Assembly (NCBI GenBank): GCA_964450845.1
Contig: CAYVGZ010000001.1
Span: forward strand, 107,076-171,075
Source of the DNA: an uncultured Candidatus Bathyarchaeia archaeon
GTDB lineage: Archaea > Thermoproteota > Bathyarchaeia > Bathyarchaeales > Bathycorpusculaceae
Direction: 5' to 3'
DNA length: 64,000 nt
The notes below the pieces were generated by a model. It was not told the origin of the DNA, did no database searches, and was given only the letters and a program-made list of their open reading frames with translations. The stretch's first letter is position 1; each line of letters opens with the position of its first letter. This document shows positions 1 through 64,000 of the stretch, piece after piece. Both the position numbers and the translations under genes were made by a program.

Positions 1-2
1 AT

Positions 3-293
3 CCAATATCGTCACAAGAGTTAAATGATATTATACTTACAGCATATGGTGATTTATGTTACCTATTGGGATATTCTGATTCAGATCATAATCGTTACTC
101 TGGATTGTTTGAAGCAATAGAAGAATCAGGTATAGCATACTTAGCTACCACTTCAGGTATTCCTCATCTTGGAAACGTTGATTCAAAGTATCAGCTTGGG
201 CTTAGCACAGATACTACTAGTGAGGTAATCATTAATTTTCTAAAATTTGATTATGTGTATCGAAAAGATCGTGGATATATAAGGGGAATTTAA
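3..293 (+). CDS. Hypothetical protein, 3' part of a gene starting before the window
   Basis: Frame is open from nt 3 (PISSQELNDIILTAYGDLCYLLGYSDS...) to TAA at 291-293; next gene starts at 295. Confidence 0.7.
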   Translation, partial: PISSQELNDIILTAYGDLCYLLGYSDSDHNRYSGLFEAIEESGIAYLATTSGIPHLGNVDSKYQLGLSTDTTSEVIINFLKFDYVYRKDRGYIRGI

Positions 294-294
294 A

Positions 295-1416
295 ATGAGC
301 AGACAGAAGTTACTGGCATATCCGTATATTGATGAGTTAAATTATAGAGATAAGATAGATCCCTATAAATTAAATTTAATGCTAAGGTCTATTGAAGAAT
401 CTGTTCTAAGGTCTATTCTTAGAGGATCTGAGTTAACGGACATGCTTAACAGGCTCAATCTTGGCGTTGAGACCTCGTATATGGCATTGTCCAAGCAGAT
501 GGGTACTTTGCTAAGCTATGATGCTCTTGGGCCCTCTGGTGCCTTCGCAACGGCCTTTGGTAGTGCTACAGGTGATTGTAACCAAGATAGAGTAGCAGGA
601 ATAGTAACTCTTAACTGGGATAAAGATAGGAAGTATACAAAGATTCCTCGATTTGATACTAATGATGATAATGTTCCAGACACAGTTTCGCCTGCAGTAT
701 CAGTTTATGTTAATGGAGAAAAGAGAGCTGAAGATGATCCAGTATACAATGCGTTAAATCGTAGAAACGATTCATTCTGGGTTGAACAAACTGTTTTAAC
801 GTCTGGTACAATTGAAATCCTTCTTCCACCATCTATTAACAAACTATTTAATTATATAGAGATTGCTCCATTTCCAGTATTTGGAATTGAAATAACAGAG
901 GTTGCATATATGGATAGCCATAGTGATTGGCACGTTCTTTATGATCCAGATGCCTCTGCCTATAAGTTTTATAATAATGCTGGTCCATTGGTTATGCATG
1001 TTGCTCCAAAGGAAACTAATGGCACTTTTAGAATTAAATGTAATATTGATCCAACTATTGGAGTGATTGGTTTTAGTAACATTGATATAGGCCTAATCGA
1101 TTATAAAGATGAAACACAAACAGCCTATTTAAAATTTGAGAATGCGCCACTATCCGAACTTATTCTTTCTACTGCAGAAATTGATTTCTATGTAGATGAT
1201 GTTAAGATAGATAAATATATAGTTGAGTTAGCTATTACTAATTCAACAGATGGCTCAGGTGATAGCGTTCCTATACGAGTACTAAATACTGATGTATATA
1301 GTTTTGGAACTGAAACTATAGATGCAACTAATGGGCTATGGCTTAAGGTTGTAATGAAAGAATCAAATAGAACAAGCCCTGTAATTAGGGGTTGCAAGCT
1401 AGTATATGAGGTATAA
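295..1416 (+). CDS. Hypothetical protein, possibly virion structural (beta-rich)
   Basis: 373-aa ORF, tightly packed with neighbours; function inferred only from composition and context. Confidence 0.65.
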   Translation: MSRQKLLAYPYIDELNYRDKIDPYKLNLMLRSIEESVLRSILRGSELTDMLNRLNLGVETSYMALSKQMGTLLSYDALGPSGAFATAFGSATGDCNQDRVAGIVTLNWDKDRKYTKIPRFDTNDDNVPDTVSPAVSVYVNGEKRAEDDPVYNALNRRNDSFWVEQTVLTSGTIEILLPPSINKLFNYIEIAPFPVFGIEITEVAYMDSHSDWHVLYDPDASAYKFYNNAGPLVMHVAPKETNGTFRIKCNIDPTIGVIGFSNIDIGLIDYKDETQTAYLKFENAPLSELILSTAEIDFYVDDVKIDKYIVELAITNSTDGSGDSVPIRVLNTDVYSFGTETIDATNGLWLKVVMKESNRTSPVIRGCKLVYEV

Positions 1417-1418
1417 CG

Positions 1419-1784
1419 ATGGCAACAAAAAGTAATGAACAACTTACAATCGAATTACAGCAACTAAAGACACAGGTTATAACTATACAGTCTATGCTTG
1501 CTGAGTTAAAACAGGATGTCAATTCTAGGACCAGACTATCGGATCTTTCTAGGATGTCTCAGGATCTAGATGATCAGATAAAGGGTAACTCTGAGCTTAT
1601 ATCTAATATAGAACAGAAGCTTGCTAAGATATCTCTTCCAGATGATACTAGATATTACTTAGAAGAGACAGAGGTTGCTGACTTCAGATCAAACTTCAAT
1701 AAGTTACTAGCTATGATGGCTAGTTTTGACCAACTATATAAAAACTTAGTTGCGTATTCGGTTAATAATGTAACAAATGAATAA
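1419..1784 (+). CDS. Hypothetical coiled-coil protein
   Basis: 121-aa ORF with heptad-like Leu/Ile pattern; last gene before a convergent hairpin. Confidence 0.7.
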   Translation: MATKSNEQLTIELQQLKTQVITIQSMLAELKQDVNSRTRLSDLSRMSQDLDDQIKGNSELISNIEQKLAKISLPDDTRYYLEETEVADFRSNFNKLLAMMASFDQLYKNLVAYSVNNVTNE

Positions 1785-1812
1785 AAGAAATGGCCCGAAA
1801 GGGCCCACTCTT
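1785..1812. terminator. Probable bidirectional intrinsic terminator
   Basis: Hairpin GGCCC-GAAA-GGGCC (1792-1805) between convergent genes, A-rich on the left and T-rich on the right. Confidence 0.7.
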
Positions 1813-1821
1813 ATTGTGTTA

Positions 1822-2124
1822 CTATATTTTATCTTGAATCATTTGCACTAATACAACAATAATTTTTTGTAACATATCATTATATCTATCTGGTAATATA
1901 AGCAATGTTGTATCAGCTTTTTCTAGCGGAAGCTGTTTAAACGCAGTGTCTAATAGCATTAGCTCTAGCTTAGACAGACCAGCAATAGGAAGGCCCGCCA
2001 GAGATACTCCTTCTCTCTTAGCAAGCCTTACTAATGCTTCTGTTTCTTGTATTAGAGCTTTTCTTATTCTTGACTCTGTTGCTGTTGTTGTGGAGCTCTT
2101 GGATTCGGAATGTAATACTGGCAC
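1822..2124 (-). CDS. Hypothetical protein
   Basis: 100-aa ORF in the minus-strand gene run; ends TAG TAA. Confidence 0.6.
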   Translation of the reverse strand: MPVLHSESKSSTTTATESRIRKALIQETEALVRLAKREGVSLAGLPIAGLSKLELMLLDTAFKQLPLEKADTTLLILPDRYNDMLQKIIVVLVQMIQDKI

Positions 2125-2315
2125 TCTTCTACTCCTACTGCTATTCCTATTTTTGATATTCCAATAAACGTAGGTAATACTGAACAGATTACATTGTTCT
2201 TACAATACGCACATTTACGAGGAACCATTATTTCCTCGTTGTCTCCTGTTTCCACTTCAGTCACAGCGTTATTTCTATCTAGCATATCAACAATGCTGTC
2301 CAGTGTATCATTCAT
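2064..2315 (-). CDS. Hypothetical Cys-rich (possible Zn-binding) protein
   Basis: 83 aa with CAYCKNNVIC...C motif; abuts ClpP-like gene. Confidence 0.6.
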   Translation of the reverse strand: MNDTLDSIVDMLDRNNAVTEVETGDNEEIMVPRKCAYCKNNVICSVLPTFIGISKIGIAVGVEECQYYIPNPRAPQQQQQSQE

Positions 2316-2891
2316 TTACTTTTCGTCCGATTCTTCTTGTGTGATCACGTTAAACTTGACCAACTCAGTAGGAGTAAGATATCTATTTTTCTTCAATAGA
2401 TTTTTTACTCTTGTAGGTGAAATACCTAAGCGCTTTGCTGTAAAATTAACATACATTTCGTATACTGCTTTCGCATCTTTTCTTTCTTTCATAGTATCAC
2501 TATATGAGCTTTCACCTGTAGTTGTAATATGTTCGTGTACAAATATCTTACAACTTGGGAATAGCACTCTAAGGTCTCCAATTAGGAATAAGAAGAAACC
2601 TGCAGATGCGCATTCACCTAAACCAAACGTAGAGACGTGAACGTCAAATGTATCTCTTATAAATTGTATAGCGTCTATTATAGCAAAGCAATCTTTTAGA
2701 TATCCACCTTCTGATGCTATGTAGATACTTAGATTATTTATCTTTTCCTTCTGCCAGTCTGTTTCAAATAGAGCTTTGATAACATCTCTTGAAACTTCTT
2801 CATTAATCTCTCCGATGATATATAGCTGCTTGGTCTTTATATCTCCGTCTTCGATTACCGTAGTATCTTCATTAGTTCTTTCTTCTGCCAT
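2316..2891 (-). CDS. clpP: ClpP-like protease subunit
   Basis: LYIIGEIN, IASEGG, GLGECASAG (catalytic Ser), IFVHEH (His) match the ClpP family; the Asp position reads N (KKNRYL). Confidence 0.85.
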   Translation of the reverse strand: MAEERTNEDTTVIEDGDIKTKQLYIIGEINEEVSRDVIKALFETDWQKEKINNLSIYIASEGGYLKDCFAIIDAIQFIRDTFDVHVSTFGLGECASAGFFLFLIGDLRVLFPSCKIFVHEHITTTGESSYSDTMKERKDAKAVYEMYVNFTAKRLGISPTRVKNLLKKNRYLTPTELVKFNVITQEESDEK

Positions 2892-2899
2892 AGTGCCCC

Positions 2900-3178
2900 C
2901 TATTGTTTAGCTTTTTCTTGAAACTTTTTTATTGATAGATATACATAACAACTACACTTCTTACAAACATTGTTATCTATGGCCCTTGGCCAATCCTCCT
3001 TGTCCATTATGCGGGCACAACATAATGATGAAATAGATTCATTTAAGACGGGACATTTAATCTTACCTTGAAGATCTAGTTTAACCCACTTATCGTCTTT
3101 GTTTTTAACAAACCATTCATTATAATGAATTTCTAATCTTTTATCGTATATAGATTGAACTATTGGTTTCGGATTCAT
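2900..3178 (-). CDS. Hypothetical Cys-rich protein
   Basis: 92-aa ORF with several Cys; in gene run. Confidence 0.6.
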   Translation of the reverse strand: MNPKPIVQSIYDKRLEIHYNEWFVKNKDDKWVKLDLQGKIKCPVLNESISSLCCARIMDKEDWPRAIDNNVCKKCSCYVYLSIKKFQEKAKQ

Positions 3179-3215
3179 AGATGATGCTCCTTGGAAAAAG
3201 TGTCGAAACCCATAT

Positions 3216-4364
3216 TTAATATAGCTTTATAATCTTCTCAGCGGCTTTCTGCCAGCTGAAATTTGTTGTAGCATAAGAACTTAGTTCTTCAGACTTTGTT
3301 TCATACTTAACTTTATTTTCTTCTACATATTTAATCTTGTCTGCTATATCTTGTGTATTAAATACTGACCATTCTCCTTGTTCTCCCTTAAACCATACTC
3401 CATCGTTTGCCACTTCTGTTCCAGTTGGAAATACGATAAGTTCGTTTTGAATGGCTGGAGGATTGTTTTGTGATGAAAGTTGTTCACCATGACCAAGGCA
3501 TATCGTAGATATAACAGGAAGGCCGCAGGCCATCATCTCAGTTAAAGGAAGATCCCAACCTTCTCCCCTACTACATTGTATTCCTACATTAGCAGAGTGA
3601 TATAGAGTTGGTAATTCTGGAGTCTGAAACACTGGAGCGGTGAAATATATATCAGCTTTTCCGCTAGTAAACTTATGCCATTTACCATGCCAACCAACAT
3701 ACTTAAATCCATGAGCTTGAGGATCAACACCTGTCCAGCATACAAGATTCTTAAAAGGATGTTCTTTGGTCTTATTAATAAATGGATTGAACGTATGAGC
3801 TATGAGGGCCACTTCTTTGTCGGCCATAGTAGTCATGAATGTCTTAAGAATCTCATCGGTATTCTTTCTGACCTCACGTTTGCCAGCAGTTATAAAGGTA
3901 AACTTTTTAGTATCTATGGCCTTATCACACGGAATAGTGTTAAACACGCAGTCGTCGACGCCTTCATTAACAATATGAATTGGCTTAGCTATTTCATTTT
4001 CTAATAGAAGGTTTCTATGCGCATCTGTTGTAGTTAAGACTATATCAGCTGGGCCATTGTTTAGTATCTGCTTCGAGATTGGCTTAAGCTTACTTGTCTC
4101 AAACACAGAGAAGGTTATAAGAGGTTTGCCGCTAGCTTGATAGCTATACTCATCATGAAAGATGAACAGGGAAGGATTTTTAGCATCAAACTTTAATATA
4201 TTAGCATCAGCAGCTTTCCAGTATGGTTCAAAGTATGGATCATTCTGGACCTGTCCAAGTTTTGTTAATGTCAGATCTTGGCCTAAGTCTGTCAAAGCCT
4301 TAATAAGATTGTTAGCATGTATTCCATAACCTAGTAAGTTAATTGGAGCAAATATGTTTAACAT
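3216..4364 (-). CDS. Glycosyltransferase, GT-B fold (GT4-like)
   Basis: GYGIHA start, FITAGKREVRKN, SRGEGWDLPLTEMMACGLPVI motif. Confidence 0.85.
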   Translation of the reverse strand: MLNIFAPINLLGYGIHANNLIKALTDLGQDLTLTKLGQVQNDPYFEPYWKAADANILKFDAKNPSLFIFHDEYSYQASGKPLITFSVFETSKLKPISKQILNNGPADIVLTTTDAHRNLLLENEIAKPIHIVNEGVDDCVFNTIPCDKAIDTKKFTFITAGKREVRKNTDEILKTFMTTMADKEVALIAHTFNPFINKTKEHPFKNLVCWTGVDPQAHGFKYVGWHGKWHKFTSGKADIYFTAPVFQTPELPTLYHSANVGIQCSRGEGWDLPLTEMMACGLPVISTICLGHGEQLSSQNNPPAIQNELIVFPTGTEVANDGVWFKGEQGEWSVFNTQDIADKIKYVEENKVKYETKSEELSSYATTNFSWQKAAEKIIKLY

Positions 4365-4431
4365 AGATATATCCTTATCTAAATTCGTCTGAATTGTTTC
4401 CGTTGATTTTAATTTGATTTAGTAATAATAG

Positions 4432-4908
4432 TCACACTATTTCGTTATGTTCTTCCTCAGACATTCCGATTTTCTTATAATGCCATTCACAAAACACTTT
4501 CTTAATCAGTTTAAAGTTTGGAGATCTAACTAGTTTTCTAAAGAGGTCATACTCTTTACCTTCAATATCTACTTTTAGTATAATCTCATCAGTCTGATTA
4601 AATCTATTAATATATTCTGAAAAATCTATTTCTTCAACTTCGATAAATTCGCTTGATACTGTTATTTTAGTACTTATTAATGCGTGGTCCATCGCTCCTG
4701 TAGGACATATATAGAGATTAGTTGTCCCATTTTTGTCTGAAGCAGCAGCATTATGACATATAACTCTTTTTGGTACATTGTGTTGTAGGTCTTTAAATGT
4801 TACTGGATCTGGTTCAAAAGCAATAAAGGCATCTACGTCGGCATATCGTTTAATTGCCTTGTTAATGGTATCTCCATTATAAGCACCTAAGTCTATAAAT
4901 ATCTTCAT
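4432..4908 (-). CDS. FkbM-family SAM-dependent methyltransferase (possibly truncated by TGA at 4432)
   Basis: FIDLGAYNGD, AFEPDP, LKVDIEGKE motifs; frame continues 18 codons past the TGA to TAA at 4375. Confidence 0.85.
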   Translation of the reverse strand: MKIFIDLGAYNGDTINKAIKRYADVDAFIAFEPDPVTFKDLQHNVPKRVICHNAAASDKNGTTNLYICPTGAMDHALISTKITVSSEFIEVEEIDFSEYINRFNQTDEIILKVDIEGKEYDLFRKLVRSPNFKLIKKVFCEWHYKKIGMSEEEHNEIV

Positions 4909-5083
4909 AGTCTACCTTAGTATATTATTTTAGTATATTATTTTGTTATTTAATTTCTCTTTCATATTGCTTCCATAGATCAAACATCTGCATAAATTTA
5001 GGTGCACACTTTGGGAAATCGTCTTTATAAACTGGTCTATTTACAACATTTACCCATCCACTTTTATAATGAACAATCTTTGC

Positions 5084-5704
5084 TTAATCTGGATTTGTCC
5101 AGTCATCATGGAGATTATATATTCTCCAAGGAACCTCAATTATATTTAATGTGCTCTTTTTTCTCATCATACAAAAGGTATATTGATCAGCAGCTCCGTG
5201 GCTTCTCATTATACTTTGATGTGCTATTTTGTTTTTCATAAATTGTTCTAGATATAGATACCATGAATTTGCAAAGTCCAATAGATGTTGACTCGGTCTT
5301 ACTGCTAGGAATCCTAGATTCACTGCTCCGCCACGTCCAGCAGTGCATGCTATATCGAACTCTAGGTCAAATACATCTACAGGATCTTTATTAACCAAAG
5401 TGTCTGCATCTAAAATTATTGTCGGTTCTTTTGCTTGTTTAATTATTTCTAGCCAGCTTTGCACTTTTTCTGACGAGGATTCTACTTTTCCAGTTAAAGT
5501 TGTCTTAGGTATAGATATAAAGTTGGCGTCAATTGTTTCTTTAACCTCTTTGCTTAGATCACATTCATATATATTTAATACATTTCCAGTATTCTTTTTT
5601 ACACTATATGCTAGCACTCTTAGCATGTTTGAATATAATGAGTATTTAGCTCTATAGCCTTTTGAATAGAACACACTAGTTGCTATCTTATATGAAATTG
5701 ACAT
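5084..5704 (-). CDS. Nucleotide-diphospho-sugar glycosyltransferase (GT-A), interrupted by in-frame TAA
   Basis: IILDADTLV (DxD) and NLGFLAV; frame continues past TAA 5084 as AKIVHYKSGW... for 45 aa to TAA at 4946. Confidence 0.7.
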   Translation of the reverse strand: MSISYKIATSVFYSKGYRAKYSLYSNMLRVLAYSVKKNTGNVLNIYECDLSKEVKETIDANFISIPKTTLTGKVESSSEKVQSWLEIIKQAKEPTIILDADTLVNKDPVDVFDLEFDIACTAGRGGAVNLGFLAVRPSQHLLDFANSWYLYLEQFMKNKIAHQSIMRSHGAADQYTFCMMRKKSTLNIIEVPWRIYNLHDDWTNPD

Positions 5705-6758
5705 GCGTTTCTTCTTTGTTTAATAGTTTAAGTATAAACTTGTTATGATATTCGTATAAGCAATGATAGCCACATCTAACAGTCGGATCAAATTCTCTGA
5801 ATAGCTTCTTTTTCCTATCTGAATCCCATATATCTTTTAGACCTTCATCTTTAAGGTTTCCAATTAGACCGTTTTTGTTAAAGGCTAAAGAGCAGCAAGT
5901 AAATACGGAACAGTCTCCCCCAACTACACATAGTACTTCTTTCATTCCGCAGAACTTGTACTCCTGCTTTCCTATTTTCATATTATTAATTCGTTCTGGG
6001 AGTCTGTCATGTATAGTAAAGCCACTATCTTCTAGTTCTTTTTTTGCTTCAGCTACTTTGTCTTCAGCTTTTTCTAATACACCTTCATTAAAATGAGCTA
6101 TACCTTCTGGATGAAATGTTGCGCCTATTCTTACATTATCTGCGCCGTTATCCTTTGCAAGTCTACATAGCTTAACTAGCTCGTCTTCATTTCCGTTCTC
6201 TATTACAAAACCTACGCCTAATTTAAAGTCTGGCTTTTTTGAATATTGTTTAAGTAGGGAAACAGCTTCCAACGCCTTAGCAAAGTCTGCCTTATTAGTC
6301 TTTCTTAGTTTTGAGTATGTCTCTTCTATTCCTGCATCGATTGATATTCGGGCCCAGGTTAAGTGTGGACCTATTAGCTGTGCTAGGTCAGCATCTAGCT
6401 TTACTCCATTTGTTACTAGTCCAATATCAAATCCATGTTTGATTATACGTTCAAACATTTTTATTCTATACGGATAAAGTAAAGGTTCTCCGCCACCTGT
6501 AATTTCTACAGCTTTTCCACCCATTAGCTTAAAATCATCAAGAAGCTTAATCATTATATCTTCAGGTATATAAGAGATTTTGTCAAATAGCTCTGTATTC
6601 TTGTTTTCGAATAGTCTAAAGCTACAAAATACACAGTTATGATTGCATCTGTTATCAGGCATTAAATGAAGTTGTATTGGGTATGGCTGCTCTCCATTTT
6701 TCATTGCCACCAAAAGCTCTGGGTGATATATGATCTTGTTTGTAGAGTATATACTCAT
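5688..6758 (-). CDS. Radical SAM protein with SPASM/twitch domain
   Basis: CNHNCVFC, ITGGGEPLL, LVTNG, C-terminal C...GDCSVFTCC...C..HC; likely start MSIYST at 6758. Confidence 0.9.
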   Translation of the reverse strand: MSIYSTNKIIYHPELLVAMKNGEQPYPIQLHLMPDNRCNHNCVFCSFRLFENKNTELFDKISYIPEDIMIKLLDDFKLMGGKAVEITGGGEPLLYPYRIKMFERIIKHGFDIGLVTNGVKLDADLAQLIGPHLTWARISIDAGIEETYSKLRKTNKADFAKALEAVSLLKQYSKKPDFKLGVGFVIENGNEDELVKLCRLAKDNGADNVRIGATFHPEGIAHFNEGVLEKAEDKVAEAKKELEDSGFTIHDRLPERINNMKIGKQEYKFCGMKEVLCVVGGDCSVFTCCSLAFNKNGLIGNLKDEGLKDIWDSDRKKKLFREFDPTVRCGYHCLYEYHNKFILKLLNKEETHVNFI

Positions 6759-7978
6759 CCTTTGTTGATCCTTGTATGCTGGTTTAACCACTCTTTAAAT
6801 TCTTTAGTCTCTTCGTGAAACTCTTCAATACTTCTATCCTTTAGTTTAAATATTTGTAGTAAAGGAATCTCTCCATTTGAATCAAAAAATCCATAATTAT
6901 ATAATTTTAAGTCTTTTGTTAGTATTTCTACGTTATATTTGTCAGGATTATGCCATACATCACATCCAGGTATTGGTATAAAATTCGTGCAGGCTACAAG
7001 TTTGTGAGGCACCTGAGTAAGCCAGTATCTATTCTTAGCCATTGTCTCTTTAGTTTGGCCTGGAGTTCTTATCATTAAGAGTAGTCTAGCATCTATTCCT
7101 ACTTTATCTAGCAACCATAAAGCATTAACATTATCTGCTACAGTTGTATTCTTTCGAAGAGTTTTTAGTACTATGTCATCAAAGCTTTCTATTCCAATAG
7201 CTGCTTCGCTGCATCCTGCATCCTTCGCGGCCCTTAGCATATCAATATCAAGAGGCTTAGCTCTTATATTAATTCTAAATTTTACTCCTAGTTTCCCTAT
7301 CTGATTACATAGTTCTATCATTCTAGACTTGTTGGCAGTAAACATATCATCATGAATAACTAGTTCTTTAGATTCAAACATAGATATCTCATCTAGTATA
7401 TTAGAAATAGATCTGTATCTCATTTTGTTATTTGCTAACTTGGGCGAGGCGCAGAAAGAGCAGCTAAATGGGCATCCTCTGCTTGTTATAATAGATAGAG
7501 TTGAAAAGTTAGATTTTACTAGGTGTCTTGCTGGGATTGGAATTTTATCTAAATCTGTTAGAGTAGGAGTTCTGTATATTTTTTCTAATGATCCTCTTTT
7601 AAAGTCATTAGATATAGCTTCTGCAGCTGGTTCTCCTTCTCCTTGAACCAAAGAATCAATATTCGACATGTCTATAAGTTCAGGAGTAGCCGTGCCTGGG
7701 CCTCCTAATATTATTTTAGATTCAGGAAATCTTTTTTTAATATCAGTGGCAAATCGAGAAGCTTCTGCTACTTCAAGACTAGTTATTGTAATGCCGTATA
7801 GATCTGACTTTGATAATTGACCTAATGCATTCTCGTGAGTGTCTCCAGAGAAGTTCTTAACCTCAACTTCTGCTCCTACTTTCTCAAAAGCTGCAGCCAC
7901 ATATAATAATCCGAGAGGAGCCATCATATTTGGCCTAACAAGATTAGGATGCGGTAGATATATTAGGCTTATCTTCAT
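6755..7978 (-). CDS. B12-binding radical SAM protein (class B methylase-like)
   Basis: PLGLLYVAA, IILGGPG, TSRGCPFSCSFC, DDMFT, IGIES motifs; likely start MKISLIY at 7978. Confidence 0.9.
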   Translation of the reverse strand: MKISLIYLPHPNLVRPNMMAPLGLLYVAAAFEKVGAEVEVKNFSGDTHENALGQLSKSDLYGITITSLEVAEASRFATDIKKRFPESKIILGGPGTATPELIDMSNIDSLVQGEGEPAAEAISNDFKRGSLEKIYRTPTLTDLDKIPIPARHLVKSNFSTLSIITSRGCPFSCSFCASPKLANNKMRYRSISNILDEISMFESKELVIHDDMFTANKSRMIELCNQIGKLGVKFRINIRAKPLDIDMLRAAKDAGCSEAAIGIESFDDIVLKTLRKNTTVADNVNALWLLDKVGIDARLLLMIRTPGQTKETMAKNRYWLTQVPHKLVACTNFIPIPGCDVWHNPDKYNVEILTKDLKLYNYGFFDSNGEIPLLQIFKLKDRSIEEFHEETKEFKEWLNQHTRINKG

Positions 7979-8708
7979 ATCTAAAGTCCTTTTCAATGTG
8001 CCAATTGAACCTTAAGATTGCTCCATTCCTATATTTTCCTTGAGCAAAGTCCTGTTGCTTTTTCATTACCTTTTGAAGATTAGTATGAGCGGTACTAAGC
8101 TTGTAGCTATGGTCACCAGTTTCATATTCTTTATATTCAATTATTTTCATTGGAGTCCAGATGAACTGGTATCCTAAGATCTTCATCATTGAATTCTTTT
8201 CTGGTCGCGTGGGATCTCCGACTGTCATAACTTCATCATGGCCATATGCTCCAGCTAGGTCTTCATCATAACCACCAGTCTTCCAGAAATCTTCTTTATG
8301 TATGATAAAAATGTTTGATGTATTCTTTCCTCTTAGCGATCCATCTGGTTTATGTCTTTGAAATAGGTATACTTTAGTTCTTATTTTTGGCCAGGTAATT
8401 AGCTTCTCAAAATTTTCAGGTACGTGGTCAATATCTGAAGAAAAAATCCAATCATTATCAGCTATGGCAAAGCCTAGATTTTTGGCTCCTGATGTATTCC
8501 AGTAAATATCTGTATCAATCCGCGCTATCGTTAAGTTTATTGGGAAGTCTGGTTTTAGAAAATTCTTTACTGGTAAAGGAGAACAATCATCCACAACTAT
8601 AAATCTTAGTTGTTTTCTAACTTCATCTGGAATGTTCTTCCAAGTATTTAGATGAATATCCATATTTTCTTTTGGGGTATTGTACGATATATATAATATA
8701 TTTAGCAT
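7944..8708 (-). CDS. Glycosyltransferase, GT-A fold (GT2/GT7-like)
   Basis: FIVVDDCS, AKNLG, SSDIDH, FWKTGGYDEDL..YGHDE. Confidence 0.8.
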   Translation of the reverse strand: MLNILYISYNTPKENMDIHLNTWKNIPDEVRKQLRFIVVDDCSPLPVKNFLKPDFPINLTIARIDTDIYWNTSGAKNLGFAIADNDWIFSSDIDHVPENFEKLITWPKIRTKVYLFQRHKPDGSLRGKNTSNIFIIHKEDFWKTGGYDEDLAGAYGHDEVMTVGDPTRPEKNSMMKILGYQFIWTPMKIIEYKEYETGDHSYKLSTAHTNLQKVMKKQQDFAQGKYRNGAILRFNWHIEKDFRYEDKPNISTAS

Positions 8709-9217
8709 TATTTTATCCTAAGCATTACTAGTCGTTCAGTTAACCCTACTATTTTGTACCATTTAAGTACATCCCAATAGTGGGGTCGGTCCCAGTCATG
8801 AATAAATACTATAGCATTTTGGTTAAGATATTGTCTTACTTCTTCTGCGCACCATGTTCGAGCTCTTCCATCTATTAAAACTTTGTCATAAGTACGATTA
8901 ATTTTATGTACTTCTGTTATATACGATTCAAATTCTTCTCTCTTAACATTTGGAAAGCTTCTAGGTTTATCTGATAGAACTAGTCTATAATCATAATCTA
9001 GTCCTGGTTTTCTATTTAGTTTTAATTCATCGGATACTTTCTTGTACCACTCGCTATCGTGCTCTATACTTACCAGGACTTTTACAATTTTTGCTGCTTC
9101 AATAGTTGATCCGCCACTTCCCCATTCAAGATAACTGTCGTCTTGATTTAGATGGGAAAGCAGTAACGCTTTTTCTTTTTCAGTCATCCATACGTTAAGG
9201 GAGTTTGTGTGGTCCAT
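8708..9217 (-). CDS. Class I SAM-dependent methyltransferase
   Basis: YLEWGSGGST, SIEHDSEW, LIDGRAR, FIHDW. Confidence 0.8.
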   Translation of the reverse strand: MDHTNSLNVWMTEKEKALLLSHLNQDDSYLEWGSGGSTIEAAKIVKVLVSIEHDSEWYKKVSDELKLNRKPGLDYDYRLVLSDKPRSFPNVKREEFESYITEVHKINRTYDKVLIDGRARTWCAEEVRQYLNQNAIVFIHDWDRPHYWDVLKWYKIVGLTERLVMLRIK

Positions 9218-9860
9218 AGATAAAAGTTCTTCCTCGTTCCTCTTTAGTTATTAGCTGGTATTTATTAAACTTGGTTTTCCATACAGAGTAACCAAAACTT
9301 ATTTGGTCTCTATGACATCCATTCAAAACTTCATTCCACCAGAAGCCTAGCATGTTGTTTAAGCTTTCAGAATTTGTTTTTCTTATCTGAGTATTAGCGG
9401 CTATGATATGTACTTCATCTCTATATCCATCCAAAGAATATCTTTTAAATTGCTCTAGCATCTTATGTATGTCAGCTTTACCTTGTCTAGCAATTTCTCT
9501 TATTTCAGGAAGAGTTAATCCTCCTTCTCGTGGATGCTTTATAAAGATAGCATGCGTGTCTACATCATTTATAGTTTCACATAGTTCGAATAGATTATCC
9601 CAAACGATTTTCTTTATACAACCATCTACATAAACATTGATATCACAAGAGTCATCAACTAGCCATGGCTGAAGTTTGTATAATCTATTTGATTTTGATA
9701 GTTCCGATTTTGATAGTCCTAATGGCTTTACGATTCTATTGTCCCATCCATCATATTCTTTATCGGAAACACATATTGCTTTTACGTTTTCTGGTAAAGG
9801 TCTTAGGTCTCCAGGGATGTCATATGCCCCAAAGACACTTGTATAGATAGTAATTTTCAT
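9195..9860 (-). CDS. DUF616-like glycosyltransferase domain protein
   Basis: IYTSVFGAYD, NRLYKLQP, YVDG, HPR, RDQISF motifs. Confidence 0.75.
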   Translation of the reverse strand: MKITIYTSVFGAYDIPGDLRPLPENVKAICVSDKEYDGWDNRIVKPLGLSKSELSKSNRLYKLQPWLVDDSCDINVYVDGCIKKIVWDNLFELCETINDVDTHAIFIKHPREGGLTLPEIREIARQGKADIHKMLEQFKRYSLDGYRDEVHIIAANTQIRKTNSESLNNMLGFWWNEVLNGCHRDQISFGYSVWKTKFNKYQLITKEERGRTFIYGPHKLP

Positions 9861-10621
9861 TTTATTAAATGTTTGAATTGGTTAATGTTTTTTGTTACGT
9901 ATTCTGGTAGTTCTACTTCAGATACTATGTATTGTCTATCTGTTCTGTTTAAGATATCTTTATTTTCTCTTAGTGATGTGTTAATACCATTTAGTACACT
10001 TGCATTATTAAATTCTTGATGTAGATATGCGTTGATTTTATCTTTTATTCTTTCTTCTCCTCCTACAAAGGAAAAGTGCCAACCACATTTTTGTACTAAT
10101 TTAATAGGGACAGAGAGCATTCTAATTTTTTGTGGCGAGGACATCTGTAGGTATTTCCAAGTACACACTCTAGCTAGAGTCCACTTTTTCTCTTTTCCGT
10201 CTGCTGTAAATGTAAGGTTATTTAGGTAGTAGTTACAAAAGTTTTGTTCTAGAGCAATAATTGGACTTGGCTTTAGTTCAGCTATGTTTTTTCCTGGTAT
10301 CTCATCTAAATCGCATATAGTAATTATGTCTGAATCGTTAGGATTGATTATTAAAAGAGCATCCTTAATAGCATCTCTCTGTCCAGATTCTCGTTCTGCT
10401 GTCGATGGAAACTGTTTTAAATCAGCGTAGTGATGTATTACCTTGCCAGATACATCTTTAAACTTGTCTTTTATCTTTAGCCAAACTGATTCTTTTTCTT
10501 TTCCAGAGTGAGTTAAGTTTCCTTCAACCAATACAAACTTATCTACAACGTCATATAGTTCATGGAGTCTAATATCAAGTAAGTCTGCTTCGTTATAGAA
10601 TGTAAAACAATCATATAGCAT
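9857..10621 (-). CDS. GT17-like (beta-1,4-GlcNAc transferase III type) protein
   Basis: YDCFTFYNEADLLDIRLHELYDVVDKFVLVE, QRD, DLDEIP, GWHFSF; start at 10621 overlaps the upstream TAA. Confidence 0.85.
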   Translation of the reverse strand: MLYDCFTFYNEADLLDIRLHELYDVVDKFVLVEGNLTHSGKEKESVWLKIKDKFKDVSGKVIHHYADLKQFPSTAERESGQRDAIKDALLIINPNDSDIITICDLDEIPGKNIAELKPSPIIALEQNFCNYYLNNLTFTADGKEKKWTLARVCTWKYLQMSSPQKIRMLSVPIKLVQKCGWHFSFVGGEERIKDKINAYLHQEFNNASVLNGINTSLRENKDILNRTDRQYIVSEVELPEYVTKNINQFKHLIK

Positions 10622-11295
10622 TATACTTTCCAATCGATTAATGGTGATTCCCAAGGGCTATGACAATGAGTTGCTCTTCCTGGTATTGGTGTAGCAAGTA
10701 ATCGTCCTTTTAGTTTTAAAGCCATAAATGTTCTAAATGAGTCAGGCACAGGTCCTTCAAAGTTGTGCTGAAATAGTATAGTTTTGTCTTCTTTTAGTGT
10801 CTTAACTTTCGTAGCAAACGTTTGAACTGTAGAATTAGTCAATTTCCAATGACTGCTTTTAGTTAAGAATACTCTAGTTTGTTCTCCATATTCAGTCACA
10901 TAGGGATTCGGGCCTCTTATATACTTATCTGCATGATCGTATAATGATACATAATGTACCCTAGCTAGGCCTTCAAGTAGATACATTCTAGAATCTGATA
11001 GATGTAGAAAGTCGTCTTCAACAAAGTATATTATATCTTTATCATCTAGCTCTAAGGCTATCTCAAATGCTTTTTTTAATGTTCCCGCGTTTCCAAGATT
11101 AGTTTCTAATACTTGAGTACCAAATTCTTTTATTCGAGATAGTAACTCAGGTGAACAGTTATCTGCTATAATTATAGAGTTACTGTCAAAACCAAAGTTC
11201 TCATAAAAGTTAATTAGACACCTTAGCTTTGGTATTCCAGTTTGAGTATTGGGTTTCTTGTCGCAGATTCTATATATTACTTTTAAAGCGCTCAT
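10621..11295 (-). CDS. Putative glycosyltransferase (GT-A fold)
   Basis: IIADNC, IYFVEDDFLH, YVSLYDHADKY motifs typical of viral GT-A proteins. Confidence 0.7.
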   Translation of the reverse strand: MSALKVIYRICDKKPNTQTGIPKLRCLINFYENFGFDSNSIIIADNCSPELLSRIKEFGTQVLETNLGNAGTLKKAFEIALELDDKDIIYFVEDDFLHLSDSRMYLLEGLARVHYVSLYDHADKYIRGPNPYVTEYGEQTRVFLTKSSHWKLTNSTVQTFATKVKTLKEDKTILFQHNFEGPVPDSFRTFMALKLKGRLLATPIPGRATHCHSPWESPLIDWKV

Positions 11296-11296
11296 A

Positions 11297-11611
11297 TTAC
11301 TTCCTATCTAACTGATTAAACCATGGTATTATGTCACTAGCTACAAACATATGTTGACGCTGTAAGTCTATGTCTTTGAGAGACACAGTAGTTCCCATAT
11401 ATCTTAGTGTCATTCCTATAATACACATTACATTACACTCAGATATTATTCTTATATTAAAAATATTAGAAATAATATCTTCTTTAGTAATGGATTTAAA
11501 TATGACTGAACCGCTAATTCTAAGATTTGCTCGTCTGATATCTTGTTTTATTCTTTCTCTTAATTCTTCATTAATAAATATTGGTGCGGCTCTCTATTTA
11601 CTGCATAACAT
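11297..11611 (-). pseudogene. Hypothetical gene with in-frame TAG at codon 6
   Basis: GAGGA RBS, then MLCSK*RAAPIFINEELRERIKQDIRR...WFNQLDRK*; 105 codons filling an otherwise empty gap. Confidence 0.5.
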
Positions 11612-11649
11612 ATATCCTCTAGCTCACCTATTTTAATTGCTAATGTCTG

Positions 11650-12173
11650 TCACTTCTGCTTCTTTATATATTCAAAGTAATCATTTATGTTTTCAGTTCT
11701 TTCTACAAATATATTGCATCTATTACATAAGATCTTTCTTACTTTTCCTGTAGAATGATTGTGGTCTATCTTTGGTTTATTATTGTCGCTAAAAGTTGAA
11801 CTACATATAAAACATTTATTATCTTGGGCTAGAAGCATGTCATCATATTGCTCCTCTGTTAAATTATATCTTGCTAGCAACCTTCTTTTTCTATCATTTA
11901 TCCTAATTATTAGAATAAGATAATAACTTTGATTTATTTTCTTTATATCTACTTTTAACTTTGTCCTTTATTCTTTCCTTATTTTTTTCATAATATTTTT
12001 TTAGTGTTTGATACTTTTTCTTTGTTATTAGTTCTATACTTAGTTCTATTTTCTTTTATACATTCTTTACAGTAAGTACTTAACCCAGATTTTCTACTTT
12101 CATCTTTATAGAAATTATCTGTGGATTTCTCTAAATTGCAGCTTACGCAGATCTTCGTCTTTAATAAGTTCAT
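11650..12173 (-). pseudogene. Endonuclease VII-type (HNH) homing endonuclease, frameshifted
   Basis: N-terminal CVSC...K...F...YCKEC (11988-12173), Lys-rich linker in another frame, C-terminal RYNLTEEQYDDM...CFIC...IDHNH..GKVRKILCNRCN (11650-11880); two frame changes needed. Confidence 0.8.
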
Positions 12174-12792
12174 TATAGCCCTCCCATTGGCTTATATCAG
12201 TCATAGTAAAGTCATGGAAGCCTAGTTGGGATTGCCATAAATGTCCATATTTAGCGTTGCCCTCGTGGCTGAACTGGCGAGCAAGGCTCTCGGGCGCGAA
12301 AGTACATCCTCTTGATATGAGTAGAGAACGATAGGTTCTACAAAGGACGAGGTCCTCAGGGTGGAAGTTTTTAATCGGGAGTTCAGAACAGACCTTGAGG
12401 AATTTTTCACTCCGTAGACTGAACCCACCGTTGCCGACATTTTTACTGTCTTGAAACCACCACGCCGCACCACAGTAATCATACTGTGTGAATGCTTCTG
12501 TCCATGCGTCTGCATTAAGGACGAACGCATCCCACTGCGTGCAAAGGGCGAACGGGGTCTGTACGTACTTATGTAACTCCTGAATCATAAACTTAGAGTA
12601 CGCTTGGATTGATGTAATTTCTGGGATCGATACGAGGTTGATCTGGCTTGGTATCTTGGAGCTTTCCAAGGAGCTCAGTAACTTGACTCTGCCAAATTCT
12701 ATGTTGCTCATCGATTGGCATAGCGATGTTAGCGCACGTTGCAAATTCTTGCAGTCCACTATTAGTAGGGTTACATTCGGTAGCTTTATCAT
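12115..12792 (-). CDS. DUF5672-like protein (GT-associated)
   Basis: YSKFM, QWDAFV, YDYCGAAW, VGNGGFSLRS, PED motifs; much higher GC than flanks. Confidence 0.75.
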   Translation of the reverse strand: MIKLPNVTLLIVDCKNLQRALTSLCQSMSNIEFGRVKLLSSLESSKIPSQINLVSIPEITSIQAYSKFMIQELHKYVQTPFALCTQWDAFVLNADAWTEAFTQYDYCGAAWWFQDSKNVGNGGFSLRSEKFLKVCSELPIKNFHPEDLVLCRTYRSLLISRGCTFAPESLARQFSHEGNAKYGHLWQSQLGFHDFTMTDISQWEGYNELIKDEDLRKLQFREIHR

Positions 12793-13045
12793 CTTTGACC
12801 CATCCTAGTTCTTTCATGTCTTTTTCATCTAAATTATGTATCTGAATATCGTAAGGTAATAATATGACTGAATTGTTTTTATTGATAGCTCTTAGTGCGT
12901 CAACTATAGACTGGCCAACCATTTGACTGGTTTTACTATCAACTCCAGATGGAAGTCTAATAACTATCAGTTGGTCGTCACTAATAGTCATAGTCTCTAG
13001 CTTATCAAAAATCATTTCAACAAGCTTATATTTTCTTGTATTCAT
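12593..13045 (-). CDS. Hypothetical protein
   Basis: 150-aa ORF; the last ~66 codons overlap the DUF5672-like gene in another frame. Confidence 0.55.
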   Translation of the reverse strand: MNTRKYKLVEMIFDKLETMTISDDQLIVIRLPSGVDSKTSQMVGQSIVDALRAINKNNSVILLPYDIQIHNLDEKDMKELGWVKDDKATECNPTNSGLQEFATCANIAMPIDEQHRIWQSQVTELLGKLQDTKPDQPRIDPRNYINPSVL

Positions 13046-13571
13046 TATAAGTTACTCCATTGCTCGACCATAGCCTTGGCTATTTAATTTTGCTCTATCT
13101 TCTGATGGCGGCATTTTATGAATAATATGTTCTCTTCCATCTACAATGTTTGTTGGTTGCAACTTTGGTAAGTTCTTTAACCATAAACAGGTTGCCTTAG
13201 TTTCTCCGTGCTCAAATTGCCAAGGCTGTATTATTTGGTTTGGACATGATTCCTATAGGGTTTTCAATTGCTATGCGAGCACAAGTAGAGTTAGCAAACA
13301 GCATAAAAAAATTAATTGCTGCTTGCTGTCTTCCATCTGCCCTTTTTTCAGGAAACCATCTTGCGCCGCTAACTGCAAGATGTGTACAGGGTTGGAACGC
13401 AATTATCATGTCTCAGTTGTCTTGTAGCAAAGGAGTTACGTCTTGTTGTAGATGCCATTCTGGATTTGGTACAGATGTTGGTATGATATCACAAGAATAT
13501 GCTTCTAATCCTAACCTTCTGAACTCACATGTGACTACTTGGCTTTCTTCGCAAGCGATTAACGCTTTCAT
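13045..13571 (-). pseudogene. Small phage DNA cytosine methyltransferase-like gene, inactivated
   Basis: MKALIACEESQ...AYSCD...EWHLQQDV...N*DMIIAFQPCTHLAVSGARWF...IAIENPIG, then QPWQFEHGETKATCLWLK in another frame; TGA at 13413-13415 plus deletions. Confidence 0.8.
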
Positions 13572-13810
13572 GCATATATCTCTACTGCTGGGATTCCTAG
13601 TTCGCTTACGTAGCCGTCAGATGAGGCTATGAACTGCGTCTTTCCATTTTCATGCGTCACAGTTGTTTCATCTTGGTCAACCAATTTAAAGATGTCCCCC
13701 TTTTTAAGGTCGATCATATTGGTTCTGGTCCAAATGATATCAGAATTTGTACTGGCTCTTCCGACGTAAACTTTTCTCCAGTCTAGTTCATCTAATTGCG
13801 GATTAGACAT
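13568..13810 (-). CDS. Hypothetical protein
   Basis: 80-aa ORF overlapping both neighbours. Confidence 0.55.
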   Translation of the reverse strand: MSNPQLDELDWRKVYVGRASTNSDIIWTRTNMIDLKKGDIFKLVDQDETTVTHENGKTQFIASSDGYVSELGIPAVEIYA

Positions 13811-14369
13811 ACTTCCTCCATAATTCTAGTCCTTCAAAATATTCGTTATCTGTTATAGTCCATTCTGCTTCTACTAAATTTTCTACATTTTTAAATTCGT
13901 CCATTAAAATTATATCATATCTTGGTTCTCCTTCTCGCGAGAACCTTGTTAATGGTTTTCTAAAGGGTTTATTAGTTCTTGGCGAAGGAAGTACATTTTC
14001 TGTCCAATTTGGGCAAACTATTAGAGCATACTCTTTGAGTCTCTTTGTTCGTATGAACTTAAATATCTTTCCATCTAGAATTGATATAGCATCAGATTCG
14101 CCAAATAGCCAGCCAGGTCTTTCAATATTATTTTTATATCTGACTGCTCTATACTCTAACCAAATGATGTTAGAATCTTCGTTTTGATCTTGTCTATTTT
14201 CTTTCTTTGTAGATTTTACTTCAATTTTTATTTTCGTATCTTCTTTTGTGATTTCATAATCATAATGTAATTCACGGTCTTCGTAAGTGGTAGACTTTCT
14301 TGTAGAGTAGCCCCTATTTGGGGCTACTACTCCAAATAAGACTTCACTAAACGTTGGTTTATAAATCAT
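13803..14369 (-). CDS. Putative PD-(D/E)xK nuclease
   Basis: HYDYE...IEVKS and WLE...PGWLFGESD pattern. Confidence 0.6.
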   Translation of the reverse strand: MIYKPTFSEVLFGVVAPNRGYSTRKSTTYEDRELHYDYEITKEDTKIKIEVKSTKKENRQDQNEDSNIIWLEYRAVRYKNNIERPGWLFGESDAISILDGKIFKFIRTKRLKEYALIVCPNWTENVLPSPRTNKPFRKPLTRFSREGEPRYDIILMDEFKNVENLVEAEWTITDNEYFEGLELWRKYV

Positions 14370-15850
14370 TACTTAACCTGTTCTGTAGTACTTCTATCAA
14401 ACCTGTCTTCTGGTTTAGGGAAATTGGTTAACGAGAAGTCTTGTATTGTTGGATCAGATACAAATGGGTCGCTATATCTATCTGGTAGTAGATCTGACGT
14501 ATCTACGCTATCTAACATCTCTTCCCATTTCTCACATACCTTATCCCAATCAAGCTTCTTTGCTAGATTAAGCCCTTTATTTTTCCATTCTTTATAATAT
14601 ACTGGGCTTTCTGCTAGTAGCTTTATTTTCTTTGCTGCATCTGGTACATCAGCTATAGCTTTAATAAATCCAGTTCTTGGTTCATGTTCGAAGGCCGCCA
14701 CCTTTGACAACAATAGTGCGCCTTTACCCCAATCAGCGTGGGCAGAGTAGTTAGTTATAACTGTTGGTATACCAGCAGCAATAGTTTCTAATGCTGGTAG
14801 ATGCCAGCCCTCAGAGTTTGTCAGACTTAGATGAACATCAAAGCAATTAACTATGTCATTAAGCTGTTCTTCTGTAGGGCCAATACCAGGCTTTAGTCTT
14901 GGGTCAAATATACATCTATCTTCTAGGTTATAAAATCTAGCTAGCCATGTTAGCGGCCAACCCATTCTGTCGTCTATTGCACAATGGAAGTAGGCCATAA
15001 TCTTTCTATCTTTTTCGAAGTGGTCTATAAAGTATCTTAAGACCTGAAAGACTGCATCTAACCTTTTCCTAGGCTGGTTTCTAGCTACAGATCCCACTAA
15101 CAATACTTTATTATCTAGTCCAAAGTATTTCTGTCTAAGCTCTGCTCTGTTATCTAGTGGTTTCCAAATGGAATTGTTTACTCCGTGAGGAATAGTAACC
15201 ATGTTCTGAAACTTAGGTCTACCTAAGAGTCTTGCTGTTTCGTTTATAACATCTTGGGCCCAATTCGTAAATACTATACACTTATCAGCTTTTTCTACTG
15301 TGAGCATAGGATCTACTGGCGGTAGATGAACAGAAGGATTTGGAATTTCAATGGCTGGGAATAGACATTCACTGTCTATTGCCATATATGGCATAAACTT
15401 AAAGCAGCGTCTATTTCTAAGATGTACGATGTTATATAATCCCCAGACATCATTTATTGGTATTACAATATCTGGCTTAAAATGCTGTATAACAAAGTAT
15501 GTAGACATATAGCCGTAGTTATCATTACCCTCAGGGTTACCCTTAATACACGGAGACTGTTCTTCGTAAAGAGGTACCTTAGGGTCTAGTTTAATTAGAT
15601 TAATTTGTGGGTTGCTTGGAGATACATATTCTATAAGTCTTCCACGTCCACAGCATTTACTGTGATCCTTAACCATAGAATAGTAGTGTATAGGAAGGTC
15701 TACAACAGATGGTACGTCAGCCAATCCAAGTTGTGCAATTTCGTATTTTCCAGATCTCACCAGTCTTTGTATAATATTCCGTGCGACCGTTGCATAACCC
15801 GTCTTCCTCTTTATACTGTCTGAGATAAAGAGGATTCTTTTTTTCTCCAT
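14369..15850 (-). CDS. Glycosyltransferase, GT-B fold (GT4-like)
   Basis: RILFISD...TGYATV, IPHGVN, VARNQPRKRLD, EGWHLPALETIAAG; likely start MEKKRIL at 15850. Confidence 0.85.
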   Translation of the reverse strand: MEKKRILFISDSIKRKTGYATVARNIIQRLVRSGKYEIAQLGLADVPSVVDLPIHYYSMVKDHSKCCGRGRLIEYVSPSNPQINLIKLDPKVPLYEEQSPCIKGNPEGNDNYGYMSTYFVIQHFKPDIVIPINDVWGLYNIVHLRNRRCFKFMPYMAIDSECLFPAIEIPNPSVHLPPVDPMLTVEKADKCIVFTNWAQDVINETARLLGRPKFQNMVTIPHGVNNSIWKPLDNRAELRQKYFGLDNKVLLVGSVARNQPRKRLDAVFQVLRYFIDHFEKDRKIMAYFHCAIDDRMGWPLTWLARFYNLEDRCIFDPRLKPGIGPTEEQLNDIVNCFDVHLSLTNSEGWHLPALETIAAGIPTVITNYSAHADWGKGALLLSKVAAFEHEPRTGFIKAIADVPDAAKKIKLLAESPVYYKEWKNKGLNLAKKLDWDKVCEKWEEMLDSVDTSDLLPDRYSDPFVSDPTIQDFSLTNFPKPEDRFDRSTTEQVK

Positions 15851-15879
15851 GTCTTTCTCCTTCTCCTTGACTCCTGTAA

Positions 15880-16143
15880 TTATTCTTCTGCTTGTTCGTC
15901 GTCCATATAGTTGCAATCGGCTGGATCACCATAGTCCTCCTTCAAAGACTCAATGAACGAACGGTAGATCTTACTTACTATTCGTCTGTTCAGACCAAAT
16001 AAATCATTGTTCTGAGCTTTAAACATATTACCATGAGCAAGCCGAGCATAAACTACTAGCTTGCTCTCTAGTGGTAATAGTGAAAACTTGGCGTAGGCTG
16101 TTGTTTGCAGTTCTTCTGGGATTTTAGTTCTCTGTGCTAACAT
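15880..16143 (-). CDS. Hypothetical protein
   Basis: 87-aa ORF in gene run. Confidence 0.55.
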   Translation of the reverse strand: MLAQRTKIPEELQTTAYAKFSLLPLESKLVVYARLAHGNMFKAQNNDLFGLNRRIVSKIYRSFIESLKEDYGDPADCNYMDDEQAEE

Positions 16144-16309
16144 CTTTTAGCTCTTTCACTTGCAAGTTAAATGCTTCTGTAAGTTGGTCTGAGCTATAGA
16201 CGTCTTCTAAATTGGCTTTCTTTCCCTTGATTACAAGTGTATCGCCTTCATTACAATCATCAGAGATCTCTCCGATTTTCTTTCCACCCTTAGTTACCAT
16301 TTCTATCAT
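16124..16309 (-). CDS. Hypothetical protein
   Basis: 61-aa ORF with short overlaps to both neighbours. Confidence 0.55.
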   Translation of the reverse strand: MIEMVTKGGKKIGEISDDCNEGDTLVIKGKKANLEDVYSSDQLTEAFNLQVKELKDVSTEN

Positions 16310-17013
16310 AATAAATTCTCCAGTCGGTCTAATCCATTAATCCATGTAGGATTACAGTTCTGACTACATCTTAGGCAATGTTCTCCCCTTATTCGGAGCT
16401 TATTGCCTTTGGTCAGCATAAGAAAACCTCGTCTGATAGTATAGTCTTTTTCTTCATAGGGTACTAGGAAGAAGGTATTGGTCGATACACTCATAACAAG
16501 ACAGTCATTTGCCAGACCATTTGTTATATTATAAATATAATTATTAAGCGTAGCAAAGTCAAGATCCTTTTGAACTATTCCTGCATTTTCATAAGAAAGT
16601 AGTAGATTATAATCCTTTGGACCATGTAATATTCCAGATATTTCTCCCTTCATTTTCCACTTATAGCAGTAGGAGTCTAATATGTGGTCTATTGAGTACT
16701 TTTCAAACAGTGTACTAAGGTTAATAGCGCATTTAGTACAGAAGCTTCTAAATTCTATACGTTCTGAGGCAGGAATTCTACGAAGGCCAGTAAACGATCT
16801 CGAAGAAAGCTCCTCAGCAAAGAGCTCAATTATAGGCTTCTTATCTGTTTTATACTTATAAAATATACGATTAAAGAGAAGTCTTACCCCTTTAAGATAA
16901 GACTCTTTCTCTTTGAAATAATAACACTTATATAGTCTATCGCAGAAAGTCTTACATGTAATTCCTGTTGATGGGTTCTCCACCTTCTTTTCTGCATTCT
17001 TCTTTATATTCAT
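16306..17013 (-). CDS. Hypothetical protein, possibly degenerate Cas4/AddB-like fold
   Basis: N-terminal Cys (CKTFC...C) and C-terminal GEHCLRC..NC as in Fe-S-staple nucleases; no clear PD-(D/E)xK acids. Confidence 0.5.
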   Translation of the reverse strand: MNIKKNAEKKVENPSTGITCKTFCDRLYKCYYFKEKESYLKGVRLLFNRIFYKYKTDKKPIIELFAEELSSRSFTGLRRIPASERIEFRSFCTKCAINLSTLFEKYSIDHILDSYCYKWKMKGEISGILHGPKDYNLLLSYENAGIVQKDLDFATLNNYIYNITNGLANDCLVMSVSTNTFFLVPYEEKDYTIRRGFLMLTKGNKLRIRGEHCLRCSQNCNPTWINGLDRLENLL

Positions 17014-17545
17014 TATGATTATACCCTGGAAGGCGCATTAACCAATTCGGATTATCTGGTTGTAAGCTCATCTGTCTCTTCACCTGCTCAAATGATATAG
17101 GATAGTAGTTCCAAGCATCAACTCCAACATCAAATGATTTACCACAACTAGGCAAGGCTCCATGAGAATGGCCATATAGATGCCACGAATTAAAGTGGGA
17201 CTTGTCCCATACTCTCATAGCAAAGTGAGACAGGACTATATATTGACCGTTTATAGACACTATTCTTTTATATGGCATGGCTTGGTGACCGTATACATCT
17301 AGTATTGCTTTATCGTGATTTCCCCTGACCATCATTATAGTTCCATTTAATCTATCCAAGTACCGTTCAGCGGAGCCAAAACAGAAATCACCTAAATGAT
17401 ATACTGTATCATTGTTTTTTACTGTATTATTCCAGTTAGATATGATTGCCTCGTCCATTAGCTCTACGCTATCAAATGGTCTTTTACAATATTTAATGAT
17501 GTTTGCGTGACCTAGATGTGTGTCAGAGGTGAAGAATATGCTCAT
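16952..17545 (-). CDS. Calcineurin-like metallophosphoesterase
   Basis: FTSDTHLGH, YHLGDFCF, RGNHD, HLYGHSH. Confidence 0.9.
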   Translation of the reverse strand: MSIFFTSDTHLGHANIIKYCKRPFDSVELMDEAIISNWNNTVKNNDTVYHLGDFCFGSAERYLDRLNGTIMMVRGNHDKAILDVYGHQAMPYKRIVSINGQYIVLSHFAMRVWDKSHFNSWHLYGHSHGALPSCGKSFDVGVDAWNYYPISFEQVKRQMSLQPDNPNWLMRLPGYNHNEYKEECRKEGGEPINRNYM

Positions 17546-20500
17546 ATTCCTCTTGGCCTTCCTATTACATTGTTACCGTTTGTTTTCTTATCTTTCAATG
17601 CTCTGATTTCACTTTCTGGTACCTCATCCATCCTTAGGTTATAGTCGTTAAGTTTATAGCCTATTGGCCTTAACTGACCAGTAATCTTATTTTTCCATAT
17701 GTTTACTTCTATATATGGCATTGCTCTAATCAATCCGTCTTTCGATGGCCCTTCCCATACTAGATAAGTATCTTCTTTCACTTGTTTGTCGTTGTGCACG
17801 AGTATAATTATATCAGCATCATACTCTAACTGAACAGAGTCCTTTAGATCGGCTAGCTGTGGCCTGCTTTGAGATCCTTCTAGCTTTCTGAGTTCTACAG
17901 TTGCCATTATATGAAGGTCATTTAACTGCGTGAGCTCTTTGATTCTTTCTGATCCATCTGATACAACATCAGTCTTTTTATTTCTTCCTCCAATATTAAA
18001 TCTTAACTTATGAAAGTTATCTAGTAGGAACAACTTCTTTGGTGTCTTATAATTCTTTGTGAACCAATCTACATGGGCCTCAAGAGCATCAATAGTATTT
18101 CCTGCGGTTGCATCTGCTAAAATAAATCTATCTGAGTTAGATTCTATCCATCTCCAAGCTTGTTCTACTGATACTTTCTTATCTGGTGTTAATTCTGAGT
18201 ATCGTTTGATCTCCGATGTGGATAGTCCAGACTTCATTGCTAGCATCTTTAACGTCATTAGCTCGGTGGTATCATCAATAGACATGTAAAATATAGCTGC
18301 ATCTTCTTCAGTATCGATTATGTCCATTGCTAAGCTTGTCATCCACATGGTCTTACCAGCGCTTGGTCTGCCTCCAACTAGAGATAAACAAGTAGTGTAG
18401 GGAATACCGTCAAAGTTTTCATAGAATTTCTTAAACTTCATAGCCCGCATTCCGTATTTAAATTCACCAGACTCAATTCTAGTCTTAACATCTTCGAGCT
18501 TACTAACATATTCGCTCTTATTATCAATAGCATTGTTATACTGTTTCTCTAGACTCTTAATTTTTAACAAGCCTTCTTCTAGTATGGATTTAGTATCTCT
18601 TGTTTTCTTTCTAGATAGTTGTACTTGTACAAAGTTGTTAATGTCTGATAGTTCTTCTAGGAATCTACTTGATTCTTTATTAACTAAAGAGTCTACATCT
18701 TTTCTGATGTCAGATTCGCTTATGGCGGTCAATCTAGCTAGCTCTCTTACCATCTGAAGTCTAACTATGTTACTTTCTTCTGCTGCTATGGTTGGGATAG
18801 CTTTCTTTGCTGTTTCCATTGGATCATCTTCAAATGTAGTCCACTTAAGCATCCAAGTAAATGGAGACAAAGATACATCTGACTTAGATAGTTCTAAAAA
18901 CTTTTCTGTACCAAACTGCCTTACATAACTATCTGGATCAAAGCCCTCAGGAAGTTCCATTATTCGTACTTTAAAGTTCTTATATCCAGCTAATCTTTCA
19001 ATGGCTAGTTTAACTCCTCTTCTGCCACCATCATCTGAATCAAGACATATTACTATGTTCTTAAACTTATCTCTAAACAGCATGTCTACGTGTTCTTCAG
19101 TTAGCATCGTAGCGCCTATTGCTGTTACATTTGATATACCTGCTTGTACTAGATATACAGCATCGAGGTATCCTTCTACAATAAATAGTGGTCCATCTTC
19201 TGGCCTGCAGTTGTTGTAGTTAAATAGTATTTCACTTTTATGATATATATCTGAGTTCTGAGAGTTAATATACTTTTCTTCGCCATGAGCATTGGCATCC
19301 ATGTCGGTTCGTCTGGTAACGAAGCCCACGGCTCTACCCTTGTCATCAAATATAGGAATGATTATTCCAGTAGTACTGAAGAGTTTTCTATTTGCAAGGT
19401 CTGCTGCTTCTAGATAAGACTTATCTGACCAGCCTAGAACTTTCATTTCATCTAGATAATCTTTATAGCTTTCAATACAACCAATCTGGAATTTCTTTAT
19501 TGTTGCTTCTGTTATCCCTCTAGCAAGTAGATGTTTCATTGCAGGATGTTCTATGTTTAAGACTCGTTTCTTATCTACTTTTTTATAGGACATGCTACAG
19601 ATAACATTGACTGCATCCTCATATGCTCTTCTCTTTTGAAACTCTCTCTTTTGGTCTTCACTTATTTCTATAGGTTCATAAGGAATATCAAAGAGCTTAG
19701 CAATATACGGTAGCGTTTCTTGATATAGGCCTAGTCCAGATATTGGTTTCTTTTCTAAGAAGTGTACCGCATGTAGTATGTTTCCCGCCGCACCACAATT
19801 ATGAACTAGATAATGTTTAGTCATAAACGTGTGAGAATCAGTATTTACTTCTTTTACGGTAATGTCATATACTTCCATTAATGGCTTGCTTTTATATATC
19901 TTATCTATTCTTAAAAAGGCATATCTATATCCATCATATGCAGTATCGTAGAAACATCCTATATTTTCTTTTTCAAGCCGAGTTAAAGACCAAGTTGGTT
20001 TTCTTTCTATACCATCATTACCTATATACGATTCGTTAAATGAATAACTAAATGGTATTTCTAGATTAACCATTACTTGTTGTGCAGTTGAAATTAGGTT
20101 TTCGTTAACTAACGTTAATCTTTTTGGTTTTCTCTTACCTGCATCGCCATCAAAAAGTCCATTTAGCCATGCTCGTTGAAACGAATCATTCATACCACAT
20201 AATATATTATCTGGCATATATTTATGAGAAGAATATTTGCCAATAAATCCTTCAAAAAACATCTGTAGATCTGTAGAACTACAACTCATATTTGTTGTAT
20301 TTGTTTTATAATCGTACTCGTATGTTGAACAGTCTAGGCCAAAGTTATCTTTAATTATTCTTTTTATCTTTTCTTGAAGCAACTTCTCATTTCTGTGTAG
20401 TGTAAAGGTTATGCCTCCTCTGTAACTAGAACCTTTGGCACAGTACAATCCTAGTAGCCACATAGTGTCTTCATTGATAGGATATGTGATTATTCTATTA

Positions 20501-21138
20501 TTTTTTGGCCCAGATGTGTATTCTTTAATCCATATATTTTCTATTCCAGTTAGTACTGAGCTAACACTTTTTGCTGTCTTTGGAAATATTACGTAGTCAT
20601 TTTCTTTTAGTTCATCTGCTCTGCATTCTGATATTACTAACTTATTTTTATATTTTATGCTTCTGGTTTTAGATTTGAGAGATTTAAAGAATCTAAAATC
20701 ATAACTTATGTTTTTTACTACTTTAAATATATGATTCCCAGTAAATTTAATATTATCATTTCTTACTATTTGAAGTTGGACTTCTATAGTCTCTTCTTTT
20801 GATTCTTGTTTAGTAATATTTGTTATTGTTCCTGTACCATATTGAGAATATACTTCATCTCCTAATTTTAAATTGCAAATCTGTACTAATCCTTTTGGAG
20901 TTCTTATTTTCTCGAATGGTGGTAAGCAGCTAAAGCAATGAAATACTTCTTCATTAGTATTTCCGCCAATAGAACAGCTTGGATGTGCGTCATCATGGTT
21001 TGGGTGTATACATGAGAGGAATCCGCTATCGTCTATCTTTACTCCTCTTTGTTCAAGATATGATCTAAGTTTTGGCCTGATAGCTGTAAAAATATCAATC
21101 TTGTTCGTCGTCTCTTCCATTTTGTTCCTCTTCTTCAA
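17542..21138 (-). CDS. Fused DNA primase-helicase (CHC2 Zn finger, TOPRIM, DnaB-like SF4 helicase) containing an intein
   Basis: CIHPNHDDAHPSC...HCFS|CG, KYINS, IVEGYLD, CLDSDDGG, GGRPSAGKT, DLKDSVQLEYDAD. Confidence 0.9.
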   Translation of the reverse strand: MKKRNKMEETTNKIDIFTAIRPKLRSYLEQRGVKIDDSGFLSCIHPNHDDAHPSCSIGGNTNEEVFHCFSCLPPFEKIRTPKGLVQICNLKLGDEVYSQYGTGTITNITKQESKEETIEVQLQIVRNDNIKFTGNHIFKVVKNISYDFRFFKSLKSKTRSIKYKNKLVISECRADELKENDYVIFPKTAKSVSSVLTGIENIWIKEYTSGPKNNRIITYPINEDTMWLLGLYCAKGSSYRGGITFTLHRNEKLLQEKIKRIIKDNFGLDCSTYEYDYKTNTTNMSCSSTDLQMFFEGFIGKYSSHKYMPDNILCGMNDSFQRAWLNGLFDGDAGKRKPKRLTLVNENLISTAQQVMVNLEIPFSYSFNESYIGNDGIERKPTWSLTRLEKENIGCFYDTAYDGYRYAFLRIDKIYKSKPLMEVYDITVKEVNTDSHTFMTKHYLVHNCGAAGNILHAVHFLEKKPISGLGLYQETLPYIAKLFDIPYEPIEISEDQKREFQKRRAYEDAVNVICSMSYKKVDKKRVLNIEHPAMKHLLARGITEATIKKFQIGCIESYKDYLDEMKVLGWSDKSYLEAADLANRKLFSTTGIIIPIFDDKGRAVGFVTRRTDMDANAHGEEKYINSQNSDIYHKSEILFNYNNCRPEDGPLFIVEGYLDAVYLVQAGISNVTAIGATMLTEEHVDMLFRDKFKNIVICLDSDDGGRRGVKLAIERLAGYKNFKVRIMELPEGFDPDSYVRQFGTEKFLELSKSDVSLSPFTWMLKWTTFEDDPMETAKKAIPTIAAEESNIVRLQMVRELARLTAISESDIRKDVDSLVNKESSRFLEELSDINNFVQVQLSRKKTRDTKSILEEGLLKIKSLEKQYNNAIDNKSEYVSKLEDVKTRIESGEFKYGMRAMKFKKFYENFDGIPYTTCLSLVGGRPSAGKTMWMTSLAMDIIDTEEDAAIFYMSIDDTTELMTLKMLAMKSGLSTSEIKRYSELTPDKKVSVEQAWRWIESNSDRFILADATAGNTIDALEAHVDWFTKNYKTPKKLFLLDNFHKLRFNIGGRNKKTDVVSDGSERIKELTQLNDLHIMATVELRKLEGSQSRPQLADLKDSVQLEYDADIIILVHNDKQVKEDTYLVWEGPSKDGLIRAMPYIEVNIWKNKITGQLRPIGYKLNDYNLRMDEVPESEIRALKDKKTNGNNVIGRPRGI
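19798..20928 (-). mobile_element. Intein (377 aa) with LAGLIDADG-type endonuclease in the primase Zn finger
   Basis: Starts CLPPFEKIRTP, ends VYDITV...YLVHN followed by Cys; removal restores HCFSCGAAGN; blocks LLGLYCAKGS and WLNGLFDGDA. Confidence 0.9.
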
Positions 21139-21358
21139 TTACTTCTATAGGTCCTAATTGACGCTCTAAAAGTTGTAGCACAGTTTCTTGTTCCAATAGT
21201 TTTCTTAAAATGTCGTCTTGAGAGCCTCTTATTCGTGAGACATATCTAGATGACTCTTGATTAAATAAAGCGCTAAAAGAACGGACCCTAGAGACAACAT
21301 GTCTGTTGCCCGTTAGGGTCCGCATTTTAGACTTAAAAAAGTCTTTTAATAAATCCAT
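21095..21358 (-). CDS. Hypothetical protein
   Basis: 87-aa ORF between annealing protein and primase. Confidence 0.6.
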   Translation of the reverse strand: MDLLKDFFKSKMRTLTGNRHVVSRVRSFSALFNQESSRYVSRIRGSQDDILRKLLEQETVLQLLERQLGPIEVIEEEEQNGRDDEQD

Positions 21359-22104
21359 TATACCAATCCGTTAGGCGGTAGTTCCTCGACGAAGTTAATT
21401 AGAGCTTCTAGTTGTTCGTCTGTATCTAGATCCGAGATGGCACTAACTGTTTTGTTTATTTTCTTTGAAAATTCAGGTAGGTATTTAATTAAAGCTGCAC
21501 TACCTTTTAATCCATCTTTCTCTACTTTCGCAGCCTTAGCTTGAGTTTCCTTGCTCCACTTTGGTTTGTTTGGAGTTGAGTATGTTGGTTCTTCTGCTGG
21601 TTTCTCGTACTTTTCTGGGTTGCTTCTGCTCGACCCAGCCTTTATTTTGGTATTAACAAAGTCTGTTAGAGCGTCTCCGTCCCATAGTATGTTACCAGAG
21701 TCATCACATGGATAGGTTTTTCCGTTGGTATGTTTCTTAACCTTTACCTTTTGAAGTGGCATCTCATACAAGAATCGTCCTACACCCCACTTAACTGCTG
21801 CTCTCTTAAAGGCATCAGATGCTTCGCCTTTTTCCTTTTCAGTATTTGATTCTGTCCCGCAGTCTTCTTTCCATACCCATTCATATGTTCCATCTTCATG
21901 CATAACTCGTATGCCCACTCTAGCATAGAGATTGTCATTAATAACTCTGTAGTCACACTGCCAGTTTTCTGGTCCTACTACCTCGTCCAGTTTATCTTGA
22001 ACTTGTCTGCTATCTACATATGCTACAACCTGTGCATTATATTCCGTTTGTGCTTGAACTCTCCACTTAAACGGCATTTTGTCTGTGAGTTTTTTTAGAT
22101 CCAT
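21358..22104 (-). CDS. Rad52/Rad22-family (Sak-like) single-strand annealing protein
   Basis: AYVDSRQVQDKLDEVVGPENW, KEDCG, EKGEASDAFKRAAVKWGVGRFLY; start MDLKKL at 22104 just downstream of a promoter. Confidence 0.85.
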   Translation of the reverse strand: MDLKKLTDKMPFKWRVQAQTEYNAQVVAYVDSRQVQDKLDEVVGPENWQCDYRVINDNLYARVGIRVMHEDGTYEWVWKEDCGTESNTEKEKGEASDAFKRAAVKWGVGRFLYEMPLQKVKVKKHTNGKTYPCDDSGNILWDGDALTDFVNTKIKAGSSRSNPEKYEKPAEEPTYSTPNKPKWSKETQAKAAKVEKDGLKGSAALIKYLPEFSKKINKTVSAISDLDTDEQLEALINFVEELPPNGLV

Positions 22105-22138
22105 AATTGGTCCTTTCTTCGAAGTTTTTCCTATAGAT

Positions 22139-22167
22139 AATATAATATATTCGGAATCGAATGTCAA
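22139..22167 (-). promoter_or_regulatory. Sigma70-type promoter (leftward)
   Basis: TTGACA-N17-TATATT on the minus strand, about 35 nt upstream of the 22104 ATG. Confidence 0.7.
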
Positions 22168-22172
22168 TATCA

Positions 22173-22202
22173 TTGACTTCTTTTTGAATTGTACTATATT
22201 AT
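22173..22202 (+). promoter_or_regulatory. Sigma70-type promoter (rightward, back-to-back)
   Basis: TTGACT-N16-TATATT (or N18-TATTAT), then AAGGAG RBS and ATG at 22225. Confidence 0.6.
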
Positions 22203-22224
22203 TATATATAGAAAAGGAGCTTAT

Positions 22225-23232
22225 ATGCCAAACAATTTTATTTCTAAAGTATATGTCAGTGATATCCTTGCTGCTAAAGCTGACCAACAAGACCATGCTC
22301 GTACCCGCCTTCAGAACATTTCCTGGCCATCCGAAGCAAGCGCAGATGTTGGTCCTTTTACTGTAGGAGAATGTAAGAGAGCTTTATTTTATAAGGTTAT
22401 CGGAGTTGAACCAAGCGAAGAGATGAGTGTTAGAGGAAGATATATATGTGATGCTGGTTTATTCTGCGAACACTATCATATTCAGAAATATAAATCTTTA
22501 GGTATGTTTTATGATGAACAATATAAAATAGAGTTTGAAACTGCTACACGAAACAAAGTAATAGTATCTGGAAAGGTAGATTTGATTATTAATGACGATG
22601 GTGTTTTGAAGGCCATTGAAATTAAATCTATATCAGCCTTTAAGGCCTCAGAGGTTTTCGGAACAACTGGCAAGCTTCCTTTGCCTAATGCCAATAACCT
22701 AATGCAGGCAATGCTTTATAAGTATTTTACTAAGCATACTGAACTTGGTCAACGCTCTGGCATTAAGGAAGTATATCTAATGTACGTTAATAGGAGCGAT
22801 GGAGCTACATTCTATTTTGAAGTAGACCTTGATGATTCTGGATATCCTATTCTTCGTGCTATAGACCAGTCTGGTAAAGAAATATACAAGATGAATCTTG
22901 CTACTCAGAAGTCTTATGATGAGCTACTGGCTTCTAGTAGAGAAGCAACCTCTGATGAGGGAAGGATGGCTGAGCTTAGAATTAATGTTAATGATATCTT
23001 TTCTAAGTTTGATGAGGTATATACTGCAGCTAAGACTAAGGTTCTTCCTGAGCCAGATTATAAAATGATATATTCTACAGATGACCTTGATAGAGATCTT
23101 AAATGTGGTAGGATTACTAAGCGTAAGCTTACTATGCTTAAGAAATCAGGAGAAACCTTTTCTGACTATAGATGTTCTATCTGTAGTTATAAAAGAAAAT
23201 GTCTTGCTGATTCAGGAGTACACTTCGAATAA
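22225..23232 (+). CDS. Cas4-like PD-(D/E)xK exonuclease
   Basis: GECKRALFY, SGKVDLI...IEIKS, QAMLY, C-terminal CSICSYKRKC. Confidence 0.8.
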   Translation: MPNNFISKVYVSDILAAKADQQDHARTRLQNISWPSEASADVGPFTVGECKRALFYKVIGVEPSEEMSVRGRYICDAGLFCEHYHIQKYKSLGMFYDEQYKIEFETATRNKVIVSGKVDLIINDDGVLKAIEIKSISAFKASEVFGTTGKLPLPNANNLMQAMLYKYFTKHTELGQRSGIKEVYLMYVNRSDGATFYFEVDLDDSGYPILRAIDQSGKEIYKMNLATQKSYDELLASSREATSDEGRMAELRINVNDIFSKFDEVYTAAKTKVLPEPDYKMIYSTDDLDRDLKCGRITKRKLTMLKKSGETFSDYRCSICSYKRKCLADSGVHFE

Positions 23233-23260
23233 AAAAAGGCCAGTTTAACTGGCCTTCTTC
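23231..23260. terminator. Bidirectional intrinsic terminator
   Basis: A7 tract, AGGCCAGT-TTA-ACTGGCCT hairpin, T-rich tail, between convergent genes. Confidence 0.8.
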
Positions 23261-24049
23261 TTATAGCTCTGTCGAATTTATCTTCAACATGTATTTTATT
23301 TCTTCGAGTGTATGAGGATAGTCTTTTCCTATACCAAATCTTAACTTAACTATGTCTTGGAATTTCTGAGGTTTTTTTTCAAGTTCTTTTAGAATATTCA
23401 TTTCCATTCGTTGGAATACATCGTCTCTATCATCTTCAGAACTAACCTGCTCATTGAACTCGCTTATAAAACTTTCTTCGAAACCAGAAGAGTTTAAGTC
23501 TAATAGTACAACTATGTTATCTATCATACTCTCTGTTAGGCTTATTCCTCGCCGTCCTTTTAGTGCTGTTGCTAACTCAGATGTAAGAGGTTCTCTTTGA
23601 AGTTCAGTATAGAGCTCGCTCTTAACTTCGTTGACGTGCTTCATGTTTCTAGCTATGTCTCTAGGAGCTCTAACGATCTTGTTCTTCTTTATGAAATCTA
23701 TTATTCGTTTTCTTACATGAAAAAACGCATGGGTAGTAAAGGATGTTTTAAAGGCTACGTCATAGCAATCTATAGCTTCTATTAAGCCTAGGTTAGCTTC
23801 TTGAAACAAGTCCATAATGGAAACTTCATCATTTAATACAGTCTTGTATTTCATAACATATTTCATAGCAAAGCCGCCGTTAGACAATACTAGTTTCTCT
23901 CTAATCTTATAATAGAGTTTTGGCTTAGGATTTAGAGAAGCCATAGAAGCCAACTGCGTTAGTAATGCGTCGTTCTCTTCCCTAGTTGGCCTAGGATATT
24001 TGTCTATGTAAGTACTGACAGATCGTCTCAATTCAAAATATTCTTCCAT
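23261..24049 (-). CDS. RNA polymerase sigma70-family sigma factor
   Basis: Region 2 DLFQEANLGLIEAIDCYD...FTTHAFFHVR; region 4 LRFGIG...HTLEEI. Confidence 0.9.
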   Translation of the reverse strand: MEEYFELRRSVSTYIDKYPRPTREENDALLTQLASMASLNPKPKLYYKIREKLVLSNGGFAMKYVMKYKTVLNDEVSIMDLFQEANLGLIEAIDCYDVAFKTSFTTHAFFHVRKRIIDFIKKNKIVRAPRDIARNMKHVNEVKSELYTELQREPLTSELATALKGRRGISLTESMIDNIVVLLDLNSSGFEESFISEFNEQVSSEDDRDDVFQRMEMNILKELEKKPQKFQDIVKLRFGIGKDYPHTLEEIKYMLKINSTEL

Positions 24050-24511
24050 TTATACCTTCTCTATGAATGTTGCCTTGCGTCCTGCCCGCTTGAACCTATC
24101 TACTAACTTCTGATCGTTGTCTACTAGGTAGTCAACCTTTTCATATATAGATGAGTCTTTGGTATGGTATCCAACTATCCAATCTGATAGTCTCCAACTT
24201 TTGTTAGGATCATTCTTTACGTAGAATCCAACCATTTTTACATCTATCTTTAACTCATCTGCTATTTCCTTGTATGTCTTCTTGTTTTTATTTCTTAGTT
24301 CTATTGCTTTGACATGCAAGTCTTTCTTGTATTCTTCTGGTGTAATTATTAGATTAGTACAATACTTCTCTATTTCACGAGGAGTAACTGTCTTGCTCCA
24401 CAAGTGAATTCTTTTCCCAGCTATTATTAGAAGATCTAATTCCTTGTATAGTGAGTTTGGATCGCTTCGTTTTATTATCTCGAAGTCTATAAATACGTTG
24501 TATTCTTCCAT
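24050..24511 (-). CDS. Hypothetical protein with HTH-like segment
   Basis: KTYKEIADELKIDVKMV; likely start MEEYN at 24511. Confidence 0.6.
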   Translation of the reverse strand: MEEYNVFIDFEIIKRSDPNSLYKELDLLIIAGKRIHLWSKTVTPREIEKYCTNLIITPEEYKKDLHVKAIELRNKNKKTYKEIADELKIDVKMVGFYVKNDPNKSWRLSDWIVGYHTKDSSIYEKVDYLVDNDQKLVDRFKRAGRKATFIEKV

Positions 24512-24598
24512 ACTGTTTTTTCCTGTCAGCTGACTTAAAGCCAGCAATGAAGCCAGCTATAAAAGTATTTGCAAGGTGCATTTTTACCCCCTAATACA

Positions 24599-24627
24599 AA
24601 TATAATATATTAGGAAGTAAAAGTCAA
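24599..24627 (-). promoter_or_regulatory. Sigma70-type promoter
   Basis: TTGACT-N17-TATATT upstream of the HTH/sigma genes. Confidence 0.65.
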
Positions 24628-24630
24628 TAC

Positions 24631-25161
24631 TTATTCTTGGTGATCTACCCTTAGCGATATTGCGGAAGGATTCTCAAAAGAATAGTATAACGTAATATCT
24701 TTGAGTAAGTCAGGCATTCCTTCTATATAGTTGTTATGCATCATAGTTGTGCTAGATAGCACAGTTTCATCAGGTTTGCTTTCATCTATCTGTATATAAT
24801 TTAGCTTTAACGCTATCTTAGTTAAATCCTCAGTCCCGTAGTTCCAGCTTTTGTCATCTTTTCTTTTCTGTTTTATTTCTTCAATCTTAGCTTTATCTTT
24901 ATGAAGATTTTCTATCTTTTTTTCAAGATCTGGCTTTGAATCAATTAGTAAGAATGATTCTTTCTTTTCTTCTATATCAGATAATCTGTCATTAAGATAC
25001 TTAAGATTTTTATCTATAAGTTTTATTATGGCTTCTGGCATAAGCCATGGCCAGTGTGAGTTCTCATGTATTTGATTAAGGACCTCATTAAGAGGTCCCT
25101 TGATCGTAATATAATAACTCACACTAGAGCTGTTACTAACAAACCCTAGTCTTATTTTCAT
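24631..25161 (-). CDS. Hypothetical protein with MKIRLGFVSNSSS N-terminus
   Basis: 176 aa; N-terminus nearly identical to that of 26578..27228. Confidence 0.75.
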   Translation of the reverse strand: MKIRLGFVSNSSSVSYYITIKGPLNEVLNQIHENSHWPWLMPEAIIKLIDKNLKYLNDRLSDIEEKKESFLLIDSKPDLEKKIENLHKDKAKIEEIKQKRKDDKSWNYGTEDLTKIALKLNYIQIDESKPDETVLSSTTMMHNNYIEGMPDLLKDITLYYSFENPSAISLRVDHQE

Positions 25162-25367
25162 TATACCTTCTTCTCCTCTGCTTCCAGCCTTAGCTTCTCT
25201 ATCTCTAGAGCCTGAGCCTCGGCCTTAGCTTTAAGTTCTTCAACTACGTTTTCTACGTCCTTAAGCCTAATGAGTACGTCAGCTGGCTGATCTGATTCTT
25301 TTGGACTAGTCAGCTTGCGGACTCTGCACTTTAAAACTTCGTATAGATCAGGTATAAATAATTCCAT
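25161..25367 (-). CDS. Hypothetical protein
   Basis: 68 aa, AAGGAG RBS, AT-rich upstream region. Confidence 0.6.
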   Translation of the reverse strand: MELFIPDLYEVLKCRVRKLTSPKESDQPADVLIRLKDVENVVEELKAKAEAQALEIEKLRLEAEEKKV

Positions 25368-25523
25368 TTCGTAAACTCCTTGTGTATAGTTTGTGTATAG
25401 TTATTATATTAGTTGTTATATATAATATAATAGTGCTTATAGAGACATACATCGACCTATATAAATCAATCACTTACAATTTCTAAATTGTAAGTTTAAT
25501 TTATATATATTAATTAAACATAA

Positions 25524-26576
25524 TTATAAACATAATGATACTGTTTCAAACATAGGACAACGTCTGCATATTGATTTAATATTACATTGACAAAGTGAAC
25601 AGGAATTTAGTAACTGGTCTCTCCACTGTACTGCTCGTGGATGATTCCAAATGTCCTTTAAAAACTCGGTATCCTCTTTTATTTCTAGACCTGTTTCCCA
25701 TTCTCCTATACCCTCCATGAAGGAACATGGAAAGAATTGACCATCAACATTACAGTAGGAAGAGAAAAGAAACGCCTCACACGGCTCTATGAACTGAGCA
25801 AATGTATCGAATTTAGAATGTAGTTCTACTGCTTTAAGGAAGCTTGGGGCACTACATGAATCAAAGCCAATAGGTATATCGTTGTGCAACGCCTTAGCTA
25901 CTACTGTTTCGAATTGAATTTTTGATATAGGAGTCATGCCAATCGCTCTACCTCTAGGCTTTAGCATTAAGAATACAACAGCATTGAGCTTTTCTAATCG
26001 AGGGTCTGTTTTTACTTTATCTATTAAGTCTAGACATTCTTGGTAGCTATCATATGATAGCACCTGGTGTATATTAACTTGTTCTAAGCCTCTGCTGGTT
26101 AGTTCCCTGACGGCATTAAAGCAGACGGCGTCATTATACCTTGAGACCGCGACACTACCACAGTTGTTTGAAAGGATTGAATAGGTTCTATCATTACATC
26201 TGTAACCGTTAATTGTAATGTTGGGAATAATTCCGCTGTCACGAGTTTTCTGAAGTATCTGTTCGAGCTGCGGATGACCGTCAATGTCACCAATTCCAAA
26301 CGCAATTTGCGTGAGGTTGTGTGGCATTGTGTTGAGGATAAGATCGAACTTCTCGAGCGGCATAAACTTACCTTTTGGTGTATTGGACTTGTAACAGAAG
26401 TTACACGGACCCTTCTCTGTTCCGTGACAGATTGTGCTGATCTCAAGATCGAGTATCTCTGGACCCAACGGGCTAAAGGAAGGATTGTCATTTTGTGTCT
26501 GTCCCCATCTGCTAAAGTATCCATTAACTGTGTCAAAGTCCCAGTTATAATCTTTGCTCCTATATGATCTTATCAT
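25524..26576 (-). CDS. Radical SAM protein with SPASM-like C-terminus and expanded Cys motif
   Basis: LEISTICHGTEKGPCNFCY (Cx7CxxC), ITING, GFDSC, CEA...YCNVDGQFFPCSF, CRRCP. Confidence 0.85.
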   Translation of the reverse strand: MIRSYRSKDYNWDFDTVNGYFSRWGQTQNDNPSFSPLGPEILDLEISTICHGTEKGPCNFCYKSNTPKGKFMPLEKFDLILNTMPHNLTQIAFGIGDIDGHPQLEQILQKTRDSGIIPNITINGYRCNDRTYSILSNNCGSVAVSRYNDAVCFNAVRELTSRGLEQVNIHQVLSYDSYQECLDLIDKVKTDPRLEKLNAVVFLMLKPRGRAIGMTPISKIQFETVVAKALHNDIPIGFDSCSAPSFLKAVELHSKFDTFAQFIEPCEAFLFSSYCNVDGQFFPCSFMEGIGEWETGLEIKEDTEFLKDIWNHPRAVQWRDQLLNSCSLCQCNIKSICRRCPMFETVSLCL

Positions 26577-26577
26577 T

Positions 26578-27228
26578 TTATCCCCTGAATCTAAGTGGCT
26601 TCTTTATAATATACTGCGGTGAATTTTTTACTCGTAATGCTGGGCTTAAGACCATATCTTTGTTACCAGCTATTTTATAGCACTCAACACAAACAATTTT
26701 ATTATCTGTGGTTTTTACTATGTCAGCATAATGCTGTTCTTTTAACCAGCAATACGCATAAGACAGATCTCGTATCTTATACTGTGGGTTTTCTTTGACA
26801 AACTTTTTCCATTCTTTATCAGTAACAGGCTTGCCCATTACCCCTTCTTTTATATACCAGAAGTAAGTTGATGTCTTTGATATTTCTAGGTCATCATTAA
26901 AGAGTACAGAGACGTCTGTTTCAAGCTGAGACCAATCCTGATTATTACACGTTGCTACAAGTAGCTCTCCAAATTCACTTCTTACTATGTATGTCTCATA
27001 GTTAGTAGTAGAAAATACTACAGGAGTGTTAGGATTTTTAAATAGATTTTCTGCTGTTGCTAGCTTGAATAACTCTCCACCTGGTTCTCTCGAATCAGTC
27101 TCCCAGTCAGAGTCTCGTATCTCTAGCATTCTTTTAGCTAAAGCAAAGATTGTTGGTATTCTTTCATTTGGTATAACTAAAAAGCTAGACGATGAACTGT
27201 TTGAAACAAACCCTGTTCTTATTTTCAT
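26578..27228 (-). CDS. Hypothetical protein with MKIRTGFVSNSSSSSF N-terminus
   Basis: 216 aa directly upstream of the radical SAM gene. Confidence 0.75.
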   Translation of the reverse strand: MKIRTGFVSNSSSSSFLVIPNERIPTIFALAKRMLEIRDSDWETDSREPGGELFKLATAENLFKNPNTPVVFSTTNYETYIVRSEFGELLVATCNNQDWSQLETDVSVLFNDDLEISKTSTYFWYIKEGVMGKPVTDKEWKKFVKENPQYKIRDLSYAYCWLKEQHYADIVKTTDNKIVCVECYKIAGNKDMVLSPALRVKNSPQYIIKKPLRFRG

Positions 27229-27578
27229 AGTTGCTCCAATGGGCTTGGTATATTTTGATCTAGATCTGTTTCTCTCTTAAATTGCTCCTGCATATGACGA
27301 AGAATATCTGGTCTCATTACCCAGCAATCCAGTGTTGCATCGTATATAAGAGAGCTGATAGGAATAGTTAGTCTATTCCATTCTTCTGGTGCGTTTGGTG
27401 GTTTTACACATATAATATCGCCATTTCTTGGCTGAAATGGTAGCTCTATTATTTCACACATTTCAGGCATGTCTTTCCTATGGCAACATATTTTAAGTCT
27501 ATGCTTAGGCTTTAATGCTGTTATAAAGGCCTGGATAAATTGTTCATTTGTTAGTCCATCTTTCTTTTTTCTTGGCAT
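27225..27578 (-). CDS. Hypothetical protein
   Basis: 117-aa ORF with 4-nt overlap. Confidence 0.6.
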   Translation of the reverse strand: MPRKKKDGLTNEQFIQAFITALKPKHRLKICCHRKDMPEMCEIIELPFQPRNGDIICVKPPNAPEEWNRLTIPISSLIYDATLDCWVMRPDILRHMQEQFKRETDLDQNIPSPLEQL

Positions 27579-27579
27579 T

Positions 27580-28186
27580 AGTGTCTCCTATTGAATGGTT
27601 ATATACTTGTTTTATCCAGGTTAAGAATTTTTCTTTTGACATTTCTTTTTTTTTTCATAATTACATGTTTTACAACAAGGTACACAATTGTCTAAGGTAT
27701 ATCCTAAAGAATTATTAACCCTATCAATTCCGTTATAAATATATACATTTTTTATTTTTTTCTTGTTGAGATGGAGATACTCCGCAGTAAGTACAGTTAG
27801 ATTTTGTTAAAAGCTTGAACTCTTCTAAAGATAACTTAGCAGATCTCTTATATTTTGAGAATAATGAATTTAAAGCTGGAGTTATACCATCTAATAGGTG
27901 AGATGTTGTAAAACATTTTTCTCTACCACAATCACATTTACATAATTTAGTGTATCCGTCTTTTTTATAACAGTTAATTTTCCAAACTTTTTTCCTACTA
28001 GGTTTTGTTTATTTTCAAAACAATTTCTACACGTAGTTTGTTTTGATATTACTAAAGAATATCCCCTAACTACTATTTTTTACCACACGAACAAACACAA
28101 TTATATTTTACTTGATAATTTTTAATGAATTCACTTATAACTTTTAATTGTCCAAATGTTTGTCCTGTTAAACCAGAATATTTCAT
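27580..28186 (-). pseudogene. HNH homing endonuclease, multiply frameshifted
   Basis: GGAGG RBS + MKYSGLTGQTFGQLKV...CVCSCG, LVGKKFGKLTV...CDCG, CTYCG, NGIDR/VNNSLGYTLDNCVPCCKTCN pieces spread over different frames. Confidence 0.8.
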
Positions 28187-28219
28187 AGCGTCCTCCCTTT
28201 AATATATAGTACAGGACAC

Positions 28220-28804
28220 TCAATGACGGCGAAATGCTATATTATGCGGTACGTTTATTTTACAGAGGTTGCATCGTTTGCAGGACCCTGGGCAGATAAG
28301 ATATCCGTCTGGGACTGGAGCATCTCGTTCAATGACTGTGCAATTGCCATTGTTGCCTTTAGTACTTCCACTTCCTTTGATAAGGAATCTCGAGTTTGAG
28401 AAATCAAGATCTGATCTTGCGGAGTATCCGTAGGTTGTGACCCCAATTGTTGCAAGTCCTTCAGCAACGAATGATAGCTTGTCGATATCTTGCTGATCAT
28501 GGAAGTCACCAGACTCATTGTACCTGAGATATCTGGTAGTTTTCCTTCTGCTTTGGATTCGTTCAGCAATTTCTTGAAGGATTGTCTCTGCTCGTTGATT
28601 TCTCCAGTATGTTTCTTGAGCATTTCTGTAAGCTGGGACAGTGTTTGGGTATTGAATTTCTGCTTTTTCTGCATAGCATCTTATTCCTTTATTTATAACT
28701 TCGCATAGGCCAAGTTGCTTTGATGGGCATGTATTTGCTGGACCCATGTTGATAATAGCTGTATCATCTCCGAGCTTATGGTTTCCAAATTTAAGTCTAA
28801 TCAT
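28220..28804 (-). CDS. Hypothetical Cys-rich phage protein (Gp88-like)
   Basis: CPS...C...CYA, YLRYNESGDF, CPGSCKRCNLC, IAFRRH. Confidence 0.65.
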   Translation of the reverse strand: MIRLKFGNHKLGDDTAIINMGPANTCPSKQLGLCEVINKGIRCYAEKAEIQYPNTVPAYRNAQETYWRNQRAETILQEIAERIQSRRKTTRYLRYNESGDFHDQQDIDKLSFVAEGLATIGVTTYGYSARSDLDFSNSRFLIKGSGSTKGNNGNCTVIERDAPVPDGYLICPGSCKRCNLCKINVPHNIAFRRH

Positions 28805-28824
28805 GTTAACTCCTCGTTTGAGGA

Positions 28825-31263
28825 CTAGGAGTGCTCCTCTTCAAGATCCTCTTTAGGGATCGTGTCTAATTTCTTTGCACTAGTAGGCCTAGAATCAAAG
28901 TCGTCTCCGAATAGATTTAGTTGTAAATTTTTTTTTATTCCAAACTTATCTAGTGCTTTCAAAACCAAGTCCTCATAGTAATTAAGGTCTAGTTGCGATA
29001 TATCGTCGACCCATTTAACGAATGTATAATTCTTTCCATTGATTTTATAATACGGTTTTAGTTCTGGAAATGGTAATGGTTTCTTTGTTACTACATAATT
29101 GATCTGGGTACCTTGTGTGGCAACCTGCCCAGTTTTCATTTCCATTTGTTTACCAAGGAATAATCTCATGTCATACGCGTCATCATATTCTCTTGGTTCC
29201 TTTGAAAGCTTAACGCGTTCTTCAAAGTCTTCCAGCTTTGCATTCTTAAAGTCTAAGGATTTCTGTAATACTTCATCCTTTGGCAAGCCATTGAATACAT
29301 GTTGTATAGCTAGCTGTATTGCTCGGTCTACTATGTGTGCTGCACGAGATGCTTTAAATGATGAACCATGTATTAGATACTTTCCATTCTCTTCAACTAC
29401 ATAGTTTTTCATAGCATAGAAGTAAGCTCTGCCAAAGTCATCTAACTCCATTTGCATGTAGTTATCTTTGATTCCAAACTTAGATTCTATTAGCTTGTCT
29501 AGCCATGTATTAATCTCTTTTTCTGATACTTCTTTATCTAGGATTAATCCATCTGTATCTAACTCTATTAGATTATCTCGTAGTTTTCTAATTACATTTC
29601 CAGTAGTCCATCTGCACATAGCAGTAACCATTACTGCAGACATCATGTCTCCATAGGTACTACTCTTAAGCCCCAAGATTCCGTATATTGAGTTGAGGAT
29701 AACCTTGATGGCGTACTGTTGAGAATCCAGCGCGGGTCGCTCCGATTCTGTAGCGGTCTTAAGCTGCTTTTTAATCTTAACACGCTCAGCACGAAGCTTC
29801 GATATTTCTGTCTTGAGTACACCTTCGACGTCGTTCCTGACCTTAATAAGGATATCACACCGAAAGTTAGCATCTGGAATCCTATACCAGTTGTATTTCG
29901 AGTCTTTCTTGAATGTGTATTTACCAGTGTACGGAAGCTTCTTGACGAAAGATGTGGTATCTGGCCCGAGGTTCCAAGTTTGGATGCTGCTGGGATACAT
30001 GCTGGAAAAGTCCAGTTTATAGACTTGAGGGAAATAACCATCTTTATATAGTCCTACTAATGCTCCTTCATACTTCGTTCCAATTTCTGCTATAGACCCA
30101 TTGCTGGCATTGTATCTTTGAAAGTTGCTATCTGTAGCAATAAGACCTTTCTTTTCCATGTTTCGGGCTAGGAATAACTTTGGTACGAAGCTGGAGTACA
30201 TTGTTATAATGCTATTGAGTGGAACACTTAGCATCTCTGCTAGAGTTATACAGTTTCTCATGTAGACATGGCCAACCCACTCGGTTCTGTATATGTCATC
30301 ATCTAAGTATGAGTAGAGTTTATCTGAGTCCTTCTTGTATAAGTCCACTAGATTTTCTACGTGGTCTTTTACTTCTATATCTTCTAATGCTTCTTCTCTC
30401 CATATTCCATTTATTATTTCAGTTCGCTTTGCTTTATAGAACCTAGCAATTTCTTTTAGAGACCTAGATTTGATACCAAACAGAGTTTGGTCTTTGGATA
30501 CTCCAGCATTGGAATTATATATATCAAAATGTATTCTTCCAGGAATTCTTAACTGGTCTTCAATGAAATATGGTGCCTTGTGTTGGCGACCAATCCCTTT
30601 CATACTTATATCTAGTAGCTTACACCTATCCATGATATATGGAAAGTCGAAATCTAGCGAGTTATACCCAGCTACAATGTCTGGATCGTTCTTCTCTACA
30701 TCATCTATAAATTCAAGCAGTATCTTTTTGTCACCGTCAGTGCTTTGTCCAATACTTGTTCCTTTCAAATCAAATCCTTTTATGATCTTATGTTTGAGCT
30801 TTTCTTTTGTACCATTGTTCTTATAAATCCAAATACTATATCCTATACATAAGATTTCATTTGATATTGACTTAGGAAAGAATCCATCACCCTTTGTTGC
30901 TACTTCTATATCAAAGAACATTATCTTTAGATCATTTGTATGAGGAAAGCCAAGAAGATAATCTGGCCTAGATATATACAGCTGTTCGATAAAGCTATTA
31001 GCTTGTATAAACCGTTGTCTATCTAAGCTTCTCTTTCTAAATTCTGTATATCCTTCTAGGTCTGGGAACTGAAGTCTAAGATATTCTCTTTCTTCATATT
31101 CTGGAACCTTAATCCACTTTTCTACTGGCGATTGAACGTCAGGAAACATGTCTTTTTGTGCTAAGACAAATGGTTTCATTGGGTGTTGGACCCGCTGTTC
31201 TAATCCATTTGCATATATAACTAATTCATCATTTGTTGGTATTACCGATAAAGGTATTTTCAT
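28825..31263 (-). CDS. polB: Family B DNA polymerase with 3'-5' exonuclease
   Basis: FDIEV, AGYNSLDFDFPY, LDFSSMYPS, KVILNSIYG, ELDTDG, KNY. Confidence 0.95.
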   Translation of the reverse strand: MKIPLSVIPTNDELVIYANGLEQRVQHPMKPFVLAQKDMFPDVQSPVEKWIKVPEYEEREYLRLQFPDLEGYTEFRKRSLDRQRFIQANSFIEQLYISRPDYLLGFPHTNDLKIMFFDIEVATKGDGFFPKSISNEILCIGYSIWIYKNNGTKEKLKHKIIKGFDLKGTSIGQSTDGDKKILLEFIDDVEKNDPDIVAGYNSLDFDFPYIMDRCKLLDISMKGIGRQHKAPYFIEDQLRIPGRIHFDIYNSNAGVSKDQTLFGIKSRSLKEIARFYKAKRTEIINGIWREEALEDIEVKDHVENLVDLYKKDSDKLYSYLDDDIYRTEWVGHVYMRNCITLAEMLSVPLNSIITMYSSFVPKLFLARNMEKKGLIATDSNFQRYNASNGSIAEIGTKYEGALVGLYKDGYFPQVYKLDFSSMYPSSIQTWNLGPDTTSFVKKLPYTGKYTFKKDSKYNWYRIPDANFRCDILIKVRNDVEGVLKTEISKLRAERVKIKKQLKTATESERPALDSQQYAIKVILNSIYGILGLKSSTYGDMMSAVMVTAMCRWTTGNVIRKLRDNLIELDTDGLILDKEVSEKEINTWLDKLIESKFGIKDNYMQMELDDFGRAYFYAMKNYVVEENGKYLIHGSSFKASRAAHIVDRAIQLAIQHVFNGLPKDEVLQKSLDFKNAKLEDFEERVKLSKEPREYDDAYDMRLFLGKQMEMKTGQVATQGTQINYVVTKKPLPFPELKPYYKINGKNYTFVKWVDDISQLDLNYYEDLVLKALDKFGIKKNLQLNLFGDDFDSRPTSAKKLDTIPKEDLEEEHS

Positions 31264-31595
31264 ATTATCTCCCAGTCTTTCGTATCTCTGGCCGTAATGG
31301 CCTTAAGAGCATTACCTCGCGGGATTAATAATGCAGTTCCGTCTTCGTTTACGTGCTCGCACTTATAGATTTTATATCCATGCTTATATTCCTGCCCAGA
31401 TATAAATTTTTCATCAAATATTTTAATGTGTCCACCGATTCTTCTTGTTATAACTTTGGTAAATGTTCTAGGTTCCCAGTTAATTCTTTTACCAGTTAGA
31501 TGTTCAAAGATTTCTACTGTAAATGAGCAGTTCTTTTGAGTTGAAGGATCGTATGTGCATTCCGTTACTCTTCCATCAAAATACATCCATATCAT
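31260..31595 (-). CDS. Hypothetical protein
   Basis: 111 aa, translationally coupled to the polymerase gene. Confidence 0.65.
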   Translation of the reverse strand: MIWMYFDGRVTECTYDPSTQKNCSFTVEIFEHLTGKRINWEPRTFTKVITRRIGGHIKIFDEKFISGQEYKHGYKIYKCEHVNEDGTALLIPRGNALKAITARDTKDWEII

Positions 31596-32188
31596 TATAA
31601 CATCTTCCTTAAGTTAATAGAGGAAGGTTTTCCTCCAGCTAGTAGTAGCAATCTTTCTGATGTTAATCTCCACCTAACTGCGTCTATAGTCTGTGCTGTA
31701 GGATAATTCCTATATAAAGTTGTTTCTTTCTCTATCATTTGCTTTATTATCTCTTGTAATTCAAAGCAAGTATTTTGAGTTAGATTATCTATGGAATCAT
31801 CCTTACGCATAAACCTATAGTAATAGCTAAGATATATAACCTTGTCTAGTCTTGCTTTCATTTCTCCTTGATCTGAGCCTAATAAAATATTTGCAACTAA
31901 AGAGTTTCTGAAGTGTGCTAGGTCATAGTTTTCTATCCAGTTGAAGTCTCTTTCTCTTCTTCTGAATGAGAATCTATATCCTTCATTTTCAACTACTAGA
32001 AATGGTTTTTCTCCTGCGAGATTATTCCAGTTTGCTGCTATATGTTCTCTCATGGCCTCATTATTAGCTGTGTAGAATCTTAATAACTCTTCTCGCTTTA
32101 AAATGAGATCTTGAAAGTGTAGCCTAGATTGAGAACCGATATCTTCGATTACTTTATCTAGTCCTATGATTTCCATTCTAACCGCCAA
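31595..32188 (-). CDS. Hypothetical protein
   Basis: 197 aa, overlaps the Ubl gene end. Confidence 0.65.
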   Translation of the reverse strand: MAVRMEIIGLDKVIEDIGSQSRLHFQDLILKREELLRFYTANNEAMREHIAANWNNLAGEKPFLVVENEGYRFSFRRRERDFNWIENYDLAHFRNSLVANILLGSDQGEMKARLDKVIYLSYYYRFMRKDDSIDNLTQNTCFELQEIIKQMIEKETTLYRNYPTAQTIDAVRWRLTSERLLLLAGGKPSSINLRKML

Positions 32189-32405
32189 TCAGTTGATTAG
32201 TAACACTAACCTCATGTTTAACTTTCTTGAGGTCGTCTTCTTGAATAACTTCTCCACCAAAGTGTTTTCCATCGATAAAGATAGTTCGTTTATTCTCTAT
32301 TTCAGTATTCAAGATTCTTATTGCATCTGCTAATGCATACTCTTCGGATTCATATCCTTTAGTTGGTATGGTACGTTCTATTCTAATCTTTTTTTCTTCA
32401 CTCAC
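32178..32405 (-). CDS. Ubiquitin-like (beta-grasp) protein ending in Gly-Gly
   Basis: 75 aa ending VSVTNQLIGG*; strand-strand-helix-strand pattern; ThiF gene two genes upstream. Confidence 0.7.
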   Translation of the reverse strand: MSEEKKIRIERTIPTKGYESEEYALADAIRILNTEIENKRTIFIDGKHFGGEVIQEDDLKKVKHEVSVTNQLIGG

Positions 32406-34746
32406 TTAGTTCCTCCTCCAGATTATAGATTGTTCCTGCTATTACTGAGTCATTCTTCAGTGCTAATAACTTAGATATAACAGTATCATATCCAATGTTC
32501 GATTTAATATTACTTTGATCTATCATGCACACGTATTTTCCGTTCTCATATACATTCTTTGCACCCTTCTTTAATTCAGGGTCTATAAATACGTATGAAT
32601 CCTTGTTATCATAGGCAATAATATATCTGTGACCAGACATACCAACAAGGGTTATAGCAGTCATGTTCCTATTTCCTTTAGAGTTCCAATAAGAACAAAA
32701 CTCTCCTTGTACGTCTGTAACTTTTTTTGTCAGAAATGCTTGAGATCTTTCCTTAAAGGCCTCATATGCTGAGTCTATTAAAAACTTATATCTAACGTAG
32801 TCTTTTGAACTTTCTACAGATTCAAATATAATCTTTTGTATCTTGTCTTCACAGCTAGTAACCTGTTCTCCAATAAACTTAGCAAAGAGTATGTTAACTA
32901 GTTCTTTTCCCTTAATTGGAATCTCTATCGTGTCTAAGATCATCACATATTTAGATCTACCCTTAAGCTTTTTAAATCTAAATAGCTTGTTTGAACTACC
33001 AAGCTTAAGCTCATAACCAGAAGTCATTCCAATGTATACAGATAGACCTAACTTACCAATGTTAGATATAAATTTGTTTGCTTCCTCTTGGCTTCTATAA
33101 CATGTTAATTCTCTTAGAACAGTTAACACTTCATTCCTATTAAATCTTTGACCATTGAGATAGGTAAGCTTTGCTTTATTAGCAGTAGTTTTAATCTCTA
33201 GCTTAATCTCTATACAGTCGTTTAATTTAATAGTTATTACAGAGTTTTCAGCAGAATACGAGTTAACTCTGTTCTTAAGTTCGGTAAAGATCTTGTCTAG
33301 AATATCGTTTAAGATAGTCTCTTCACTTGTCTCGCCTCTGTAGTATGTTATCAGGTATGATTCAAATGTTTGGAACAGTCTCTGCTTTAGTAACTCGTCA
33401 TCTATAGCTATACTGAAATCATTGTATGAGACTTTTCCTTCTGAATGGTTATACTTAATCTTATCACTTATATTGACATCAGAACCAACTGCCTTCTGTT
33501 TCTGTACAATATACTTATATTCGTCTACCATCTTCTTTAAAGCCTTTAGTCTTATCTGTAGTGGCTTTACCTCTGTAGAATCCTTTGATACAGCTGACTC
33601 GAATGAGTCGTAGTTCATATGTATCTTGCCTTTTATAATGGTAGTTCCAGTTAGCTTAGTTAGATTCTTAGTTAGAACATCAACATACTTTTCTAGTACT
33701 GTTTTAATATGTTCTATTGGCTCTTTATCTATTCGAGGGTCTGGTCCGATTATTATATCGTAATGACCACCATGTCTAGGTATACTTAATATAATTCTGC
33801 CTTCATCTACAAAGTTATATGGCATTCGTCCAAAGTTTGTTATCTTAGCATCATCATATGTCCAAGGTCTTGTTTCGGCCATCCATAAGTCTTCAAGATT
33901 ACTAAGTTTAAGCGCATCTCCTTGTACTCCTGCCTTAGCAGTAGCTACTAATGTTGATTGCTTAATCTCATCCATACCATCAAATGGTAGTATCTTTATT
34001 TGATAAGTTCTGGTATTGTTTCCTTGAAGAACCTTTGTAATTTTACCTATATATACAGCTCCGCTTTTTATGCAGTTGTGAACTACATTTAATCTTAGAG
34101 GATCACATTCAAGCTTCTTTGCGAAAGCGGATATTATTTCTCTTATCTCTTTTCTTTTTAGTTCCTTCACACTATTGAAGTGCTCAAATATACTATTGAG
34201 CTCTTTTGTAGTAGATCCATCGGTCTGCTTTGATATGCTTATGTTCTTTGTTTTTCCATTGGAAGACATAAACTCACATTGATCAGTAAATCTTTTCTTT
34301 GATACTACCTGTCCCATAAGAGAATCAGCAATAATATAATCTATCATATCGTCAGGATAGGCATCAAACCCCTCATTCTTATTTCTGTAGTCGTCAGTCG
34401 TAGTAGACATCCATTGTAGTATGTCTTCGTCCCCTGAGTCTAATGCCTTTGCTTCTATTCCCTTTTCAATCTTTTCATTAATTGTCCAAGTTAGAATAGT
34501 AAATGGATACCATCGTCCAGCAGATTTGTTGATCAAGTGAAGATTACTTTTTTTGTCATTAGTAATCTTAATTAACCTAAATCCTGTTTCTTTTCCCTCA
34601 AAACTGTCAGTAGCTTCGCACACCGTTTTAATTGCTACCTCGGCATTGTTAACACTATCTACGTCTAGCTTATAGTTTAACAAGGTATCTAATACTTCAC
34701 GAGGTGTGCTAACTTTTTGTTCTGTAGCTTCGCCTTTTTGTCTCAT
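32398..34746 (-). CDS. Large hypothetical protein between E1 and Ubl
   Basis: 782-aa intact ORF; no family recognised. Confidence 0.8.
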   Translation of the reverse strand: MRQKGEATEQKVSTPREVLDTLLNYKLDVDSVNNAEVAIKTVCEATDSFEGKETGFRLIKITNDKKSNLHLINKSAGRWYPFTILTWTINEKIEKGIEAKALDSGDEDILQWMSTTTDDYRNKNEGFDAYPDDMIDYIIADSLMGQVVSKKRFTDQCEFMSSNGKTKNISISKQTDGSTTKELNSIFEHFNSVKELKRKEIREIISAFAKKLECDPLRLNVVHNCIKSGAVYIGKITKVLQGNNTRTYQIKILPFDGMDEIKQSTLVATAKAGVQGDALKLSNLEDLWMAETRPWTYDDAKITNFGRMPYNFVDEGRIILSIPRHGGHYDIIIGPDPRIDKEPIEHIKTVLEKYVDVLTKNLTKLTGTTIIKGKIHMNYDSFESAVSKDSTEVKPLQIRLKALKKMVDEYKYIVQKQKAVGSDVNISDKIKYNHSEGKVSYNDFSIAIDDELLKQRLFQTFESYLITYYRGETSEETILNDILDKIFTELKNRVNSYSAENSVITIKLNDCIEIKLEIKTTANKAKLTYLNGQRFNRNEVLTVLRELTCYRSQEEANKFISNIGKLGLSVYIGMTSGYELKLGSSNKLFRFKKLKGRSKYVMILDTIEIPIKGKELVNILFAKFIGEQVTSCEDKIQKIIFESVESSKDYVRYKFLIDSAYEAFKERSQAFLTKKVTDVQGEFCSYWNSKGNRNMTAITLVGMSGHRYIIAYDNKDSYVFIDPELKKGAKNVYENGKYVCMIDQSNIKSNIGYDTVISKLLALKNDSVIAGTIYNLEEELSE

Positions 34747-34755
34747 GTTTATTCC

Positions 34756-35325
34756 TTAGAAGTGGATCATTAGGTCGTTCGGTAGTTTCTTTGTTCTTGT
34801 ATATGATAAGACTGCTTGAGCAAGCGCAGCAGCTACTATCACGTTACCGTATTCGATTTCTTCCTTAGCTATCTGAAACGGATTCTGACAGCTTTGGCTC
34901 TCGCTTGATTCGTCTATTGTGGAGATATAGTTCTCTGTTTCGCTTGAGAATATTCCAATCATTTTACCATTTGCCCTAGCATCTATAAATGGTATTCCTG
35001 ATGTTACAAATGCATCGTGAGCGTTACGTCTTATCAGATTATTATCAGCACATAGAATGATAAGACTAAAGCCATTTAAATCTTTTCTTTCTATTCGTTT
35101 GTTCTCGAATGCTACATTTAAGCACCTAAATTCTAGAGCGGAGGTCTTGTATTCTCCTATGTCTCCAGGTTCAAAGTTCTGATATAGAATGTTTTTCTTC
35201 TCTACCTTATCATCATCAAAGAACTTGAAGTTAACATCTTTTATTTGCTCTAGATCAATTAGCCTGTTAATATGTTCTGCGAAGTACGATCCAATTCCTC
35301 CACAACCTACTACTGCGACGTTCAT
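34756..35325 (-). CDS. ThiF/MoeB-family (E1-like) adenylyltransferase
   Basis: VAVVGCGGIGS, FDDDKVEKKNILYQNF..GDIGEYK, ILCADN, FIDAR; a Cys in SCQ; lacks Zn-binding CxxC pairs. Confidence 0.9.
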   Translation of the reverse strand: MNVAVVGCGGIGSYFAEHINRLIDLEQIKDVNFKFFDDDKVEKKNILYQNFEPGDIGEYKTSALEFRCLNVAFENKRIERKDLNGFSLIILCADNNLIRRNAHDAFVTSGIPFIDARANGKMIGIFSSETENYISTIDESSESQSCQNPFQIAKEEIEYGNVIVAAALAQAVLSYTRTKKLPNDLMIHF

Positions 35326-35939
35326 ACTTGCTCCTTTAATCGTTTGAGCCCAAGTTCAGCTATAACTACTGCATCAGCTATGTGCTCAAACTCACCTTTA
35401 TTATATATATTTAAAATTCCAGCTTCCTGTACTCTGCTGCAATTTATAATGAACTTCTTGTTATTGGTTCCTATTTGGTTACTATAGTTTTTAACTACGT
35501 AATCTATCACTTCATTCTTTGTAGCCTTGGCCTTGCCAGTAACCTGTTTATGAACCTCAGTTGGCGTCACAGGAGCACGCATCCATGACCCAGCATCTAT
35601 ATTTTCAAACATCTGCTGCGATAATACTGATGCTATGACTCCTTTAGCCATGCCTAAGCAGGCAGCTGCTCGTTGACTCTGAGATCCTCCAGGTACTTCA
35701 AATGCAAATATTTTAATACCAGATCTATTCATTAGAGTATTCATGAACATCTTTACTCCAGAGTATAAGATAGATGCTCGGTCAAGATCTATTAGACTGG
35801 ACGACTTAGGAAGCTTTGGATTCTTTATCAGCCGCGAAGTCTCAATACATGGCTTGATGCCCTTACGATCCTGTCGTAAGATGACGCATCCGCAGAAATT
35901 AAAGGAGCAATCAATTGCTCCGACGTAAATTTTAGCCAT
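35322..35939 (-). CDS. RuvC-like Holliday junction resolvase
   Basis: AIDCSF, FAFEVP, PVTPTEVHK..TGKAKATKNEV, HIADAV. Confidence 0.75.
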   Translation of the reverse strand: MAKIYVGAIDCSFNFCGCVILRQDRKGIKPCIETSRLIKNPKLPKSSSLIDLDRASILYSGVKMFMNTLMNRSGIKIFAFEVPGGSQSQRAAACLGMAKGVIASVLSQQMFENIDAGSWMRAPVTPTEVHKQVTGKAKATKNEVIDYVVKNYSNQIGTNNKKFIINCSRVQEAGILNIYNKGEFEHIADAVVIAELGLKRLKEQV

Positions 35940-36541
35940 TTGTCTACTCCAATTCTAGTGTATCCTTCTTCCCAAACTATGTTAGTTCTTGGGACTGGCT
36001 TTCCATCTTCAAACTTTTCAGATACTCTTATAACTGTATCGCCTTTTTTAGCTATTAGTTTGTTAAATCCTTCGCAAGTTCCATCAATCCCAAGCGTATA
36101 TAATGATATTAAATTATGTACTTGATCTAATCCTGCATATAGGTGTCTTCCCTTTACAGATCCATTCTCATTAAATGATGAGATAGCTATGTCAAGTACC
36201 TGCACTCTTTTGTCCTCGAGCAGTAAGTTTTTAACAAAGCTAATTGACTCTGAATCAGGTTCATCGAAATCAAATATTAATACATTAGTGCAATAAGGAT
36301 CAAATAGCAAGCCATATGCATGTGGTGTCGTTCCAAGTAATTTAAAAGGAGAGAAGCTCTCCGATGTTGGAGCTTGTTTCCATCGATGCATTTGGTGTGA
36401 AACGAGCACGTGGTGTTGCTGGACGAAAAGCTGGTTGTAGTCTTTCATCAAGCTGTATACGATCTCTTTTGAGTGTTTCTTGTATTCTTGGTGAAAGATT
36501 AGCGGGCTTCTTGAGTCTTCTGCGTTCTGTATTAAAACCAT
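35828..36541 (-). CDS. Hypothetical protein, possible AEP/prim-pol-like motifs; true start uncertain
   Basis: LIFDFD, KGRHLY, DTVIRV; overlaps both neighbours extensively. Confidence 0.5.
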   Translation of the reverse strand: MVLIQNAEDSRSPLIFHQEYKKHSKEIVYSLMKDYNQLFVQQHHVLVSHQMHRWKQAPTSESFSPFKLLGTTPHAYGLLFDPYCTNVLIFDFDEPDSESISFVKNLLLEDKRVQVLDIAISSFNENGSVKGRHLYAGLDQVHNLISLYTLGIDGTCEGFNKLIAKKGDTVIRVSEKFEDGKPVPRTNIVWEEGYTRIGVDKWLKFTSEQLIAPLISADASSYDRIVRASSHVLRLRG

Positions 36542-36983
36542 TTATATGATCCTTCAGTTGTTCTGTTAGGAATTCTTTAGCAGCAATGCTTGGTCTTCTT
36601 AATCCATCATCTCCTATTAGAACTATTTGTGGAACTGGATTAAGTTTCTTTCTCATCATAATGTCAATCTCTAATCCAAATGCATTTCTAGTCAACATTT
36701 GGTTTTGTATATAGTCTGGATTAGCCTGTCGTATTGTTCCAGGATATGTTATCAGTCTTAACTGATATACTTTAGATCTAGGTTCAGTCTTTACTAGATC
36801 TAATAAGGCAAGTCGCCCAGACAAGCCAGCAGTTTGAAAAACTGAATATACATATTTAGGACTGACTTTACTTAGCTGCTCTGTTATGTCTGGCTCTGTC
36901 CGTCTTATTAATGATATAGATAATGTTGGAGTAAAATCTGTAATACTAGTTAATAGCTTTTTAAGTTCTCCTAGGTACGCCAT
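36342..36983 (-). CDS. Hypothetical protein
   Basis: 213-aa ORF. Confidence 0.6.
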   Translation of the reverse strand: MAYLGELKKLLTSITDFTPTLSISLIRRTEPDITEQLSKVSPKYVYSVFQTAGLSGRLALLDLVKTEPRSKVYQLRLITYPGTIRQANPDYIQNQMLTRNAFGLEIDIMMRKKLNPVPQIVLIGDDGLRRPSIAAKEFLTEQLKDHINGFNTERRRLKKPANLSPRIQETLKRDRIQLDERLQPAFRPATPRARFTPNASMETSSNIGELLSF

Positions 36984-37209
36984 ATATGTTTGCCCCTCCT
37001 GATGTCTTGTATTCTGGCGGAACAGTATTTCCCATTGTTCTTTTGGTCTTTGATATCGCGCCAGGAGTCATTGTAAAGCTGAACATAGGTGGTCTCTTGG
37101 ACATTGGTTTTCCGCATTCCAAGCAGAGTACTGGAGCATCTGCATCATTAATCAAAACATCATTCTGGTCTGCTCCGCATTCTTCACAATAAAAGTCAAA
37201 TATTGGCAT
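36961..37209 (-). CDS. FmdB-like zinc-ribbon protein
   Basis: MPIFDFYCEECG...CLECG. Confidence 0.8.
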   Translation of the reverse strand: MPIFDFYCEECGADQNDVLINDADAPVLCLECGKPMSKRPPMFSFTMTPGAISKTKRTMGNTVPPEYKTSGGANIYGVPRRT

Positions 37210-37210
37210 C

Positions 37211-37473
37211 TTATACTCCTCTTTTAATTGCTGGCTCTGATTTGATTGAGCCTCGTTCTATATCTCTATAATGAATTGTTGTTAACATTCGATCAGTAGT
37301 AGGTATTCGTTGAATACCTAAAATGTATTTAGGTGTTTCATTAAGAAAGTTGTTAATTTCTTCATCATCATCGTTTTGACCTTCGTGTTTCCAAACTTAA
37401 CCAAACCTTGATTGACTTCGTGTAATACTGTGTAAGCGAAAGGCTTTTCCGCTATTTCTGTCCTGAGGTTCAT
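37211..37473 (-). pseudogene. Hypothetical gene with in-frame TAA
   Basis: MNLRTEIAEK...SRFG*VWKHEGQ...IKRRV*; stop at 37397-37399; fills the gap exactly with overlapping start. Confidence 0.5.
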
Positions 37474-38060
37474 TTGGCTTTCTCCTTGTATAGCTTAGCG
37501 ATCTTTTCCCAATCATTTCTTCTTATGAAATCTTTGTAGCTTGGATCTTCGTACTCTGACTTTTCTAAATAATAACTCATAGGATAAGATAGAACTACAT
37601 CTACTCCTGTTGAGGTCTTTGCTATAATTTGTCCGTGAGTATCTCTTAATATATTTTTTCTTTTAACGAAGGCAAACTGGGCATCTTCGCCAAGAACAAC
37701 TACAAGGTGTGGTCTAAATATCTCAACAAGCTTTTCTGTCCAAGTTCCAAACGCTTTAATATCGTTCTTGGATACCTGTTCAAGCGGGATTAGAAAGCAG
37801 GAAGAAAGTACCACGTTGTTTAAAGAAAAGTCATTAACAGTTTGAAAAAGATATTTAGAATATTTGTCTTGGAATGGTTTATCTCCATTTAATGGAGGGC
37901 CCAAAACTAATAAGCAATTACCTACGTGTTCAGGATATCCATATGCTACATAAAGTTTCTTTCTACCAAAGTCATACCCATAAGTCAGAGCAACTTTTTT
38001 AAGGTCCTTTTTGAATGCTTCAATGTTTTCCTCAAATGTTGTACCATAGAACAAGTCCAT
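37470..38060 (-). CDS. Uracil-DNA glycosylase-like fold, degenerate
   Basis: LVLGPP...KPF, RPHLVVVLGEDA, LSYPMSY where family-4 UDG has HP(S/A). Confidence 0.55.
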   Translation of the reverse strand: MDLFYGTTFEENIEAFKKDLKKVALTYGYDFGRKKLYVAYGYPEHVGNCLLVLGPPLNGDKPFQDKYSKYLFQTVNDFSLNNVVLSSCFLIPLEQVSKNDIKAFGTWTEKLVEIFRPHLVVVLGEDAQFAFVKRKNILRDTHGQIIAKTSTGVDVVLSYPMSYYLEKSEYEDPSYKDFIRRNDWEKIAKLYKEKAK

Positions 38061-38329
38061 TATCTTCCTCTCATACCAGCAACAGTTAGTTTTTCTTTCT
38101 TAATCGGATCTGGTTTTATTAGAGTATGCTTAGAATCGTCATTCATCCAGAAGTTTATACAAGCCTTTGTAGTTAAGTCTAACTTGCCCTTATTTATTAC
38201 AGCTAAGCAGTCTTGATTTGGTGTCTCGTTAAAATAGGTCTGCCATAGGCCGTTAGCTTTGGCTTTGTATCTGTAGCAGTACTCTTTAGCTGCACAGTTT
38301 ACTCCGTGACACATTGATATATCAGCCAC
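38060..38329 (-). CDS. Hypothetical Cys-rich phage protein
   Basis: MADISMC...C...CYRY...QTYF. Confidence 0.65.
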   Translation of the reverse strand: MADISMCHGVNCAAKEYCYRYKAKANGLWQTYFNETPNQDCLAVINKGKLDLTTKACINFWMNDDSKHTLIKPDPIKKEKLTVAGMRGR

Positions 38330-38330
38330 A

Positions 38331-38621
38331 CTAACCTCTTACTTTTAGAGTTCTAGATGATTTCTTTAATGGTTTTTCGGCGCTGTTAACTGGAAATGGA
38401 ATAAGTCTAATCTCAGCTATAGCAGCTTCTCTAATCTCGTTTATCTGCTCAGGTGTTAAACTTCCAGTAATTGGAGACAATGTAAAAGTAATTTGAATTT
38501 GAGCAGTTTCATTTTGACTAGTTGTGATGCTTTTGTCTAACATATACCATTGTGTGCTAGTATATAAGTTTGAACTTACTTTCCAATTATTAAAAGGAAA
38601 AGTTAAATTTCCTATAGTCAT
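38331..38621 (-). CDS. Hypothetical protein
   Basis: 96-aa ORF in gene run. Confidence 0.55.
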   Translation of the reverse strand: MTIGNLTFPFNNWKVSSNLYTSTQWYMLDKSITTSQNETAQIQITFTLSPITGSLTPEQINEIREAAIAEIRLIPFPVNSAEKPLKKSSRTLKVRG

Positions 38622-38630
38622 TGGTCAAAA

Positions 38631-39068
38631 CTACCTTCTTATTTTAAAGTTCTTTTTCTTTGATACTTTAGTTTTCTTTTTTGGAGTTTCACTCGCAATA
38701 GGAGGACTTATAAGAGTATCAATATCTCTAAACTCTTGAATGTTTCCAAGCCTTGTTTTAATAACTCTTTTCGTGTTATTACGTTTTATATTACTTAGCA
38801 GTATACTTTCGTTTGGAAACGCCTTCTCGGCTTCTTCAGCTGTATATACTGTACCACCAAAGTAGTACGTTCCACTCCAATTCTTTCGCCTACCTTTTAG
38901 TATTTCTCCTGAATCACTTTTACTTTCTTCTATATCGAAGAATCTAAATGCGAAAGTGCCATTTCCAGGATCTTTTACGTTCTCAGGTTTTCTGTCTTTA
39001 ACTTCTGTCTCCGATGTTTCACACATCAGTAGGCCAGGATATAAATATTCAACATAATGTTTAAGCAT
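38631..39068 (-). CDS. Hypothetical protein
   Basis: 145-aa ORF in gene run. Confidence 0.65.
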   Translation of the reverse strand: MLKHYVEYLYPGLLMCETSETEVKDRKPENVKDPGNGTFAFRFFDIEESKSDSGEILKGRRKNWSGTYYFGGTVYTAEEAEKAFPNESILLSNIKRNNTKRVIKTRLGNIQEFRDIDTLISPPIASETPKKKTKVSKKKNFKIRR

Positions 39069-39069
39069 T

Positions 39070-40758
39070 TTATACTCCCATTTCTTGTATGAATCTAGGC
39101 GTAGGCCCAGAATAGCACATGTATAGCTTATTCTTGGCTCTAGTCACGCCAACATAAAATAATCTTCTTTCATCTTCTATTTCTATTTTTCTTCCTGGCT
39201 TTGCTTCAAGGTACATTTCACACCAAGGAAGAATTATTACTGATTGTTCTAATCCCTTGTATCCATGAACTGTAGATAGTTCTATCTTTGCTGTATCTGA
39301 ACCTTGTTCTTCTTCTGGTCCATTTAAGCCTAGCTCATCTGCTAACATATGGATACTGTCTTGAGTAATAGACATACTTTTTGTTATATCTATTAGAAAC
39401 TCTCTCATCTCGGATTGATAATCAAAAGACTTCATGAATACATTCTCGGCAAGGCGAACTAGCACGTCCAGCGCTGAATTAATATGGCTCTGAAATGTAT
39501 CTTGAAGAAATTTTAAACTCGAAAGTTTCTTTTGTTTCTTAGGATCGGCTAGCCACTCACTAACTACAGCTTGAATAGAAGTTTTTTCGGATTCTTCTTT
39601 AAGCTTCTTGATACTTGCTGTGCCTAGACCTTTTAATGCTTTAGAAGCTTGTTCTAGGTCAAAGATATCATATCTATTAGAAGCAATCTTAAGGCAGGAG
39701 ATCATTACCCGTACCGCAGAGCGGTCAGTTATATCAAGGAAGTCGTTGACCTTGTACTCTAATCTAGCTTTGCGAAGAGCAAACTCTAGATGGTATTTAA
39801 ACGTTCTGTTCCTATAGAGTATAGCTATGTTAGTGTCAGGGTTCTGTTGACACTTGAGGACAACGTAGTCTACCTGCTCAAACGGATTGGCACACTTGTA
39901 ATGTAAAACCTTACCTTCTTCTTGGCTGTATGCCTTAATTACTTTCTTAATTCTTATCTTGTTGTTTTCTATTAGCTTACTAGATAGCTTAACAATTTTT
40001 TTATCTGATCTAAAATTGACTCCCATGTTCATAACTTCACAATTAAATTCTTTAATGAAGTCTGCTACATTTTGTGGTCGCGCCCCCCGCCAAGCATATA
40101 TACTTTGGTCGTCATCAGCGACTCCGATAACATTACAATGTGTCTGACTGAAAATTCTCTTGAGCATTTCGAGCTGTGGACCTGATGTGTCTTGGAGTTC
40201 ATCAACGAGTAAGTGCGTAATTTGGATATACTTGTTCTCAGTACACTTCATGTCTTTGCTGTTGCTAATATTGATGAACCTGAGAATGATGTCATCAAAG
40301 TCGAGTAGATTGTACCGTGCGAGTTCTTCGTTGTACTTCTGGATTATTGGAGTGGTATTAACGGGAAACGCGCTTTTCGCATTAGAGATATGTTCATAAA
40401 TAGATTCAAATCTATCCTTGTCTTTTCTGCAGTTGAAAAGAGTTTTTATTATCAGGCGCTTCTTATGCTCGTCGCATATCGAAGCAGTTAAACCGCTCTG
40501 CTTCATTAATCTATATGCTATTCCGTGGAAGGTGCCAGAAATTATTCTGGACTTGTCTAACTCACCACACTTAGCAGTGATTGATTCAGCTGCTTTATTG
40601 GTAAAGGTTACCAACATTACGCGGTTGGATGGGTCTTGTAATAGCTTTGCGCAGATCTGAGAGAGCATGGTGCTCTTACCAGAACCTGGTGCTGCACTAA
40701 TGTAAATGTTCTTATGAGAGTTAGATAGTATTGCTTTTTGTTCATCCGTCAGATTCAA
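39070..40758 (-). CDS. uvrD: UvrD/Rep/PcrA-family SF1 helicase
   Basis: AAPGSGKS, TFTNKAA, TFHG, VDELQD, DDDQSIYAWRGA, NFRS, STVHGYKGLE, EDERRLFYVGVTRAK. Confidence 0.92.
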   Translation of the reverse strand: MNLTDEQKAILSNSHKNIYISAAPGSGKSTMLSQICAKLLQDPSNRVMLVTFTNKAAESITAKCGELDKSRIISGTFHGIAYRLMKQSGLTASICDEHKKRLIIKTLFNCRKDKDRFESIYEHISNAKSAFPVNTTPIIQKYNEELARYNLLDFDDIILRFINISNSKDMKCTENKYIQITHLLVDELQDTSGPQLEMLKRIFSQTHCNVIGVADDDQSIYAWRGARPQNVADFIKEFNCEVMNMGVNFRSDKKIVKLSSKLIENNKIRIKKVIKAYSQEEGKVLHYKCANPFEQVDYVVLKCQQNPDTNIAILYRNRTFKYHLEFALRKARLEYKVNDFLDITDRSAVRVMISCLKIASNRYDIFDLEQASKALKGLGTASIKKLKEESEKTSIQAVVSEWLADPKKQKKLSSLKFLQDTFQSHINSALDVLVRLAENVFMKSFDYQSEMREFLIDITKSMSITQDSIHMLADELGLNGPEEEQGSDTAKIELSTVHGYKGLEQSVIILPWCEMYLEAKPGRKIEIEDERRLFYVGVTRAKNKLYMCYSGPTPRFIQEMGV

Positions 40759-41026
40759 TATATAATCCTTGGTCTGAAGCTAAGATAAGGTTCTGTTCAT
40801 TTACATATGTATGTTGACCAACCTTAACCTTATACTTGGTAAAATCTAGAATTCTAACTGGGAATACCCAAGTTCTAGTTCTGTTTGACATAGATACAGT
40901 TTTTATTCTAAAACAGATATCACCAATATGTAGTTCTCTTCCGAACTTATCTTGTATTTTTTCTTTTTCTGTTTCCATATTATTTTGGATTGGTTGGTAG
41001 TTGGTAAGGCCATGGAGTTGCATCAA
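40742..41026 (-). CDS. Hypothetical protein
   Basis: Probable start METEKE at 40980; KDKFGRELHIGD pattern. Confidence 0.55.
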   Translation of the reverse strand: MMQLHGLTNYQPIQNNMETEKEKIQDKFGRELHIGDICFRIKTVSMSNRTRTWVFPVRILDFTKYKVKVGQHTYVNEQNLILASDQGLYIESDG

Positions 41027-41351
41027 CTATAGCATCAGTATTAACATATAACGGGTGCTGAAATGGTTCAACTTCTATGAACACGTCAGTTTTTCTTAGG
41101 CATTCAAAGAACCTTCCAGTATCAGCTATCCAGCTGGCGTCTTCCATTACTATGAATTTGCCACATATTCGTGTTACTCTACCAACATCTACCATAGTGA
41201 TTGTTCTAATCAAGTAGCTTTTTCCAACCTCAAATGGTAGTTGTGGATTAACTGCTGCTCGTACAGTTTCGCTTAGAGCTTGTTCCAGCTCAGCCGCAAT
41301 CTCATCAGCTACTACTGTATCACTGATTACTTTCCTCAGATTGATCTTCAA
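40980..41351 (-). CDS. Hypothetical phage protein
   Basis: KSYLIRTITM..VGRV...DASWIADTGRF motif. Confidence 0.65.
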   Translation of the reverse strand: MKINLRKVISDTVVADEIAAELEQALSETVRAAVNPQLPFEVGKSYLIRTITMVDVGRVTRICGKFIVMEDASWIADTGRFFECLRKTDVFIEVEPFQHPLYVNTDAIVDATPWPYQLPTNPK

Positions 41352-42435
41352 TTTCTGCTTCTCCTTGATAAGACATTACTTGTTTTGTATACTCAGCATT
41401 AATTCTGGCTTCCATCCAGCTTACAGCATTATCTGGAACTCTATTATAGAAGTCGTTGAATCCCCTAGCTGTAAACTCCATTGGTTTTCCATTATCATCG
41501 TATATGAGTTTCTTTCCATCATGAAGTCCAACATCTTTAGCTAATGCAACTACGTTGAACTTATGTTCAAACTTACCCTCTTTGAAATACATGTTAATCT
41601 TGTTGCCACGGTACCTATTCAGTATCTTAGCCTTATCAAGAGATAGTACTACAACGAATGAATTGGGCGGGATAGACTCTTTACCAGACGGCCACTCACT
41701 ATCTCCAGCTCTACGCATCTGAATAGTAATTAGATTGTAGTGCTTAAGAGCATTTCCGCCTGTCTGCTTATCCCTAGCAAACATTGGATTGCTTAAGTCT
41801 GTTCTGACTTGTGATCCAAACAAGAGGGTGAGTTGACCAATCGAGCGGGAAGTATACATCCTGAAGAATTGAGAGTACACTCTTGGCAGTAATGCCATAG
41901 AGTTATCTTCAGTTGATCTGAGCTTCTGTGTGTCGCCCTTGTATAATTCTTGTTTTGATGCTAATGCTTGTAGCGTATCGACTACGAGAAGGTTATATCC
42001 GTTTTCTGGGTCTGCAGCATCAATACAGAAATCTGTATTGTTTTCTGCAGTCTCACCTTCCATTATAACAACTTCATTAGGGTCAACGCCAACAGCAGAA
42101 GCATAGACTCTATCGAGTGACTTTTCGGCAGACACGTAGCCAGGTAGAAAGTCAGTAAGCGTTCTTTGACAGTGCTTAATGATTTCAAAGAATGTTGTAG
42201 TTTTTCCTGCACCTTCGCCTCCATATATTAAATTAACATGTCCTTTAGCAAGGCCTCCATTTGTAAGAGTATCTAGTGCTATAAGACCTGTAGGTAGTTT
42301 CTCGATGTTACCTAATGATTCGTCATCCGAGAGGAAGCCTATCTTCATTTTCTTCTGGTTTTCGTCCTTATGATCCTTCAAGAATTTCTGGATCATCTTC
42401 TGTGCTTGTTTCTTTTTCTCAGCACTCAGTGCCAT
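41320..42435 (-). CDS. recA: RecA/UvsX-like recombinase
   Basis: PTG..ALD..TNGGL, YGGEGAGKTT, AEKSLD..YA..VGVD, VVDT, TGGNALKHY. Confidence 0.9.
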   Translation of the reverse strand: MALSAEKKKQAQKMIQKFLKDHKDENQKKMKIGFLSDDESLGNIEKLPTGLIALDTLTNGGLAKGHVNLIYGGEGAGKTTTFFEIIKHCQRTLTDFLPGYVSAEKSLDRVYASAVGVDPNEVVIMEGETAENNTDFCIDAADPENGYNLLVVDTLQALASKQELYKGDTQKLRSTEDNSMALLPRVYSQFFRMYTSRSIGQLTLLFGSQVRTDLSNPMFARDKQTGGNALKHYNLITIQMRRAGDSEWPSGKESIPPNSFVVVLSLDKAKILNRYRGNKINMYFKEGKFEHKFNVVALAKDVGLHDGKKLIYDDNGKPMEFTARGFNDFYNRVPDNAVSWMEARINAEYTKQVMSYQGEAEIEDQSEESNQ

Positions 42436-42698
42436 GTGTTTCTCCCTCTGTTCTAAGCAGAATAAAATTTCTTATCAATACTAGTTTCCATTTATTGCTC
42501 TCATCTTTATCTTTATTATTACTGTCTTTTATAAATTCAGCTATTTCTTTTATTTGCTTGAAGTCTGCTATTGGTCTATTTTATAAGTTATTTCTATCAT
42601 TCCTTCGCCAGTGTCGCTACGTTGAGCTTCGTAAAGGATACAAAATAAATATATTTTGGTCTGGTATCTGGTTCAGATTTAGTCTTTCTTAGGTTCAT
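42419..42698 (-). pseudogene. Hypothetical gene with two single-base frameshifts
   Basis: MNLRK...YIYFVSF / EAQRSDTGEGMIEITY / RPIADFKQIKEIAEFI...IRNFILLRTE; adding one T to a TTT run and one A to an AAAA run joins the pieces. Confidence 0.55.
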
Positions 42699-43230
42699 TT
42701 TCTTTCTCATCAAATAAGTTATACATAGTTAGATCGTCGTATGCATAGTCTATCTGGCTTTGTATTCTCTCTAACAGTTTCTTATTAGTCTGAGCAAGTT
42801 CATTTGCAGCTAATGCTACTCCTTGGAGCTCTCGCTTAGCTCTTAATAGAGCTATCTCATCTTTAATATTTTTACAGAAGTTATGAAGCACCATAAGTCT
42901 TCGTTTAACTATAATGGACATTATGAGCATGTTAACTGTATCTTCTGTATCTTTATTGATTGGAATGGACATTACCTGTCCAGCTTTTGATGAGCTAAAG
43001 AATAGCGGAAACTTTTCTAATAGCTTAGCTGAACCTAGAAGACGCGTTACATCCTTCTCAAGGATAGAGAAGTTTTTATCTTCTGTTTGCTTACACTGGC
43101 AGATAAGAGTATTACCAACCACATCTTCTTCTTGCTTTGTTGCTCCACTAAGTGGAGTTCTCTTTGTCCCGTCTTCGATCGTTAGATGTCTAACGAAGTC
43201 TTCAAACTTTTCCCATTCAAACATTGTCAA
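42679..43230 (-). CDS. Hypothetical protein, possible Holliday-junction/PD-(D/E)xK-like N-terminus
   Basis: WEKFE...RTPLSGA...EDV...CQCK pattern. Confidence 0.55.
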   Translation of the reverse strand: MTMFEWEKFEDFVRHLTIEDGTKRTPLSGATKQEEDVVGNTLICQCKQTEDKNFSILEKDVTRLLGSAKLLEKFPLFFSSSKAGQVMSIPINKDTEDTVNMLIMSIIVKRRLMVLHNFCKNIKDEIALLRAKRELQGVALAANELAQTNKKLLERIQSQIDYAYDDLTMYNLFDEKENEPKKD

Positions 43231-43558
43231 ACCCCGCAGTCTTTAACGCTTCATATACTTGTCGTGCATAGGTATCGATGTCCCACTTAGTGTTTCTTCC
43301 TTTGCCAGAGATTATCTTAACTGTTTCTTCCCATACTTCTTTAATGCCATTTCGTTCTTGATCTGAAAGAAGCTGGTTTATTTTTCGTTGTACTACTTCT
43401 CTAGTCATTTTCTTTGAGTCTGGATCAACCTTAATACCAAACTCAATAGAGAATGCCTTAGCAACCTGTATTATGTTAGTTTCAAGTGCATCTACGTAAT
43501 GCTTAGACGACACTTGCATTGAATTGTTCAAAGGGATCTGGTTCATTTTTTCCTTCAT
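43217..43558 (-). CDS. Hypothetical protein
   Basis: 113-aa ORF. Confidence 0.55.
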   Translation of the reverse strand: MKEKMNQIPLNNSMQVSSKHYVDALETNIIQVAKAFSIEFGIKVDPDSKKMTREVVQRKINQLLSDQERNGIKEVWEETVKIISGKGRNTKWDIDTYARQVYEALKTAGFDNV

Positions 43559-43760
43559 CGTATAATAGTTCTAGTTTCTTTGTGGCGTCTCTAAGAATTC
43601 TTATGAATTCTAGAAACTTTGCATCATTGGGGTCGGTATTCATACACATCAATTGTATCATACATAAAGATTTAACTGCATACTCGGCTCCCTTGTCTAA
43701 CTCTTTGCTAGAGTTGATGATACATTCTCCAAGTCGTTTATCTGCAACTCTTATTCGCAT
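43503..43760 (-). CDS. Hypothetical protein
   Basis: 85-aa ORF with GGAG RBS. Confidence 0.55.
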   Translation of the reverse strand: MRIRVADKRLGECIINSSKELDKGAEYAVKSLCMIQLMCMNTDPNDAKFLEFIRILRDATKKLELLYDEGKNEPDPFEQFNASVV

Positions 43761-43769
43761 CTGTTCTCC

Positions 43770-44363
43770 TTATATAGTTATGTCGAGGGAATCGAGATCT
43801 AGCTTCTTAGTGTTAGCTGCTTCCTTCTTTGTTACTTGAGGCTTTACTGGCGGAAGAGTAAGATCCTCTATTTTCTTTTTAGGGAACTTTTCTTTCAATT
43901 TAAACCAGTTTACTAAACCTCTATAAGCTACGCTGTCCTTTTCGAGCTTTCCCTCTTCAAGAAGCTTCTCTGCTTCTTTGTAATACTTTTCATCAGCAGT
44001 GCCTAATAGATACACTATATCTGCATCACATTTGATTTCATGTATTACATCGTCGACTCTTTTTTGTTCGAGTTCGACTAAAATTACTGCATCTGCTATC
44101 ATATTTATAGCCATGCGAGAAATGGACTGCTTAAATACATTGTTTAATGTTTCAGCAGATACTCCATCTGGTAGATGGCCATCACTCTGAAGCCTAGCGA
44201 TATCATCCTTGATATCTACACTCTTTACATACTCTCGTACTACTGTGGAGTAGATAGGAGACGCCTTTATTGCTTTCAAATAGGTGCCATATGCGGCACT
44301 AGACTTAAACTCATCAAGTTTTCTAGTCTCAGCTGCTGTTAGTTTAAAGCCTGCGTCTATCAT
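43770..44363 (-). CDS. Hypothetical protein
   Basis: 197-aa ORF. Confidence 0.65.
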   Translation of the reverse strand: MIDAGFKLTAAETRKLDEFKSSAAYGTYLKAIKASPIYSTVVREYVKSVDIKDDIARLQSDGHLPDGVSAETLNNVFKQSISRMAINMIADAVILVELEQKRVDDVIHEIKCDADIVYLLGTADEKYYKEAEKLLEEGKLEKDSVAYRGLVNWFKLKEKFPKKKIEDLTLPPVKPQVTKKEAANTKKLDLDSLDITI

Positions 44364-44782
44364 TACTTGCCTCCTCTAAATTTGAGTGCTCGTCTTGCTG
44401 CTCTGTTGAGTGCGATTGCTTCTCTTTTCTTAAACATTTCTGCTTGTTGTTCGTCTCGATGTCTCTTCATCTTTGTAATCCATTCTTTTATCTCTACATC
44501 TGAGCATTCCTTAAAGTATATCTTTAAGGTGGAGTAATCAACAAGCGTTGCTATCCTCTTTGGTTCTGTAACATCGAACCCAACTAAGAATCCTCTTCCT
44601 GTGGATGTATCTACAGTAGGGACTATTTCATATCCTATCTCTACAGCCTTGCTTTCAAACTCTTGTACTGAACTCATCTCATAGAATTCAGTAGAAGGTG
44701 CACTTGATAAGTTACCTTCTAGTTGTTTGGCGAAGGCTTGCATATGATTAGGGAGGTTTCCTACATTTTCAATTTTGTTCAT
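44363..44782 (-). CDS. Hypothetical protein
   Basis: 139-aa ORF. Confidence 0.65.
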   Translation of the reverse strand: MNKIENVGNLPNHMQAFAKQLEGNLSSAPSTEFYEMSSVQEFESKAVEIGYEIVPTVDTSTGRGFLVGFDVTEPKRIATLVDYSTLKIYFKECSDVEIKEWITKMKRHRDEQQAEMFKKREAIALNRAARRALKFRGGK

Positions 44783-45368
44783 TTGCTTTCCTTTCTAATC
44801 CTAGGAAGCTCATGCATTCTTTAACTCTATCGTCAATGTTTTCAGCTTTGATATCTACAAAGAATCCAGGCCTGAATATCTTGAATAGTGCACGTATTTG
44901 CATATCTGCGTCGTCTCTCCATTCCTGATTAAATTGATGAGGTGCTCTAACACCATCATCAACTGGGGTAAGAACTGGAGGAAAATGAAAGATATAATTA
45001 TAGCGAGGATATGGATGATTGAGCTTAGTCATCATCTTAAATATGTCATTGAACAGCATTACATCCTTAGGTTTTCTTCTTGGCATTTGATTAGCATATA
45101 GGAAACCTAGAAAGACTGGGCTATCTGTAACCATTACTTCTAGTTTGTCTGTGCAGACGCTATCTTCCCATTCAATCTGCTTATTTGTAATTCTATACTG
45201 TTCCCAGAGATGCTCAATCTCACCGTGCTTGCTGATATATTTTCTAGCATATTCTTGCACTAATTCTACTTTTGAGTATTCAGTAGTCTTTCTCATCTGA
45301 GCAACCATGGCCCTAGCTGTAGATGTCTTACCAGCTCCAGGCACTCCTGTAAATCCAATTCTTATCAT
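44769..45368 (-). CDS. NadR-like P-loop kinase/ATPase (AAA_28 type)
   Basis: IGFTGVPGAGKTS, EYARKY, VTDSP, DDGVR. Confidence 0.8.
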   Translation of the reverse strand: MIRIGFTGVPGAGKTSTARAMVAQMRKTTEYSKVELVQEYARKYISKHGEIEHLWEQYRITNKQIEWEDSVCTDKLEVMVTDSPVFLGFLYANQMPRRKPKDVMLFNDIFKMMTKLNHPYPRYNYIFHFPPVLTPVDDGVRAPHQFNQEWRDDADMQIRALFKIFRPGFFVDIKAENIDDRVKECMSFLGLERKANEQN

Positions 45369-45952
45369 TCTATAATGTTTCCTTCGTCTGTAAACTTTGC
45401 TATCTCTCTAGCAACAAAGTTGTTTCCAGATCTTATTTCTTTGAATATATCTATATACTTCATGTTGTATAGGGGGTTTCCGCCTGTCACATTTGTAATC
45501 CAGATACTGGTATCAAAGGCATTAACTTTTTCTATTGTGCTATATGGTGCCCAGCCCATCTTTGGATCTTGTCTTATCTGTGATGTAAATATAATACTTG
45601 AGCTAGGTCTACGCAAGCTTCCGAGAGAAATTACTAAGTCCTTATTAATCATAAGGATATCTCCTGGATCTATTATTAGGCAGTCGTAGTTATAACCAGA
45701 ACTCTGAAGTAACTCGAGGAAGGAATCTAGAGGGGACTCTACCCATATAGCATTCTTAAGCACCCGAGAGTAATACTTAGAAACAAAGTTTCTATCGATA
45801 TCTCTACTAGGGTTGTAATAGATAACTACCCTGTCATTATCTAGTATAGTATTAGCTATGTACAGGGCGAGGGAGGAGCAACCATTATTAGTTGCAGAGG
45901 TAAGTACAACTCTTTTACCATCAATGAAATCTGAAACAATGTCTTTAAGCAT
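45365..45952 (-). CDS. Degenerate RecA-superfamily ATPase-like protein
   Basis: SATNNGCSSLA at the Walker A position (no Lys), LIIDPGD, FTSQIR. Confidence 0.5.
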   Translation of the reverse strand: MLKDIVSDFIDGKRVVLTSATNNGCSSLALYIANTILDNDRVVIYYNPSRDIDRNFVSKYYSRVLKNAIWVESPLDSFLELLQSSGYNYDCLIIDPGDILMINKDLVISLGSLRRPSSSIIFTSQIRQDPKMGWAPYSTIEKVNAFDTSIWITNVTGGNPLYNMKYIDIFKEIRSGNNFVAREIAKFTDEGNIIE

Positions 45953-46054
45953 AATATTTCATAAAAGACTCGTGGTTCGGACTGTTCGTGTGTGCTACCA
46001 ATACTTCAATCCTACTTGCTTCCTCGCATTTGGGTCTTGCACGAGTCTCTATTT

Positions 46055-46249
46055 TTATCCCATTAGCCCTTGTTGTGCAGGCACTGGAATTTCGTACTGG
46101 TAACGTTCGTCTTTGTCTTCATGCTTGGTTACGGATCCAAGCTGCTGTTCGATCTCTTCGATCACGCTGCAGCCTTCTCCGACAAAACCAGCACAGTCAA
46201 AGCTCATCTTACCAGTTCTCTTGTCAATTCTGATCTTGACTTCTTCCAT
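46055..46249 (-). CDS. DUF2997-like protein
   Basis: IRIDKRTG...GFVGEGC...IEQQLG; follows DUF1257-like and AAA genes. Confidence 0.75.
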   Translation of the reverse strand: MEEVKIRIDKRTGKMSFDCAGFVGEGCSVIEEIEQQLGSVTKHEDKDERYQYEIPVPAQQGLMG

Positions 46250-46270
46250 CTTATACTCCTTTGGTTAAGA

Positions 46271-46705
46271 TTACATTCCAAGAGGATTTCTCGAGAATGA
46301 TATCTCGATAAACTCTTTAGTTTCTTTTCTTGCAGATGGATCTGAAGTGAAACCAAGCTGCATTAAGCGGTCGTTGATTTCTGATTCCTTCGAGTGAGCT
46401 GTCACTTCGCACTTAAGGAAATTTGAGCTTATGCTTCGTCCATCCTGTGTTCTTATGCCATAGAAGTCACCTACTGCAGTGTAGGTTCCATCAGCCTGTT
46501 TCTTGAACCCAATTGCGCCGTCAAAGTTCTGAGATCCGTTACCGTCGATTCGAATGTCTACCTCTTCATGGACGCCATAGTGCCCCTTTGTGTAGAGCTT
46601 CGTTCCTTCTGCAGCTTCAGTAAATGTGAAGCCTAGTTTTGTCAGGGCCTGCTTTAGGTAGTGCCCATTGTTCAGTTCAGTCTTTATCTCGGTCTTGTGA
46701 CTCAT
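46271..46705 (-). CDS. DUF1257 (Ycf35)-like protein
   Basis: MSHKTEIKT...LKQALTKLG...IGFKKQADGTY..VGDFY. Confidence 0.8.
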   Translation of the reverse strand: MSHKTEIKTELNNGHYLKQALTKLGFTFTEAAEGTKLYTKGHYGVHEEVDIRIDGNGSQNFDGAIGFKKQADGTYTAVGDFYGIRTQDGRSISSNFLKCEVTAHSKESEINDRLMQLGFTSDPSARKETKEFIEISFSRNPLGM

Positions 46706-46719
46706 GATTCCTCCTACTG

Positions 46720-48480
46720 TTAGATATCAACATCCTCTACGTCGACTGACGCGCGCATGTTTAGGTTTTTAGATTTGTTTGTTGCTACTTTCTTTGTTTC
46801 TTCTTCTCCAGAAACTTTTCTAGCGTTCTTCTCAGACCATCTTCTCATAGGCCCGATTGTATCTTTGGAAATATACGTAATCGGTTTGATAATCTTAAGC
46901 TTATCGATGATGTCCTGTGTAGTCACATCATCCTTGCTTCCAATATCAACCTTCTTGCCTATGCTACGGGAGAACGCTTCTTGAATTGCATCTTGAATCG
47001 AGTATTCGATTTCTGCTCCAGTATAAGTATAGTTCTTTCCTCCAAGCTCGTCTTTATACTCAACTGCAGCTAGTGCATCGAGATCGAACTTAGATGGGTC
47101 TCTTCCGTTTCTTCTAAGATGAATCTGAAAGATCTCTTTTCTCTCTTCACTATTAGGACAATCAGAGAACCAGATCTCATCAAATCTTCCCTTACGCAGA
47201 AGCTCAGGGTGATTTCTGTTAAGAGCGCTGATGTCATTGGCAGTAGCTATGATGAATACATTCGGATGTTCTTCTGACATCCATGTTAGAAGCGTACCAA
47301 TAACACGCGACGTTGTACCACCATCAGTTCTATCTGATGAACCAGCACCAGACAGACCCTTATCAATTTCATCAATGACTACAACGCCACCCGCTGCTGC
47401 AGCCTGCGCCAGCGCCATTCTCATGCGCTTTTCAGACTCACCAACCAAGCCAGCAAAGACCTTACCCATCTCAAGCTTGATTACTCCTACACCAAGATCA
47501 GCTGCTAAGGACTTAGCAATGTAAGTCTTTCCAGATCCTTGCACGCCAAGCAGCATGATACCCTTTGGTGGCTTGGCTCCAAAGGCCTTCGCTTCTTCAG
47601 GATGGTTCATAATGTTCTTACGAACTGCAAACCACTCTTTTAGACCTCTAAATCCGCCAACATCATTTAGCGTAGTATCACATACCCAATATTCAAGTAT
47701 GTCGGACTTGTTGATTACTCCGCGTTTTTCTTCAAGAATGAGATCAGTATTAACCTCTCTCTTAACTGACGTGCTGTAACCAATCGTGTTTAAGATCTGA
47801 TCTTCTGTTAAACCTGAGCATGCACGTGCAACTTCAATAGGATTAAACCCTGCGTTGACTCTATCCTTGTCAGGACAAATTCTGTTGTGGCGCTCAATTC
47901 TTTTCTGAATATTTGGTATAATAGTTTCATGAATCTCGTCTACAGTTGGATAAGGTATTCGTACGAATACACTATCCTTTTCAAGGTCGCTTGGAACTTG
48001 GAGTCCAAATCCCGTAATAACGATAGATGATGATGCACAAGAAGACAAGTAAATAAGGTCTCTGCAGGCACGTAGAGGCCCAGGCTGTTGAAAGAACTTG
48101 TCTGCATCTCTTAGGATGTAGATAGTTTTTACTTCGCCTTCCTCTTCATTCGCAATCTTCTTTCTGCAATCTTCCTCTATAATAGAGAAAGTATTCATGA
48201 TATTTCCGCGAGAGATCAGCTGCCCAGTTGAATCAGCTCGAGCCTTCTTCGACGGATAATCGTGTGGCAGAAATCTTTCAGGATCATCTTCCTTTGGAAT
48301 CTCAATAAGGCCTTGCGTCAAAGACCAGAACTGTACAGAGTGTCCCTTATACTTGCGGAATATCTCTCTGATAAGTCGTGTCTCTTCTGGAGTGTCAACA
48401 AAGATTAGTCCTGTGTCACACTCTATTCTGTTAAACAGCTCATCGAACGACTTCGGAGTAACCGTTTTCTTACTTGCCAT
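46720..48480 (-). CDS. Ycf46-like AAA+ ATPase
   Basis: DVGGFRGLKEW, PKGIMLLGVQGSGKT, IDEIDKG, ATANDI, ELLRKGRFDEIWF. Confidence 0.88.
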   Translation of the reverse strand: MASKKTVTPKSFDELFNRIECDTGLIFVDTPEETRLIREIFRKYKGHSVQFWSLTQGLIEIPKEDDPERFLPHDYPSKKARADSTGQLISRGNIMNTFSIIEEDCRKKIANEEEGEVKTIYILRDADKFFQQPGPLRACRDLIYLSSCASSSIVITGFGLQVPSDLEKDSVFVRIPYPTVDEIHETIIPNIQKRIERHNRICPDKDRVNAGFNPIEVARACSGLTEDQILNTIGYSTSVKREVNTDLILEEKRGVINKSDILEYWVCDTTLNDVGGFRGLKEWFAVRKNIMNHPEEAKAFGAKPPKGIMLLGVQGSGKTYIAKSLAADLGVGVIKLEMGKVFAGLVGESEKRMRMALAQAAAAGGVVVIDEIDKGLSGAGSSDRTDGGTTSRVIGTLLTWMSEEHPNVFIIATANDISALNRNHPELLRKGRFDEIWFSDCPNSEERKEIFQIHLRRNGRDPSKFDLDALAAVEYKDELGGKNYTYTGAEIEYSIQDAIQEAFSRSIGKKVDIGSKDDVTTQDIIDKLKIIKPITYISKDTIGPMRRWSEKNARKVSGEEETKKVATNKSKNLNMRASVDVEDVDI

Positions 48481-48496
48481 GCTTCATCCTTTCGCG

Positions 48497-49333
48497 TTAG
48501 ACCTTACCGTATGGATACTTTTCTTTCTCAAGTGGTAGATAAACATTTACGTGCCATCCTGTGCTAAGTGGAGAGAAACCACTCCAATCGGCGTACTCCA
48601 TATAGGAAATGGGTGATGGATTAACAACGTATATAACCTTCTTAAATTCACCTAGCTCATTGTATGTGCCATCGGGATGAATTACTCGTCTATGATAATG
48701 ACCATATACGTAAATGTCAGCAGGAATATCCCCTTTTCTTTTCTTTACCGCTCTAAGTATTGCTTCTATTGATGTAGCATTACCTTTGTTTGGGCGGTGT
48801 GATATAAATATCCTGTATAATTTGGAAATTTTTAATTTATGATTTACTATTGTTAGCTCAAGGATTCCATCCATCTGCATGTCTAGAATCTTGGCTGGTC
48901 CGTACATCTCTTCCTGTATCCATTGACCGCTAGTGTTTCTGCTTCTGTATTCATGGTTTCCTATTACCCCTGCAGCAAGGACTCCTTTATGTTCTCCATC
49001 TGTTCTAACGCTTCTAAAGCTATTACCATGTAGGTGACGTTGAAGGCGTACGAGGGCGTCCCTCATCTCAGTCTTTTGTATATGAGGATCTCGTATTGCA
49101 ATGTCATAACCATGTCCTACACTGTTGTTTAGATTGTTTTCAATCATATCTCCAGTGTAGATTATAAATTGATTACCTCTATGCTGATCTTGCTCTCTCT
49201 GAAGTACGCGTTCCATGTCTTGGAGATTAACGCCTCTAACACCATAATGATAATCTCCTCTAACACTAAGAGCTAATTCGGTCTTAGTTATAGGAACTGT
49301 TACTTTATATACTGGTATGTTCATTTGTTCCAT
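48497..49333 (-). CDS. Metallophosphoesterase-family protein
   Basis: GDYHYG, TGDMIEN, IGNHE, YGHYH. Confidence 0.75.
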   Translation of the reverse strand: MEQMNIPVYKVTVPITKTELALSVRGDYHYGVRGVNLQDMERVLQREQDQHRGNQFIIYTGDMIENNLNNSVGHGYDIAIRDPHIQKTEMRDALVRLQRHLHGNSFRSVRTDGEHKGVLAAGVIGNHEYRSRNTSGQWIQEEMYGPAKILDMQMDGILELTIVNHKLKISKLYRIFISHRPNKGNATSIEAILRAVKKRKGDIPADIYVYGHYHRRVIHPDGTYNELGEFKKVIYVVNPSPISYMEYADWSGFSPLSTGWHVNVYLPLEKEKYPYGKV

Positions 49334-50081
49334 TCAGTTTCTCCACAAACATTTCTGAGTACTTACATTTTTCAGGTGCGCACTTTAAAGTAAATAGAGA
49401 ATCGTAGTCTCCATTATAAACTTCAGAAATTGGCACACCGTTTTTATTGAATGGACAGGATCGTACTGTTCCATCAAAGTTAATATCTACATATGAACCA
49501 TGGTCATATGGGCAACGCCCATTTATTATCCAGCTTGTTGCACAGCTATCTATAGTAGTACCTATAGTGTTAGACAACATGCTATAGTACGTCAAATTTT
49601 GGAGCTTTTCTTTATCAATCCAATCTTGATCCACACAAAAATGCATATAAGAATATGGACTATTCCACAACTGCTTTTTTATTGTGTAGTCATATGTTTC
49701 GTCATCTTTTATCAGGAACAACTTCTGATAATTTAATATGCTCATTGCTTGTTCCTTGGTATAGACTGAAACCTGCAGCTGTTTACTTCGTGTCCTTAGT
49801 TGTGGATTCTTTTCTAATGTTGGGTAAGGTAAAGTAAGGTTGTAATTTGGATACCTAGTTAATAATACGCAAGGTCCAAGTATATCCTCATTACATAGAG
49901 ATTCGTGTAACACGTATCCTTTTTCAAGCATCTCTACTCTAAAATTAGAAGGAAGAATCTCCTCAGTTTTACCCGAGGAGATAATCTTCCGTCTATGATA
50001 GCAGACATTCGAGTTGGGACAATCATAGGAACAGGGTTCCATATGAAGTGAAACAATTTTACGCGTAGAGTTCTGTTCCAT
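49305..50081 (-). CDS. Degenerate radical SAM/SPASM-like protein
   Basis: EPCSYDCPNSNVCYH near N-terminus; DSC...RCPY...INFDGTVRSCPF...C..C at C-terminus. Confidence 0.5.
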   Translation of the reverse strand: MEQNSTRKIVSLHMEPCSYDCPNSNVCYHRRKIISSGKTEEILPSNFRVEMLEKGYVLHESLCNEDILGPCVLLTRYPNYNLTLPYPTLEKNPQLRTRSKQLQVSVYTKEQAMSILNYQKLFLIKDDETYDYTIKKQLWNSPYSYMHFCVDQDWIDKEKLQNLTYYSMLSNTIGTTIDSCATSWIINGRCPYDHGSYVDINFDGTVRSCPFNKNGVPISEVYNGDYDSLFTLKCAPEKCKYSEMFVEKLNGTNEHTSI

Positions 50082-50499
50082 CTACATCTCCGCGAAGTAC
50101 TGGTGCTTTCTTCACCTTGTACTCGTCGTCTTCTCTGATGATTTTAGCTAACTGTTCGAGTTCATCAGCTATGATGTTTCGTGCTTCGTCCTCAGAGACT
50201 TCATCAACAGAATGGTCGATAACCCACTTTGGTTTTCCTGCTTTTTCCATTGAATCCCTTATGCTTTTAACAAGCCATCCATAAAGGAATCCTTTGGCTG
50301 CTGACGGATTACCTGTAAGACCTAGACCCAAATAGAAAATAGGTTTACACTGATCGCCTTTCTCCTCAGCCATCTTATGGTATGTATCCATAAGTTTCTT
50401 TAGATCAACTTGCTCTTCATCTTCCTTGATTTGGATCTTGTGTCTTTTACCATCGAGCCACAAGAACTCGAGTTTCTTTGGATCTGTTCCTCCGAACAT
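50059..50499 (-). CDS. Hypothetical protein
   Basis: 146-aa ORF. Confidence 0.65.
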   Translation of the reverse strand: MFGGTDPKKLEFLWLDGKRHKIQIKEDEEQVDLKKLMDTYHKMAEEKGDQCKPIFYLGLGLTGNPSAAKGFLYGWLVKSIRDSMEKAGKPKWVIDHSVDEVSEDEARNIIADELEQLAKIIREDDEYKVKKAPVLRGDVDGTELYA

Positions 50500-50517
50500 G
50501 TTATGTCCCTCTCTTGT

Positions 50518-50945
50518 TTAAGTCAAGAACTGACTAGTGTATAAGTTGTGACTTTCTTTTGAATCAAGAAGTACACCATCTTTAGTTCTATACATCATTT
50601 GTTCTTGATCATAAATAGTATGTCTATGAACAATGTAATGATGTTCGCTAGTTAATTCAATTACATCTAGCTGATGTTCTGGTTTATATGACCAGTGATG
50701 AAGATGATATCCTTCCTTTTTTTTCATTCCAGCAGTTGCATCTGTAGCTGCTTTTTTCTCTGGAAATAGTTCTTCGTATCGTTTGTTATTATCATTATAC
50801 TTTAAACGATGGTACTTTCTTCTTGATCTTTCTTTCTCTTTCTATTCTGGATTCTGTCTCTTAAGCGTCTGATGATATGCTTCGTATGATTTACAACATA
50901 GTTTGCACTTAAAAAGGTTAAAATGGTAGTTAACTAATAATACCA
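50518..50945 (-). pseudogene. HNH-type endonuclease remnant
   Basis: FKCKLCCK...KRQNPE* then shifted ERERSRRKYHRL...FPEKK...YHLHHWSY...EHH..VHRH; N-terminus missing. Confidence 0.65.
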
Positions 50946-50947
50946 TT

Positions 50948-51352
50948 TTAGAAGGGGAGATCGTCGTCTTTACTTGCTTGTGTTCCATTTACCTGTGGCT
51001 GGATCACAACTATACCTCTAACATCAACTTCGTCGATCCATACCGTCTGACCGTTAGTTTTGTCCTTAAAACTGCGTCTGTTGGTCTGTCCATCTATGTC
51101 CAAGACAGCACCGAGATTGAGAGCCTTCTTTGTCTTCTCAATATCTTCAGCGTTCTTTACAAAGTAACTGCAGCGTCTGAACAGTCTTGGAGACTTATCT
51201 GCCCTGTCGTTTACTCTTGTTTGTACCTTAAATACAAATCGTGAACCGTTCTTGACTCCATCTTTTTCTACAGAGAACTCATCGAAGGCCTTTTGTGTGT
51301 CCTTCTTTAGCGAAATAACTTCGCCTCTTACAATCTTAACTACTTCTGACAT
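50948..51352 (-). CDS. ssb: Single-stranded DNA-binding protein
   Basis: OB-fold-like body and acidic C-terminal tail DDDLPF. Confidence 0.8.
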   Translation of the reverse strand: MSEVVKIVRGEVISLKKDTQKAFDEFSVEKDGVKNGSRFVFKVQTRVNDRADKSPRLFRRCSYFVKNAEDIEKTKKALNLGAVLDIDGQTNRRSFKDKTNGQTVWIDEVDVRGIVVIQPQVNGTQASKDDDLPF

Positions 51353-51407
51353 GTTGTACTCCTTAAAGTTTATCTTGAAATGGATGTTGACATCAATCGT
51401 TTAGGGT

Positions 51408-51602
51408 TTACACCCCGTAACGCGCTCTGATTGTGTGCCAAGCCATCGCGGCCGCTATCTGACGAACAGAATAGCGAATACGCGCTTTCTTGACAGTTCT
51501 TGTGTTATTGATGCGATCAGTAAGATCTGACGCATTCTCACCCTTGTTCCATGCAGACTCGATCATCTGCTGAATTCGTGTAGGAAATGTGGACTTTGCC
51601 AT
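51408..51602 (-). CDS. Hypothetical protein
   Basis: 64-aa ORF with GAG-rich RBS. Confidence 0.55.
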   Translation of the reverse strand: MAKSTFPTRIQQMIESAWNKGENASDLTDRINNTRTVKKARIRYSVRQIAAAMAWHTIRARYGV

Positions 51603-51608
51603 ACTCTC

Positions 51609-54600
51609 TCACTCCTGTTTTAAAGTTTTAAAGACAATCTTCGGAACTTCCGAAGTTAGTCTAGACACGACGTCGTGCCCATTTTTCGAGTCAGATAAGA
51701 CTCGTTCTTGAATCTCAACTCGATCAATGTCCACATCGTACATTTCAAGATTTCGTTGTATGTTAGCATCGAAAATCTGTTTAAGGTTTTCTTTGCTTAG
51801 TTGATTAAATACTATCACTTCATCTACTGATTTCATTAGGTCTTCGCCAACAATTTTCTTTAGCTCATCGTGATTGACCTCTCCTTTTTGTTCTTCCTTT
51901 GCAGGACTGAACCCCATCGCCCTAGCTTTGCCTTTAAATACCTTTGCTGTTTCTTCATCATTTAGCGTGACTCCGAAAATTATTACAGTATTATTAAGAC
52001 TTGCTTCCCTTTCAGCTGAATCTGTTATCTTTCCATGACGGCTTGCATCAATAACGTACTGAATGATAGATTCATCTGCTTTATTGATTCCTCTAAAGTA
52101 CACAATAGATTGAGGATTGTTTCGTATTGATTTAATAAGTCCGCCAGACTTTCCATAGCCGACATATCCTGGAGGAGCACCTTTGAGTTCAGTAATCATA
52201 AACTCGCTAGTCATTCCAGTCATATCGTACTCTATATATGCGCTATCTTTTCCATAGAGATTCTTTGCTAAGAGTTGTGCTGCGGATTTCTTTCCAACAC
52301 CAGATGGCCCCACTACTAGTAGCGTGGCTATTGGTCTCTCTCTGTCGTATTTGACATGCTTAAATATATTAACGATGTTAGCTAGCGTCTTGATTGCTTC
52401 GTCCTGACCAAATATTTTTTCTTGTAGGGCGCCTAGCACCTCTTTAAACTCTAAACTGTTCTTTATCTTTCCATATGAAATATTTGTAACAGATGAGATA
52501 GCTAAATTTACATAGTCTGTTGTTAATATTCTAGAACCAGGAACAAGCTTAGCTGATTCTATCTCGTTCTTGTTCAGTTCTAAGTCAGGTATGTACTCAT
52601 TCTTAGGTTCTTCTCGTTTAGTCTCTAGCGTTATTTCTTTTTCATTCAGTATAGCACACGCTATATCTAACAAGTCTAGAGACTTATCTGGGTTTTTTCT
52701 ATGACCTAAGAACCTGCTTCCATTTACTACGGTATACTCGCAGACATCTTCAGGAATTGTACATTTATGCTCTTCTTCAAGAACTGATTTGGTTCCCTTT
52801 ATCATAGCTATTGTCTGATCAATTGATGGCTCAGCTATGTTAACCACTGTGAATCGTCGCTCTAGTGCAACATCATCTGTTATGATTGAGTGATACTCAT
52901 TTATAGTTGTGCTGCCAATGAAACGTATCTGTTCTGTAAGATATGGCTTCATCACGTCATTCATTTTGTGGCCCAAGAGCTGGTGTACTTCGTCGATGAA
53001 GAGGATAGCCTTGTCATACGATGAGGCACGTTCCAGTACTTTGATGATCGTCCCCATAGGGTCTTCTTTGAACTTCGTGAACACATACGGTATGTCAAGG
53101 TTGAGGATCTGAGCACCGAGTAATTGACGGGGTACCGTACGTTCGATAAGACGCGCGTTAATAGCGTTGACAATTGCTGTATTATGTGTTACAATAAAGT
53201 CGTTTGTGATATATAAATGATCTGGATGATCGATATATATACATACACATTCTTTTTCCCCTAATTCTTTAATTTTAGTTATTTCAAGCTTTAAATTGTT
53301 ATATTGATAGTCTATAGGTATTCTATCTAATTTTCTTTTTAAAGTAACATAGTTTCTAGGATTAGGGATTCTTATATTTACTATATAAGATAACTTTCCC
53401 TCTTTTTTTATTCCTTTATATGTAAATTTTGGATATTTTTTAGATATACTAGCAATTCCTCCTAATGACCGAACCAAATACTGGATATTTTCCGCTAATT
53501 GTTTACTTGAAGTACTGTATTGGAGTGTTCCAGTCGAACAAACTGTTCCATTAGTATCCATTAAGCCTCGTAACAGTTCTGTCTTAGAAGCTATAGAACT
53601 ATTTAAGTATATTTCTGGAATATATTTGAATTCAGAAGTTACATCTAATCCCACCGATTTTATAAAATTTCTATATTTGTTAGAATATATATTATTTGAA
53701 TTGGATATAATAGATGCTGTAATGGTTTTTTTATCAGGATGTTCAGTTAAACTATGGTTTTTATCTAATTTAGATCTTACTTTTTCTCTAATTTCTTTAT
53801 CCTGTTTTGTAAAGTGAGGACCTTTAGTTAAAGAACCATCTCCGATTAATACTCCAAGTATATAAGGATCTATTTCAAGTTCAATTTCTTTAGTATCTAT
53901 TGGTTTAACTAAATTAATATATAGTCGTTCTCTTGTTTTTTCTTTAATTTGTTTAATTAAGTTAGACTCTATTACTCTTGATTCAGATCCTAATCTTTTC
54001 CAATTTTTGGAATAAACTTTCCATAAATGTTCATTACAACATTCAGTTTTTCGGCCATCGGAAAATGTAATTTCATTTACTTGTTTTTTACCTTGTGGAA
54101 AAATTCCAAGCACTTTAGCCTTAGAATTATCTGGACAGATTACTGAATCTCCAATTTTTAAATCTTTTATTTTGATCCATCCAGATGGAGTTAAAATCGT
54201 AGAATCAATAGGCTGCGCCTTCCCGACTCCAGGTTCACCAACAAGTATGACCCCTCTCTTACTGCTCTTACATAGAGTCAAAAGTATCTTATCTATCTCC
54301 ATGTCCCTGCCAGTAATAATGTGACCCTTCTGATACTTCATTAGCTTACAGCATTTGAAGTCAGAATATGTTAGCACTAGTGGACTATTGGTTATAGACT
54401 CAATGTTATTTCTTTTTCTTGCGCCTTCTACATAGCTAAGCAACTGCTTTACTGAGATCCAAATTCCTTCAGGAACTTGTTCCAGCAGTTTCTTAAATCT
54501 TTCTTCTGATATCTTTGTTGGCTTTAGTGGAGTAGCCTTATTATCCAGATAGCTGGTTAATGTTTTTAGGCACTCATCGCTAAGTAGATCGTCAGTTTTA

Positions 54601-54662
54601 CACGCTATGTTATTAAGCGCAATGTTAACTGTTGCTGATAGTTCGATCTTTTTTGTTTGCAT
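51609..54662 (-). CDS. ClpA/ClpC-like two-domain AAA+ chaperone containing an intein
   Basis: ITGRDMEI, LVGEPGVGK|TAIV, LFIDEVH, IGSTT..EY, ALERRF, PDKSLDLLD, IFGQDEAI, LKGAPPGYVGY..GGL, MGF loop. Confidence 0.88.
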   Translation of the reverse strand: MQTKKIELSATVNIALNNIACKTDDLLSDECLKTLTSYLDNKATPLKPTKISEERFKKLLEQVPEGIWISVKQLLSYVEGARKRNNIESITNSPLVLTYSDFKCCKLMKYQKGHIITGRDMEIDKILLTLCKSSKRGVILVGEPGVGKAQPIDSTILTPSGWIKIKDLKIGDSVICPDNSKAKVLGIFPQGKKQVNEITFSDGRKTECCNEHLWKVYSKNWKRLGSESRVIESNLIKQIKEKTRERLYINLVKPIDTKEIELEIDPYILGVLIGDGSLTKGPHFTKQDKEIREKVRSKLDKNHSLTEHPDKKTITASIISNSNNIYSNKYRNFIKSVGLDVTSEFKYIPEIYLNSSIASKTELLRGLMDTNGTVCSTGTLQYSTSSKQLAENIQYLVRSLGGIASISKKYPKFTYKGIKKEGKLSYIVNIRIPNPRNYVTLKRKLDRIPIDYQYNNLKLEITKIKELGEKECVCIYIDHPDHLYITNDFIVTHNTAIVNAINARLIERTVPRQLLGAQILNLDIPYVFTKFKEDPMGTIIKVLERASSYDKAILFIDEVHQLLGHKMNDVMKPYLTEQIRFIGSTTINEYHSIITDDVALERRFTVVNIAEPSIDQTIAMIKGTKSVLEEEHKCTIPEDVCEYTVVNGSRFLGHRKNPDKSLDLLDIACAILNEKEITLETKREEPKNEYIPDLELNKNEIESAKLVPGSRILTTDYVNLAISSVTNISYGKIKNSLEFKEVLGALQEKIFGQDEAIKTLANIVNIFKHVKYDRERPIATLLVVGPSGVGKKSAAQLLAKNLYGKDSAYIEYDMTGMTSEFMITELKGAPPGYVGYGKSGGLIKSIRNNPQSIVYFRGINKADESIIQYVIDASRHGKITDSAEREASLNNTVIIFGVTLNDEETAKVFKGKARAMGFSPAKEEQKGEVNHDELKKIVGEDLMKSVDEVIVFNQLSKENLKQIFDANIQRNLEMYDVDIDRVEIQERVLSDSKNGHDVVSRLTSEVPKIVFKTLKQE
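53181..54218 (-). mobile_element. Ala-initiated (class 3-type) intein, 346 aa, with LAGLIDADG endonuclease, in the D1 Walker A
   Basis: Starts AQPIDSTILTPSGW, block B EHLW, block F CVC, ends FIVTHN followed by Thr; blocks LGVLIGDGS and LRGLMDTNG. Confidence 0.9.
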
Positions 54663-55021
54663 TATTGGTCATCCCACCATTTAAACCATGTAGTAAAGTT
54701 TGAAGAAATATCCCGCATGCTGCTTGTATAGTCTATGAAGTCTACGCTTCTTTCAACTACAGGATATTCTTCTATTGCTTTGTGCGTTACTAATATTGGC
54801 TTGCACATAAAATGGAGTAGAGCTATTTCCATAAGACTTATCTCGTTAATCTGATTTATAACTGCGAGTATTACTCGAGGATCAGTTATGATGGCCATCG
54901 CATCATTTACGCTCCAGCTTTTTTCTTCTAGGCGTTTTACTAGTGATATGTCTAGCTCAGCCTTTATTATTTTTTCTACTTCAGGATGGCAGTCATCCAC
55001 GTAAATGATTGGATTGATCAA
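54662..55021 (-). CDS. Hypothetical protein
   Basis: 119 aa, coupled to the Clp gene. Confidence 0.65.
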   Translation of the reverse strand: MINPIIYVDDCHPEVEKIIKAELDISLVKRLEEKSWSVNDAMAIITDPRVILAVINQINEISLMEIALLHFMCKPILVTHKAIEEYPVVERSVDFIDYTSSMRDISSNFTTWFKWWDDQ

Positions 55022-55022
55022 G

Positions 55023-55586
55023 TTAGCACTCCTTCTTTTTAAGAACTATATTAGCTATCTCTCTCAACTTCTGCTGTTTAAAGTACTTGTTTTTCTTTGC
55101 ATGAAGCGTTCTTCCAGTAAGAGAGATTAAAGAAGCTAATGTGATAGGATTTGTAACCGATTCGTACAGCTCTGCTTCATCTGTAACAACAGTCTCTCCA
55201 GATACAACATTAAATACTTTTAAGTTATCTTTGGTTCTGTTTACTATGAACTTGCCTAGTACTTTCCCGCCAGATGCTATGTGTTCCAAAGCATCTAGAT
55301 TCAAATTAAGCATTCGTACGAAATACAACTGCTTATTGTGTTCATACAATTGAGTAATGCTTGGTGGAATAACACAGAATCCTAGCGAGCCGTTATTGTC
55401 TAAGAGTCGTTCATACTCTAGTTCTGCTACTGCTTTTCTTACTGTTCCTATTGACACGCCTGTTGCAGAAGATATTCGCTCAAGTGTTGGAATCTTTGAG
55501 TTGGTTTTCCATTTTCCACTATATATCATCCTATGCATATATGCGACTGTTTTCCGTAGCGGCTTGCTACGATTCTTCTGATTCAT
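55023..55586 (-). CDS. GntR-family winged-HTH protein
   Basis: IYSGKWKTNSKIPTLERISSATGVSIGTVRKAVAELEYERLL; GGAGG RBS before ATG 55586. Confidence 0.8.
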   Translation of the reverse strand: MNQKNRSKPLRKTVAYMHRMIYSGKWKTNSKIPTLERISSATGVSIGTVRKAVAELEYERLLDNNGSLGFCVIPPSITQLYEHNKQLYFVRMLNLNLDALEHIASGGKVLGKFIVNRTKDNLKVFNVVSGETVVTDEAELYESVTNPITLASLISLTGRTLHAKKNKYFKQQKLREIANIVLKKKEC

Positions 55587-55594
55587 CCTTCCTC

Positions 55595-56209
55595 CTATAG
55601 AATTGTATAGACGTTTATTATATTTAAAATTGCTTCGAATGTTTTGTCTATGTCTCCAAAGAATGGTTGAATCGTGAATACTGGAAGTTCCCATTCTCGC
55701 ATTGTATGCATGTGTGTCATGAATCCAAGTCGTAGTTTTTGTAAGACATCTACGGTTAGTTTTGGATTATATTCTGGCGTGCCTTTTCTACTTTCATTAA
55801 TAGCAAAGGCATTGATAGGATCCATGTCGATGAAGAATACAGCATCTGGCTGTAGGAATTCTGAAGGATTGCTGTATATACTTTTCATCATTGGAACTAC
55901 GTCAGGACTGAATGTTTGTGCGTAAGCAAGACCAGACAGAATATATCTATCAAGAACAACATTATTAGTTCTCAGTATTTCTTGATGTTTCATTCTGTCT
56001 TTCATGAAATAGTATTCACGTTGCCAAACATCCATTCCTCTAAAGTTTAGCTTATCGGCTTCTTCGGATGTGAAGGTAGGTTCATGTTCATGAATCCAAG
56101 TTTTGTCTCTGAACTTTTTGGTAAGTTCTTCTGTGAGCATCTTTGCATACATTGACTTACCACTACAATCAATGCCCTCCAGCACTAAGAATCTTTTCTG
56201 TTCTTCCAT
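55595..56209 (-). CDS. tmk: Thymidylate kinase
   Basis: LVLEGIDCSGKS, EHEPT, VLDRY..SGLAY, QPD. Confidence 0.88.
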   Translation of the reverse strand: MEEQKRFLVLEGIDCSGKSMYAKMLTEELTKKFRDKTWIHEHEPTFTSEEADKLNFRGMDVWQREYYFMKDRMKHQEILRTNNVVLDRYILSGLAYAQTFSPDVVPMMKSIYSNPSEFLQPDAVFFIDMDPINAFAINESRKGTPEYNPKLTVDVLQKLRLGFMTHMHTMREWELPVFTIQPFFGDIDKTFEAILNIINVYTIL

Positions 56210-56733
56210 TAAAAATCATACCTCGTTCTTACGTTGTATGTTACTACTATCATTGGTTCGTCTGGTCTGCGCTTGAGGTCTTGTATTCTCGCAGAAGGAT
56301 TCACTTCAATTGGACTTATGAATCTCCCGAGTTTGATATTAGCAATCTTTCTTATCCTTCTGATTGCTCTTTCTACTGATATTTGCAGTTGCTCAAGGTG
56401 CTTTTGATCCTTCATGAAATATTCAAGCGGAGCTAGGTTCTGTGATAGATTTGTCACAAACCATTTGTTCTTTGCTTTTGGAGTTGAATACATTCTTACT
56501 TGTACTACACATCTGTTTGACTCAATTATGAACTCTATCGGAATATCAAATCGCGTGCATACTGGAGTGAGCATTTCTCTAAGCTCTTTTTGTATAGACT
56601 TGTTGAGCATCTCTATCTTAGTTTCGTAGTCTTTTCTGGTGGTCACCATAGTCTTTCTGTTAGACCATATAGCTACTATGGCTGCGTTCTCTGTCTGTGT
56701 TCTCTTGGACCTCATGTTAACTGTTGTTTCCAC
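56209..56733 (-). CDS. Hypothetical protein
   Basis: 174-aa ORF, GGAGGAG RBS. Confidence 0.6.
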   Translation of the reverse strand: METTVNMRSKRTQTENAAIVAIWSNRKTMVTTRKDYETKIEMLNKSIQKELREMLTPVCTRFDIPIEFIIESNRCVVQVRMYSTPKAKNKWFVTNLSQNLAPLEYFMKDQKHLEQLQISVERAIRRIRKIANIKLGRFISPIEVNPSARIQDLKRRPDEPMIVVTYNVRTRYDF

Positions 56734-56741
56734 AGCTCCTC

Positions 56742-57374
56742 CTAAGGTAATCTAGTTACTGGAAAGAATGCTATGTTTCTTAGCACTGTTATTTTATGAT
56801 TTGTTAGCTTTAGTTGAGTTGCAAAGTCATGATTCCATGGTGTTTGTTTGTTAGATACTAGATAGGTTTCTATACCAAGATTATGTGATTGCATACAGTA
56901 GTCTTGGTTGTCATCAAAGTAGAAGTCAGGCTGTATTTCTTTTAGCTTGTCTTCTTTGGTAGGAATATTAGTCATGTCAATTTGATTATTATTATTAATG
57001 ATATGTATACCAAGCTTGAATGGTATTCTTGGAAACCTAGCATGTATAAATCTGATAGTTTCTCCTGTAGTGCTGGCAGGTCGTGCAGTTATTATTCCTA
57101 TCTCGTGCTTAGTCCTACTGAGATAGTACAGAAAATAATAGCTGCCTACGATGGGCTTTTTAATCCATACGTATTCTGGGTCAGCGAACGCTCGCTTGAC
57201 CCTGTCTTTTAGATTCTCAGGAAGATCTCTTAAGTCATAGTTAGTGATGTCTGCATTAGAGTAAAGTTTGTTTATCAAATTATCCTTTACCATCTTGGCA
57301 CTGACATCAGCTATGATATCTCCTGAGACTAAGGTGTCGTCAAGATCGAACATGAACTTGATATTAACCTCCAA
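56742..57374 (-). CDS. HAD-family 5'(3')-deoxyribonucleotidase-like protein
   Basis: FDLDDTL, ITARP, KEDK, FDDN, PWN. Confidence 0.8.
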   Translation of the reverse strand: MEVNIKFMFDLDDTLVSGDIIADVSAKMVKDNLINKLYSNADITNYDLRDLPENLKDRVKRAFADPEYVWIKKPIVGSYYFLYYLSRTKHEIGIITARPASTTGETIRFIHARFPRIPFKLGIHIINNNNQIDMTNIPTKEDKLKEIQPDFYFDDNQDYCMQSHNLGIETYLVSNKQTPWNHDFATQLKLTNHKITVLRNIAFFPVTRLP

Positions 57375-57717
57375 TTTTTAATTCTTCTATCATTGTATAT
57401 GATATACGGGGTATACCTAGTCGCTGAGCAGTAGCTAGTTTGGTTGTGTTTAGTCCATGTGTGTTTCCTACAATTAGATAACTAGTGTTTGTTCTCACTG
57501 CTGGTTGTAGCTCTGCTCTATGCCGATTTAAAAAGGTTCCTACCTGAATTCTAGTCATTCCAGGAATAGATCCAGTTACTACTACTCGTCTTCCTGTAAT
57601 CCTGACTTTTGTATTTGCTTCTGCAGTCTTAGTGTTTATAGTTTTCTTTGGATTACTCTTCTTTGCCTTTTTGGCCGCTCTCTTTTCAAGCTTAGCATAA
57701 TCCATTCTAAAATTCAT
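57364..57717 (-). CDS. Stand-alone BRCT-domain protein (DNA ligase C-terminal type)
   Basis: GRRVVVTGSIPGMTR...TSYLIVG...KLATAQRLGIP.I. Confidence 0.8.
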   Translation of the reverse strand: MNFRMDYAKLEKRAAKKAKKSNPKKTINTKTAEANTKVRITGRRVVVTGSIPGMTRIQVGTFLNRHRAELQPAVRTNTSYLIVGNTHGLNTTKLATAQRLGIPRISYTMIEELKIGG

Positions 57718-57720
57718 AGT

Positions 57721-58047
57721 TTATCCTTTTAATTCATTCCAGTTATTGTTCTTAAAGCTATTCCATAGTCTTAAGATTAATGGAGTTCTCTTTGGTGTTG
57801 GTGGAAATTTGAAAAGTGCACATTCAAGTAGAGAAGATCTCGTTACAAAGCACTGACGGGCACTACTTTGGCACTGAGCTCTAAAGTAATCTACTTGTCC
57901 AACACATACTGTATTTGGAAATTCAGATGAATTGAAGTTGGCACAACTTCTACAAATGCCTAATCCATCTTTAATCTTAATTCTTTTTTTAACCTTAGCC
58001 TTCTTAGGCATGTCCTCCTCCGCAGCAGCTAGTATTCTTTGACTCAT
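57721..58047 (-). CDS. Hypothetical Cys-rich protein
   Basis: 108 aa with CRSC and several further Cys. Confidence 0.55.
   Translation of the reverse strand: MSQRILAAAEEDMPKKAKVKKRIKIKDGLGICRSCANFNSSEFPNTVCVGQVDYFRAQCQSSARQCFVTRSSLLECALFKFPPTPKRTPLILRLWNSFKNNNWNELKG

Positions 58048-64000: not shown

Follow-up and report, generated by a model that had tools for sequence, protein, structure and literature searches.

A tightly packed run of minus-strand genes in a large uncultured phage is probably, in our assessment, a virus-owned E1-E2-Ubl protein conjugation system with a new and very large E2-like enzyme. The run lies between a RuvC-like gene (35322-35939, minus strand, PHROG 159) and a family-B DNA polymerase gene (PolB, 28825-31263, minus strand, Pfam) in the window, the 64,000-nucleotide stretch of contig CAYVGZ010000001.1 that was analysed. 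The analysis establishes its protein families, modelled folds, invariant residues and tight operon layout, and that its genes strictly co-occur. An earlier note on this DNA had read the genes as a viral protein-conjugation operon; its observation is confirmed, with every minus-strand open reading frame that it named real and correctly placed, and its interpretation is supported.

All genes of the run are on the minus strand. They encode, in order, a minimal E1-like adenylating enzyme of 189 aa (34756..35325), a 782-aa protein labeled E2L (32398..34746), a 75-aa ubiquitin-like protein (32178..32405), and two small conserved proteins that belong to no family, p197 (31595..32188) and the 111-aa p111 (31260..31595), the latter between p197 and PolB. 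The true start of p197 is more likely the ATG at 32176, which gives 193 aa rather than 197. Neighboring genes overlap by 1-11 nt or are separated by a 9-nt gap, and the cassette is therefore a single run with coupled translation. The 75-aa gene begins with a GTG that overlaps the stop codon of the 782-aa gene and is preceded by a Shine-Dalgarno sequence, GGAGGAGGA.

The E1-like enzyme, which starts MNVAVVGCGGIGSY, is the compact ThiF protein that had been described from its nucleotide loop and cysteine. It matches Pfam ThiF (PF00899), a Rossmann-type adenylation domain, over residues 2-178 with 49.7 bits against a cut-off of 28.1 (3.4e-13). Its motifs are the GCGGIGSY nucleotide loop, DDDxVExKNxLYQNF, K60 and LCADNN (Asp94). 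The search found 265 homologues of ~189 aa, and among the 121 taken into the alignment GCGGIGSY, FDDD, K60 and LCADNNxIRR show little or no variation; we take the catalytic roles of these motifs to be those they have in MoeB and ThiF. Cys92 and Cys146 are kept in 99% of the same 121 sequences. Cys146 (codon 34888-34890, checked) lies in SCQNPFQ at the crossover-loop position of the MoeB/ThiF/Uba5 cysteine. Unlike canonical E1s of the Uba1/Uba2/Uba3 type, the enzyme consists of the adenylation core only, with no separate catalytic-Cys domain and no UFD domain, and it carries neither Zn CxxC pairs nor a rhodanese; its single invariant late cysteine is within the core, as in MoeB/ThiF/Uba5-type enzymes. 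Activity is not assured because the alignment reveals no N-terminal Arg-finger segment and a Tyr at the position where MoeB-type enzymes carry Arg.

The 75-aa protein is, by its predicted structure, a ubiquitin-like beta-grasp protein, with the match at the level of the fold only. Its AlphaFold model (pLDDT 90.3) has the beta-grasp topology b-b-a-b-(short helix)-b, and the top 50 Foldseek matches are all ubiquitin-family chains (ubiquitin, ISG15, NEDD8, SUMO and UFM1), with probabilities of 0.89-1.00, E values of 5e-3 to 3e-2 and modest TM scores of ~0.4-0.5. VIA matches are to Ubl, RBD, MoaD, ISG15 and bacterial Bil Ubl chains at Z 4.0-5.4, the MoaD chains at Z 4.2-4.6. At the sequence level the protein matched no PDB entry and none of ThiS, MoaD or ubiquitin, and none of the 75 members searched matched any Pfam family at E<=10, the ThiS/MoaD families (PF02597 and relatives) included. 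The C-terminus reads ...VSVTNQLIGG and is followed at once by a stop codon (Gly-Gly codons 32181-32186). The terminal Gly-Gly that the earlier note had pointed out proved conserved: all 76 homologues end exactly in L[IVNT]GG and then stop. The tag passes both of the computable checks proposed in that note, on its fold and on the Gly-Gly.

The 782-aa protein belongs to no Pfam, PHROG, PADLOC or NCBIfam family. It has 14 full-length homologues with 39-71% identity, and a profile search found 169 representatives, of which ~45 are full length and the others match mainly residues ~500-776. The protein thus divides into a family-specific N-terminal region of ~500 residues and a widely distributed C-terminal module of ~270-280 residues (residues 500-782, 32401..33249, minus strand) that is common to well over 100 uncultured-virus proteins of 620-1400 aa. 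Cys740, Tyr708 and Asp766 of the module are kept in 135/135 relatives, Cys740 down to ~22% identity, and N531 is kept in 133/135, Cys549 (codon 33100-33102) in 131/135, with E539 near-invariant as well. Cys740 (codon 32527-32529, checked) lies in the context G-K-Y-V-C-M-I-D and is the cysteine of the YVCMIDQ segment that the earlier note had singled out.

The last ~135 residues of the protein (residues ~647-782, 32401..32808, minus strand) model as an E2/UEV-like fold, with weak scores. The layout is a long helix, a four-strand meander, a loop with Cys740 and then a helix with ALKNDS (Asp766), and in the model's secondary structure Cys740 follows the meander, where E2s carry their catalytic cysteine; we infer that Cys740 is catalytic. 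The fold comparison used the full 782-residue AlphaFold model (pLDDT 76.7, below 50 in the Cys740 loop). By VIA-align, seven of the eight top-50 rows that fall within residues 579-782 are UBC-superfamily folds (UBC, UEV or RWD), and the top match for the entire model is a UEV domain. The matches are to Vps23 UEV (Z 5.4), FANCL (4.7), chain D of the Citrobacter BubCD-BubB-BubA complex (9eav; 4.5), which from its size we take to be the Bub E2, BubB, residues 8-153 of Cap2 (7to3_A; 4.4, over residues 665-774 of the 782-aa protein), Knl1 RWD (4.3), VPS37A UEV (4.2) and a P. falciparum E2 (4.1). Over residues ~657-782 the matches are weak, with Z of 4.1-5.4 and rmsd of 3.6-6.3 A, scores that common arrangements also reach. 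Sequence searches gave no such likeness: the protein matched neither UQ_con nor Prok-E2_A-E in Pfam, NCBIfam or PADLOC at E<=0.1, the module profile had no PDB sequence match, and there is no HPN motif, the stretch before the cysteine reading FIDP...NGKYVC. The earlier statement that the window holds no recognisable E2 therefore applies to sequence searches alone, given the E2-like fold of the modelled tail, and the former choice of carrier, ligase or target for the large protein narrows towards carrier or ligase.

Gene neighborhoods add to this picture. Eight distinct loci (type-A), in which the big protein is 34-71% identical, share this order of genes, a recurrence far beyond chance, and p197 is found in all eight, always after the tag gene, with p111 detected in seven. 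More distant type-B loci read E2L-Ubl-JAB-E1, with the JAB peptidase present in 15/15 and its JAMM motifs intact. In type-B tags GG is either terminal or followed by an extension, in the latter case with the JAB gene alongside; those of L005, L011 and L018 run past GG and need trimming. In every one of the 24 loci examined, an E1 gene and a gene for a Gly-Gly tag flank or adjoin that of the module. The type-B gene content equals the component list of cellular Ubl-E2-JAB-E1 operons, E2L fills the E2 slot of the four-gene cassette, and these loci hold no other E2 candidate. The slot of JAB in type-B loci is that of p197 in type-A loci; p197, which had no Pfam, PHROG or PDB sequence match, is unrelated to the cassette JABs by hhalign, and neither it nor p111 (no Pfam or PHROG family, no PDB match) is JAB-like. 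The earlier note saw no recognisable JAB protease in the window, and there is none on the whole phage contig: the single Prok-JAB match in the assembly is on another contig, C28. The cassette invariably sits inside a nucleotide-metabolism or replication module, next to PolB, UDG-like, RNR and dUTPase genes. We found the cassette described in no GenBank phage and in no publication.

The reading that we favor, an E1-E2-Ubl conjugation system, would work as follows. The 189-aa E1 would bind ATP and adenylate the C-terminal Gly75 of the tag, which would then be held as a thioester, probably on Cys146, and handed on to Cys740 in the E2-like domain at the C-terminus of the 782-aa protein. That protein, with ~650 further residues that include Cys549, would serve as carrier and ligase in one (an E2-E3 hybrid), choosing the target and, early in infection, attaching the tag to a lysine of a protein from the phage or the host. 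In the type-A clade, the tag would be made ready to use, ending at Gly-Gly in loci that hold no JAB peptidase, and in distant relatives JAB would trim the tag precursors and could reverse tagging. We infer each of these chemical steps, including the thioester relay, as well as the existence and identity of a protein target. A bolder version, which we regard as improbable, would be a machine of a new class for Ubl conjugation, with a giant viral E2-E3 hybrid relaying the tag from Cys740 to Cys549 or the reverse and onto proteins of host or phage, irreversibly where JAB is missing, and marking them for the phage's own Hsp100/Clp unfoldase and ClpP-like peptidase; if true, it would be a viral analogue of the ubiquitin-proteasome or Pup-proteasome systems, for host takeover or counter-defence.

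Tagging could instead proceed with no E2, in the style of archaeal SAMP/UbaA or Thermus TtuB/TtuC, with E1 alone activating and transferring the tag and the 782-aa protein as main target, adaptor or regulator. Both E1 and tag are minimal, with sizes like those of ThiS/MoaD systems, and the tag is made without processing; ThiS is the closest named ESM Atlas cluster (score only 0.82), and the E2-like fold matches of the large protein's tail are weak. Noncatalytic UEV and RWD folds are, in addition, common binding modules. The invariance of Cys740, at the position of the E2 catalytic cysteine, nevertheless counts against this alternative because retention of the residue would be unexpected in a noncatalytic UEV-like binder, and across the 24 loci E1, tag and JAB have no constant partner other than the 782-aa protein. 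We consider E2-independent tagging unlikely.

Sulfur transfer, in which E1 adenylates the tag for conversion to a thiocarboxylate and thio-modification of phage DNA, nucleotides or tRNA, with the two near-invariant cysteines of the 782-aa protein as a persulfide relay or sulfurtransferase, seems to us quite unlikely. Classical sulfur-carrier systems pair a ThiF-type E1 with a beta-grasp protein ending in Gly-Gly, and JAB is found in sulfur-carrier operons too (PMC1779556); the constant setting in nucleotide-metabolism and replication modules also fits. However, no rhodanese is on or near E1, and the partners searched for, in agreement with the earlier remark that the window shows no thiazole, molybdopterin or tRNA-thiolation gene, were not found: rhodanese, cysteine desulfurase, PP-loop ATPase, MoaE and ThiG are all missing from the phage contig (C1), and MoaE and ThiG from three complete related phage genomes. 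These absences weaken the sulfur reading, and host enzymes could substitute. Furthermore, the C-terminus of the 782-aa protein resembles E2/UEV folds rather than known sulfurtransferases, and Foldseek places conjugated modifiers (ubiquitin, ISG15, NEDD8 and SUMO) above MoaD/ThiS for the tag. It is highly improbable that E1 drives ligation to an acceptor that is a peptide or no protein at all, by MccB/PaaA-like chemistry or by tagging a lipid, a nucleotide or the DNA itself, with the 782-aa protein as a transferase that binds the acceptor: the E1 N-terminus gives profile matches to MccB as good as those to ThiF, both close behind Uba5, and cellular E1-E2 relatives such as Bub can use unusual acceptors or oxyester chemistry (PMC11601596), but E1 has as its substrate no short peptide but a folded beta-grasp protein of 75 aa that ends, like ubiquitin, in Gly-Gly, and the JAB isopeptidase-type enzymes of the relatives fit protein conjugates.

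Among known systems, the component logic is like that of Bil (BilA-D) and the bacterial Ubl-E2-JAB-E1 operons (10.1101/2023.09.26.559546; Iyer et al. 2006, PMC1779556), which share with the phage cassettes a Gly-terminated beta-grasp tag, a ThiF-type E1, a carrier with an E2 fold and a catalytic cysteine (both putative in the phage protein) and, in type-B relatives, JAB; the phage tag has a bacterial Ubl of the Bil type (8tyz_B) among its structural matches. Unlike Bil, the cassette is in the replication module of lytic-type large phages and not in a host defence island, its E1 is a bare adenylation domain, the type-A clade is without JAB, and the E2-like domain forms the C-terminal end of a multidomain protein of 620-1400 aa that has a further conserved cysteine and no sequence similarity to Prok-E2/UBC families. 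In CBASS type II, Cap2 is an E2-E1 fusion and Cap3 a JAB. The N-terminus of the phage E1, the only part of the cassette matched by PADLOC defence models, weakly matches the E1 half of Cap2 (best 4.4e-7), and JAB partners occur in the cassette relatives, whereas the phage E1 and E2-like proteins are encoded by separate genes, a dedicated Ubl takes the place of the CD-NTase tail, and the phage cassette includes neither a CD-NTase nor an effector. Bub is likewise a diverged E1/E2/Ubl set with a tag that may be made as a precursor, as in phage cassettes, yet its enzymes form serine oxyesters and have no catalytic cysteines (PMC11601596), whereas Cys146 of the phage E1 and Cys740 are invariant. The phage Ubl/JAB combination in the literature, tail-assembly protein I (a Ubl) with the JAB-NlpC/P60 protein TAPK of lambdoid and T1 phages (PMC1779556), sits in a tail-assembly cluster with no E1 or E2, in contrast to the E1 and E2-like protein in a replication module here. 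PRTRC systems of plasmids and ICEs, also on mobile elements, supply the top NCBIfam model for the phage E1, PRTRC_ThiF (TIGR03736; 7.6e-12); at 45.1 bits the enzyme is far below the cut-off of 144.75 and is not assigned to that family, and the cassette neighbors match none of the models for ParB and the other PRTRC proteins. The ThiS/ThiF, MoaD/MoeB, SAMP/UbaA and TtuB/TtuC pairs have a compact ThiF-type E1 and an unprocessed Gly-Gly beta-grasp protein, as here, but the phage cassette differs in lacking the biosynthetic and sulfur-transfer partners searched for and in having a constant large Cys-bearing E2-like partner, and its tag, unlike ThiS and MoaD, has no sequence-level family membership.

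To our knowledge, work on ubiquitin-style tagging machinery has until now been confined to cells. Prokaryotic Ubl conjugation has been characterised as a cellular function and latterly as anti-phage immunity, in Bil, in CBASS with Cap2 and Cap3, and probably in Bub. If the conjugation reading is true, this picture would be reversed, with a large-phage clade carrying its own E1, Gly-Gly tag and E2-like enzyme in its replication module. E2L would then be an unannotated and very large E2-like family, with well over 100 representatives at 50% identity and two invariant cysteines, and the 189-aa E1 would rank among the smallest E1s known. The E1 and its E2-like partner are small, soluble-looking proteins suited to reconstitution in vitro. 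Bacterial viruses would be tagging proteins themselves, as eukaryotic viruses exploit ubiquitin, and may use the tag for disarming defences, for host remodelling or for control of their own replication.

The genes at 31260-35325 on the minus strand form a single tightly coupled run, and the junctions within the cassette either overlap by 1-11 nt or leave a spacing of 9 nt. A RuvC-like resolvase (35322-35939; PHROG 159, 8.3e-14) is followed on the same strand by a 189-residue E1 assigned to ThiF in Pfam (34756-35325), a 782-residue protein without a family in any library (32398-34746), a 75-residue protein that we call the tag (32178-32405), two small open reading frames, p197 (197 residues, 31595-32188, for which 193 residues from an ATG at 32176 is more likely) and p111 (111 residues, 31260-31595), and a family-B DNA polymerase recognized by Pfam (PolB, 28825-31263). 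The tag gene starts with a GTG that overlaps the stop codon of the 782-residue gene and is preceded by GGAGGAGGA. At that junction, CTGGAGGAGGAA both encodes the strongly conserved NLEEEL tail of the large protein (32398-32420, minus strand) and serves as the Shine-Dalgarno sequence of the overlapping tag gene, so conservation of the tail may partly reflect selection at the RNA level. The window is of phage origin, and its genes include those for a primase-helicase, a UvsX-like recombinase, an Erf-like annealing protein, a UvrD-type helicase, and PolB. The contig around it, 196.6 kb long, was binned with a 1.64-Mb MAG, and its closest relatives are 213-230-kb virus genomes from IMG/VR, of which two are closed by direct terminal repeats. 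As described below, the best reading of the cassette is a virus-encoded ubiquitin-like conjugation system that pairs a minimal E1 with a new giant E2-like enzyme.

The E1 scores 49.7 bits against ThiF in Pfam (curated cut-off 28.1). The top NCBIfam model, PRTRC_ThiF, stays far under its own cut-off, the PADLOC Cap2 models cover just the first ~80-100 residues, and PDB profiles give weak N-terminal matches to Uba5, MccB, and ThiF. A search of 5.8 billion clusters returned 265 homologues, nearly all 186-196 residues long, on contigs that reach 437 kb. These bear automatic names only, such as "molybdopterin/thiamine biosynthesis adenylyltransferase"; the lone homologue named at NCBI is annotated as a ThiF protein, on a 229-kb contig of a Candidatus Omnitrophica MAG. 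Across 121 aligned sequences the conserved motifs are GCGGIGSY, DDDxVExKNxLYQNF, K60, LCADNNxIRR, FIDxRANG, and SCQNPFQ, and Cys146 and Cys92 are each present in 99%. Cys146 sits 52 residues past Asp94, which we take to be the position of the crossover-loop cysteine of MoeB/ThiF. The protein has no CxxC zinc pairs, separate Cys domain, UFD, or rhodanese domain, and its size is near the minimum conceivable for an E1.

For the tag, structure provided the only informative test. Its sequence matched no known family in Pfam or the PDB, and the nearest named ESM Atlas cluster, ThiS at a score of 0.82, serves as a lead only. The AlphaFold model, built with 75 sequences, has a pLDDT of 90.3 and the order strand-strand-helix-strand-short helix-strand. 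All of the top 50 Foldseek matches in the PDB are ubiquitin, ISG15, NEDD8, SUMO, or UFM1 (prob 0.89-1.00, E 5e-3 to 3e-2, TM 0.40-0.51), and VIA-align matches at Z 4.0-5.4 comprise Ubl, Ras-binding, MoaD, ISG15, and SUMO domains, together with a bacterial Ubl from an E1-E2-Ubl complex. Because predicted topology, Foldseek, and VIA-align agree, the modeled fold is assigned as a diverged beta-grasp. A profile search added 76 cluster representatives of 51-83 residues, every one of which has Gly-Gly as its last two residues (64 LIGG, 9 LVGG, 2 LNGG, and 1 LTGG). The earlier note had staked its proposal of viral protein conjugation on a beta-grasp tag with a conserved Gly-Gly end, and both expectations are borne out, the first by the structural model and the second by all 76 homologues.

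Pfam, PHROG, PADLOC, and NCBIfam contain no family for the 782-residue protein, and 14 full-length homologues share 39-71% identity. An HMM search of 1.84 billion representatives gave 169 matches, about 45 of them full length; the remainder cover mainly positions ~500-776, a module of about 270-280 residues that forms the C-terminal end of proteins 620-1400 residues long, which also lack any Pfam domain. Alignment of a 658-residue relative over positions 177-773 indicates that the shorter forms are homologous across most of their length. Among 135 aligned modules, Tyr708, Cys740, and Asp766 are invariant, followed by Gly702 (134/135), Asn531 (133/135), and Cys549 (131/135), and the pattern GxSGxxY...G-x-[YH]-[IV]-C-[IM]-[IV]-D is reminiscent of E2 cores. 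In the AlphaFold model (pLDDT 76.7), residues 647-782 run from a long helix through a four-strand meander and the Cys740 loop, itself of low confidence, to another helix. The top rank in VIA-align against 48,161 chains went to the Vps23 UEV (97 aligned residues, Z 5.4), and UBC-superfamily folds make up seven of the eight top-50 rows with an aligned range inside residues 579-782: Vps23, FANCL (Z 4.7), Citrobacter Bub complex chain D (4.5), the E2 domain of Cap2, residues 8-153 (4.4), the Knl1 RWD (4.3), the VPS37A UEV (4.2), and a Plasmodium E2 (4.1), each score being, taken singly, within the range of common arrangements. With Foldseek, the full model had no significant PDB match and retrieved three unnamed viral proteins in BFVD; faint rows to sliding-clamp, lipocalin, and hot-dog folds were not trusted. 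No E2 was assigned by Pfam on ten distant relatives, by the module profile against PDB sequences (coiled-coil noise only), or by ESM Atlas with residues 640-782. Prok-E2_B sequences, sought as the basis of a profile-profile comparison, numbered zero in 301 host-phylum genomes and in control genomes. The first ~95 residues look PAS-like (Z about 5); no convincing structural match emerged for the middle of the protein. Given the convergence on one superfamily, the well-placed invariant cysteine, and the pattern reminiscent of E2 cores, we favor a C-terminal E2-like carrier domain as the probable reading of the modeled region. The absolute conservation of Cys740 speaks against tagging without an E2, in which the large protein would be a target or adaptor, and we consider that arrangement unlikely.

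Genomic context is the strongest argument for a conjugation cassette. Loci carrying the module were fetched and scanned by HMMs for E1, tag, JAB, p197, and p111, and an E1 and a Gly-Gly tag adjoin the module in 24 of 24 (three duplicates among them). Two architectures were found. Type A, E1-large protein-tag-p197-p111-PolB, comprises eight distinct loci (the window and relatives L001-L003, L007-L009, and L014), none with a JAB in the HMM scan. Type B, large protein-tag-JAB-E1, comprises L004, L005, L010, L011, and L016-L026, is flanked by RNR/dUTPase or by AAA_24/DUF669/RecU/PolA, and has JABs with the full E...HxH...S..D JAMM motif. Type-B tags end in GG or continue past it by 3 to ~150 residues (L018, L011, L005), an extension that makes sense of the JAB peptidase there. 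The precursor tags of L005 (7986-8660) and L011 (5320-5829) have C-terminal domains of 95-150 residues beyond Gly-Gly that share DLHIxxFxSxDG and FKG..L..F motifs and that the adjacent JAB would release. Type B has the same parts list as cellular Ubl-E2-JAB-E1 operons (PMC1779556; 10.1101/2023.09.26.559546); the large protein occupies the position of the E2, for which there is no other candidate. In the window clade the tag is produced already mature; no JAB occurs anywhere on the phage contig, its place being held by the unrelated protein p197. Both p197 and p111 were considered as degenerate JABs and rejected (hhalign probabilities <1%, no PDB sequence matches), as was a hidden fused E1 in a 1212-residue relative, where hhalign was negative and the E1 is encoded separately at the end of the contig. 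The classical alternative, given a ThiF-type enzyme and a beta-grasp protein ending in Gly-Gly, is a sulfur-carrier role, but rhodanese, cysteine desulfurase, PP-loop ATPase, MoaE, and ThiG are all absent from the phage contig, MoaE and ThiG are absent from three essentially complete relatives, and the constant partner resembles an E2, not a sulfurtransferase. Because host enzymes could stand in for the missing partners, we still allow this role a slim chance. MccB-like or non-protein ligation is highly improbable.

Under the conjugation reading, the E1 would adenylate Gly75 of the tag and then form a thioester with it at Cys146. Transthioesterification would move the tag to Cys740 of the E2-like domain, and the large N-terminal part would select the target lysine, a step in which Cys549 may serve as a second relay site.

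Several other genes of the window recur among the relatives. Immediately downstream of PolB lies a 194-residue Cys-rich GP88-family protein (28220-28804, minus strand; PF17338, 2e-8), a pairing repeated in L001-L003. The PolB orthologues of L001 (9571-13200) and L003 (9267-12758) are ~350-400 residues longer and carry intein/homing-endonuclease domains (Intein_splicing, Hom_end, LAGLIDADG_3); the 812-residue PolB of the window has no intein. Upstream of the RuvC-like gene, a UDG-superfamily protein (37470-38060, minus strand; weak match, 1.1e-4) and a Zn_ribbon_8 protein (36961-37209, minus strand) are syntenic in L002 and L003. A 1017-residue Hsp100/Clp-type double-AAA unfoldase (51609-54662, minus strand; AAA, AAA_lid_9, AAA_2; PHROG "ATP-dependent protease", 2.3e-92) has its first AAA domain split by a LAGLIDADG intein. 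All four related type-A phages checked have an intein-free version of ~690 residues, in one case ~17 kb from the cassette. The ATPase is thus present in five of five type-A phages and not clearly in type-B fragments, a distribution confounded with lineage, so a functional link to the cassette is speculation. A ClpP-family peptidase (2316-2891, minus strand; PF00574, 3.2e-19), also in three complete relatives, may serve as the prohead protease or work with the Clp ATPase.

Queried with the DNA of the locus and with the sequences of the E1, the 782-residue protein, and two of its distant relatives, 50,697 GenBank phage records gave no match, and hence no cultured phage is usable as an anchor. 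Full-text literature searches yielded only systems of cells and the Ubl-JAB pair of lambda/T1 tail assembly (PMC1779556), with no phage E1-E2-Ubl cassette found. The fixed position of the cassette in early/replication modules suggests that it acts during host takeover or replication.
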